The position numbers and the translations under genes are program-made. Below are positions 1 through 64,000 of a stretch of 64,000 bases of DNA, in pieces. Under the pieces are notes generated by a model. It did not search any database. It saw only the letters and a program-made list of their open reading frames with translations, and was not told the DNA's origin. Numbering within the stretch: the first letter of the stretch is position 1; each line of letters opens with the position of its first letter. The DNA is from Macrostomum hystrix (taxonomy: Eukaryota; Animalia; Platyhelminthes): contig CATNEN010000030.1 in the NCBI GenBank assembly GCA_950097015.1, positions 4,154,001 to 4,218,000 on the forward strand. Direction: 5' to 3'.

Positions 1-419
1 TCTAATTATAACTAACTAATTTGGTCTCCCTTCTCCTCAACTTGATTTACTTGTATCACCCTACTTTTCTCTCTCTCTTTCTTTCCTTCTTGTGTTTTTG
101 CACTTTTGTGTCGTATGTTTAACCCACATTACAGACGCACGAGATTGTGTGGCGCCAGACCCCACCCCACCTACACCAGACAGTCTTTTAGATGGTCTCT
201 ATGACGATCACGTGTCGTGCATTTTCATATACTTTTCGCTCAGTGGCCTGGACTAGCTAAATGTCTTTTTAGTTAGCGTTCTACTTATGCAGTACAGCAT
301 TGCTTTGGTAAACACTGGCCGGGTAAGGAACGACTGGCTTGAAATACAGTCCGGTTTGACTGACAGGTGGACTCAGTTATGAGTTAGATTGTCTTACTGA
401 CTCTAAGCTCTACGGGATT

Positions 420-886
420 GTCTCTGTTCCCAATTGTTGCCCAGTTCCTCCAGCTATCTTCTCTGTTCCCAATTGTTGCCCAGTTCCTCCAGCTATCTTC
501 TTTGTTCCTTAGTTCAACTGTTTCCCAGTTCCTCCAGCTATCTTCTCTGTTCCTTAGTTCAACTGTTGCCCAGTTCCTCCAGCTATCTTCTCTGTTCCTT
601 AGTTCAACTGTTGCCCAGTTCCTCCAGCTATCTTCTCTGTTCCCAATTGTTGCCCAGTTCCTCCAGCTATCTTCTCTGTTCCCAATTGTTGCCCAGTTCC
701 TCCAGCTATCTTCTTTGTTTCTTAGTTCAACTGTTTCCCAGTTCCTCCAGCTATCTTCTCTGTTCCTTAGTTCAACTGTTGCCCAGTTCCTCCAGCTATC
801 TTCTCTGTTCCTTCGTTCAACTATTGCCCAGTTCCTCCAGCTATCTTCTCTGTTCCTTAGTTCAACTGTTGCCCAGTTCCTCCAAC
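420..886. repeat. Intronic minisatellite, 39/45-bp units
   Basis: Tandem GCCCAGTTCCTCCAGCTATCTTCTCTGTTCC plus a variable linker; ends about 25 nt before the acceptor at 910-911. Confidence 0.95.
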
Positions 887-911
887 CATCCGTCTGTCAT
901 GTCCATTGCAG

Positions 912-2835
912 GCAAACCGGTGGGCACGCCGGACGCGGGCCAGTACTATCGGGTCATCAAGCAGCACGGGGTGCGCGCCATGTTCACGGCGCCAACAGCG
1001 CTGCGCGCTATTCATCGCGCCGATTCGCACGATGCCTCAAGCGCGCCCTACCGACCGTTGGACAGCCTGCGCCACGTGTTCGTGGCCGGCGAGCATTGCG
1101 ACGTTGAGACTCTTGCTTGGGCCAGACGGCTATTCCGAGTGCCAGTCTATGACCACTGGTGGCAGACGGAGACTGGCTGGCCAATCACATCCGTCTGTGT
1201 GGGCCTTGGCGACGACAACATGCCGCCCGCTGGCTCCGCTGGCAAACCTGTGCCCGGCTTCCATGTTCAGGCGAGTTCCATTGGTTGTTTGTGTCAACTG
1301 GGAACTCTTAACTAATCCAAACAATACTGCTAAGATTGGGATTCGAGATCGCCAATGTGGAACTTCGGTTTCTCATTCGGGATTGGAATTCAGGGATCGA
1401 AGATTCGGGTCAGATCCGGATATCATTGATTCGGGTTCGAATATCATAGATTTGGATTCGGAGATCAGAGATTCGGATTCGGAGATGAGCGATTTGGATT
1501 CGGGATTGAGATTCGGATATCATAGATTCAGATTCGGAATTGAGATTCGGAGATCAGAGATTCGGATTCGGGATTGAGATTCGGATATCATAGATTCGGA
1601 TTCGGGATTGAGATTCGGATATCATAGATTCGGATTCGGGATTGAGATTCGGATATCATAGATTCGGATTCAGAAGCATAGATTCGGATTCGGAAGCATA
1701 GATTCTATTCTGATTAGGAGATCATAGATTCGGATTAGTAGATCATAGATGCTTATTATGAGATCATATATTCGGATTAGGAGATCATAGATTCGGATTA
1801 GTAGATCATAGATTCGGACTAGGAGATCATAGATTCGAATTAGGAGATCATAGATTCGGATTTTTTATATTTTGGTGTCTGTGGCGGCCGCCAGTCCATG
1901 GACTGTGTAGCTCTGTACACAGTTTTTGATGGGCCGCGCAATATCTTCGGCTGTGGTACGAGTGAATAAATGTGCCATGTTTGAGTTAGGTGTGATTTCT
2001 ATATTTATAGAAGGCATTGAAACCGCAAACACACCGCAGATCCTACGCGAGTCCGAAGAAGACGAGCTGGGTCGCATTGTAATCAAGCTGCCACTGCCGC
2101 CTGGCACCGCCTCCTCGCTGTGGGAGAATGACGACAGATTCGTAAGCACCTACTATGAGAAATTTCCCGGCTACTACGACACGGCCGATGCTGGCTACAC
2201 GGATCATCACGGCCACCTGTTTGTGGTGTCCCGCGTTGATGACGTCATCAACGTTGCCGGGCACCGGCTGAGCACATCGGCCATGGAGGAGGCCTGCCTT
2301 GAGAATGCGGACCTGGCCGAGTGCGCCGTTGTGCCCTATCCGGATAAACTAAAGGGCCACGTGCCTCTGGGATTTCTAGTGCCCTACGACGATGTTAAGA
2401 AGGACAATGCCACTATTGTGGCCGAGACAGTGAAACAGGTGCGAGACCATATTGGACCTGTGGCTGCGTTCCGCATGGCCGTTGTGGTTCACCGGCTGCC
2501 CAAGACGCGAAGCGGCAAGGTGGCCCGAGGAACTCTGGCCTCCATGGCAGCCGGCCAGCCGTTCAAGGTGAGTAGGCTTTGTTTGCTTGACGGTTCAATT
2601 CATTTCAGCTACCAGGGAGAGAAAATCTGACCACCTTGCCATGGTAAATAGCGGGAGTAAATATGACTGTTTTATCAGTAGCTAGTTCTTCGTCATCTTA
2701 TAAGTTCTCTCAGCCTAAACGGAAAAAAATAACTTACTGCAGATACCGGTAACCATCGAGGACGACACGGTGTACGGCCCTATCAAGCAGGAGCTGTTGG
2801 GCCTGGGTCTGAATCCGTCCGACCCGCTACCGTGA
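912..2835 (+). CDS. ACSS3: Acyl-CoA synthetase short-chain family member 3-like (propionyl-CoA synthetase), last three exons; 5' exons not identified in the window
   Basis: Exons 912-1270, 2040-2567, 2743-2835 (TGA) join in phase. Motifs GKPVGTPDAG, DHWWQTETGW, FPGYYDTADAG, SRVDDVINVAGHRLS, LPKTRSGK closely match ACSS3/PrpE. The donor at 1271 is GC. Confidence 0.9.
1335..1860. repeat. Intronic GATTCG-rich degenerate tandem repeat
   Basis: Repeated GATTCGGATTCGGGATTGAGATTCGGATATCATA, grading into GATTCGGATTAGGAGATCATA, inside the ACSS3 intron. Confidence 0.9.
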
Positions 2836-4674
2836 GTTTTGCTGCTCGAATTGGAGCTTTCTAAAAGCGTGTAATGCAACATTTCATTTTTGCATGTTAA
2901 TACTTTTCGACAGACTTCGGTCCTTTTGAAAAAAGTCATCGTTTTGTAGAATAAGTCGTTTATGAATATGTTTTCGAACAGAACTGACTTGTTCTATTGC
3001 CAAGGACTTATTTGGTGAAAATTTATTACTGTTAATCATCGCAGAAGTCCCTGTTACTTTCTAACTATTTTTCAATTTTTCTATTTTTACACCTTAATTT
3101 GTTAACAGTTCTATGACTCATATTTGAACACTTGCCGCATCCGTTTTCGCTTTGTATTTAGTTCCAGCTGAATAAGGACATGTTGTAGTATCTGCAATGG
3201 TAAGCGCTACAACGGATATGAAACGTTTCTTTGGTAATGGTTTCTCAATAATTCAATTATTTATGTACAGATTGCTGCAGCTTAATTTATTCATTATTGC
3301 TACTAATATAAATAAATTATTTATTGATCTCAACATTTGCTAAGATTACGTAAGACTTAATCTAAAATGACTTTCAAAATATGATTGGTCAGGCAGGTTC
3401 CAATAGTTGCTATTTTTAGAACGCCTAGTGGGGAAACCATTTGCCACCCCTCAACCCGCGTGACTCACCCTCTTCATTGCGCACATGGGTGTACGTATGC
3501 TTTGTATGTACACGTGGGCTGCACGACTTCTTCTTTAAACCACTGGAAAGTTGAAAACAAAAAATTGAATTCCCTATTTTCTATTGAATGTATATTGTTA
3601 TACATAGCTATGTATATTGCTATTGTAATTAAGCTAAAGATCAGTTATATTTAACGCAGTAATTAATTACAATAATTAAGAGCGATTTTTATATGATTTA
3701 TAATCATTATTCGGTGCCAGCTTTTTAGTTATATTTACATCGCTTAATAAAGGTTGCAAGCGTATTTATTTTAATTACTAATCGAAAATTTTATTGCTGT
3801 GTTAAACATTTTCTGGTGCTTTGAATAATTTCTCTAGCTTTTGTCTGTGTCATTTTATAGATTTTGAATTGACGTTTTAAAAACTTTTCGTTTTATTGAA
3901 TTAGATTTAAGAGCAGGCTCATATTATATGAATATTTTCTATGAAGGAATCTATAGGATAGTTCGCACGTAACATCCTACTATTAGTAGTATAGTGCTGA
4001 TTTCTACAAATGGTTTTTACTTAGTTATATCCAGATATTATTTCTAATTGTTAATGTGTAATTTGGTGAGTGGCCTTTTGCCTGCGAAATTTTCTGAAAG
4101 CAATCTTTGCCTGGCCTTGAGTCCATCGACTGGATATTTTATGTTTTTTTCATAATTTTCGTGCTGATTTAGGATCTCTCATTTTCTATATCCCTTAATT
4201 TTTTCTACATTTTTCCAAAACCCCTTAAGAAGATAGTTCATTATTGTTGTTACAATTTTTATTACTTATATTTTCTCAGACACTGCTACTTAACGATAGG
4301 TTGCCAATACTATTCAAAAGCAAGCAGTAATTTTTACCTGTGCTTTATACGTCGCACTTTTATCTGTAAATAAAGCTTGTAAGGTTGTGCCAGTCAGGCC
4401 CTGAAATAATTGTAGAATTTTCGCCAACAAAACTATACCAATGAATGGCTTTCATGACACTAAAACTTATTTTCCCCTTTTGTGTAGCTTTATTTGTGAT
4501 TTAGTACAGTTTCGTACGGGGTGTTTCATAAATCTTTGTACATAAAACTTTGGATGTATTGTAACGCCAGTTGTTTACAGAATGTGTCCAAAATACCAGT
4601 ACTTGTACACTTTACCCTAGGCTTTGTACACAATGTATGGACGTACTTCATGTGTGTACAATGAAGTATCTATG

Positions 4675-5178
4675 TATCCTCAGCTGCTCACACACACACA
4701 CACACACACACACACATTAACTTCCTTGCATCCTCAGCTGCTCACACACACACACACACACACACATTAACTTCCTTGCATCTTCAGCTGCTCACACACA
4801 CACACACACACATTAACTTCCTTGCATCTTCAGCTGCTCACACACACACACACACACACATTAACTTCCTTGCATCCTCAGCTGCTCACACACACACACA
4901 CACACACACACATTAACTTCCTTGCATCTGCAGCTGCTCACACACACACACACATTAACTTCCTTGCATCCTCAGCTGCTCACACACACACACACACATT
5001 AACTTCCTTGCATCTTCAGCTGCTCACACACACACACACACATTAACTTCCTTGCATCCTCAGCTGCTCACACACACACACACACACACATTAACTTCCT
5101 TGCATCTTCAGCTGCTCACACACACACACACACACACACATTAACTTCCTTGCATCTTCAGCTGCTCACACACACACA
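4675..5178. repeat. Composite minisatellite with a variable (CA)n tract
   Basis: Units CAGCTGCTCA(CA)nTTAACTTCCTTGCATC(C/T)T. Confidence 0.95.
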
Positions 5179-5749
5179 CCAACTTCTCTGTAAAAGCAAA
5201 CAGAGACTTGCCAAATTGATCTTAACTGTTCGTGTACAACAGAAAATTCAATTATTCATTGATCTACCACAATGGAACAATGGCTTCATGCCTGTTACAA
5301 TTGAAAGCATTCCAATCACGGCTGGTTCCGTTGTCACGCAATCACTGCAGGAGGCAAACAGGTGTGTGTGAGTGTGTATCTAAGAAAGGTGTCTGCAAGA
5401 GAGGCATTAACTGATTGTGGAGCAATGTGGCTAGAATTGCGTGTGCTCATTGCAACTCATTGAAGCGCCTGTAATTAACCAGCTTCAATTAAAGTTAAAC
5501 TCAGATTCATTTAGTTCGCTATTGGACACTATTATCTACGAATAACTTCATCAGATATGCCGCTTTATCATATTGTGGCCAGCTGTGCTTCAATCTCATT
5601 TAACATTCCTTATAAGATTTCTGCCTTCATTATTGGCATATGCTACGTAATTTGATGCTTCCGAAGTAAACTATTTTACTGCTTGACTTATCAATGATGT
5701 TACTTCATCAATTTATTAATCAACACTTTCCAGCAGTTCAATATTTAAG

Positions 5750-6205
5750 CAGTGTGAGCAGCTGAACACACGGAGGAGATGGTGGGTTTGTGAGCAGCTT
5801 AACACACGGTTGAGATGGTGGGTGTGTGAGCAGTTGAACACACGGTTGAGATGGTGGGTGTGTGAGCAGCTGAACACACGGAGGAGATGGTGGGTGTATG
5901 AGCAGCTGAACACACGGAGGAGATGGTGGGTGTGTGAGCAGCTGAACACACGGTTGAGATGGTGGGTGTGTGAGCAGCTGAACACACGGTTGAGATGGTG
6001 GGTGTGTGAGCAGCTGAACACACGGAGGAGATGGTGGGTGTGTGAGCAGCTGAACACACGGAGGAGATGGTGGGTGTGTGAGCAGCTGAACACACGGAGG
6101 AGATGGTGGGTGTGTGAGCAGCTGAACACACGGAGGAGATGGTGGGTGTGTGAGCAGCTGAACACACGGAGGAGATGGTGGGTGTGTGAGCAGCTGAACA
6201 CACGC
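5750..6205. repeat. 36-bp minisatellite upstream of HMX
   Basis: About 12 copies of TGTGTGAGCAGCTGAACACACGGAGGAGATGGTGGG. Confidence 0.95.
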
Positions 6206-6389
6206 TTAGACCGAAACCTTATTTGTCATAGTTTTTTAATAAGAAAAAAGTCACTAGGTATTGTACCAGCATTCAACCTCATTAGACCAAGTGTTAGATT
6301 TTTTTCTTGATGGCTCATAATTGAACTTCGAGTGATAGTTGTGTAATGTTTCACATGGCATTATTAATTAAGCCTGCTCCTAGCCCACC

Positions 6390-6440
6390 CAACCAATGGG
6401 AGTCGCTATACCGATCCCACCCATGAGTAAGTATAAGTAG
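6390..6440 (+). promoter_or_regulatory. Candidate HMX core promoter (CCAAT box and TATA-like element)
   Basis: AACCAATGG at about 6391 and TATAAG at 6432, 60-100 nt upstream of the ATG at 6492. Motif match only. Confidence 0.35.
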
Positions 6441-6491
6441 CGAATTCAAATATAGGAAAGAAAGGCCAGAAAAGTCATCAAAAAAAACACC

Positions 6492-9318
<2,827 letters not shown>

Positions 9319-9599
9319 GCCGGCCTGGCCTGCTCAAACTGTGCTCAGACTGTTATTTCCTACCTGAGCGTGCGTTTGTTAACTGCACATTTAAAGTATT
9401 TGAGATCAGTGCATGCACAATAAATTCATTCTGCCCTGTACATATGCCGCAGTCACATTCTTAGCATTATTATTAAGTTTCGGTTAGCAAAGAATGGCAT
9501 ATCTGGATTATTGGCCACTTAGGATTGTCTATAAACTAGGATTATCAATTCTAAACCTACTGATGATTTAGGATTATCCTAACTGTTACTCTTAATAAA

Positions 9600-10048
9600 C
9601 TCGGATTATCAACTAACTTGGATTATTAGTTAACTGGGGTTATCAGCTAACTGGGATTATTAGTTAACTGGGATTATTAGTTAACTGGGATTATTAGTTA
9701 ACTGGGATTATTAGTTAACTGGGATTATTAGTTAACTGGGATTATTAGTTACCTGTGATAATCGTCTAACTGGGGTTATCAGCTAACTGGGAATATCAGC
9801 TAACAGGGATTATCAGCTAACTGGGAATATCAGCTAACTGGGATTATCAGCTAACAGGGATTATCAGCTAACTGGGATTATCAGCTAACTGGGAATATCA
9901 GCTAACTGGGATTATCAGCTAACTGGGAATATCAGCTAACTGGGAATATCAGCTAACTGGGATTATCAGCTAACTGGGAATATCAGCTAACTGGGATTAT
10001 CAGCTAACTGGGGTTATCGGCTAACTGGGATTATCGGTAAACTGGGAT
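9600..10048. repeat. 17-bp minisatellite
   Basis: TAGTTAACTGGGATTAT grading into CAGCTAACTGGGATTAT. Confidence 0.93.
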
Positions 10049-10940
10049 TGGGTTCATTGGTATTGTCGATCAATCTGCATTATTGTGGAACGAATTTTTA
10101 CAATTAGAGATGATCGGCAAATCGGGATTTCCTGAACTTTCATTAAATGATAATTAAAACTTTCTTTCCCTTCTTTCAAATTAAAATCAAAGCAGTGGCA
10201 TTAGTTTTAGTCGCAGTTTATTCGCAGCAAACCGGATGTTGGCTACCTTTAGTTGATCTCCTCTTAGCTCGTGTGTCTCAGGTTTCGATCGCGAAATGTG
10301 AGTGAAAGTGAGCCAGAGTGAGTTAATTGTCTCACCTGCAAAACTGCACTAACAAAGCCGAGAAGGAGTTGAGCGAGATTTTTTGTTTTATTTCAAGTGC
10401 CACGCAGGTAGAAAAAAAAGCCATTAGGATTTTGGCAGCCGCAAGCACAGATTTACAAGTATAAATCCAAGTATAAATTGGTGGCGATCTGCACCTAGCA
10501 AAGTGTGAGCAATGCCACATGGCATCTCGCATTTCCTCATTGACTTTCTCAACCTTCATCGTTTTGCCAATTCTCGGCCCGATTTGCGTCCTCACCTCTG
10601 CCTGCAGGTGCTAATTGCTCGGCCAGCCTGACTGGCTTTCAGCTGGGACAAGCAATTATTGCTCTGCCTCAAGTTGCTTGGGGGTTCGGGAATTGATTGA
10701 CAAAAGGATCGAGAATAGAAAGGGTGTTGGGAAATTTATTGGGAAATTGCTTTGTTGTTTTGTACATCATATCTAACAGCAGTTATAACTTAGCACAGAT
10801 TAATATTTATCCTGTTGCTTGTAGCCCAATGGTTAGCACTACCGATTCTTTACCGGGAGGTCTGGAGTTCGCATCTCATCCTAGACGGGTCTTTAATTTC
10901 TGATTACTACATTTCAATTAGCCGTAAAATGAATATCAAT

Positions 10941-11070
10941 GGGGCTGTGTCAGAGCGGTTAACGCGTTTGCCTCTAGCCTCAAGTTTCTTTAGTTCGATT
11001 CCGCGGCGAGGCCACATTGAAAGTGTAAGGTATCTGTGTGCGTGTGTGGCTCACACAGCCTCCTGCAAAT
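10941..11070 (+). mobile_element. SINE family B, internally deleted copy
   Basis: Head GGGGCTGTGTCAGAGCGGTTAACGCGTTTG...TTCGATTCCGCGGCGAGGCCAC joined directly to the family tail CAGCCTCCTGCAAATAAT. Confidence 0.7.
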
Positions 11071-11430
11071 AATATCAATAATTGCAGGAGGGCTACAGGC
11101 AGTGGCACATCATTTGGTGACACTAGACCCGCAGCCAGCGAGGAGGCAATTCTGCCCATTCCGCTAACTATTGAGCCCACACTCACACATACCTTAAGCA
11201 GGCACACGCTCACACAGGTGTGTACATCTGTCCTGACTTTCTCATCGTCAGGCAGTGTACACTCTCACTGTGCCTTGGAGGTTGGCCCTCAATGGCGTAA
11301 ATTGCACGACAAGCCCCCCCAAGCCTTCTCTCCGCGTCTGCGCCCCAAATGAATGTGGCCTCGCCGCGGAATCGAGCTCAGGGACCTTGGTGCGAGAGGC
11401 AAACGCGTTAAACCGCTCTACCACACCCCC
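11071..11430 (-). mobile_element. SINE family B, full-length copy
   Basis: Reverse complement of the 24841 and 37780 copies along the whole length. Confidence 0.85.
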
Positions 11431-12614
11431 TACAAGTTATATTATATTATTTTGAAATTGGATCCCTTGCAGCATCAGCTGCTGGGTAATAACTTCGCCC
11501 AAGTCCATGGACTGAACAGTCTGTACACCGCACGACAGCTGCGTCTGCGACAACTTGGCTTGAAGCCAGCAAAGGCTCTGATTTATCATTTAAATGCCTC
11601 AGAAATCCCAGTTAAGTATATGAGTTGTGAGTCGGGATTAAAAATGTCATTTTAGCCAGCTCAAAGCCCGTGCCTATACTGGATTATTCCAGGATCAGCA
11701 GGAAGGCTCAAGCTCAAAGGATGCGTAAAGTGGAATCAGCAGCGCAGTCACTCGCAGATCGCTGATCAATAAATACAATTCAGTGGGGTTAAATTGACTC
11801 AGGGAAACTTTGAGAGGATGGGATTTAAAAAAATTGCTGATATCTTCCATTTGCGCCACTGACAATTGAGATGATCCCACTCGGTCGAATCCCCTCTCTC
11901 ACTCATTTATCCCCACAACCGCGCGCAGTCATCATGATCATTTATTATTCTCCGATACATCTCCAGCCTCCCTCACTGAGTGTCCCAACCCAAATCCGCT
12001 TAGATCCACAACTGCAAATGCAGAATTTATTTGCGCGTCTATTTCTCCCACTGCCCGGCGCCGGAAAATCCCCTCTTGGGGGTTGCGCGGGCCGGTGAAG
12101 GGGTGGGGCCCGAGGCTTGATCCGAATTCTTTTAAAGCGCTCCTTTTCAAGCAGTCTTCCTCCGCCCCTGGCCGGATAATCGAACGGGTCTATCCCACTT
12201 TAAATTGCATTTTATTTCCCGTTCAAAAGGTTCTCCCATGGGGACCCGGGCGCAAGGAACTCAAAAGGGGGGTTTGGCAAAGAATTAGCAATTATCATTT
12301 ATCCCTTCCTTCCTTCCTTCACTCACTGCTGGCGTCGAGAAAGCATTCGCCGGGTTTTCAATAATGCACGCCGGATTCAATAATGCCCCCGAGCGATTCT
12401 CACTCGAACGATCTGGACCATCGCGCCTCCATTGCCAGCAGCTCCCGTGTCCTCAGAGTGGCGGACTTGAAAGCATGGAATATAATTGCTAGCCACTTAT
12501 TGCCACTGTGTTTGCTCCGGCGGATGTCCGAAACCAGTGTTGTCCCTATTGTTCCCTCACCTGAGCGAAACAAACGCCGTGGACCGAAAACCAATATTAT
12601 ACACTCCCAAGGAC

Positions 12615-13535
12615 GCTGACCCAACTTGAGAATCTTCCGAGGAAGCTGACCCAACTTGAGAATCTCCCGAGCACGCTGACCCAACTTGAGAAACTCCCGA
12701 GGAAGCTGGCCCAACTTGAGAATCTCCCGAGCACGCTGACCCAACTTGAGAGTCTTCCGAGGAAGCTGACCCAACTTGAGAATCTCCCGAGCACGCTGAC
12801 CCAACTTGAGAATCTTCCGAGGAAGCTGACCCAACTTGAGAATCTTCCGAGCACGCTGACCCAACTTGAGAAACTCCCGAGGAAGCTGGCCCAACTTGAG
12901 AATCTCCCGAGCACGCTGACCCAACTTGAGAATCTTCCGAGCACGCTGACCCAACTTGAGAATCTTCCGAGGAAGCTGGCCCAACTTGAGAATCTCCCGA
13001 GCACGCTGACCCAACTTGAGAATCTTCCGAGCACGCTGACCCAACTTGAGAAACTCCCGAGGAAGCTGGCCCAACTTGAGAATCTCCCGAGGAAGCTGAC
13101 CCAACTTGAGAATCTCCCGAGCACGCTGACCCAACTTGAGAATCTTCCGAGGAAGCTGACCCAACTTGAGAATCTTCCGAGCACGCTGACCCAACTTGAG
13201 AAACTCCCGAGGAAGCTGGCCCAACTTGAGAATCTCCCGAGCACGCTGACCCAACTTGAGAAACTCCCGAGGAAGCTGGCCCAACTTGAGAATCTCCCGA
13301 GCACGCTGACCCAACTTGAGAATCTCCCGAGGAAGCTGACCCAACTTGAGAATCTCCCGAGCACGCTGACCCAACTTGAGAAACTCCCGAGGAAGCTGAC
13401 CCAACTTGAGAATCTCCCGAGGAAGCTGACCCAACTTGAGAATCTTCCGAGGAAGCTGACCCAACTTCAGAATCTCCCGAGGAAGCTGACCCAACTTGAG
13501 AATCTTCCGAGGAAGCTGACCCAACCTCAGTAGCT
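12615..13535. repeat. 30-bp minisatellite
   Basis: About 30 copies of GACCCAACTTGAGAATCTTCCGAGGAAGCT and variants. Confidence 0.95.
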
Positions 13536-14144
13536 CCCGAGGCAGCAGAACAAACTCAGGAACTCCAAATAGACTTTCAGTAGCTTTCGAAAACTCTTTT
13601 TTATTGTTACTTATTTTTTTCATTGGCCTACTTCTAGTAGTTAAGAAAAATAACTCAGCAGACGTAAAAAGTTGAACGAAAAAATAGATAGTTTGACCTG
13701 CTGGTTTGATTAACCTACCGTGTATTGAACTGGCTTTGGGCGCATTTCATTTCACCCTGAAATTATTTTCTCGCTCATAATCAAATGTCTTATCGCACCG
13801 CATAAATCTTGTAAATTGCTTGCTTGCGTTTCAGTGACTGTACAATTCGGAGATTTTATTCTAAAGAGGGCAATTTGAGGCCTTGCCTGCGTGGCAGCTT
13901 ATTTTTATGAAATATTTATATATGAATAGATACATCTGATAAATGAATATCGCTGCTACTGTCAATCACCGAGCAAGAACCTGCCTGCTGCATTCTGTTA
14001 CTCCAGGGTTGCACCATTGGTAAGAGTTCTTACCGACACAGAGTTTATAGCCATTTTTATATCCTAATATTTACGAGAGTATATTCATTTTTCGTATATT
14101 AAAATTTTTTTACTTTTTTAAAGCTTTCCGCTGCTTGTAATCAT

Positions 14145-15100
14145 GGGATGATTTCGTTGGGATGATGTGTCATTGGGATAATGTGTCGTCGTTGGGATGG
14201 TGTGTCGTTGGGATGGTGTGTCGTTGGGATGGTGTGTCGTTTGGATGGTGTGTCGTTTGGATGGTGTGTCGTTGGGATGTTGTGTCGTTTGGATGGTGTG
14301 TCGTTTGGATGGTGTGTCGTTTGGATGGTGTGTCGTTGGGATGTTGTGTCGTTGGGATAATGTGTCGTCGTTGGGATGGTGTGTCGTTTGGATGGTGTGT
14401 CGTTTGGATGGTGTGTCGTTTGGATGTTGTGTCGTTGGGATGTTGTGTCGTTGGGATGGTGTGTCGTTTGGATGTTGTGTCGTTTGGATGGTGTGTCGTT
14501 GGGATGTTGTGTCGTTGGGATAATGTGTCGTCGTTGGGATGGTGTGTCGTTTGGATGGTGTGTCGTTTGGATGGTGTGTCGTTTGGATGTTGTGTCGTTG
14601 GGATGTTGTGTCGTTGGGATGGTGTGTCGTTTGGATGTTGTGTCGTTTGGATGGTGTGTCATTGGGATAATGTGTCGTCGTTGGGATGGTGTGTCGTTTG
14701 GATGGTGTGTCGTTTGGATGGTGTGTCGTTTGGATGGTGTGTCGTTTGGATGGTGTGTCGTTTGGATGGTGTGTCGTTTGGATGGTGTGTCGTTGGGATG
14801 TTGTGTCGTTGGGATAATGTGTCGTCGTTGGGATGGTGTGTCGTTTGGATGGTGTGTCGTTTGGATGGTGTGTCGTTTGGATGGTGTGTCGTTTGGATGG
14901 TGTGTCGTTTGGATGGTGTGTCGTTGGGATGTTGTGTCGTTTGGATGGTGTGTCATTGGGATAATGTGTCGTCGTTAGGATGGTGTGTCGTTGGGATGGT
15001 GTGTCGTTTGGATGGTGTGTCGTTTGGATGGTGTGTCGTTGGGATGTTGTGTCGTTGGGATGTTGTGTCGTTGGGATGGTGTGTCGTTTGGATGGTGTAT
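14145..15100. repeat. GT-rich 16-17-bp minisatellite
   Basis: GGATGGTGTGTCGTTT / GGATGTTGTGTCGTTG with periodic GGATAATGTGTCGTCGTTG variants. Confidence 0.95.
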
Positions 15101-15118
15101 CACATCGTGAATCTAGTT

Positions 15119-15400
15119 CAGCCAATCCACTCTTTGGATTGGCTGAGCCAATCCAGTCTCTGCGAGGGGGCTGGCAACTGATCCAGCCAATCCGCTCTCG
15201 GAAAGGTGCCAGAAGAATCTAGTCTAGCCAATCCAGTCTCTGAGAGGGGGCAGACAAAACTGATCCAGCCAATCCGCTCTCGGGAAGGTGCCAGAAGAAT
15301 CTAGTCTAGCCAATCCAGTCTCTGAGAGGGGGCAGACAAAACTGATCCAGCCAATCCGCTCTCGGGAAAGTTACAGGAGAAAATCTGGTCCAATCAATCC
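15119..15400 (+). promoter_or_regulatory. Tandemly duplicated CCAAT-box cluster (about 82-bp unit)
   Basis: Seven AGCCAATCC motifs at roughly 30-40-nt spacing, upstream of the decarboxylase gene. Confidence 0.4.
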
Positions 15401-16039
15401 GCTTTTACAAGAAATTCTTTAGCAAATCGAGATGTTCAACAAGCAATTAAATTGGACTCGACTAATCAGGTATAATCAGAGCGACCTTACCCACTCAATC
15501 ATTATTAGCAAAAAGTGGTGTGCCTGCGGGTGCGCGCATAGATTCATTTACACCCATTCTAGGTCTGGCACAATGGAGTGGGGACTGTAGAGACAGAAAG
15601 CAGACTGTATGGGCCTGGCGACTTATCTCGAACAACGGAGAAATGAGCTTAGCTATAAAAAATATACTTTAATATTAATTTGAAGTTCTTTTTATTCAAC
15701 ATCTGACAGTTTTACATCGCTCGTATTCTCATATTTTTCTATTTATAAGCCTATTTCTATTGGTCTTATAGACTTATTTCAAACAATGAGAATGAGCTTA
15801 GTTAGGCTCGTATAGAAATGATGCATGTCAGCTAAAGTTATATCTGCTCCCTGGCAGTTTAATTTATCATCGGCTATTTTCAATATTCAAAAGCAGAGAA
15901 CAGTTTGGACAAAGTAGAAAATTGAATCGCAACTTAGACAAGTAGACAAACGGAAGCACTAATTTAAAGCAAACTTGATAACAGACTGAAATCTACATTG
16001 CTTTTCAGGAATTTTCAACAGTCATATCGGAGGACCTTT

Positions 16040-18261
16040 ATGAGAATGTCAAATTTATTACGAGCCTCACAAAGTGCTGGTTGCGAGCCGACTTCTGCTG
16101 CGGATCGACAGCAGAGCAGCAGCAGCATGCTGCGTCGCATTGTGGACCATCTGGACGAGACAGACTGGAATTTTAAGAATAAGAAAGAAAGGTTGGCATA
16201 GTTTTATGGATCTGTTTGATTGTTTTAGCTAACAGTTGGGTCCACATCAATCACCCAGTTCCAATCAGTGCTCAAACTGAATACAACAGAGTAGTCGCAC
16301 GTTGAAATTATATATCATAGCTAAAACAAATGCTTCAGACCGGTAGTAAAGTACATACCGCCCGATCGCATGATGTCTGAGTACGCCGAGATGCTGAGCC
16401 TGCCAGACGATCCCGTGGCCGATGGGGTCTTGCTAGAGAACCTGAAGACTATCTACGAACTGAGCGTCACGTCCAGTCATCCGCGTTTCTACAATCAGCT
16501 GTTTGGCCGGGTGCATGAGGAATCCGTGGCCGGGTCTCTCCTCACTGACGTCATCAATACCAGCATGTGAGTACAGCTGCGTGAGTAGAGAACGAAACAC
16601 TCTATATTGGTATTCCGGAATCGGTATTCTATGTGACTTATGAATATCGACAGTAGTAGCCAGTATCAGTCGTGTTTCACTTCAACTACTAGTCATCCAA
16701 ATCACAGTCAAAGCTTTCTAAAAAATTTCTCTAGCTACACTTACGAAGTGGCACCTGTGTTCACCATCATGGAGCGAATTGCGATGCGTCATTTCCTGGA
16801 CCTGTTCGGCTTCAAGGAGGGCGAAGGAGTCTGTACTCCTGGCGGCTCCCTAGGCAACATGTACGCCATCAGTTTGGCCAGATCGGCAGCTCTTCCAGAC
16901 GCTCGGAAGCTGGGGATGGCTGTTATGCCGCCTGTCAGGCTCTACGTGTCTCAGGAGGTGCGCCATCGTTTATTAGTTCATGTGTACTGTAAGTGGGTCA
17001 CGTGACTTGCGCGAATTGTGTAGCGCACGCATCGTATGAAAGTTTAGGGATGCAGAGGATAGGCAATATGACTCATAAAACTAGATATCCTGAAGTATTC
17101 TGATCAAAATCTCTGTACTTTCTATATTCCACGCAGAGTCACTACTCAATACTGAAGGGCGCCGGCTTTATGGGATTAGGCGAGAACGCTGTGGTGAAAG
17201 TTGCCGCCGACAAAGACGGTCGAATGAAAGCTGACGAACTGAGGCAAATCATAAAGTCTGACGTTGAAAAGGTGAGGGCTGACACTTGCACATAGACATT
17301 GTGTGCGCGAGATTTTAAGACTGCTTATTAAAGCAAAGTGAGAAGCAACAGCTCGACAGTTTCGTCGACAGTTTGAGCTCGACCTCTGAAAAGTTACCTA
17401 GCTGTATTCATCGTGCGAAATACAAACATCCTGATGCCTTCGCAGGGCCGGAAGCCACTAATTGTGGTGGCAACCGCTGGCACGACAGTGCTGGGCGCCT
17501 ACGATCCCATCTCAGATGTGGCTGCCGTGTGCCAGGACTTCGGTGTCTGGCTACACGTTGACGGCTGTCTGGGCGGCAGCGCGATCCTGTCCGGGAGCCA
17601 GCGGCACCTGCTTGACGGCTGCCAGATGGCCGACTCGCTGACCTGGAATCCGCACAAGATGCTGGGTGTGAATCTGCAGTGCAGCCTCCTGCTCACCAAG
17701 CGACCAGGCGCACTGCAAAGTGCTCACGGCACCCAGGCGGCCTACCTGTTCCAGCAGGACAAATTCTATTCGCCCGAGTATGACATTGGCGACAAGGTGA
17801 TCCAATGCGGCCGCAAGGTTGACATCTTGAAGCTCTGGGCTGTCTGGCGCGCCTTGGGCAAGTCTGGCCTAGCCAGTCTGGTTGATCGAAAGTTCAACTT
17901 GGCCAAGGAGTTGGCCGACCAGGTGGCTCAACGGCAGAAGGCCGACGGATCTTTCGAATTGCTGGCCCAGCCGCAGAGTACGAATGTTCTGTTCTGGTAC
18001 ATTCCTCCCGGCCTGCGCGGCCAGCCGGCTGACTGGGCCAGCCGCGACGCCGACTGGTGGCGCAAGATCGACGCCGTGGCGCCTCAGCTGAAGAAGCGCA
18101 TGACCTTGGCCGGGTCGATGCTGATTGGCTACCAGCGTTGCGCCGCATCCAATGGCGTCAACTGTTGGCGAATGGTGTGCTCACAGGACAATAACTCGGA
18201 GGACGACATGCGGAGCATACTGGACGAGTTTTGCCGGCTGGGAAAGGACATAAGTGTCTGA
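16040..18261 (+). CDS. Group II PLP-dependent acidic amino acid decarboxylase, CSAD/GADL1/ADC type (5 coding exons)
   Basis: Exons 16040-16191 (start uncertain), 16339-16566, 16735-16957, 17137-17271, 17446-18261 join in phase. Motifs HPRFYNQLF, NTSIYTYEVAP, PGGSLGNM, SHYSILKG, GTTVLGAYDP, WNPHK (PLP lysine), YLFQQDKFY, GDKVIQCGRKVD. Confidence 0.92.
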
Positions 18262-18357
18262 ATGCCGGTCTAATGACTATATTTAACCGACAAGACTCCG
18301 TTAAAAATTTGTCTCCTTTGTCTCTACTGAGTTGCAAGAGCATCCATCATACCTTTC

Positions 18358-18535
18358 TGTAGCGAATCCCAATGAGGTGAAGTTATTTTACTACTGAATG
18401 TCCGCGGAAGATACCAATGACATCCCTGATTACGTAATCGCAACTGACATAAATACAACAAGCACGGCCTCACGGGGCCTTCGTAGAATCTGGTTTCACA
18501 CCGCCAAACACCGCGTGTTACAAGTGGTAGCAGAG
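18358..18535 (+). mobile_element. Putative short 5' LTR (18358-18522) and primer-binding site
   Basis: TGTAGCG...TGTTACA, then AG and TGGTAGCAGAG (18525-18535), which is complementary to the 3' end of animal initiator tRNA-Met. The left LTR edge is inferred without a second LTR to compare. Confidence 0.65.
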
Positions 18536-18541
18536 CTCAGA

Positions 18542-19333
18542 ATGGCAGAGGGCAGTCATCGCGCGATTCCGAGAACTTTTAGCTCTGGAAACTTTAAGGA
18601 GTGGCTGCAGCGGTTTGAGCTGTGTGCGGCAGCCAACAAGTGGACAAATGATAAGCACTTGCATCTGCCAACGTTTCTGGATGGCGAGGCTCTGGCGGTC
18701 TTCCTTGAGCTCGGTGACAAGGATAAGAGCGACTACAGTCAGGTTACCCATGCACTGACCGAGGCATTTCACCCAGAAAGCCAGCACTTCTTAGCGCTGG
18801 AGGCATTTGAGAGCCGGAAGCTGCTGCCTGGGGAGCCTCCTCGTCTGTTTCTCTATCACCTGAAGCAGCTGCTCAAGGACGCTGGCGTTAGCAACAAGAA
18901 CGCCACAGACACCATGCTGACCCATCACTTCATCCGCGGACTGCCAGCGGATGTCAGCAGGCAAATCAGAGCCGACGCGTCAGTCAAGACGGTAAGCGAC
19001 GCCCTTGCGCGGGCACAACTGCTACTGGAGCTGCCTTCTGCCACCACGGATGGAAGCCGGCCGCCCCTCGCGGCGGCAGCCGGAACTACTTGCGGCAGCA
19101 CCGAGACCGCAGATCTGAGGGCCGCGGTCAGCTCACTGCAGGCGACGGTCCAAGACCTGGCAGCGAAGCTGGGCTCGGAGGCTTCCGACTCCTGCGCGGT
19201 TCGCAGTGCGAGGAGACAGCGCGAGGTAACCTGCTGGAACTGCAACCAACGCGGCCACCTCGCCAGAAACTGCAAGAAGCCGTCGGGAAACGGCAACGGC
19301 CGGGGCGGAGCCCGCAACCCTGGCCAGTTCTGA
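18542..19333 (+). CDS. gag: Gypsy Gag with CCHC zinc knuckle
   Basis: First ATG after the PBS at 18542; WLQRFELCAAANKW N-terminal signature; CWNCNQRGHLARNC knuckle. Confidence 0.88.
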   Translation: MAEGSHRAIPRTFSSGNFKEWLQRFELCAAANKWTNDKHLHLPTFLDGEALAVFLELGDKDKSDYSQVTHALTEAFHPESQHFLALEAFESRKLLPGEPPRLFLYHLKQLLKDAGVSNKNATDTMLTHHFIRGLPADVSRQIRADASVKTVSDALARAQLLLELPSATTDGSRPPLAAAAGTTCGSTETADLRAAVSSLQATVQDLAAKLGSEASDSCAVRSARRQREVTCWNCNQRGHLARNCKKPSGNGNGRGGARNPGQF

Positions 19334-21823
19334 GCGCGGGCCCCAGCGTGAGTGGATTGTTCCGGGGCGCAGAGGGGGGCGGCGCAGGCACAGTAGGCAG
19401 CAGCGCAGCAGCAGTCGTTATCAGACCGAACCCGGCAACATCCAAGCTGCAGTGCAAGATCGGAGGTGCGGACGTCATGGCGCTGATCGACTCGGGTAGC
19501 CAGGTATCAATCGTGGACAAGCAGGTCCTTCAGAGAATGCAGCGAGTTCAGTTGGAAAGCGTCCACCTGGAACTGCGGGCAGTCAACCAGCAGGCGGTGC
19601 CGGTGCGGCAGGTGGCCAGCCTGGCGGTGTCGCTCGGCAGCATCGAGCGGCAGCACCCGTTCTACGTGTCGGAAGGCCTGGTGGCTGCCGTCATCATCGG
19701 GCTGGACTTCATCAAGGCCAGCAACATGTGCCTGGACTTCAGCGACAGCGCAGAGGCACCACCAAAGAGCTCGTGCGTGATGGACGGCGTGAGCCATCTC
19801 GACGCAGACAGCCAGCTGGAGGACCTCGAAGAGAAGCTCGTGCCGGATTTCAGCACGAAAGAGGTCGACCTGCCTGTCGTAAAGGACCCGGACATCCGAG
19901 CCCTGGTGCACGAGTTCAGCGACATCTTCTCCAGGCGGCCGGGACTGACAGATCGCCACGAGCACAGCATCCCCCTGATCGACGATGTTCCGGTGCGGAT
20001 TCCTCCAAGAAAGCTGCCGGTGCACTGGGAACCTGAGGTTAACAAGCTCATTCAGGAGCTGCTGGACAACGACATCATCGAGGAGTCGGACAGCCCGTAC
20101 GTGGCGCCCCCGGTGTACGTGCGGAAGAAGAACGGAGACCTGCGGCTGACGATCGACTACCGCGAGCTGAACAAGAAGACGGTGCGGTCGGCGCAGGGCA
20201 TTCCGCAGATGGACTTTGTCAAGGACAAGCTAGCTGGCAACGAGATCTTCTCGGTGATTGACCTGAACGGCGGCTACTTCCAAATCCCGATGAAGCCGGA
20301 AGACAGGCAGAAGACAGCTTTCAGCCCTGGGCCCGGCATGCCGCTTTATCAGTTCAAGAGGATGCCGCAGGGCGTCTGCGGCGGCCCGAGCTCATTCACC
20401 ATCCTGATGAACCGCGTGTTCAAAGGCGCCGAGCAAACCTTCACCTACATGGATGACACGCTGTGCTTCTCCAAGTCAAAGGCCGAGCATCTACAGCACC
20501 TGCGAGAAGTGTTCGAGAAGATCAGAGGCGCCGGGCTCACAGTCAGGGGCAGCAAGTGCCAGCTGGGTCTGCCGGAGGTCACGTTTCTCGGCACCGTGTT
20601 CTCTGCCAAGGGTGCCACTGTGAGTCCCGAGAAGGTGCACGCCATCCAAGAGTGGCCGGAGCCGCATTCCCCAACGCAGGTGCGGCAGTTCCTAGGCCTT
20701 TGCAACCAGTACAGGAAGTACGTGCCGAGTTTCTCCGATATCGCCGGACCGCTGCACAGACTGACCAGCAAGACGGAGAAGTTCGAGTGGACTGACGAGT
20801 GCGGCACGGCATTTCGACGGCTCAAAGAGGCCCTTCAGCAGCCGCCGATCATCGGCCACCCGGATTTTTCCAAGGAGTTTCAGCTCTACACGGATGCCAG
20901 CAACACCGGAGTCGGAATCGTGCTCAAGCAAGGCGACCAGGTGATAGAGTACTGCAGCAGAGCACTCACGGCTCCGAAAAAAGGGTTATTCAACCGTCGA
21001 GAAGGAGTGCCTGGCGATCCTGCACGCGCTGAAGACTTACCGCCACTACCTGCTCGGTCGGCATTTCACGGTCTTTACCGACCACTGCCCACTCACGTTT
21101 CTGAATTCCCAGCGGGTCGACAGCCACGGCCGGCTCGGGCGCTGGCGGTTGCTGCTGCAGGAATTCGCCTTTACCATCAAGTACACCAAGGGCGTCGACA
21201 ACGTGGAGGCGGACGGCCTGTCGAGGATGCACGAGGGCCACTGCGAAACGATCGGAGCGTCGTCGGCAACGGAGCTGCAGCCGCAGGTGTCCAACCGGGA
21301 GTTGCGACAGGCGCAGAGGGCTGATCCGAAGCTCCAGCTGGTCATCGAGGCCCTGCAGAACGACAGCGGGACTCGGCCAAGATGGTCCGACAGCAGACTG
21401 CGACACCTCAGCCGTATCTGGCGGAAGTTACGAATTCAAGACGGTCTTCTCTGCCGGGTTTTCAATGATGCTGCGGGGCCGAGAGAGGTCCCTGTGATCC
21501 CGGAGTTGCTGCAGCGTCAGTTCCTGACTGACTTCCACGAGGGCATCGGCGGCCATTTCGGACCGGAGAAAATGGCCGACACTCTGAAGCAGACCGCGTA
21601 CTGGCCTGGGCTGCAGAGCGACGCGGTGAGTTTCTGTCAGGAGTGCCAGACCTGCCAGCTGAAAAAAGCGCAGCACCGGCCCGCAGCCCCACTCGGTGAG
21701 ATGCCGATCGGCAAGCCCTGGCAGACGGTGGCGGTCGACGTACTGAAGGTGCCGACATCAGATCGAGGCAACAGCTACCTGCTGGTGATGCAGGATCAGT
21801 TTTCCAGTCATTTAGTCTACTGA
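19290..21823 (+). pseudogene. pol: Gypsy Pol (protease, RT, RNase H, partial integrase) with one frameshift and a truncation
   Basis: LIDSGS protease, YMDD RT, YTDAS and EKECLAI RNase H across a +1 shift at the A6G3 run (20977-20985), H-H-C-C integrase zinc finger, first catalytic Asp (VAVDV). Homology ends at YLLVMQDQFS. Confidence 0.9.
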
Positions 21824-22305
21824 ATGACTGGAGGGTGTCGATTAGTCTACTGAATGACTGAAGGGTATCAGTTAGTCTACTGAATGACTGGAGGGTATCA
21901 GTTAGTCTACTGAATGACTGGAAGGTATCAATTAGTCTACTGAATGACTGGAGGGTATCAGTTAGTCTACTGAATGACCGGAAGGTATCAATTAGTCTAC
22001 TGAATGACCGGAGGGTATCAATTAGTCTACTGAATGACTGGAGGGTATCAATTAGTCTACTGAATGACTGGAGGGTATCAATTAGTCTACTGAATGACTG
22101 GAGGGTATCAATTAGTCTACTGAATGACTGGAGGGTATCAGTTAGTCTACTGAATGACCGGAAGGTATCAATTAGTCTACTGAATGACCGGAGGGTATCA
22201 ATTAGTCTACTGAATGACTGGAGGGTATCAATTAGTCTACTGAATGACTGGAGGGTATCAATTAGTCTACTGAATGACTGGAGGGTATCAATTAGTCTAC
22301 TGAAG
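21810..22305. repeat. 30-bp minisatellite at the Gypsy truncation point
   Basis: ATTAGTCTACTGAATGACTGGAGGGTATCA, about 16 copies. Confidence 0.95.
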
Positions 22306-22827
22306 TAATGATTATTGATTATTGTCTACTGAATATACAGAAGGAAGCAGCCACATATAACCTGTATTTCAAAAGCAAGCAAATCATATTTCCTAAAAAT
22401 AAGTTGTCATTAAAATTATTTAGACAACTGGAGCAATTAATTTAATTGAAGCTGTCAGTGGAGGGCTTGATTTATACGCCTGCTGACACCAGTTCAGCAG
22501 AGCTAGACCATTAATGGAGCAATTATATTCCATATCTATCCTTGGCGATGAAACACCTGGATAACTCTAATATAGCCGTGAATAAGATATCAAATTAATA
22601 AAATCCAGAATTTGTCAGCCGCCCACATCAATGCTAAATAAGTTGAATAATTTGACAACTGACAGTTGGCGCGGCTGACTGGCGCCGTTGGCTAGCCATT
22701 GTTTTGTTAGTAGGCTTCAAAGTCTGTCTGGTAAATATTCTGTACAGGCGTTTACTGTATGTTTATCTTCTGTATTAATGCTAGACAGACACATAACTGA
22801 AATTTGAACTTCTGAGTAACAAAGTAA

Positions 22828-23330
22828 CCGGTGCTCCTGAAGGATAGGTGGGTAAGAGTCGGTGCTCCTGAAGGATAACTGAGTAAGAGTCGGTGCTTCT
22901 GAAGGATAGGTGGGTAAGAGTCGGCGCTTCTGAAGGATAGGTGGGTAAGAGTCGGCGCTTCTGAAGGATAGGTGGGTAAGAGTCGGCGCTTCTGAAGGAT
23001 AGGTGGGTAAGAGCCGATGCTTCTGTAGGATAACTGGGTAAGAGTCGATGCTCCTGAAGGATAGGTGGGTAAGAGTCGGTGCTCCTGAAGGATAGGTGGG
23101 TAAGAGTCGGTGCTCCTGAAGGATAGGTGGGTAAGAGTCGGTGCTCCTGAAGGATAGGTGGGTAAGAGTCGGTGCTCCTGAAGGATAGGTGGGTAAGAGT
23201 CGGTGCTCCTGAAGGATAGGTGGGTAAGAGTCGGTGCTCCTGAAGGATAGGTGGGTAAGAGTCGGTGCTCCTGAAGGATAGGTGGGTAAGAGTCGGTGCT
23301 CCTGAAGGATAAGGTGGGTAAGAGCCGAGG
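22828..23330. repeat. 31-bp minisatellite
   Basis: GGTGCTCCTGAAGGATAGGTGGGTAAGAGTC, about 16 copies. Confidence 0.95.
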
Positions 23331-24410
23331 CTGCTATAGGAATATCCCCAAGATGAGAAGATTGCGGCAAATTTAGTAAGGACAGAGGCTAACAGCCGAT
23401 GCCCTTATTATCAATACTTATCATCCCATATATCCTTTTAGGTTAATCCGTTTCTTCCATTTTAGTGCAGTTATTTTCTGTCTTCAATTCAATTAATGCT
23501 GTGTTGTGGCTTATGCTACGAAAAATAATGTATACTATAAACGTATATAATAATTATAATTAATAATTTAAGCGTGCATCATAAATTCAGTTTGGGTAAT
23601 TCTCTGACACTAATTAATAATAATAAGCAATGAGCAATTGAACAGTGCAGCCGTAATTAGTGTTCTGGAGGAAACGGGATTTCCAAGTAAGAATAAACGC
23701 ATGCACAGTCAAAATGACAGAATGGGTAGAGGTTTCGTAGTAGAATATATGGGAGAGGTCCCATTTTATAATATGAATAAAATAGTTATTATAGTCCTTA
23801 ATCCAGGCTGTATTATAGACTCTTGAAGACAGGTTTTAGTTAAAAAACGTTGCGCTTTTGTAAAGAGCCGAATGATTTGGGTTGAAGGAAATCTCAGGAT
23901 TGAGTGGGGTGGAAGACTGTAATGTACATCCCGGCGTGAGTAATGTACAGCGTCAAAAACTGTGGGGTGGGTTGCACTTGCACAAGCCAAACACTCCCCT
24001 GCCCTGGGCCGATATCTCTTCCAATATAAAAAGCCCACCACCCCACACGCCTGGGCCCCACCCCAATTTGGAGGGACGTGGCCCTGGCGATTCCTACACA
24101 CACTCATATAATAACGAGTATAAGAGGAGAGCTGTAGAACGAAAAAGGAAAGGAAAGCAAAGGAAAGAGACGGAAGCAGAAGAGACTGGACCACAAACCT
24201 GAAGCGAGCAAGATCGTGTCCGCAAACCTACTGATAAAAGATAGGGCTAGACTAGATAAAAACTCGACGCGAGGTTCACGGACTCAGCCACGCCCTCTAG
24301 GCCTTAGCACGAATATTTATTTAGTAGATTTTTTAATTCGTTCTCAAGACTCGACCTATTTCATCAGTTAAGCATTTTACTCGGAATATTAGTTAGTCTA
24401 ATTAAAAATA

Positions 24411-27400
24411 ATGCGCAGCTTCTTCTCGTCGCAAGAGATGCGCGTTAGGCGAACCATTCTAGGCCAGGGTGGTCCTGCTCCCGCAGCAGCGGAAGGGGCG
24501 ACCGATCAGCAGCAGCAGCAGCCCGCTATCCTGCCCGGCGGCCTAATGGATCTGCGAGCACTACTTCACCAGCGAAGCAAGCCATCGGCTAACGAGTCCG
24601 AGCAGAGCCTTCTACTTGAAGCCTATCACCGGCGGGATGCCGACCAACTGGAGCGCCTGCTAGTGTCCGGAGATCCCTACGCGCCAGTTCTGTCCGGCCG
24701 GACGATTGCCGACCTGGCCGCCGCAGAGGAGCAGCTGTGGGCTTTGGACCGCCTCGAGCGGGTCAAGTGAGTAAATACTAAATCGTCGCGCTAAACTGTC
24801 AAATCTATTTTCTGGTCACGAAACTCTTAAGGAGGATATTGGGGGTGAGTGGCAGAGCGGTCTAACGCGTTTGTGTCTCGCACCAAGGTCCCTGAGCTCG
24901 ATTCCGCAGCGAGGCCACATTCATTTCGTGCGCAGCCGCAGAGAAAAGGCTTGGGGGCTTGTCGTGCAATTTACGCCCTTGAGGGCCAACCTCAAAGGCA
25001 CAGTGAGAGTGTACACTGCCTGACGATGAGAAAGTCACGGCAGATGTACACACCAGTCACCTGTGCAAGCGTGTGCGCGCGTACAGTATCTGTGTGCGTG
25101 TGTGTTCAGGATTCAGCGAAATGGGCAAAATTGCCGCTGGCTGCGGGTCTAGCTCGTAGTGACACCAAATGATGTGCAATTGCCCGCAGCCCTCCTTCAA
25201 TTATTATAATTATTCAAGGAGGATACTATTAACCAATCAGACGGCACTCACTGCTCAGGTTCGACTTCAACCGTCCCAACAAGCACGGCATGACGCCGCT
25301 TCACTACGCCGCCGAAGAGGGTCGAGTCAGCGCAGTGCTGAGGCTGAACGCTTTGGGCGCCAATGCCAATATTCCCATGCCCACTGGAGATTATCCGCTG
25401 CACAGGGCCTGCGCTCAGCCTAGCACCGCCCTGCTAGATGCTCTGCTGGGTGCGACGACAGTTCATGTACCTGCTGGCAAAGCCAGATCCTCAGGACAGC
25501 CACTCTCCCAGATCCTCAGGACAGCCACTCTCCCAGATCCTCAGGACAGCCACTCTCCCAGATCCTCAGGACAGCCACTCTCCCAGATCCTCAGGACAGC
25601 CACTCTCCCAGATCCTCAGGACAGCCACTCTCCCAGATCCTCAGGACAGCCACTCTCTCAGATCCTCAGGACAGCCACTCTCCCAGATCTTCAGGATAGA
25701 CAGCTACTCTACCAGTTCCTCAGGATGGACAGCCACTCTCCCAGATACTCAGGACAGCCACTCTACCAGTTCCTCAGGATGGACAGCCACTCTCCCAGAT
25801 ACTCAGGACAGCCACTCTACCAGTTCCTCAGGATGGACAGCCACTCTCCCAGATACTCAGGACAGCCACTCTACCAGTTCCTCAGGATGGACAGCCACTC
25901 TCCCAGATACTCAGGACAGCCACTCTACCAGTTCCTCAGGATGGACAGCCACTCTCCCAGATACTCAGGACAGCCACTCTACCAGTTCCTCAGGATGGAC
26001 AGCCACTCTCCCAGATCAGGAAGGACAGCCACTCTCCCAGATCCCACTCTTACGGATCCTCAGAATTGGCAGCCACTCTCCCAGATCCCAGATCAGGATG
26101 GACAGCCACTCTCCCAGATCCTCAGGATGGACAGCCACTCTCCCAAATCTTCAGGATAGACAGCTACTCTACCAGTTCCTCAGGTTCGACAGCCACTCTC
26201 CCAGATACTCAGGACAGCCACTCTACCAGTTCCTCAGGATGGACAGCCACTCTCCCAGATACTCAGGACAGCCACTCTACCAGTTCCTCAGGATGGACAG
26301 CCACTCTCCCAGATACTCAGGACAGCCACTCTACCAGTTCCTCAGGATGGACAGCCACTCTCCCAGATACTCAGGACAGCCACTCTACCAGTTCCTCAGG
26401 ATGGACAGCCACTCTCCCAGATCAGGAAGGAAAGCCACTCTCCCAGATCCCACTCTTACGGATCCTCAGAATTGGCAGCCACTCTCCCAGATCCCAGATC
26501 AGGATGGACAGCCACTCTCCCAGATCCTCAGGATGGACAGCCACTCTCCCAGATCCTCAGGATGGACAGCCACTCTCCCAGATCCTCAAGATGGAAAGCC
26601 ACTCTCTCAGGTCCTCAGGATGGACAGCCACTCTCCCAGATCCTCAGGATGGACAGCCACTCTCCCAGATCCTCAGGATGGACAGCCACTCTCCCAGATC
26701 CTCAAGATGGAAAGCCACTCTCTCAGGTCCTCAGGATGGACAGCCACTCTCCCAGATCCTCAGGATGGACAGCCACTCTCCCAGATCCTCAGGATGGAAA
26801 GCCACTCTCTCAGGTCCTCAGGATGGAGAGCCACTCTCCCAGATCCTCAGGATGGACAGCCACTCTCCCAGATCCTCAGGATGGACAGCCACTCTCCCAG
26901 ATCCTCAGGATGGACAGCCACTCTCCCAGGTCCTCATGATGGACAGCCACTCTCCCAGATCCCAGATCAGGATGGACAGCCACTCTCTCAGGTCCTCAGG
27001 ATGGACAGCCACTCTCCCAGATCCTCAGAATGGACAGCCACTCTCCCAGATCCCACTTTTACAGATCCTCAGAATTGACAGCCACTCTCCGTCATTCCTA
27101 TGAAAGAATTTCTGCCTTGAAAAACTGAACACCCAGGCGACTGCCAGGCGGACCCCACTGTTCGCGATCGTCAGGGCAACACGGCGCTCCACCGCGCCAT
27201 TCTGGAGGAGTCCGGGCCGCACATCGCCGCCCTACTGCGCAGCAGTGACGAGGCGGCCTTGAATGCCCAGGGTCAAGAGGGCCGCACTCCGCTGCACTTG
27301 GCCGTGGCCAATCAGAATCGCCTGGCCATGAAGCTGCTGCTGGAACGCGGCGCGTTTGTCGATCTGCCTGCTGACAACGGGCGCACCGCCATCGACCTGG

Positions 27401-30400
27401 TGATGCAGCTGGGCAGCCCCGTGTTGCTGGGTGACCTGTCAGCTTTCTACACTCGCGAAGTGTCTCGCACAGTGCACGCAAGCAGCTTCAAGGAGCTGCT
27501 GTCCGAGAATGGTTTCCATCAGTTTCTCGGCTTCCTGCAGGCGGTTGACAATGAGTACAGAGTCTGCCGGGTCAAGTCGCCAGAGCGATTGAGCGAAGCT
27601 GAGCAGAGGGCTCTGCTCGAGCAGCTTGTTGCGGATCAGAAGGTGCGATTTTTTCTGAGACTGGCCTTCTGGCTCAGAAATCTTGTTGGGTCAGAAGCTT
27701 TCTGGGTCAGGAAATGTTCTATCGCAGTCATTGTCTGGGTCAGGACTCGGAATTAATATTATTTGCCAAATGAGATTCGGGCTTTCACAAGTCACTGAAC
27801 TGCTGCAGTCCTGGATATGTCGTATTCCATTACAGTAAAGTTCATGCAAATTCTATTTGATTAATTTTGCCTGTACATTGCTGGCGTGCCTCATGTTTTA
27901 TTCTAACCAACGTGAATAGAATTTTTCAAACAGCCAAAGAAAGGCCGCAGTTGCACTTGTTGATTTTATCATTAGTGTAGCTATGTCCCCTGCAACTGTT
28001 AAACCTTACCAAGTGACATTTGAAATTAATTATAGTGCACTATGTACTTCTAGTTTTTTAAGAACGATTTCTCTAAAATATGAAATCGACCAACGACCAA
28101 CAGGTGGACCTGGTTGAATTCCGCGAGTTAGCCACTCGACTCGTTCGCACTGAGCTGGCCCATGCACTTGTCGGCAACGAGGAGGCCCTTCAAAAGACCG
28201 CCGCCCTAGTACTTCGCTACGTCCTGCTCCGCGAGGATGTCAACCTGCTGCGCCGCCTATCCGCCTGCGGCATTCTGTGGACCGCCGTCGCCGAGGTCAT
28301 CGAGTCCCGTCTTGACAGCGTCTACCTGCACACGCCTGAGCGAGGCGTCAGCCGATTAGTGCAGCACCTTCGACTCGGCTTCGTCCAGAGCGGACGCTTG
28401 AGGCGGGACGCGCTGGCGACTCACTACGGTGCCGAGTGCTCCGTACACATGCTGCCCGCCTATAGGCCGGACTACTGCCCGGAGATCACCTACCTGCGGC
28501 ATCCGATGGACACACTGGCCGTCTGGTCCGTGCTCACTGGCCGTTTCCAGCTCACCGAGCTGCTCATCTTGTGAGTCCAGATGGCACGATTCCCGATCCT
28601 CATTTGCGGAGACTAGGCGCTGATACCTTGAGGCTAGATTCTGATCCTATCAGTCTAGATTCTGACCCCTTCAGACTAGATTCTGATCCTATCAGACTAG
28701 ATTCTGATCCTATCAGACTAGATTCTGATCCTATCAGTCTAGATTCTGATCCTATCAGACTAGATTATGATCCTATCAGACTAGATTCTGACCCCTTCAG
28801 ACTAGATTCTGATCCTATCAGACTAGATTCTGATCCTATCAGACTAGATTCTGGTCCTATCAGACTAGATTCTGATCCTATCAGACAAGATTATGATCCT
28901 ATCAGACTAGATTATGATCCTATCAGACTAGATTCTGACCCCTTCAGACTAGATTATGATCCTATCAGACTAGATTCTGATCCTATCAGACTAGATTATG
29001 ATCCTATCAGACTAGATTATGATCCTATCAGACTAGATTCTGGTCCTATCAGACAAGATTATGATCCTATCAGACTAGATTATGATCCTATCAGACTAGA
29101 TTCTGACCCCTTCAGACTAGATTATGATCCTATCAGACTAGATTCTGACCCCTTCAGACTAGATTATGATCCTATCAGACTAGATTCTGACCCCTTCAGA
29201 CTACGGTACCCGGTAGATTCTGATCCTATCAGACTAGATTCTAATAATTTAAGACCAGATTCTAATCATTTAAGACCAGATTCTAATCATTTAAGACCAG
29301 ATTCTGATCCTATCAGACTAGATTCTGATCCTATCAGACTAGATTCTGATCCTATCAGACTAGATTCTAATAATTTAAGACCAGATTCTAATCATTTTAA
29401 GACCAGATTCTGATCCTATCAGACTAGATTCTGATCCCATGAGACTAGATTCCTATCTCACAAGACCAGATGGTAGATCCCAGTAGACTTATGCATTCCA
29501 TCTAATGTTATGAATTATGATATTCTGAGGTCTTGTCAGATACCCTCTCGTCACAAAAGTACATTCCCCGACCTGACGGTCAGGCAGGACCAGTTCGACA
29601 TCATCCCGCTCTCGCTGTTCTGCGCCGGGCTGCTCCGCAGCATGCTGTCCAATCCGGACCTGACGCTGGACGCCGAGGAGATCGAAGCGCTGGCCTCCCG
29701 CTGCGAATCCATCGCGCAGGAGACTGTGGAACGGGTGTACACTCTGGACACCTCCTACTGCAAGCAGGTCTGATATTCACATTTAGGCAATGAGAAATCG
29801 AGAGATCGAAGCTGTGTGGAAAGTGGGATTTAGAGATATCGGCTGAGACTCAGAGGTACTGGCTTGAGATTGGGAGAATTCAGGGCGTGATTTAGCTAGA
29901 CATATAAAGAATGTGATTGACGGATTGATGGATTTAATAGAGATTGAAAGATTTTGTTTGAGATTAAATCGTACAAGGTGAGATGCAGGATGATTGACTG
30001 AGATTTGAGGGATGCAGGTGGTTAAGAGAATGAGAGATTTGAGGGATGCAGGTGGTTAAGAGAATGAGAGATTTGAGGGATGCAGGTGGTTAAGAGAATG
30101 AGAGATTTGAGGGATGCAGGTGGTTAAGAGAATGAGAGAGTTGAGGGATGCAGGTGGTTAAGAGAATGAGAGAGTTGAGGGATGCAGGTGGTTAAGAGAA
30201 AGAGAGTTGAGGGATGCAGGTGGTTAAGAGAATGAGAGAGTTGAGGGATGCAGGTGGTTAAGAGAATGAGAGAGTTGAGGGATGCAGGTGGTTAAGAGAA
30301 TGAGAGAGTTGAGGGATGCAGGTGGTTAAGAGAATGAGAGAGTTGAGGGATGCAGGTGGTTAAGAGAATGAGAGAGTTGAGGGATGCAGGTGGTTAAGAG

Positions 30401-33400
30401 AATGAGAGTTGAGGGATGCAGGTGGTTAAGAGAATGAGAGTTGAGGGATGCAAGACTAGAGCTGGCGAATCCGCCACCCGCGCCGCCAGGTGACAGTGGA
30501 CTACTTGCTGATGCCGCAGCCGACCTACGGCGAAGCCTCCTGCATTGAGCTGGCGGCCAACAACCAGTCCGCCAAGTTTCTACAGACTGCGGCCGGCCAG
30601 ACAGCGCTAGACAAAAAGTGGTATGGCTGCTTGCTGAACATCAGGCCCAGCCTGCGCGAGGCCGTGATCTGGCTGGGCATGGTGCCTGGCAACCTGCTGG
30701 TGCCCATGCTGCTAGTTTACTTTGACGAGCAGCGAACTCTGGAGGAGCGGCGACATCGCGGCGGTCCGATGGACTCCGGCGGAGGTGGCGGCGGAGGCAC
30801 CCGCGGAGGCGACGAGACTTGCGAATTCCTGGTGACCGCCAAGCGAGCCGAATGCGAAGCCGCTGACAAGGCATTGAACTCGGAGGCCGAGGTGCAGTAT
30901 GCGTCCGGGAAGAAATCCTCCGCTGAGTCTGCCAAGGTCTGTGCGGGCCTGGGTGGCCTTCTCAAGGGTAGCTGCTCAGGCTAGACGTGACCGATTTTGT
31001 TTTTCCGACATTCAAATACTTCATGATATTCTGGCTAGAAATAATCCTCTCGCCTGAGGCTTAGTAGCCAACAATCCCTTCAGGTTTTCAGGCTTAGTAG
31101 CCAACAATCCCTTCAGGTTTTCAGGCTTAGTAGCCAACAATCCCTTCAGGTTTTCAGGCTTAGTAGCCAACAATCCCTTCAGGTTTTCAGGCTTAGTAGC
31201 CAACAATCCCTTCAGGTTTTCAGGCTTAGTAGCCAACAATCCCTTCAGGTTTTCAGGCTTAGTAGCCAACAATCCCTTCAGGTTTTCAGGCTTAGTAGCC
31301 AACAATCCCTTCAGGTTTTCAGGCTTAGTAGGTCCAACAATCCCTTCAGGTTTTCAGGCTTAGTAGCCAACAATCCCTTCAGGTTTTCAGGCTTAGTAGC
31401 CAACAATCCCTTCAGGCTTTCAGGCTAGTAACTATTCCCTCAAGGTACTCAAGCTAGTAGGTAATGACCTCCTAGCTAAACGACTCAGTTACTCAGCTAA
31501 AGTAGTCAGGTCAGGCTCTTAAAGTCATACGACGCACCCAGATTAGCTAGGCAATAGTATAACTGTACTCAGATGTGCACCATCTGTTGCCAACCCCGCG
31601 CAGGCCTGGGCGGGCGACGCTGCCGACCCACCCGAGGAGCGGCGCAGCCTCCTAGGCGGCTCGGGCGCCAGTCTGTCAGCCTCGGAGCGTCGCCAGCGGA
31701 GCCATCCGCATCTGCGCCGCCTGCGCCAGTTCTTCCGCCTGCTGTACGGCTTCTACAACATTCCGGCCGTGAAGTTCCGCTATCACGCTCTGGCTCACGC
31801 CAGTCTGCTCATGTTCCTGTCCTACGTGCTGGTCATCGACTTTGAGTACAGCATCAACACCGCTGAGGCAGTGGCCTACTGCATCATCTGCGGCTACCTC
31901 ATCGAGGAGGTTGGCGAGCTCATGCACTGCTCAATGTACGCCAGAATTGGGGATTATTTTCGCAGCAAATGGAATTATATTGACCTCGCCGCGCTGACCA
32001 CTGCTGTGATTGGCTTCTTCCTGCGAATGGGAAAAATTGCCGGTCATATGGAAACAGTTGACCAGAGACTCACAATGTCCTTCGCCGATCCCGGATGGTA
32101 TTTGGCCAGGCTGTTCCTGGGTGAGCGATTCGGCGCTTTGTTATTGGGATTCTTAGGGATTTGTGGTAGGGATTCTTAGGGAATTGTGGTAGGGATTCTT
32201 AGGGAATTTTGGTAGGGATTCTTAGGGAATTGTGGTAGGGATTCTTAGGGAATTGTGGTAGGGATTCTTAGGGAATTTTGGTAGGGATTCTTAGGGAATT
32301 GTGGTAGGGATTCTTAGATATTTGTGGTAGGGATTCTTAGGGAATTGTGGTAGGGATTCTTAGATATTTGTGGTAGGGATTCTTAGGGATTTGTGGTAGG
32401 GATTCTTAGATATTTGTGGTAGGGATTCTTAGATATTTGTGGTAGGGATTCTTAGATATTTGTGGTAGGGATTCTTAGATATTTGTGGTAGGGATTCTTA
32501 GATATTTGTGGTAGGGATTCTTAGATATTTGTGGTAGGGATTCTTAGGGAATTGTGGTAGGGATTCTTAGGGAATTGTGGTAGGGATTCTTAGATATTTG
32601 TGGTAGGGATTCTTAGGGATTTGTGGTAGGGATTCTTAGATATTTGTGGTAGGGATTCTTAGATATTTGTGGTAGGGATTCTTAGATATTTGTGGTAGGG
32701 ATTCTTAGATATTTGTGGTAGGGATTCTTAGGGATTTGTGGTAGGGATTCTTAGGGAATTGTGGTAGGGATTCTTAGATATTTGTGGTAGGGATTCTTAG
32801 GGAATTGTGGTAGGGATTCTTAGGGATTTGTGGTAGGAATTCTTAGGGAATTGTGGTAGGGATTCTTAGGGATTTGTGGTAGGGATTCTTAGATATTTGT
32901 GGTAGGGATTCTTAGATATTTGTGGTAGGGATTCTTAGGGAATTGTGGTAGGGATTCTTAGGGATTTGTGGTAGGGATTCTTAGATATTTGTGGTAGGGA
33001 TTCTTAGATATTTGTGGTAGGGATTCTTAGATATTTGTGGTAGGGATTCTTAGGGATTTGTGGTAGGGATTCTTAGGGATTTCTAGTAGGAATTCTTAGG
33101 GATTTCTAGTAGGAATTCTTAGGGATTTGTGGTAGGAATTCTTAGGGATTATAGCAGGTATTCTTAGGGATTGTGGTAGGAATTCTTAGGGATTATAGTA
33201 GGGATTCTTAGGGATTGTAGTAGGTATTCTTAGGGATTGTGGTAGGTATTCTTAGGGATTGTAGTAGGTATTCTTAGGGATTGTAGTAGGTATTCTTAGG
33301 GATTGTAGTAGGTATTCTTAGGGATTGTGGTAGGTATTCTTAGGGATTGTAGTAGGTATTCTTAGGGATTGTGGTAGGGATTCTTAGGGATTGTAGTAGG

Positions 33401-35106
33401 TATTCTTAGGGATTGTAGTAGGTATTCTTAGGGATTGTAGTAGGTATTCTTAGGGATTGTAGTAGGTATTCTTAGGGATTGTGGTAGGTATTCTTAGGGA
33501 TTGTGGTAGGGATTCTTAGGGATTGTAGTAGGTATTCTTAGGGATTGTGGTAGGTATTCTTAGGGATTGTAGGGATGGATTCATAGGGATTTATGGTAGG
33601 ATTTGTGGCATGGATTTATTGGGATTCTGGTAGAGATTCTTAGGGATTTGTGGTAGAGATTCTTAGGAATTTGTGGTAGGGATTTGTGGTAGAGATTCTT
33701 AGGGATTTGCCCCAAAGCTTTTCCGTGACTAAATGGAAAATTTTCACACTCGAACTCGGGACTGTCAGGCGTCTCCTGCTCGCTGTACTGGATCCGGCTG
33801 CTCTACATCTCCACCGTGCTTGAGACAGTCGGACCCAAGCTGAAAATGATGGCCAAGATGATCACTCAGGACCTGTTCCCATTCCTATTCATTTTGTTCA
33901 TTTTCATCTTCGCCTTCGGTGTGCTGATGTACGGCCTGTTGTATCCGAATGGCTATTATGCCTGGAACCCGGAGCAGATGACTGCCCCGAACATCCTGCT
34001 CGGCATGTTCAGAATTTGCTTCTACAGCATGGTCGGCGACTACAGCCTGGACGCTGTGATGGGCGCGGACGGCTGTAATGAGATCTTGGACAAGCGGGTC
34101 ATCAACAACACCCAGGCCTGCCCGCATCATGTCGGCAGGTATTTGCTATTCAGACCCGACCAAATTTCTGCCCCTAGTGGTTAGAGCGTCGGACTAACGA
34201 CTTGAAGGTCGGGGGTTCGATTCCCGACTACACTGAAAACAATCTGTGTCCTTTAGCAAGACACTTAACTCTGCATTGCTTCAGTTCACCCAGCTGCTAA
34301 CAGTAGAACTACCACGCTATTTCAAATAGCCACTGCCTACTTCACGACAGCTCCCAATCTCTATCTATTTGCAGGGGGGCCCGGGGCACTTGTCGCACAA
34401 GCGACGGAGCGGCACGCCAGACCGGCGAACTAGGCGCTTAGCGCCCATCGCGCCGCCTCCCCTGAGCAGGCACCACAATCCTTGCCTTGCCAAACGCTAA
34501 TCTCTCCGCAGATACTTGGTGCCCTACGTAATCCTGCCGCTGTACGTGATCATCACGGAGATCCTGCTGCTGAACCTCATCATCGCCCTGTTCAGCCGCA
34601 CAGTTGAAGAAATCGACTCGCGCAGCCAGTCGCTCTGGCAGTTTGAACGGCACGACCTCATCCAGGAGTTCCAGTCGCGCTCCTCGCTGCCGCCGCCGTT
34701 CAACGCTTTGGACCTTCTACGTCGTCTAGTGGCCTACGTGGTGGGCCGGCTGCGCCCGGATCTGCGCCAGGGCGCCGATGCCGACTTCGACCAGCAGCTG
34801 GTGCTGCAGTTCCTGCTGTTCCAGGCATTCAGCCTACGAAACAACCGCGCCAGATCGCTGGCCGAGCAGCAGGACTCGGACGAGGATCGACTCTTGGCCA
34901 GGGTGGCCGAAGCGGTCCGCTGCGAGTTGCGCAAGTTCCATCAGCAGCAGCAGAAGCAGCAGCCGCCGCAGTCGCAGGTGCAGCAACAGCAGCCACAGGA
35001 GCTGCAGAAGCATGCCTTCCAGCAGCCGTCAGAGCGGCCAAGCTTGGGCACCAGCATTGCTGGCACTCCGGCCAGTGTTGACACCGGTACAGACGATACT
35101 CGCTGA
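24411..35106 (+). CDS. TRP cation channel with N-terminal ankyrin repeats and a TRPM-like MHR4/pre-S1/S1-S6/TRP region, 1210 aa, 9 exons
   Basis: Exons 24411-24766, 25259-25449, 27137-27642, 28104-28570, 29584-29767, 30490-30936, 31604-32120, 33769-34138, 34512-35106 total 3633 nt, all phases compatible. Ankyrin motifs TPLHYAA, YPLHRAC, TALHRAI, TPLHLAV. TRPM-like motifs CIELA...KKWYG, FYNIPAVKF, KWNYIDL, GPKLKMM, LLNLIIALF, WQFERHDLIQEF, LPPPFN. Confidence 0.88.
24841..25213 (+). mobile_element. SINE family B, full length with target-site duplication, in TRP intron 1
   Basis: tRNA-like head GGGGGTGAGTGGCAGAGCGG...CTCGATTCC and AT-rich tail. AAGGAGGATA flanks both sides (24829-24838 and 25216-25225). 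Confidence 0.85.
25483..27090. repeat. 29-bp-family minisatellite filling TRP intron 2
   Basis: CAGATCCTCAGGATGGACAGCCACTCTCC and derivatives; same family as 48918-51205. Confidence 0.95.
28630..29450. repeat. 21-bp minisatellite in TRP intron 4
   Basis: GATTCTGATCCTATCAGACTA repeats. Confidence 0.95.
29995..30452. repeat. 34-bp minisatellite in TRP intron 5
   Basis: GAGGGATGCAGGTGGTTAAGAGAATGAGAGATTT and variants. Confidence 0.95.
31050..31425. repeat. 33-bp minisatellite in TRP intron 6
   Basis: GGCTTAGTAGCCAACAATCCCTTCAGGTTTTCA, about 11 copies. Confidence 0.95.
32146..33710. repeat. 22-23-bp G-rich minisatellite in TRP intron 7
   Basis: GATTCTTAGGGAATTGTGGTAGG and variants; unit types change along the array. 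Confidence 0.95.
34175..34298 (+). mobile_element. SINE family A partial copy in TRP intron 8
   Basis: TAGTGGTTAGAGCGTCGGACTAACGACTTGAAGGTCGGGGGTTCGATTCCC...TGTGTCCTTTAGCAAGACACTTAAC...CACCCAGCTG matches the 8471 copy. Confidence 0.8.
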
Positions 35107-35185
35107 TGAGGACTTGAAATAAATCGACTCAAATGAGTACTTTGGTCTTACACTTCTTTAATAGATAGACAGATACATGGACATA

Positions 35186-35310
35186 TTACCCAGCTGAACT
35201 GAAGCTATGGGGAATTAAGTATCTTACTTAAGGACACAACTTTTTTCCATGGCCTGGGATTCGAACTCCGGACCCTTTTTGTCAGAAGTCAAGTTCTTAT
35301 CACTGGCTCA
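35186..35310 (-). mobile_element. SINE family A diverged copy
   Basis: Reverse complement carries a B box (GTTCGAATCCC) and TGTGTCCTTAAGTAAGATACTTAA...CAGCTGGGTAA. Confidence 0.6.
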
Positions 35311-36051
35311 TTTTTTATCAAATTCTTAATCCTATTAACTCAACATAGTTTCAGGCAGAAGATAACAGGTTAATTTTTTGTTTGATAGTACGTTTATTGA
35401 ATATAAAGCACCATTTCTTGGAAAAATGTGTCACGTGACTGTTCGCGCAGTAATTCCCTTTTATATCAATTCATATAATATTCTCATATTAATATTTAAT
35501 TTTATTCCGTTGGCAGTAGAATCGTAATAAGGTATGCACATTGGTTGTTTAGTCCAATTTTAATTTAACTTCTAGTCAAATTTTAATATTTTTGTTAAAA
35601 ACAAACTTACTGGAATATATATATAATTGGTGTCATTATTTACTTAAATAATTTTATCGTTTTCTACTAAGACTCGTGCTTGAAAAGAATTTTTGTGCAA
35701 AATATAATTTTTACTTTGCTGCAGCTTTTTGCTAGGCTTGCCTTACACACTTACTCTGCTAAACCTTGTGCTCCTACTCAGTAATTATACTTTTGCTTTC
35801 CTATTTCTTCTTCTAACTGTTATCAGCTGTGCGTCTCTCTCTGTTGCTTATTCACTTTTGTGCTATTAAAAACGAATTTAATTACAAATCAAACAACTAG
35901 TGCTTTACGCCTTTCGCGCTCTACGTTAAGTCTCTGACTTTGATTTATTAATTTCTGTAGAACATTTTTTGCTGTAAGTAAGGCTCTAAAAACTATTCAA
36001 CTTTTTTCGATTAAAATTTTGAAAGTCCTGAACAATTATTAGTTACTAATA

Positions 36052-37065
36052 TACCTCACAGACTTGGTAGTGTGTCCACCTTCTAGATTTGGGACACCTC
36101 ACAGGCTTGGTAGTGTGTCCACCTTCTAGATTTGGGACACCTCACAGACTTCATAGTGTGTCCACCTTCTAGATTTGGGACACCTCACAGGCTTGGTAGT
36201 GTGTCCACCTTCTAGATTTGGGACACCTCACAGACTTGGTAGTGTGTCCAACTTCTAGATTTGGGACACCTCACAGGCTTGGTAGTGTGTCCACCTTCTA
36301 GATTTGGGACACCTCACAGACTTGGTAGTATGTCCACCTTCTAGATTTGGGACACCTCACAGACTTGGTAGTGTGTCCAACTTCTAGATTTGGGACACCT
36401 CACAGACTTGGTAGTATGTCCACCTTCTAGATTTGGGACACCTCACAGACTTGGTAGTTTGTCCACCTTCTAGATTTGGGACACCTCACAGACTTGGTAG
36501 TATGTCCACCTTCTAGATTTGGGACACCTCACAGACTTGGTAGTGTGTCCACCTTCTAGATTTGGGACACCTCACAGACTTGGTAGTGTGTCCACCTTCT
36601 AGATTTGGGACACCTCACAGGCTTGATAGTGTGTCCACCTTCTAGATTTGGGACACCTCACAGGCTTGGTAGTTTGTCCACCTTCAAAATTTGGGACACC
36701 TCAGACTTGGTAGTGTGTCCACCTTCTAGATTTGGGACACCTCACAGACTTGGTAGTGTGTCCACCTTCTAGATTTGGGACACCTCACAGACTTGGTAGT
36801 GTGTCCACCTTCTAGATTTGGGACACCTCACAGGCTTGATAGTGTGTCCACCTTCTAGATTTGGGACACCTCACAGGCTTGGTAGTGTGTCCACCTTCTA
36901 GATTTGGGACACCTCACAGGCTTGGTAGTATGTCCACCTTCTAGATTTGGGACACCTCACAGACTTGGTAGTATGTCCACCTTCTAGATTTGGGACACCT
37001 CACAGACTTGGTAGTATGTCCACCTTCTAGATTTGGGACACCTCACAGACTTGGTAGTGTGTCCA
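36052..37065. repeat. 43-bp minisatellite with an internal inverted repeat
   Basis: GACTTGGTAGTGTGTCCACCTTCTAGATTTGGGACACCTCACA, about 23 copies, no spacers. Confidence 0.95.
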
Positions 37066-37074
37066 GGTATGTCA

Positions 37075-37200
37075 GCGTACGCAGGCACTCGCTCACACAG
37101 GTGTGTGTGTACGTCTGCCGTGACTTTCTTATTGTCAGGCAGTGTACACTTTCACTCTGCCTTGGGGGTTGACGCGTTAACCGCTCTGCCACTGACCCCC
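37075..37200 (-). mobile_element. SINE family B, internally deleted copy
   Basis: Matches the family head (AACGCGT...GGCAGAGCGG) and the GTGTACACTGCC segment in reverse. Confidence 0.7.
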
Positions 37201-37291
37201 TGGGGTGATGGATATATTACAGTGAAATTTGTTTTTTTCCGAGGTTCTATTCAGCAGACTTGTCGGCAACCCAAAAGAGCGCGCCGCAATG

Positions 37292-39780
37292 TCAAGGTCT
37301 CGCACAGATCATGCTGGCAAGGCAGCGTCTGCTCGTGTCGCCATTCCGCAAGCAGGGAGTGCCTGGCATCAGCAGCAGAGTGGCCGAGTGACTGCCATTG
37401 CTGCACAGGACAGGCTGGCACAGATACTTAGTTGTCCTGGCCGGGGACAGAATCCTGGCAGCAGACGAAGAAGCCGCAGCAAAGCTCAGCTGTCGCATGT
37501 GCCGGCATTGCTCCTCGGCGGTGGTGGCCGGCCCATCAGGCAGCCACAACCGGCTGGCCGGGCTGCTGAGCCGGCGCAGGCAGGCGGCCTCCTTGGTGGC
37601 CAGGAAGGCGCGTATCTGGCGCTGAGAGTCAGCCGAATAGGCGAATAGGCGAGACAAGCGAGACATATAAGCTGGCCGTAGCTGGTCACTGTCCATGAGG
37701 TAGTTGGCCTCACTGCCAGTGTGCCGTGGCGCATCCTTGGCTCCTGAAATACCAGGCAGCGATGGTTTACCGCAGTTTTGGGGGTGAGTGGACGAGTGGT
37801 TAACGCGTTTGCCTCTCGCACCAATGTCCCCCAGCTCGATTCCGCGGCGAGGCCACTTTCATTTCGGGCGTAGCCGCGGAGAGAAGGCTTGGGGCTTGTC
37901 GTTCAATTTACGACCTTGAAAGCCAACCTCCAAGGCACAGTGAGAGTGTACACTGCCTGGCGATGAGAAAGTCAGGGCAGATGTGAGTGTGTGCCTGTGT
38001 ACGGTATCTGAGTGCATGTGTGCTCAGGAGTCAGCGAAATGGGCAGAATTGCCTCCTCGCTGACTGCAGGTCTAGTGTCACCAAATAATGTGCCATTGCC
38101 TGCAGCCCTCCTGCAATTATAATATAATACGTGATTGGTTTAGTACAAAAAATTCGAATGAGTTGGAACCCTTTAACTCGGCCAGGTAAAGCTGCTGAGG
38201 GCATAAAATGATGGGTGGAGTTAGGGGCGTTGTGTGTGTCCCAAATGTCCCATAATACCAAAGCTTCTAGGCTTTTTGTACACGGCCTCGTTCCTGACGC
38301 TCTCGTCATCTTGGAAGGCCACGCGGAGCATCCCCGAGTCCTGACGATCGCCAGAACGTTGGATTTGTTGAATACTAAAATAAAAGAAACTATTTACCTT
38401 CTTGATTGTGTTTCTTGTTCTTCTACCTGCTCCGAACTCTTTGATCCAAAATTTTGCACTGGTTTGTCTTCCTCCCAAATCACTCCAGTTCAACTACGAG
38501 TATATAGCTCGTATATCAGCTTTTGCCAGGGAATATAAAGAGTAAAGTGGCGAGCATTACTGTGACGCTGTGACGCTATAAACTCTATTATTCCTCCTAC
38601 TGCACATTGCCGCTTGTCAGGCGTTCGTCAATTTATCGGGTCGAAAAGAAGGTAATTTTGTCTACTCAACCTAAATGCACTTACCGAGCACGTGGCCAAG
38701 CTCGTGAGCAATGAGCCGAGCGGTGGCAGCCGGGTACAGGTCGGTGACCACAGAGCGAGAGCATGAATGGCAGGCCGAGCCCATAAACGACAGGCCAATG
38801 AGTCTGGCTCCTTTTGGATGGGGCCCGGGTGGTGGCAGAAGAGTCCGATCCCTGACGATCAGCATGTGGTGATCATAGTTGTTGTCGCCGCCGCCGCCGC
38901 AGATGACGCTGCTGTTGCTCCAGTCGGCCTGAGCCTCCATGCTGAGCAGCAGATGCAGCGCTGGGACTTTGGCGCCAAACTGCCTCAGGTAGGCGATCCC
39001 GGGAGCCTTCAGACTGGCGTAAACTCGTGAGCAGCCGAGCACCCAGCGGACCTGAACTCCGACGCTCGACAAGACTCGGTTTACCACAGCAAAGATTCCG
39101 CCAAAATAATTCGTTGCAGCAGTGTGGGCGTCAGCTAAGGAACCACTGGATGCTACAAAGTGACGCAACACGGACGGATCAAGATCTAGACGGAGCTCCA
39201 GCACCGCAGATGCCGACGACACTGCTGCCCCACGGGCGGATTTCGCAGTTGGAGCCGTCAGACTGCTGGCTTCTTGAAATTCTGGCGTATTATCCAGGCG
39301 CTCTGTATCCAATTGGCAGGCGAAGCCGCCGGTGCCAGCTCCGTGCACAGCCAAGCGTACTACCTGCTGGGCGTCACTTCCGTTAGTTCCGATTAGGTTA
39401 ACAAAGCCAGCCAGCAGATCCGGTCCGGTCGTCTGCTTAGCGACTGTTGCTGTCGCTATCGTGTGCTTGCCTCGCAGCAGCTTGTACCTAGTGGTTCTCA
39501 CCTTGGCACCGTTCACCACATCGGCTGTAAAGGAGGCAGACTGGCGTTGAAGTAGCATGCGCTGCGTATTGAAGCCAGTCGATGATTGTTGCACTCGACC
39601 AGGAGGCGTCAGTTGCAGTCGCAGTGAGTTGCCTTTTGTTTCCCAGGTGACGCGCCATGCGCTATCGTCGGAGGAAGCGCAAGTGTCTCCTGATTTCGCT
39701 GCTGCTGCAGTTGCTGCTGTTGATGGCGGAAAGATAGCTAAAATAACTTGCAGCAATGTGTGTAGATACACGCTTTTCAT
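37292..39780 (-). CDS. Secreted reprolysin (M12B)/ADAMTS-like metalloprotease, 515 aa, 2 exons
   Basis: Exon 1 39780-38685 and exon 2 37743-37292 join in phase 1, giving IAHELGHVLG|AKD. Signal-peptide-like N-terminus, GLSFMGSAC, Met-turn NYLM, FLATKEAACL, then an ADAMTS-type disintegrin-like Cys module (AEEQC...LC..VLC...PGTPC...C). Confidence 0.8.
37780..38127 (+). mobile_element. SINE family B, full length, in the metalloprotease intron
   Basis: Colinear with the 24841 copy throughout. Confidence 0.85.
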
Positions 39781-41493
39781 TGTTTTTGACTGCTGACTTG
39801 CCTATAATTGGTCTGCCCTGCAATTTTTAGTTTAATAAAGCTCAATTGAGCTGAAAGGGGACACGATCCCTTTAACTTACACAACTTTATATAAATAAAC
39901 CCATGAATAATCGATCAGTCTAAAATGTAAGAGCAAACCAGCTGTAAGTTCTATTCGTCTATAACCCAAGACTTTTTGCTGTGGGTACAATTGCATGGGT
40001 ACACTTTTCCACGCGTACAGAAAATGTACATGCGGTACTCTAGGTTAATTATTTATTAATACATAAGCTTTTACATTAAAATACATTCATGTGCAATTAG
40101 TACGCAGCAGCGCAAAGTTACTTTAAATTTGGTATATAATTTAAGTAATTCAGGTATTTGAGTCTGGATAAAGAACATAAAGAGCAACACAACAAGTGTT
40201 GTTTAGTTGTCCTTGAGCATAAATAAGAGTTTTTTATTTGCATGATTCGGCTATGGGATACTCTTAGTTCGTCGTTGCTTTATCACTTTTTACTTTTCTT
40301 TATCTTTCTTACTTTTTTGTTTACATCATATTCGTGACACGAACACAATCCGAGTATACATTTTTGTGGCCACTGAATGCGTAATTGACAACGGCGGCCG
40401 GTACCGAAAATTTTTGAGAAAGCCCTCCCTTCATGATAAAAGAATTGAAAAGTTGTGCTTTGAGATGAGACTCCAGTACGGCCAATACTGGGGTTGAGGT
40501 TGCACCGGTTATTCAATTTTTTGCTTAAGTTTTTTCAGTTAAATGCGGGAAACTTTTTCAGATGTATATAAAGTACATAAATAAATGACATGACATGATT
40601 AGATGAAGACTGGAGCAGCAAACAAACCAAAACTAATTATCCTGCAAGTTTTTTTATGCTCAAGCTTACTTTGGTATTCCGCTTTAGATCATATTAAAAT
40701 GACTTTTATTGTCCTCAAATTTCAAGGAAAATTTATTTTGCTCAATGTGCAGGATTTTTTACTTTTCCAGCAATTCATTTTTCAAGCAAGCAAAATAAGT
40801 TAACAACTTCTCATATTAGAAGATAATAACTGAGCTATTTTCCAAAGTCATATTGAATTATATTGTGCTTATTTGTTTAAAACGTTTGCCCCTATTATTA
40901 TTTTAAACCCTTCGCGGTAGTTTAAATTAACTAAATTTATTACTTAAATTAATCCCTCAATCGATCAGATTACTATGCTGCATATGAGTTTGGCATGGAA
41001 CTATGTCGTTTGTGCCTGTAAATAGTTAGGATAGCATATTCTAAATATGGGCTTTAGGATAGCATATTTACCAACTGTGGGTCTAGCCGCAAGCACACAT
41101 ACTGAATGCAAAAAAGAATGCATCTCAATGGTTTTTGCGAGGTAGTAATACATAGCGTGTTGTACTTAAACTCAAACAAGTCTAATTTAACCTGGGCTTA
41201 GACTTACTTGGACTAAAAAACATTATTAAATAATTACCGATAGCTCTAATAATCTTTTTTACAATATAGGGCCAAAATAAACTAGCTAAATTCATAATTA
41301 TATTTATAGAATGTATAGGAATATATATACCCAGTTGTAAAATTAGGCTATAACTAAATTTTTTTCCAAGTAGCTGGCTTCATTTTGTGTAATTAGCAAA
41401 TAATATTTAGCAGCAAATTGTTTTTCTTATCATTTCATTTATGCATATACTATTTAATTTTTTAAAGCAAGCCTTTTGTACCATAGGTTAGTC

Positions 41494-42605
41494 GGCTATC
41501 TTTCAGTTTTGTTTGTTTAATTATTTTCAGAGTCTTATATCATTGAGCCACTTCAGGCAGGGTAGTAGTAGCTCACCCAGTACAGGAAGTTGCCGAAGTG
41601 TTGCCCATCTAGGTACAGCCGGTGCCATGCCATAGGTATTCCTACAGGTGGGACACGAACAGCGTGTCCCTTGTCCCATGCATGGCCCACAGCTTTGCCT
41701 TGGAGTGCGCCCAGGTGCCCTCAATTGTATTGGTGTGGACGGTTGGGTCCTAGGGTCCACGAAGTGTAGGCAATGGTTCACAGTGGCATGGGCATAGCCA
41801 GCTGCAGCAAGGCCATTGTAGGCCTGCCGCCCATCAGTCAGCACCCGAGAACCGGGCATGATGTACTGCTACATACTGGGCAGCAGCATCTGGGCATGTC
41901 AATCAGGGATGATGACCATCATGCACTTGTTGCTGTTCCTCTTGACCATGCCAAACACCCAGTGGCCCTCACAGTAGTTGCCGACGTGGTACTTGCGGTG
42001 GAAGAACTTAGACTCGTCCACCTCGACTTCCACATTTGGGCCACCGAGCTGCATGGGATTGTCAATCAGGACTTGGGCACAGACATCACGGCAGAAGTTG
42101 GCCCAATCAATGGCTGTGGCCCATGCTGTCAAGTCGCATTGCTGCATGGTGTCCTTCATCGGTGTCTTGAGGGCCCACCAGAACAGGAACTCCACCAGTT
42201 GGGTTAGCTGCAGGTGGCTACGCTCAAAGAACGAGCCCTTCCTGATAGACTCCTGAGCTTGGCAGTCCTTGCAGGCCCAGGCCCAGCCATCAATGTAACG
42301 ATCACCTTGATGACGTGGAAGCCGTATTTGGGGTGTTGTAGGGCAGTTGTCATTGTGGCACTGGCGCTCGTTGGGCAGCAGCCGGTATTTCGCCAGCCAG
42401 TGCAATACAGATTGCGTGTCAGCAGTCAGGATAACAAGGTCACACATCTTCATGAACATAAGATCGCATAGGTCAGTCGTTGGCCTGACCTCAGCTGGTG
42501 GGACTATCGTGGTCAGAGCAGATGGGCGACCCGCCATGCTGAAAAAGGGGTAAAAATGATATAAGACTCTGAAAATAATTAAACAAACGAAACTAAAGGA
42601 TAGCC
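41494..42605 (-). mobile_element. Merlin (ISXO2/IS1595-like) DNA transposon, decayed
   Basis: About 50-bp TIRs starting GGCTATC (41494-41550 and 42551-42605). Transposase with WACKDC, VEVDESKF, WVFG, TDG, VNH, TIEG motifs, three in-frame stops and one frameshift near 41745. Confidence 0.88.
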
Positions 42606-44798
42606 ACAGTCATATACTATATTGAATCCAGCTCATGCAGGTTGTACACTAGAAAAAGATGTGGAAAGCTAGGGTGTATGGTTAATTTTTTTCTTTTGCA
42701 CACCTAAATTAAAAAACAAATGAAGAAGTGGGTAATGATTTACTTTGTTTGGCATAATTATTTTTCCTTTTGAAATTGTACATCCTCATCATAGAATATT
42801 GGAAAATGATGAAATAAACAAAGGACAACAAACAGCAACAACTGAAAATGGTCATTTTGTCTGTCATTAAAAATAAAATCACAGTGGGTAGTAATGAGCC
42901 ACTTAGTAGAGCATGGCACCAAACATCTTTAGATAGAGTTAAGGCCATTGGAACTCCTCAAGGTGAGTGTAAAAAACAAGTCATCTAATGTCCAATGCAT
43001 GTTACAGAACTTTCACTTGGCATGGGCCCATATGTCCTCAATGGTATTGGTGTCTGGTGTTAGCATACGTTTCTGACCCTTGCCACATCATATTACATAT
43101 CACTGGTCGCATGAGTTTGAATCAGTTTGAAAAATAATTATGCAAAATAAATTAAAACATTGCCAAGAAGTGTATTGCATGTCACCATTTTTGTGTTACA
43201 TAAAGTCTTAATGTCTAAGTATAGCCCCTAGCCTATAAACCAATTAAAAAAACTGATAAATTGTTTTCCATACATTATACTTATTTGAGCACTAAGTATA
43301 TACATGCCAAGAATTCAACTCATTTGGAATAAGTTGTATTTTTCTAGATTGTGTCTAGTGTACTTTTGCTTGTTTCCATAGCGCATTGCAGGCAGAGTAC
43401 TATTACATTCTCACTAAGTCAGGATATGAGAACTTGACTTAGCACATACTATATACAGCAAATGCAATCCTTAGCAAAGATATGAAGCATGTAACTAGAG
43501 GAAGTCAGTTTTGAGATTTGAAGGCTTAAAGATTGCCATGATGCACTGTTAGTGGCAGCTGAAAACTTATTCTAATAGGAGAATTCAGTGTGAGTGAGGT
43601 AGGTGCATATTTGGTAGGTAACACTACGCTTAAAGGCTCAAATTTTTGGGCATATACTAGTTTATATGATCTAGACTATGACTACATTATCACATGTATT
43701 TTAGCTACAATCTACATTAGCCCTTCTCTTGTCTAGTCATATAAATTCTTGACCTTAGCTAGTCATGACTCATAAGTTTGTCTACTATTAGATTAGGCTA
43801 GTCATTTATTTGTATAAGTCTATACTTAGCTAAACTAAAAAAATCTGGATTTGCATGGTTATTATAGGTTTTCAAGTACTTCATTGTTTCATTGATAGAA
43901 ATATTTGTTCTTTTCAGAGTTCTGCTATAACAATAAATTTCCCATGTCTATATTGGTATCTACAAAATTTTCCCATAGTCTATCTGTATCTTTATCCATT
44001 CTTCACTATGTAGCTAAACTTCTCATAACTAGCTCAGCATCACTGCCAGTGATATGTTGCATATAAAACCAAATACCTCAAAGCTGCCATATGCTGTAGT
44101 CTAGTCATCTTTTTACCAAGCTGAAAGCATAGGTGTGGGGGTGTAGCCATACCCCAAAACATGCATGTATCTCTTGAGCTGGAATCCCCAATAACATGCT
44201 AGGTAATTAAGAGTTTCCATTACACATAGTCTAAATAAGTTTATTTGTTATAAGTTTGGTAAAATCCAGTCTCTCTTTACCTCATCCCAAGTGAGGAAAA
44301 CCCAACCCCACAGTGTGCATGTCTCTCTTTATCCCTTTAACTGGGTAAAAACCCTATCCCAAATGTGCATGTGGTACCATTTGAGTTGTAAAAAGAAATA
44401 GATTTTATATGGGAACTAGATACAGTAAAATGTTTATAACCATATCTGTAACTTCCCTTAGCTGTCCATAGCTATGGCAGAACTATATAGTTATCCATAT
44501 GCCATTTGTAGTTGCCATGGTAATAAGAAATCTTCACTACTAGTGTTGAGTACTGATTGTGTATGCAGAATTTAATGAGTAGCAATTGCTTAAAAATAAG
44601 ATAAATTTTAAACATTAATCTTTCATTTTGTAACAAATAGTTTACAGAGCAAATTATTTATATCAGATTATTTCCTTCTTGATAAGTTTTAAATTTTATA
44701 GCTTTTTATTCTGGTGTAAAAGCAAAAACATTTCTCTAAATATATCGTGTGTTTCATTGCTATGTTATTAAATTTTAATTGAATTTCACTTATTTCAG

Positions 44799-45949
44799 AA
44801 GGAATACAAAGTAGTGGTGCTGGGCAGTGGCGGCGTGGGCAAGTCGGCCCTGACTGTAAAGTTTGTTTCTGGAAACTTTGTCGAGAAATATGACCCAACC
44901 ATAGAAGACTTCTACAAGAAGCAAATAACGTAAGTTGCTCACCATTTACTGTATGCTGTTACACATTCCCAGCTGTCAGACTGAGCCTGTAAACCTGTAT
45001 GCTGTCAGACATTCCCAACTGTCAGACTGAGCCTGTAAACCTGTATGCTGTCAGACATTCCCAACTGTCAGACTGAGCCTGTAAACCTGTATGCTGTCAG
45101 ACTGAGCCCGTCACCTGAGCCTGTATGCTGTCAGACATTCCCAACACTCAGACTGAGCCTGTCACCTGTATGCTGTTACACATTCCCAACTGTTAGACCG
45201 AGCCTGTCTCCTGGATGCTGTTAGACATTTCCAACTGTTAGACCGAGCCTGTCACCTGGATGCTGTTAGATATTTCCAACTGTTCGACCGAGCCTGTCAC
45301 CTGGATGCTGTTAGACATTTCCAACTGTTCGACCGAGCCTGTTACCTGGATGCTGTTAGACATTCCCAACTGTCACCTGTATCACCTGTATGCTGTCAGA
45401 CATTCTTAACTGTCAGACTGAGTCTGTCACCTGTATCACCTGTATGCTGTCAGACATTCCCAACTGTCACCTGTATCACCTGTATGCTGTCAGATATTCC
45501 CAACTGTCACCTGTGTCACCTGGTCCATTGGCAGGGTGGACCAGCAACCGGCTGTGTTGGAGATCCTGGACACGGCGGGCACCGAGCAGTTTGCCTCAAT
45601 GCGGGATCTGTACATCAAGAATGGCCAAGGCTTTGTAGTTGTATTCAGTGTCACCTCGATGCAGACCTTTCAGGACATTCAACAGCTGCGAGACCAGATC
45701 AACCGCGTCAAGGGCCAATCTCGCAGTCCCATTGTGCTGGTTGGTAACAAGGCCGACTTAGCCGAGTATCGCCAGGTTGCTCCAGACATGGGCGAGAGCC
45801 TGGGCCGCGCCTGGTCCTGCCCCTACCTGGAGGCCTCTGCCAAGACTGGCTACAACATCGAGGAGGTCTTCCGGGTGGCAGTCGGCGAGATGAGCGCCAT
45901 CTCCAAGCCAAATTCAGGCGGATCCGGCTGCTGTTGCGCCATCCTGTGA
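44799..45949 (+). CDS. RAP2: Rap2-like small GTPase; the initiator Met is not in these exons
   Basis: Exons 44799-44929 and 45535-45949 join in phase 2. [47 protein letters not shown] (Rap2-type), NKAD, SAK, C-terminal CCCAIL prenylation box. Confidence 0.9.
44950..45520. repeat. Degenerate minisatellite (units about 36-45 bp) filling the Rap2 intron
   Basis: CCTGTATGCTGTCAGACATTCCCAACTGTCAGACTGAG variants. Confidence 0.9.
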
Positions 45950-46064
45950 CAGCTTGTTGCGTCACTCTATTGGCCCAGTTCTTTTAGATCTATGCCTGTT
46001 TTCTGAGGGCGCTTGGAAGTCACTAGTTTGAGCCTCCTTAGTTACACTGTTAGGGATAATTTGC

Positions 46065-46175
46065 AACAAGTGTGCGACAAGTCCGCAAGCCTTTTCACCG
46101 CGTCTGCGCCCCACAAATTAATGTGGCCTCGCCGTGAAAACGAGCTCAGGGATCTTAGTACGATAGACAAGCCCT
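46065..46175 (-). mobile_element. SINE family B fragment
   Basis: CCGCGTCTGCGCCCC...AATGTGGCCTCGCCG...GAGCTCAGGG matches 11330-11385. Confidence 0.65.
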
Positions 46176-47019
46176 AGTTTGATCTTTACTATCTTAGGGA
46201 TAATTTATTTGGGTGTTTAGGGGATAATTATGAAGGTTGGATCGTTTGCTTTCTGTTATTTTCTAAAAATCTGGGACAATATTTTAGATTATATGCTTTT
46301 TAACTAAGTTTTTAACTACTTTAAGTACTATATGCTAGCGTATTAGCATAGAGAAAACTAATGTATTCAGGCAGGCAAGTGGCCTAGAATGTCTAGTTCT
46401 GGCTACTAAAGACTGTTTACTTAATTATTTAAATTTGACAACAACTGTGCCTGCACTTAATTGGGCCTCTTTAATTCAGTGTGTCAGTATTAACTATTTG
46501 TAGTTAGATACTCATTTACATGCACTGGCTAGTTGCCGGGGCTAGGGCCTAAGCAGCTGTTGCTAGGCGGGTAAAAACCAATTGGGGCAACCACTGCTGG
46601 ACTGACTATCCAAGCTGCATGCCAAAAAATTAGTCTGAAAAAGCATACTGATTCCTGTTTGCTAAACAACTTATTACTTACTCATATAAAAAAATGTGTA
46701 AAATTTATTTTTTTGTAATCAATATATGCGCTACAATTTTTAAACATAAACTTGCATGCGTTTGTTATAACACTTTTTTACTACCTGGATTACAGCGATG
46801 CATAACTAGCCTATCAGAGTTCAATGGAGTTTTAATGCCCCTTGAAAACTGATTAATCTATGATGTTTTACTTAAATCGACTCATTTTATCGGATTTCGC
46901 TAACAAAAAATCAACTGTCGTTTCTTGTCTTTTTATAAGAGTTCTCTCCATAAAAATTTTGTGTATTCTTATTATTTCCAGGAGATTACTATCTGATTAA
47001 ATTTTAGTTATCTTTCAGT

Positions 47020-47240
47020 TTTAGGATTTCTGAATTCTTTAGTTCGAGTTTTAGGATGTCTGAATTCTCTAGTTCGAGTTTTAGGATGTCTGAATTCTCT
47101 AGTTCGAGTTTTAGGATGTCTGAATTCTTTAGTTCAAGTTTTAGGATTTCTGAATTCTTTGGCTCGAGTTTTAGGATTTCCGAAATTCTTTAGTTCGAGT
47201 TTTAGGATTACTGAATTCTTTAGTTCGGGTTTTAGGTATC
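47020..47240. repeat. 30-bp minisatellite
   Basis: TTAGGATTTCTGAATTCTTTAGTTCGAGTT, about 7 copies. Confidence 0.85.
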
Positions 47241-47447
47241 TGAATGCAATTATAGTTTTCCTAAATAGGTGTAACTGTAGCCTGCAAGTAGTAATGTATG
47301 CTTTTCTTTCGCAAACCACTTTAAACTGAAATTGAATCCTAAAACTTTTCAGTCCCAAAGTAGATTTTTTCCAATCGTGTCGCTAATTTTTTTGTCAGTT
47401 TGTTTTTTCCATTAAAAAACGGCTCATGATAGTGTCCTTGCATTTTA

Positions 47448-47448
<1 letters not shown>

Positions 47449-47499
<51 letters not shown>
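47449..47499. repeat. (GCT)17 trinucleotide microsatellite
   Basis: 51-nt pure repeat. Confidence 0.95.
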
Positions 47500-48917
47500 A
47501 CCTGTTTGTTTGTCCCCCGCCCGCTGCTGTTTCTTAATTCCTATTTTTTATTATCGTTATTCGGTTTTTTGTTCGGCATAGAGTTACTTTTCTGCCGTTT
47601 CATGATCTCTTCTGTGGCCTTAGGGGGGCATACTGTTCTTCCTGACTTGCGCGCAGAAGATCTTCCAGCTGGTGTGTCATAATCATGAAATTGTTGCTCC
47701 TTACTCAATATTTCATCGCCTAGCTGTAGTGCACTTGTTGAAATTTACCTTTCGTTGGGTCTCCACATTTTCATTTAATTATAATCTGTAAGAGCTTTGG
47801 TGAAATTGTCAATCACTGATAGTGTTGAATTCATCGCCTGTTTTAGCACTTGTGCAATCTTTCTGGCTTAATCCAACCTTAATCCGATTCGCACCTTCCA
47901 GCGTACAGTACAAGCCAGTTTTGTAGTTGTGTATAGAATATTTATTCATAGTTTAATCTACAAATTAGTCATTTCTGCTGATTCTGTTCGTAGAGTTTTG
48001 ATTGAATCTATGCCAGCGAGTTTATTGTGCTGTAGCTGTTGTTGATTGTGTGGTTATTATAAATATTGTTATTTTTTTCTTTCTAATAATAGGCTCTTTC
48101 CTAAGCCTTTCAGTTGCCAAGCTCTATTTTCTTCTGCTCTATATATCTATACTTGTTGAGCAAATTAGTAACGGAATTTTAGCATGTCTTACACACTACT
48201 GCCTACTTACTGCAGTAGGCTATATTGCGCTTTATATCAAACCATTTTTTACCAACCAAAATCAAAGCTTGGGCATGGCTTATTATAGCGTTCATTCCAA
48301 AAATGGCAGTTAATTGCGCATCGATTTAGGCGTAGCGAAACTCTAACAATCAATGCCGGTCCTTCGCAGCAGAGAGTGTACCTATTTGTACTATGTACGG
48401 CCTGAATCCTATAGCCTGTGTGCCTACAATACCTGATTTCACTGTTTATATCTTATAATTTATACTTGCCAGCGCACTCCTATCACTCTGCGCTGTTATA
48501 TAGTATAGCTATGATTCAACTGACGCACTGTACTGATGTACGGCACCTGTGTTTAAACCTGTGCTCTATCATTCATTATCAATAGTGCTTGCGGCATGTC
48601 TATTTTTGTTTTCCACTTTGTCTATTAATGAAACCGTTTGTTGCTATGGAATTTGATTGCCTTATTGTAAAATCAAGCTTACAAATACATATTTTTATTC
48701 AATTGCTATTTACTAATGCTCTTTCTCAATACTATTATATAGTACCGATATAATACCAGTAATAAATTTGATTCGCCACTGCCCTCGCAGGCTAAAAATA
48801 AAGTCCTGTTTGAGCTCCTGATAAACTCCTGCAAAGTTTTGATTTCTACGAAACGCATAAACGCCTTTAAATCTTTCTTTGACTGAATCTTTTATCTGCT
48901 TTTATGGGTTTTTAAAT

Positions 48918-51205
48918 GGATAAACACTCCCAGATACTCAGGATAGACAGCCACACTCCCAGATCCTCAGGATGGACAGCCACTCTCCCAGATCCTCAGG
49001 ATAGACAGCCACACTCCCAGATCCTCAGGATAGACAGCCACTCTCCCAGATCCTCAGGATGGACAGCCACACTCCCAGATCCTCAGGATGGACAGCCACA
49101 CTCCCAGATCCTCAGGATGGACAGCCACTCTCCCAGATACTCAGGATGGACAGCCACACTCCCAGATCCTCAGGATGGACAGCCACTCTCCCAGATCCTC
49201 AGGATAGACAGCCACACTCCCAGATCCTCAGGATAGACAGCCACTCTCCCAGATCCTCAGGATGGACAGCCACACTCCCAGATCCTCAGGATGGACAGCC
49301 ACACTCCCAGATCCTCAGGATGGACAGCCACTCTCCCAGATACTCAGGATGGACAGCCACACTCCCAGATCCTCAGGATGGACAGCCACACTCCCAGATC
49401 CTCAGGATGGACAGCCACTCTCCCAGATCCTCAGGATGGACAGCCACTCTCCCAGATACTCAGGATGGACAGCCACACTCCCAGATCCTCAGGATGGACA
49501 GCCACACTCCCAGATCCTCAGGATGGACAGCCACTCTCCCAGATCCTCAGGATGGACAGCCACTCTCCCAGATACTCAGGATGGACAGCCACACTCCCAG
49601 ATCCTCAGGATGGACAGCCACACTCCCAGATCCTCAGGATGGACAGCCACTCTCCCAGATACTCAGGATGGACAGCCACACTCCCAGATCCTCAGGATGG
49701 ACAGCCACACTCCCAGATCCTCAGGATAGACAGCCACACTCCCAGATCCTCAGGATGGACAGCCACACTCCCAGATACTCAGGATAGACAGCCACACTCC
49801 CAGATCCTCAGGATAGACAGCCACACTCCCAGATCCTCAGGATAGACAGCCACACTCCCAGATCCTCAGGATGGACAGCCACACTCCCAGATACTCAGGA
49901 TAGACAGCCACACTCCCAGATCCTCAGGATGGACAGCCACACTCCCAGATACTCAGGATAGACAGCCACACTCCCAGATCCTCAGGATAGACAGCCACAC
50001 TCCCAGATCCTCAGGATGGACAGCCACACTCCCAGATCCTCAGGATGGACAGCCACACTCCCAGATCCTCAGGATGGACAGCCACACTCCCAGATACTCA
50101 GGATAGACAGCCACACTCCCAGATCCTCAGGATAGACAGCCACACTCCCAGATCCTCAGGATGGACAGCCACACTCCCAGATCCTCAGGATGGACAGCCA
50201 CACTCCCAGATCCTCAGGATGGACAGCCACTCTCCCAGATCCTCAGGATGGACAGCCACACTCCCAGATCCTCAGGATGGACAGCCACACTCCCAGATCC
50301 TCAGGATGGACAGCCACACTCCCAGATCCTCAGGATGGACAGCCACACTCCCAGATCCTCAGGATGGACAGCCACACTCCCAGATCCTCAGGATGGACAG
50401 CCACTCTCCCAGATCCTCAGGATGGACAGCCACACTCCCAGATCCTCAGGATGGACAGCCACACTCCCAGATCCTCAGGATGGACAGCCACTCTCCCAGA
50501 TCCTCAGGATGGACAGCCACACTCCCAGATCCTCAGGATGGACAGCCACACTCCCAGATCCTCAGGATGGACAGCCACTCTCCCAGATCCTCAGGATGGA
50601 CAGCCACACTCCCAGATCCTCAGGATAGACAGCCACACTCCCAGATCCTCAGGTCCAGGATAGACAGCCACACTCCCAGATTCTCATGATGGACAGCCAC
50701 ACTCCCAGATCCTCAGGATGGACAGCCACACTCCCAGATCCTCAGGATAGACAGCCACACTCCCAGATCCTCAGGATGGACAGCCACACTCCCAGATTCT
50801 CATGATGGACAGCCACACTCCCAGATTCTCATGATGGACAGCCACTCTCCCAGATCCTCAGGATAGACAGCCACACTCCCAGATCCTCAGGATAGACAGC
50901 CACACTCCCAGATCCTCAGGATGGACAGCCACACTCCCAGATCCTCAGGATGGACAGCCACACTCCCAGATCCTCAGGATAGACAGCCACACTCCCAGAT
51001 CCTCAGGATAGACAGCCACACTCCCAGATCCTCAGGATGGACAGCCACACTCCCAGATCCTCAGGATGGACAGCCACTCTCCCAGATCCTCAGGATGGAC
51101 AGCCACTCTCCCAGATCCTCAGGATGGACAGCCACTCTCCCAGATCCTCAGGATGAACAGCCACTCTCCCAGATCCTCAGGATGGACTGGCCCTCCCAGA
51201 TCCCC
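48918..51205. repeat. Large 29-bp minisatellite (about 78 units)
   Basis: CAGATCCTCAGGATGGACAGCCAC(A/T)CTCC. Confidence 0.96.
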
Positions 51206-51711
51206 AGGAAGTCGCTGGCAAAGGCACCCACGAGGTGTTTTAGAGAACCATAATCGATATATTAAAAAGTGGACAACAAAGCAAGGGGCGTGGTGGCGCG
51301 CCTACTGGCACGGACTTCGTAAAATTTAAAAGGATTGTAATTCCTGCTCGAGCTCTCAGATCCAGATTGGGCCATGGCAACTTAAAATCTTTTGTCGGCT
51401 TGCCAAGCAAGCGGTGGCAATTAAAAGCTTTCGGTGGCCACCTGCCTGGTCGCAACCCAGGCCAGCAACTTGTGACGGGTCAGAGTTTGAGGATTATGGG
51501 AGCTTATGCTGATCGGCAATTATCGATTGTATTGACGCGGGCTGCAGGCATTGGGTACCGGCGCACCTGCCCACTGTGCAGTTGATTGCCAGGCTTGGCA
51601 GCATGTCGAGTGCGAGCCATGCTCACCGAATTCTATTATGGAAGCTGTGAGTCTGTGAGCTGGAACCTATGACTGACTATGAGCTGGGATAATCAGATGT
51701 GGGCTTACAAT

Positions 51712-51815
51712 CTGGTTATCTGGGAGAGTGGCTGTCCTGAGGATCTGGGAGAGTGGCTGTCCATCCTGAGGATCTGGGAGAGTGGCTGTTCATCATGAGG
51801 ATCTGGGAGGGTGGC
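51712..51815 (-). repeat. Inverted short array of the same 29-bp family
   Basis: GGGAGAGTGGCTGTCCATCCTGAGGATCT is the reverse complement of the 48918 unit. Confidence 0.9.
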
Positions 51816-52364
51816 TTCCATGCCGACAGGCTCACACTGACAGACACTGTCAATGCTCACACTGACAGACACTGTCATCGCTCTGTATTGGTCGTCCGCC
51901 ACAATCAATGACAGATGTCAATCAATCATCATTGGTGTTCCGAGACACCAATGTCATAGATCTGATTCTGAGCACATTGGCCATTGTTTTTTCGCAGCGG
52001 GAGACTATCTTAAGTTGCCGGGGAGAGCGTTTGAGAACACGCAAGCGGCTAATGAAGTGTGAACTCAGTTTGACCACAAAGTTTAGGCGCATGGCCCCAA
52101 TCAAGCATGCTCATGTTCTGTTGCTGAGCATTGCCAAGGCTATCTACTGTGTCAAGCAGCGCGTCTGTGAGTGTGCTCATCGGTCCGCGATCTCTGAGCA
52201 AGATATGAAAGCCTCGGTTACAAACCCTGGTGGCAGATCGATGCTCGCACACAATGGGATAAGGCATTCATTCTTCCATTAGATACCGATCTTTGATCCC
52301 ACATGGGAAGCAAAAGTGTTTTGGGTTCGTCTTGGAATTTTTACCTGCGTGCGCTCATGCTAGT

Positions 52365-53108
52365 TGCAGACTGTAGCAGAAGGTTTACAGACTGAAGCAG
52401 AAGGTTTACAGACTGTAGCTGAAGGTTTACAGACTGTAGCTGAAGGTTTACAGACAGTAGCAGAAGATCTACAGACTGTAGCAGAAGATTTACAGACTGT
52501 AGCAGAAGATTTACAGACTGTAGCAGAAGATTTTATAGACAGTAGCAGAAGATTTACAGACTGTAGCAGAATATTTACACACTGTAGCAGAATATTTACA
52601 GACTGTAGCAGAAGATTTACAGACTGTAGTAGAAGATTTACAGACTGTAGCAGAAGATTTACAGACTGTAGCAGAAGATTTACAGACTGTAGCAGAAGAT
52701 TTACAGACAGTAGCGGAAGGTTTACAGACTGTAGCTGAAGGTTTACAGACAGTAGCAGAAGATCTACAGACTGTAGCAGAAGATTTACAGACTGTAGCAG
52801 AAGATCTACAGACTGTAGCAGAAGATTTACAGACTGTAGCAGAAGATTTTATAGACAGTAGCAGAAGATTTACAGACTGTAGCAGAATATTTACACACTG
52901 TAGCAGAATATTTACAGACTGTAGCAGAATATTTACAGACAGTAGCAGAAGATTTACAGACAGTAGCAGAAGACTTACAGACTGTAGCAGAAGATTTACA
53001 GACTGTAGCAGAAGATTTACAGACAGTAGCGGAAGGTTTACAGACAGTAGCAGAAGATCTACAGACTGTAGCAGAATATTTACAGACAGTAGCAGAAGAT
53101 TTACAGAT
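52365..53108. repeat. 21-bp minisatellite
   Basis: CAGACTGTAGCAGAAGATTTA. Confidence 0.95.
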
Positions 53109-53507
53109 AGTTGTCTGTACAACACGGAAGTGTTGCCTCATTTTTTAAATATAATTTCACTACTAATAGTAGGCGGTGTGTTGCAGCAAAAAATGGTTTC
53201 CACCGCGACAGAATTTATTCTTGAGCAAGGTTTGAGCAGGGAAATCACGCGTGAACTCAAACCTTGTGCCCATCTTTCTTCGGGGCCAGCGGACAAGTGT
53301 CTGAATGGTCATAAACAGGTGTCCGATTGGCCACTTAGCTCGTCAAAATTCCTTGAATTCCTTTCCAAGCCGCAACCGCCTTTTTATGTTCCTAGATTCA
53401 AAAGAATTAATTGAACTTCGATTTTCACGTCTTTATAATTTGGTTGCTATGCTGCGAGGCATTTGCGTTTTTTAAGAAGAAACTTATTTAACATGAATTT
53501 TTTGAAG

Positions 53508-54156
53508 AGACAGGGGAGAGATGACAGAGGGGAGAGATGAGACAAGGCAGAGATGAGACACGGAAGATATGAGACATGGGAGAGATGAGAGAGGGGAGAG
53601 ATGAGACACGGGAGAGATGAGACAGGGGAGAGATGAGACAGGAGAGAGATGAGACAGGGGAGAGATGAGTCAGGGGAGAGATAAGTCAGGAGAGAGATGA
53701 GACAGGGGAGAGATGAGTCAGGGGAGAGATAAGACAGGAGAGAGATGAGACAGGGGAGAGATGAGTCAGGGGAGAGATGAGACACGGGGAGAGATGAGAC
53801 ACGGGAAAGATGAGACAGGGGAGAGATGAGACAGGAGAGAGATGAGACAGAGGAGAGATAAGACAGGAGAGAGATGAGACAGGGGAGAGATGAGTCAGGG
53901 GAGAGATGAGACACGGGGAGAGATGAGACACGGGAAAGATGAGACAGGGGAGAGATGAGACAGGAGAGAGATGAGACAGAGGAGAGATAAGACAAGAGAG
54001 AGATGAGACAGGGGAGAGATGAGTCAGGGGAGAGATGAGACACGGGGAGAGATGAGACACGGGAAAGATGAGACAGGGGAGAGATGAGACAGGAGAGAGA
54101 TGAGACAGAGGAGAGATAAGACAAGAGAGAGATGAGACAGGGGAGAGATGAGACAT
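53508..54156. repeat. 16-bp purine-rich minisatellite
   Basis: GAGACAGGGGAGAGAT and variants. Confidence 0.95.
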
Positions 54157-54804
54157 AGCGAGTAAGTAGGCCGGCCGTGTGGCCGGTGCCTGAGATGAAG
54201 CAATGTTGTACGCTTGTAGAAGACTGAGTTTTATCCCATGATGAATATTGTTTCTATCTCTAAACTCATGTTGGGCTCTGGGGACTGCGCAGGTGCAGGC
54301 TGGAATTTTCCATTGTCCTTCCAACTCGGTTTGGCCCATCGCGGCTAAGCGGATTAGGCCATAGACGATGGCGGGCAGGGCGCGTGCGCGGTTTCTCTGT
54401 CTGCCTGTCTGCAGTTCTATACAACTGTAGGATCTTGCTAGCAATGATTTTTCTGTGCCTAAGTTGCTCTAAGAATGCAATAGTTGGAAACTCAATACAG
54501 AATGTCCAGCTCCCGTCTGCCTGTCTTGACGATAGGGATCTAAATGCGAGACTTAAGCCCCACTGATGGGCGCTTAATTACTGTTAACACTGGGGACAGA
54601 TCTTTGTATCAATAAATCTACATTTGTCTCAATTTTAATCCTTGTTTTTATTTCTTGTTGCTAATTATAAATTGATTTTAATTATTTATTTTAATTTAGG
54701 CAACTGGATCTTGCAAACATGCTTAGTGTCAATGTTCTGGCTCATTTTTACTCACCGGTTCATATAATCAATGACTGATCAATATAATCAATCAATACAT
54801 AAAT

Positions 54805-55515
54805 AGTCATTCAGTCTCTGGGTTATGGTCATTCAGTCTCTGGGTTATGGTCATTCAGTCTCTAAGTGGTCATTCTATTTGTAGGTTGTGGTCATTCTAT
54901 CTGTAGGTTGTGGTCATTCTATCTGTAGGTTGTGGTCATTCTATCTGTAGGTTGTGGTCATTCTATCTGTAGGTTGTGGTCATTCTATCTGTAGGTTGTG
55001 GTCATTCTATCTGTAGGTTGTGGTCATTCTATCTGTAGGTTGTGGTCATTCTATCTGTAGGTTGTGGTCATTCTATCTGTAGGTTGTGGTCATTCTATCT
55101 GTAGGTTGTGGTCATTCTATCTGTAGGTTGTGGTCATTCTATCTGTAGGTTGTGGTCATTCTATCTGTAGGTTGTGGTCATTCTACGAGTATCTGTAGGT
55201 TGTGGTCATTCTATCTGTAGGTTGTGGTCATTCTACGAGTATCTGTAGGTTGTGGTCATTCTATCTGTAGGTTGTGGTCATTCTACGAGTATCTGTAGGT
55301 TGTGGTCATTCTACAAGTATCTGTAGGTTGTGGTCATTCTACAAGTATCTGTAGGTTGTGGTCATTCTACAAGTATCTGTAGGTTGTGGTCATTCTACAA
55401 GTATCTGTAGGTTGTGGTCATTCTACAAGTATCTGTAGGTTGTGGTCATTCTACAAGTATCTGTAGGTTGTGGTCATTCTACAAGTATCTGTAGGTTGTG
55501 GTCATTCTATCTGTA
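54805..55515. repeat. 22/28-bp minisatellite
   Basis: GTAGGTTGTGGTCATTCTATCT, gaining a 6-nt insert (ACAAGT/ACGAGT) toward the 3' end. Confidence 0.95.
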
Positions 55516-56082
55516 GATTAAAGTCATTCTGTCTGTATGTTTTGGTCACTCAGCCTATGGCTTACAATCACCTCAGCGTTTATTAAAAAGGAACCAATGT
55601 TTAATGCTCGGACATAATATGTGAAACAGCAGTGTGTGACACCTGAGCCGACACAAGGGCTTAGTCAAGGTGACAGACACAACAGGGGCCCACTTCTCAT
55701 TTAGCACCTTGCTGGACTGTCTCACTCTCTTGCAAAGCACACACACGTGTGTCTTCTTCTCTAGAAAGAGACGGTTGGACAGCACTGAACCTGCCTGCGC
55801 GTTTGTGTGCTCAGGCAGTGCTCAGGCCGCGGGCGGGAACTCTGCGGGAGAGACAACGCAACCAAGGATGAGGAGGTCGGTGGGAGCCCTGCTCGGGGCT
55901 GTTTGTCCTCTCCCACCGCCTTCTACTCTGTTCCTTGATCCGATTAGCAAATAGAATTGGATGCAGCACAATTGGAACAGGCCACACTGTGTATTGTGAG
56001 CGTGTATGTGGTTTGTGCAAATCATTTTTTGTGCGCATGATTGTAGCTCGTAGTTTAAATGTCGAATTTATAAGTCACCCTT

Positions 56083-56315
56083 TTTACCCCTCACTCTCCC
56101 TCTTTACCACTCACTCCCCTCTTTACCCCTCACTCTCCCTGTTTACCCCTCACTCCCCTCTTTACCCTCACTCTCCCTCTTTAACCCCTCACTCCCCTCT
56201 TTACCCCTCACTCCCCTCTTTACCCCTCTCTCTCCCTCTTTAACCCCTAACTCTCCCTCTTTACCCCTCACTCTCTCTCTTTACCCTCACTCCCCTCTTT
56301 ACCCCTCACTCCACT
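56083..56315. repeat. Polypyrimidine tandem repeat
   Basis: TTACCCCTCACTCCCCTCT-like units. Confidence 0.85.
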
Positions 56316-57334
56316 TTCTTTCCTCCGACGTTGAAAATGGCAGCTCAAATCTGAATGATAAATAACAAGTTTCCCAGACTTCCCATTCTGAAGTTTCTAA
56401 TCTATTTAATGAATTCAGAGTTCCATGAGCCTATAGAGACTCTGTGCGAGCATCTGCATCAGCAGTGGCTCCAACAGGCAGCCTAATTATATACCCCAGC
56501 CTGCACAGCCAGGGACATGTCTTTTTTGATAGTTTCAAGTTTCACTAGCAGGCCCAAAATCCCAATGATTTAACACCCCGCCAGCTTTGCCACATCCTCC
56601 CGTGTCAGTTCCCCTCCGTCTTGCCCGATCCCCAACTCTGATATCCCCATGAATCTGGGACGCGGAGGTGCAAAGGGAAAGGGTCGGCCGGTCGGACAGG
56701 AGTGCGACAGGTGGGGCTGCATTCCACGCTGCCATTTCCTTAATTGGCGCGGCCCCTTAATATTAGAAGCATGAGCAGCAGCAGCAGCAGCAAGCCCAGT
56801 TCCCTCCGCGCTCTGTGCGTGAGCGAGACTGCAGCAGCAGCTCGAACCAGCGTTCTCCTCCCTCCTGTCCCTCCAGCCTCCCTTCTCCCCTTCATCCCCA
56901 GCCCGACAGTGACGTCTCGCACCCGGAGTCTCGCCCGCCTCCCCTGGCCGCGGCACGAGATGATGGCCAGGGATAGAAACGAAACGAGAAAAAACCTGAT
57001 TCCACAGATGGCTAGATTGAGAAAAAGACCCGCTTGGGTCTTCTTTCATTAGGGGGCCTTCCTCGGCTGATTAGAGATAGCCGGGATGCGTATCTCTCGG
57101 TGATCAGCGCGTGAGGGCTTAGCGAACTGACCCCAGTCACAACCCACACGCATCACAACTATTACAGCTAGACTGCTGCCTTGAGACAAGCTTTATTGCC
57201 CAACTGACTTGAGAAGATTTTGGCTTTTAATGAGGCCGGTCTGGAGGTGTTGTGCCAGGTAGGGCGGGCGTTTGATTGATAAGCTACTTTATTTCTCCTC
57301 CACATTCCCAAATTATCTTTCTGAGTTTCTTTTC

Positions 57335-57550
57335 ATGTATTCTCTTTCTCTCGTCCCCCTCTCTTCCCCTCTTTTCCTCATCTCTTCCCCTCTCTTCCCC
57401 CTCTTTTCCTCATCTCTTCCCCTCTCTTCCCACTCTTTTCCCCTCTCTTCCCCTCTCTCCCCCTCTCTTCCCTCTCTTCCCCTCTCTTTCCCTCTCTGCC
57501 CCTCTCTTTCCCTCTCTTCCCGTCTCTTCTCCCTATTTTCCTCCTATTCC
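57335..57550. repeat. Polypyrimidine low-complexity tract
   Basis: CTCTTCCC repeats. Confidence 0.85.
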
Positions 57551-58721
57551 TTTTAAAGGGTTCACGAACCACAAATTTGTCAATTTGATATATTTCATAG
57601 TTTTTATCATAAAATCGTCAGCATCCAATGTCAATATTGTGCACATTGATGTGTAATTTAATGTCGAATTTCCTGTTCTGATTTAACATATTGCAATCCT
57701 AATTGGGTATTATCAGCTTAGCAGGTGTTTGAGGGCTGGCCTCCTCTGATTGCCCCGTGGGCAAGCCAGAGTTCCAGCAAAGTTTTCAACTGCTTCTTCT
57801 GAAAGAAAAAAGTCTTTAAACTTCCTATTATAACCTTGATTATTTAGAATTCGCAAAAATAAGATTAAACCTGGGACCAAACTCAGTCAGAGGTGGTAAG
57901 TCACCCATGGTGCAATGGACTTGGGGGGCCAGAGGCGATGCATATCCGTTTGTTTGACCTGATTTCTGTCCGATTGTCGCCTTATTGAAGTCTTAGTTTT
58001 TTTTATTAAGTAATTAATCGCTTTACTAAAGTAAAGACACTGACGGAGTCCCTGCGGCTTTGTCCTGGGATCGAAGGTGTCAAATCATTGTTATGCACTA
58101 GCAAACCACATTTCTATAGGTAAATATTAGTCCACATTGCAGTGCCACAATGCCGTGCAGATTCTGCAACAAATTTCTGAAAGGCACAGCCAGCGTCTGT
58201 TGCGTGTTGCGGTAGAGGCTACTCTGATCTAAAGGGCAAATATTCCCATTTCACACTTCTGACAGGCAGGCCTGACAATGCCCAGTCCCACAAAACACTG
58301 GGATTGTTTTAAGTAAATAATTTTGTTATAAAACTATTATATCCCCAGAAATGTCAAGCAATTGTTCTAAACATTTCCTCATTGACAATCTTTGTTGTGA
58401 GTTATTTTGAAAAGTGAAAATTGCCAGCTAGCCATGGCAACTGAAGACTCTGGATGTTTGGCTTCATCGCTCGGCATCGCTTTATGGTTTGGCACCCCCT
58501 TAGCGAAATATTTGGGACTCATTGCTGGTGTTTTGGTTCTGATATCCTATCTTCAAGGGAATATTTTTAGGTTAGGGCTTAGACAAACAGATGAATACTT
58601 TGATCCCATACGCGATAATTACTTTAATAATCCCAAATATATTGTACCATGGTTGCTTGGGAAATCCATAGGCACTTACTTGAATCATGAAGGAGATTCT
58701 TGATTCTAATCCCGATGGATT

Positions 58722-59240
58722 CTACTCAGTTGTACTCAATTTTATTCCTCTCTATTCTATTCTACTCCTCCCAATACTCTACTCCACTCTACTCAACTCT
58801 ACTCCACTCAACTATTCTCTACTCAACTCTTCTCAACTCTACTCCACTCTACTCCACTCAACTGTACTCTACTCAACTCTACTCAACTCTACTCAACTCT
58901 ACTCAACTCTACTCAACTCTACTCAACTCTACTCAACTCTACTCTACTCTACTCCACTCTACTCAACTCTACTCAACTCTACTCTACTCTACTCCACTCT
59001 ACTCAACTCTACTCCACTCAACTATTCTCTACTCAACTCTTCTCAACTCTACTCCACTCTACTCCACTCAACTGTACTCTACTCCACTCAACTGTACTCT
59101 ACTCAACTCTACTCAACTCTACTCAACTCTACTCAACTCTACTCAACTCTACTCAACTCTACTCAACTCTACTCAACTCTACTCAACTCTACTCTACTCT
59201 ACTCAACTCTATACTTAATACTACTCTACTCTACTCAACT
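58722..59240. repeat. Pentamer-based satellite (CTACT/CAACT)
   Basis: ACTCAACTCT repeats. Confidence 0.93.
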
Positions 59241-59741
59241 CAACCGTAATCGAATCTTACGAGCTACTTTGCGATAGAGATTTATTGTAGCGTCATTTTT
59301 TTCTATAATTTTATGCATCGCCTCAGCCTGCATCTCAGCTTTTTTCAGTCCGTGACATTCAGCTTTGCTTCTCAGAATGGCCGAATGATAAAATTTTGAT
59401 GAGCTCATTGTTTTCATCGATTTCCTACCTCGCCTTGACCCAAACCAGGCGCGTGTCAAGTGCCGACACGAATGTAATTAGCGGTGGCCTTACACAGCAA
59501 TGCCGCATCACTTAGCCACTTGTTTTGTCTCTCAGGGAAATGCGATCTGTCCACTTGGAGACCGGGCCAGATGGCTCCGGCCTCAGACTCGGCCGCCGAT
59601 AACTGCTCAGCTCAAGGTCCGATTCCGGATGACATAGCAACCTAACAATCAGAATCCGAGCCTCTTGATTGGCCTTAGCCTACTCTGCTGTGTTCTCTAC
59701 TCAGCTTGAATCACTGAGCAACTCTTAATTATTAGATTTTA

Positions 59742-60905
59742 CTCTAATCTACTCCACTCCGATCTACTCCACTCTGATCTACTCCACTCTAATCTACTCT
59801 ACTCTGATCTACTCCATAGTCTACTCCACTCGAATCTAATCCACTCTGATCTACTCCATAATCTACTCCATTCTAATCTACTCCACTCCGATCTACTCCA
59901 CTCTGATCTACTCCACTCTAATCTACTCCACTCCGATCTACTCCACTCTGATCTACTCCACTCTAATCTACTCCACTCCGATCTACTCCACTCTGATCTA
60001 CTCCATTCTACTACTCCACTCCGATCAACTCCACTCTGATCTACTCCATAGTCTACTCCACTCGAATCTAATCCACTCCAACTCCACTCTAATCTCCTCC
60101 ACTCCGATCTACTTCACTCTGATCTACTCCACTCTGATCTACTCCACTCTAATCTACTCCACTCCGATCTACTTCACTCTGATCTACTCCACTCTGATCT
60201 ACTCCACTCCGATCTTCTCCACTCTGATCTACTCCACTCTAATCCACTCCACTCTGATCTACTCCACTCTGATCTACTCCATTCTACTACTCCACTCCGA
60301 TCAACTCCACTCCGATCTACTCCACTCTGATCTACTCCATTCTAATCTACTCCACTCCGATCAACTCCACTCTGATCTACTCCATTCTACTACTCCACTC
60401 CGATCAACTCCACTCTGATCTACTCCACTCTAATCTACTCCACTCCGATCTACTTCACTCTGATCTACTCCACTCTGATCAACTCTACTCTGATCTACCC
60501 CATAATCTACTCCACTCGAATCTACTCCACTCTGATCTACTCCATTCTGATCTACTCCATGATCTACTCCACTCTGATCGATCTACTTCATTCTGATCTA
60601 CTCCATAATCTACTCCACTTTAATCTACTTCTGATCTGATCCATTCTGATCTACTTCATTATAATCAACACCACTCAAATCTAATCCACTCTAATCTACT
60701 CCACTCTGATCTACTCCACTCTGATCTACTCCTCTCTGATCTACTCCATTCTAATCTACTCCACTCTGATCTACTCCGCTATAATCTACTCCATTCTAAT
60801 CTACTCCACTCTGATCTACTCCGCTATAATCTAATCCATTCTAATCTACTCCACTTTAATCTACTCCACTCTGATCTGCACCACTCTACTCTAATCTACT
60901 CCACT
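59742..60905. repeat. 15-bp satellite derived from the same pentamer
   Basis: CTACTCCACTCTGAT variants. Confidence 0.93.
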
Positions 60906-61671
60906 CTAAAGTCTACAGAGACAGACAGACAGGCAAGCAGATAAGGACACGAACCAGCAGACAACTTTAATTACGCAACATTCTGCTTTAGTAGAAGATT
61001 ATTTCTAGATTAGTGTAAACACTCAATTTGAATAGTTTGTGAGTTATTTTCTCATCTTTTATTTTGCGCTAGCTAGCAACTAGCAGACCGGAGCAATCCC
61101 ATGAACAGCTGTGCCCCAGCCCCAGCCCATGACTGGTGGGTATTTGACAGGTTGCAGAAAACAGATTCTATTTAACGCCCCTGGCCACTTTCTCTCTGCT
61201 CAGTTATAGCTGGCAAATAAAGATTCCACCGCCGGAACCAGATTTTCAGTTCCATCCAAGGATGCTAGACCATATAGCCAGGAGGTGGGTGCTAAGTGGC
61301 TGGCAAACACCCCAGTAAGTGGACACACAGCCAGCTATCATTCGGTTTCTATCTAGTCTGTCTACTGCTGTTTTCTGTCTGCTTTTCGCCCCCAGGGGGG
61401 GAAGGCCGAGGCACACTTCTTCCGAGGCTTTGGCGCGGCGCGGATCGAGAACTCAGGACCGCGCGGGTCCGTTGCAGGAGAGACAGAGAGAGAACAATTG
61501 TGGCCTGGCTCCCGGCACGTCTGGCAACTGTGTAGCTGAACATATGCGCAACATTTTCCTTGACTGGACTTCCTCGGATGAGAATGAGGCACCAGATTGC
61601 TATTGCAGGGGATTAGATGGGCCCAGAAACTGCAGCCAACTGTTGAAAATGTGCTCCAAGGGGTCTGGGAC

Positions 61672-62545
61672 TGGACAGAGCTGACAGACAGACAGACAGA
61701 CAGGCTGAATGGCAGAGCTGACAGACAGACAGACAGACAGACAGACAGGCTGAATGGCAGAGCTGGCAGACAGACAGACAGACAGACAGACAGGCTGAAT
61801 GGCAGAGCTGACAGACAGACAGACAGACAGACAGACAGGCTGAATGGCAGAGCTGGCAGACAGACAGACAGACAGACAGACAGGCTGAATGGCAGAGCTG
61901 ACAGACAGACAGACAGACAGGCTGAATGGCAGAGCTGACAGACAGACAGACAGACAGACAGACAGGCTGAATGGCAGAGCTGGCAGACAGACAGACAGAC
62001 AGACAGACAGGCTGAATGGCAGAGCTGACAGACAGACAGACAGACAGGCTGAATGGCAGAGCTGACAGACAGACAGACAGACAGGCTGAATGGCAGAGCT
62101 GACAGACAGACAGGCAGGCTGAATGGCAGAGCTGACAGACAGACAGGCAGGCTGAATGGCAGAGCTGACAGACAGACAGGCAGGCTGAATGGCAGAGCTG
62201 ACAGACAGACAGACAGACAGGCTGAATGGCAGAGCTGACAGACAGACAGGCAGGCTGAATGGCAGAGCTGACAGACAGACAGGCAGGCTGAATGGCAGAG
62301 CTGACAGACAGACAGGCAGGCTGAATGGCAGAGCTGACAGACAGACAGGCAGGCTGAATGGCAGAGCTGACAGACAGACAGGCAGGCTGAATGGCAGAGC
62401 TGACAGACAGGCAGGCAGGCTGAATGGCAGAGCTGACAGACAGACAGGCAGGCTGAATGGCAGAGCTGACAGACAGGCAGGCTGAATGGCAGAGCTGACA
62501 GACAGACAGGCAGGCTGAATGGCAGAGCTGACAGAGAGACAGGCA
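61672..62545. repeat. Composite minisatellite with a variable (ACAG)n tract
   Basis: GGCTGAATGGCAGAGCTG(ACAG)n. Confidence 0.95.
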
Positions 62546-62550
62546 CTCCA

Positions 62551-62622
62551 AATTGTTACAGTAGTGTCAGGAATCGAACTCCCGATCTTCAAGTCGTGAG
62601 TCCGCCTCTCTAACTCAAATCT
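62551..62622 (-). mobile_element. SINE family A head fragment
   Basis: Reverse complement GAGTTAGAGAGGCGGACTCACGACTTGAAGATCGGGAGTTCGATTCCTGACACTACTGTAACAAT resembles the 34175 copy. Confidence 0.65.
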
Positions 62623-63274
62623 GTGACGGACAGACAGGCTTACAGAAATCTAGGAAAAGTAAGATTGCCAAAGCATTTGAATTGTTCAAGCTACAAAATA
62701 GCCAAATCCATCACTCTGAAGATTCATATTCTGTAATTATATTCCTGAAATTTGTTTACCAATCGCACAAGTCGCTAAGTATAGAATACTCAGATATGCA
62801 ATTCAATAGTTTTCGGTGCTTATCAGCGACTTTGATTTGTAAATCCGTCGCAATCGCTGCCCCATCAAAGGATTTTGAGATTCGCGAATTCAATGCCCAT
62901 TATGACAATCGGCAGAAGGCAAATTGCAGCTTTGCCAGAACTGACGGCAACCTTGAGTGTGTACTGCGCTTTTAGACAACAGTTAGACATCTGCCTACTT
63001 GCGTCCTGTCACCGAAGGTCTGACGGGGGATTTTCAAAGATTAAAAACTGGGCGGAGTCGTCGGACAGCAAGGTGGGTGGACAGCTCTCCCCTGGGCCGG
63101 AGAGGTTCTCAACAATTCCGAGATTTTTATCTGGGCTGGAAATTTTCGGCCTTGGAACGACCTAGTGGCCGACTTGGCGAGCGGACTCACAAATCAGTGA
63201 CACGGACTGTTCTGTCTCTAAATGACTGGCAGCGGTTCCTCTCTCGGGGGGTCAATGACTCCCTCTTTCTCTAG

Positions 63275-63850
63275 TGGTCACTCTGGAGGTCAGGGACCCC
63301 AGTCACTCTGGAGGTCAGGGACCCCTGTCACTCTGGAGGTCAATGACCTCAGTCACTCTAGAGGTCAGTGACCCCAGTCACTCTAGAGGTCAATGACCTC
63401 AGTCACTCTAGAGGTCAGTGACCCCAGTCACTCTAGAGGTCAATGACCCCAGTCACTCTAGAGGTCAGTGACCCCTGTCACTCTGGAGGTCAGTGACCCC
63501 AGTCACTCTGGAGGTCAGGGACCCCTGTCACTCTAGAGGTCAGTGACCCCAGTCACTCTGGAGGTCAGGGACCCCAGTCACTCTGGAGTTCAGTGACCCC
63601 AGTCACTCTGGAGTTCAGTGACCCCAGTCACTCTGGAGGTCAGTGACCCCAGTCACTCTGGAGGTCAGTGACCCCAGTCACTCTGGAGGTCAGTGACCCC
63701 AGTCACTCTGGAGGTCAGTGACCCCAGTCACTCTGGAGGTCAGTGACCCCAGTCACTCTGGAGGTCAGGGACCCCTGTCACTGGAGGTCAGTGACCCCAG
63801 TCACTCTGGAGGTCAGTGATCCCAGTCACTCTGGAGTTCAGTGACCCTCT
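63275..63850. repeat. 25-bp palindromic minisatellite
   Basis: CAGTCACTCTGGAGGTCAGTGACCC, about 23 copies. Confidence 0.95.
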
Positions 63851-64000
63851 GCTGACCTCTGGACAATGCACTGCCACGGCTCGGCAGAATTTCACTAAAA
63901 GCAACTCTTGTCCTGGAGACAGACTCTGGGCATGGAGTCGCAGCGGGGAGGCAGCCAAGTTGATGATTATTAAAGTTCAATTGATGAAGTGTGAATTGCA

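Follow-up and report, generated by a model that had tools for sequence, protein, structure and literature searches.

A small ADAMTS-like M12B protease gene of the flatworm Macrostomum hystrix with an aspartate at the third zinc-ligand position

Snapalysin, the M7 enzyme of Streptomyces, is a metzincin that combines the motif HExxHxxGxxD with a Met-turn and in which the aspartate serves as third ligand. This motif has been treated under the heading of 'Asp-zincins' (PMC3890501). In mammals, according to two reports, ADAMDEC1 is an M12B protease that carries HExxHxxGxxD and employs the Asp as third zinc ligand; it is described there as a soluble, secreted protein in which a pro region precedes the metalloprotease domain and a short disintegrin/Cys module closes the chain, with the transmembrane and EGF parts absent, and as being active in vitro and escaping TIMP1-3 (PMC4885070, PMC5174729). 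The former report places its origin within the vertebrate ADAM7/28 group (PMC4885070). Consequently, the premise from which the preliminary description of the present locus started, namely that animal reprolysins use His and that an Asp ligand is known from bacteria, is contradicted by mammalian ADAMDEC1 (PMC4885070, PMC5174729).

The gene described here lies in a window of 64,000 nucleotides of Macrostomum hystrix (assembly GCA_950097015.1, contig CATNEN010000030.1, positions 4,154,001 to 4,218,000), in which it occupies positions 39780-37292 of the minus strand, the strand of all features given below, and is divided into two exons. Coding exon 1 (38685..39780) opens with the ATG at 39780 and comprises 365 full codons plus one base of the codon for Gly366, which the intron splits; this last base of the exon, a G at 38685, is followed by the donor GTAAGT. 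The intron (37744..38684; 941 nt, GT..AG, phase 1) ends with the acceptor TTTCAG, whose AG is at 37745-37744, and coding exon 2 (37292..37743) accordingly starts at 37743, ending in a TGA stop at 37294-37292. A high-copy dispersed repeat is located inside the intron at about 37746-38200. Direct reading of the 38685/37743 junction shows that the Gly codon is assembled as G+GA, with GCC AAG GAT coming next, so that the protein reads HELGHVLG-AKD, as had been proposed, and has a predicted length of 365+1+149 = 515 amino acids. The locus was also scanned for bacterial-type promoters and terminators and for AATAAA, scans that are irrelevant or uninformative for a eukaryotic gene. In profile searches the window exons were queried separately, and the natural full-length orthologue P0001 of M. 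lignano was used as a proxy for the domain search and the structure model.

In M. lignano, whose annotation was built on RNA-seq (PMC5730564), the gene is represented by three syntenic copies (P0001-P0003) that are 57-62% identical to it. Specifically, exon 1 matches P0001 with 57% identity over 346 aligned positions (E 4e-112) and exon 2 with 62% identity (E 9e-62). The three copies all read HELGHVLGATD, and orthologues keeping the Asp, the check suggested at the outset, thus exist; conservation of this residue covers two species, M. hystrix and M. lignano. The M. lignano intron has the same place and phase (donor CTTG/GTGAGT, acceptor TTCCAG/GAGCC, with ATD after the Gly), and an ankyrin-TRPM gene adjoins both the M. 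lignano orthologues and the window gene. A word-index protein search with exon 1 found the M. lignano cluster alone (orthologue E = 1.2e-96), and an exhaustive HMMER search returned nothing closer than E 1e-8 beyond this cluster. Nothing specific was found in the literature on Mlig020008 or on Macrostomum reprolysins. The ratio pN/pS, 0.41 for the whole gene and 0.26 for the catalytic part, indicates purifying selection: the gene is not decaying. A column-by-column count over the exon rows shows identity to be highest around the active site, and the active-site helix block up to HELGHVLG has a single V/I difference between the two species, whose synonymous sites are saturated. This is a real, conserved, two-exon gene for a small ADAMTS-like zinc protease of Macrostomum.

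At its N-terminus the protein, which is predicted to be secreted, probably carries a signal peptide (up to about residue 26, the boundary being approximate; 39703..39780), read from the sequence as a hydrophobic LLQVILAIF core and matched by an equivalent hydrophobic N-terminus in the M. lignano orthologue. A predicted beta-rich, pro-like region follows (about residues 27-190; 39211..39702), which is the fastest-evolving part of the gene (pN/pS 0.59). Relatives of this region were found in Macrostomum only, no distant relative aligning before residue 175, and the N-terminal 170 amino acids have no Pfam propeptide match, P0001 lacking PF01562 even at E 10. Folded alone, the region reaches a pLDDT of 56 and yields background fold matches only (Z <= 8.2). 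The linker contains no furin-type RxxR, and just KSAR/KSAK (K-S-A-[KR]) is present; the absence of both the propeptide match and RxxR bears out the initial impression of a non-standard N-terminal region. Cys155 (GFACQL; 39316..39318), conserved in all orthologues and separated from the catalytic domain that follows by about 37 residues, is a candidate cysteine-switch residue, and the protein may be made as a latent zymogen.

The exon 1 part of the catalytic M12B domain covers about residues 191-365 (38686..39210). From residue 170 onwards, an AF2 model of P0001 aligns with ADAMTS, ADAM and SVMP catalytic domains at Z 20-24; overall, its matches to such domains exceed 40 in number (Z 19-24, rmsd 2.4-3.8). 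P0001 scores 23.3 bits against Pfam Reprolysin PF01421, above the cut-off of 20.8, and has Pfam matches to M12B families only, with none to M7 (snapalysin); the window exons, searched apart, give a sub-cut-off match to Reprolysin_3 of 14.6 bits. In this family a disulfide connects the strand before the active-site helix with the C-terminal helix. Cys337, within the exon 1 part, and Cys420 (C310 and C393 in P0001) are both present, C310 falling in a nearly invariant Cys column. The upstream cysteines of ADAMTS catalytic domains seem to be missing, as judged by Cys positions against the ADAMTS-1 numbering.

Besides a CLRR following YSADS, exon 2 encodes six further cysteines (445, 474, 479, 496, 506 and 512), which belong to an ADAMTS-type disintegrin-like module (about residues 425-515; 37295..37567) that has eight in its relatives. 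The match to ADAMTS_CR_2 is weak (E 0.036, 14.9 bits, below the cut-off of 27.3). Through model residues 170-489, only structures of the ADAMTS-1/-4/-5 metalloprotease plus disintegrin-like (M+D) unit align, and the best sequence matches among solved structures are ADAMTS-1/-5. Neither TSP_1 nor PLAC (PF08686) is matched by the window exons or by P0001, and the stop comes directly after the Cys module in the window as well as in all three M. lignano copies. These data support a minimal M12B reprolysin with an ADAMTS-type disintegrin-like module and without TSP1 repeats. Accordingly, the ADAMTS-likeness, the lack of TSP1 repeats and the stop behind the Cys module noted in the preliminary description all stand; of its 'minimal secreted reprolysin', the M12B/D layout is upheld, also by the Reprolysin match of the orthologue, and what falls is the novelty attributed to the Asp ligand.

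The zinc motif is distributed over the two exons. HELGHVL (residues 359-365; 38686..38706), where the active-site helix ends, provides His359, Glu360 and His363, none of which varies among the orthologues or the aligned relatives. Ala367-Lys368-Asp369 (37733..37741) follows after the intron, with Asp369 encoded by GAT at 37735-37733. This Asp is located six residues past the second His (His363 + 6), at the third zinc-ligand position, and falls under the third His of ADAMTS-1 in an ungapped alignment, in agreement with the assignment made from the letters alone. The Met-turn NYLM (37694..37705) contributes Met382 (ATG, 37696-37694), which aligns with the Met-turn Met, a residue almost unchanged across 33 relatives, and YSADS (37625..37639) replaces the FSxCS of the family; both had been recognized before and are read in exon 2. 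The Cys of FSxCS is absent in the alignment with relatives, and so is its partner Cys after the zinc motif. The family pattern of a third-ligand His followed by Asp (GxxHD) is not found, the sequence being GAKD in the window and GATD in M. lignano; ADAMDEC1, an accepted member of the family, departs from the pattern in the same way. By comparison, GxxH(D/E) is found in each of the 36 distant relatives whose motif could be read, and a His third ligand in 15/15 sampled paralogues of the M. hystrix genome. In every relative the zinc motif is longer by one residue, and the loop from motif to Met-turn has 13 residues here against 14-18 in the family, at the short end of the range; in the P0001 model the Asp-bearing loop has a pLDDT of about 69, that is, moderate confidence. 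The shortened motif could distort the active site.

As regards family placement, the nearest relatives carry the names 'ADAM family mig-17' or 'antarease-like', and in 34 aligned rows, five of Macrostomum included, ADAMTS_CR_2 is present in 27 and TSP_1 in two. ADAMTS-like layouts without TSP1 are thus the norm among the nearest relatives and common in invertebrates, and it is to this TSP1-less branch of the ADAMTS-type proteases, with its MIG-17-like/antarease-like members, that the protein belongs. MIG-17-like proteins of molluscs and nematodes, the best distant sequence matches (E 1e-8 to 1e-4, with an identity of just 20-35%), share with it the pro-M-D layout, an ADAMTS_CR_2-type module and the absence of TSP1, but have retained HExxHxxGxxHD as well as the Cys pair beside it, neither of which is present in the flatworm protein. 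MIG-17 of C. elegans ends in a C-terminal PLAC domain, while the flatworm protein stops after the D module. Antarease-like and tick salivary reprolysins, which are the top look-alikes by language-model features and appear among the HMMER matches as well, have a similar make-up (about 480-540 amino acids, Reprolysin plus ADAMTS_CR_2, no TSP1); they are, however, arthropod venom or saliva enzymes with the canonical His ligand, and the likeness does not imply orthology. In structure, the closest matches are the M+D units of ADAMTS-1, -4 and -5 (2jih, 2rjp and 2rjq; Z 23.4, 24.1 and 22.7, respectively, over 255-265 residues, rmsd 2.8-3.4). True ADAMTS proteins differ in the TSR, Cys-rich and spacer domains that follow their D module, in the third His, in about four catalytic-domain disulfides, in the eight Cys of the D module and in a furin-processed prodomain. 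With snapalysin, a small bacterial enzyme of another family, the motif alone is common, as the flatworm fold and sequence are those of M12B.

The same genome contains dead ADAM paralogues (TQNLAYNLGVDYD), in which H, E, H, G and M are all lost, and tandem arrays of dead ADAMs. Such paralogues offer a picture of relaxed constraint; the window gene, by contrast, has preserved all five residues. Apart from the Asp swap, there is nothing unusual about it within the large and expanding reprolysin repertoire of flatworms. An intron position in common with a canonical paralogue on another contig was considered and dropped, the paralogue intron being one or two codons off.

On balance, and with reasonable though not strong confidence, we regard the product as an Asp-liganded M12B protease that is lineage-specific, probably active and of an origin separate from that of ADAMDEC1. 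This reading draws, among other things, on the retention of HExxH, the Gly and the Met-turn, which the dead paralogues of the same genome have lost, and on the precedent of ADAMDEC1 as an active Asp-liganded M12B protease. Zinc would be held by His-His-Asp and the enzyme would be active, as in ADAMDEC1 and snapalysin, with an activity that, by analogy with ADAMDEC1, may be lower or narrower than that of His-type relatives. As to its origin, the most likely course is that the His of the family 'HD' pair was lost and that the Asp beside it thereby came to lie at the spacing of a ligand. The more specific proposition, that flatworms evolved an active His-His-Asp M12B protease on the ADAMTS/MIG-17-like branch, independently of mammals and probably by loss of one codon, we hold at roughly even chances. 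Loss of the active-site-adjacent Cys pair, the apparent absence of the upstream catalytic-domain cysteines, the lack of a classical furin RxxR, the shortened motif, the moderate model confidence of the Asp-bearing loop and a conservation that covers two species weigh against the preferred reading.

The main competing explanation is a pseudo-protease that retains fold and secretion, its catalysis abolished by the His-to-Asp change, the short loop and the lost disulfides; in the extracellular matrix the protein would then serve for binding or as a decoy. The missing third His, the loop of 13 rather than 14-18 residues, the loss of the disulfide beside the active site, the canonical propeptide and furin site that were not found in the N-terminal region, and the tandem arrays of dead ADAMs in the same genome all speak for it. 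On the other hand, the protein keeps its catalytic Glu, the first two His, the Gly and the Met-turn, the helix block up to HELGHVLG is nearly unchanged (one V/I) despite saturated synonymous sites, and the dead paralogues have lost all catalytic-motif residues. An Asp third ligand, moreover, supports catalysis in ADAMDEC1 and likewise in snapalysin. A pseudo-protease is therefore considered a serious but rather unlikely interpretation.

Two further explanations concern the Asp itself. It could be an artefact of the gene model, in that another acceptor or exon restores GxxH, or the locus could be a decaying pseudogene whose orthologues have His. The junction is known here from DNA for M. hystrix, contigs of the only public run that contains this stretch (low depth, type unrecorded) being identical to the window with coverage that does not include the junction, and the tandem acceptor CAGGAG makes a 3-nt alternative conceivable. 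Choice of the second, downstream AG would, however, merely remove the Gly, and since the sequence before the acceptor contains no in-frame codon for His, GxxH cannot be obtained from any other acceptor. In addition, the RNA-based M. lignano models share the junction in three copies and keep the Asp, frames are intact in both exons, pN/pS is 0.41, and the locus is single-copy and syntenic with M. lignano. An artefact or a decaying copy is thus already largely refuted and highly improbable. Alternatively, the gene and vertebrate ADAMDEC1 might be orthologous or directly related, the Asp having been inherited from a common ancestor. The two proteins do resemble each other in HExxHxxGxxD, in a secreted layout (predicted here for the flatworm) and in a short C-terminal Cys module. 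But ADAMDEC1 is of the ADAM branch with a truncated ADAM-type disintegrin domain, whereas the D module and the nearest sequence and structure relatives of the flatworm protein are ADAMTS-type (MIG-17-like; ADAMTS-1/-4/-5 M+D), ADAM and SVMP structures aligning across the catalytic domain only; the flatworm protein also lacks the residue following the ligand, as compared with the description of ADAMDEC1. The His is kept in all intermediate relatives, and ADAMDEC1 is described as having arisen inside the vertebrate ADAM7/28 group (PMC4885070). Direct kinship is accordingly the least probable of all these explanations, and the Asp swap looks like an independent second case beside ADAMDEC1 and not like a new kind of enzyme.

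To our knowledge, ADAMDEC1 has been treated as the one ADAM-type protease of animals whose zinc ligand is an Asp, and what its swap is for is debated, dampened activity and escape from TIMPs being the proposals. A search for TIMP (PF00965) gave no match in the M. hystrix genome, but it is uninformative, as the control genomes gave none either. If the reading of an active, independently evolved protease is true, the Asp ligand would be a recurrent, selected solution, providing tuned or inhibitor-evading activity, rather than a one-off of ADAMDEC1. A second independent and selected case on the ADAMTS-like branch would represent a natural replicate of the ADAMDEC1 swap, and exchanges of D for H and of H for D would allow a comparison across two unrelated scaffolds. 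M. lignano belongs to a tractable model genus in which transgenesis is available, and RNAi or in situ work could reveal a physiological role.

The protease coordinates originally reported, 39780-37292 on the minus strand, correspond exactly to a coding sequence in two exons, whose product is 515 amino acids long. Exon 1 starts with the ATG at 39780 and extends as a 365-codon frame ending ...ARLIAHELGHVL, with the donor site read as a G at 38685 followed by GTAAGT. The intron spans 941 nt and terminates with a pyrimidine-rich tract ending TTTCAG (AG at 37745-37744), exon 2 starting at 37743. The split codon G+GA encodes Gly and is followed by GCC AAG GAT, so that HELGHVLG-AKD is read across a GT..AG junction, as claimed in the preliminary description. 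Likewise, the Met-turn NYLM (Met382), the YSADS helix (401-405) and the Cys module before the stop are all found in exon 2, which continues with CLRR (Cys420) and six further Cys (445-512) up to the TGA at 37294-37292. The possibility that a different acceptor gives GxxH is excluded: the sequence upstream of the exon 2 acceptor has no in-frame His codon, and therefore no alternative acceptor can restore the canonical motif. A tandem CAGGAG acceptor occurs both in the window (37741-37746) and at the M. lignano orthologue locus L003 (8231-8236), and use of its second AG would only delete, in frame, the Gly of HExxHxxG. The one public run found consists of low-depth contigs that are identical to the window and leave the exon junction uncovered. 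The original observation is confirmed, and its interpretation is supported in part.

The window belongs to contig C30 of a genome of 220 Mb in 42 contigs, in which the protease gene is single-copy. Among 5.8 billion clusters, the sole close protein is M. lignano PAA53977 (P0001), named 'Peptidase M12B domain-containing protein', of which two near-identical M. lignano copies exist (P0002 and P0003). Relative to P0001, the gene under study is 57% identical in exon 1 and 62% identical in exon 2. The M. lignano intron lies at the same place and in the same phase (CTTG|GTGAGT ... TTCCAG|GAGCCACAGAC). Moreover, an ankyrin-TRPM channel gene adjoins the protease gene in both species (window 24411-35106, L003 13209-14739), which makes these genes syntenic orthologues. 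All three M. lignano copies read HELGHVLGATD followed by NYLM, with the Asp kept in each. The deposited M. lignano annotation derives from RNA-seq and transcript assemblies (PMC5730564), which provides the junction with indirect RNA support in that species.

The suggestion that this copy might be a decaying pseudogene is contradicted by Nei-Gojobori counts made exon by exon against the M. lignano exons. With pS at 0.64 (saturated) and pN at 0.27, pN/pS is 0.41 overall, 0.59 in the N-terminal 170 codons and 0.26 in the catalytic part of exon 1. Calculated in 30-residue windows, identity is highest in the catalytic domain, at 0.8-0.87, and in the stretch of ~28 residues that ends with HELGHVLG the two species differ at a single position (V/I).

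At 36400-37213, just beyond the stop codon of the gene, a 43-nt unit is repeated head-to-tail in an array of 13 or more copies, distant copies being 87-95% alike. A dispersed repeat occupies 37746-38200 in the intron, with a word depth of thousands in the public run versus ~3 in the flanking exons; a 61-nt arm of this repeat recurs inverted at 37111-37171, immediately beyond the gene's 3′ end, with 87% complementarity. The M. lignano intron (L003 7016-8233) is filled by an in-frame, stop-free tandem repeat, and the gene reads through it as a single 912-aa ORF (repeating ...DRDADTESVRRV...), a trap for ORF-based annotation.

As regards family, the window exons searched apart give sub-threshold Pfam matches only (Reprolysin_3, E 0.05; ADAMTS_CR_2, E 0.036), and full-length P0001 passes the Reprolysin cut-off (23.3 vs 20.8 bits). 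A sequence comparison with solved structures ranks ADAMTS-1 (E 9e-5) and ADAMTS-5 first, with ADAM33 and adamalysin II behind them. The AlphaFold2 model of P0001 (mean pLDDT 64, catalytic core 80-95) aligns over residues 170-489 with the catalytic and disintegrin-like domains of ADAMTS-4, -1 and -5 (Z 24.1, 23.4 and 22.7); its match with ADAM and snake-venom enzymes is confined to the catalytic domain (residues 170 to ~408). Taken together, Pfam, sequence and structure matches therefore assign the protein to the M12B enzymes with an ADAMTS-type D module and without a TSP1 repeat, as initially proposed. When 1.84 billion representatives were searched exhaustively with HMMER, just 38 proteins matched at E <= 1e-3 (best 1.2e-8); this is a branch that has diverged strongly and is restricted to its lineage. 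The relatives come from molluscs, nematodes and ticks and are named 'ADAM family mig-17', 'ADAMTS 19-like' or 'antarease-like', and look-alikes retrieved by a language model belong to the same kinds of cluster. ADAMTS_CR_2 is present in 27 of 34 aligned rows (29 relatives and five Macrostomum rows) and TSP_1 in only 2; the TSP1-less layout is ordinary among invertebrate relatives.

All 36 distant relatives with a readable motif carry HExxHxxGxxH followed by D (E in one). In the MAFFT alignment the Macrostomum Asp sits beneath the Asp of this 'HD' and the His position is a one-residue gap; HMMER aligns it without gaps under the third His of ADAMTS-1. In both alignments the Asp follows the second His by six residues, at the third-ligand spacing, and its simplest origin would be loss of the His codon. 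The Cys of FSxCS is absent from the protein, as is the one a few residues past the motif; the two pair in ADAMTS-1, and we read their absence as the loss of both partners of one disulfide. The protein retains Cys337 and Cys420, the pair expected to form the core disulfide.

At least 42 reprolysin-type exon matches occur in the same genome. HExxHxxGxxH is in the fetched frame at 14 of the 20 paralogue loci fetched, and one further locus has GLPHD just past an intron. The remaining five, on contigs C14 and C39, are dead and have lost the third His as well (TQNLAYNLGVDYD or TRNLAYNLGVDYD); a locus on C38 keeps the third His (TQKLAYNLGVKHD) without the H, E and H of HExxH, bringing the dead copies to six. 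At none of the 20 loci does an intact HExxHxxG motif have Asp in the ligand position. The tandem ADAM-like paralogues (L010, L011, L013, L015, L016 and L021; C14:788600-883100, also C39:17538200 and C38:16446850), whose active sites are fully degenerate, with TQNLAYNLGVDYD replacing HExxHxxGxxHD, retain the Met-turn region, Cys pattern and disintegrin start. A cluster at C1:12123400-12891900 comprises 10 or more reprolysin exon matches, all of a short MIG-17-like type with canonical HELGHNLGSxHD, and may contain the closest canonical paralogues of the Asp-type gene.

An Asp third ligand had been taken as known from bacterial enzymes only; this is wrong, as mammalian ADAMDEC1 carries the same H-to-D change (PMC5174729). 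According to that paper, with reference to Lund et al. (2013, 2015), ADAMDEC1 is the only mammalian ADAM with this change, is proteolytically active in vitro and evades TIMP1-3. The flatworm protein is probably a functional look-alike of ADAMDEC1 built on a different, ADAMTS/MIG-17-like scaffold, and its Asp ligand is most likely convergent with that of ADAMDEC1. A TIMP search of the window's genome gave no match and is uninformative as to presence; TIMP escape as the role of the Asp finds no support here.

What the analysis establishes is limited to sequence features, their conservation and the fold; zinc binding, catalysis, secretion and latency are inferred. A putative signal peptide would direct secretion, and the fast-evolving, predicted beta-rich N-terminal ~165 residues may act as a latency pro-segment. 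In keeping with the preliminary remark that it does not look like a standard ADAMTS prodomain, this region has no match to a Pfam propeptide, and its model is of too poor quality for its fold to be classified. A conserved Cys (GFACQL) lies ~37 residues upstream of the catalytic domain, and the linker contains a K-S-A-[KR] site. His359, His363 and Asp369 would hold the catalytic zinc, Glu360 would serve as general base and Met382 would lie beneath the site; the D module would be packed against the catalytic domain in the manner of ADAMTS-1/-4/-5. Overall, the protein is a TSP1-less ADAMTS-like M12B protease with a putative ADAMDEC1-type Asp ligand which, by analogy with ADAMDEC1, would lower or narrow its activity.
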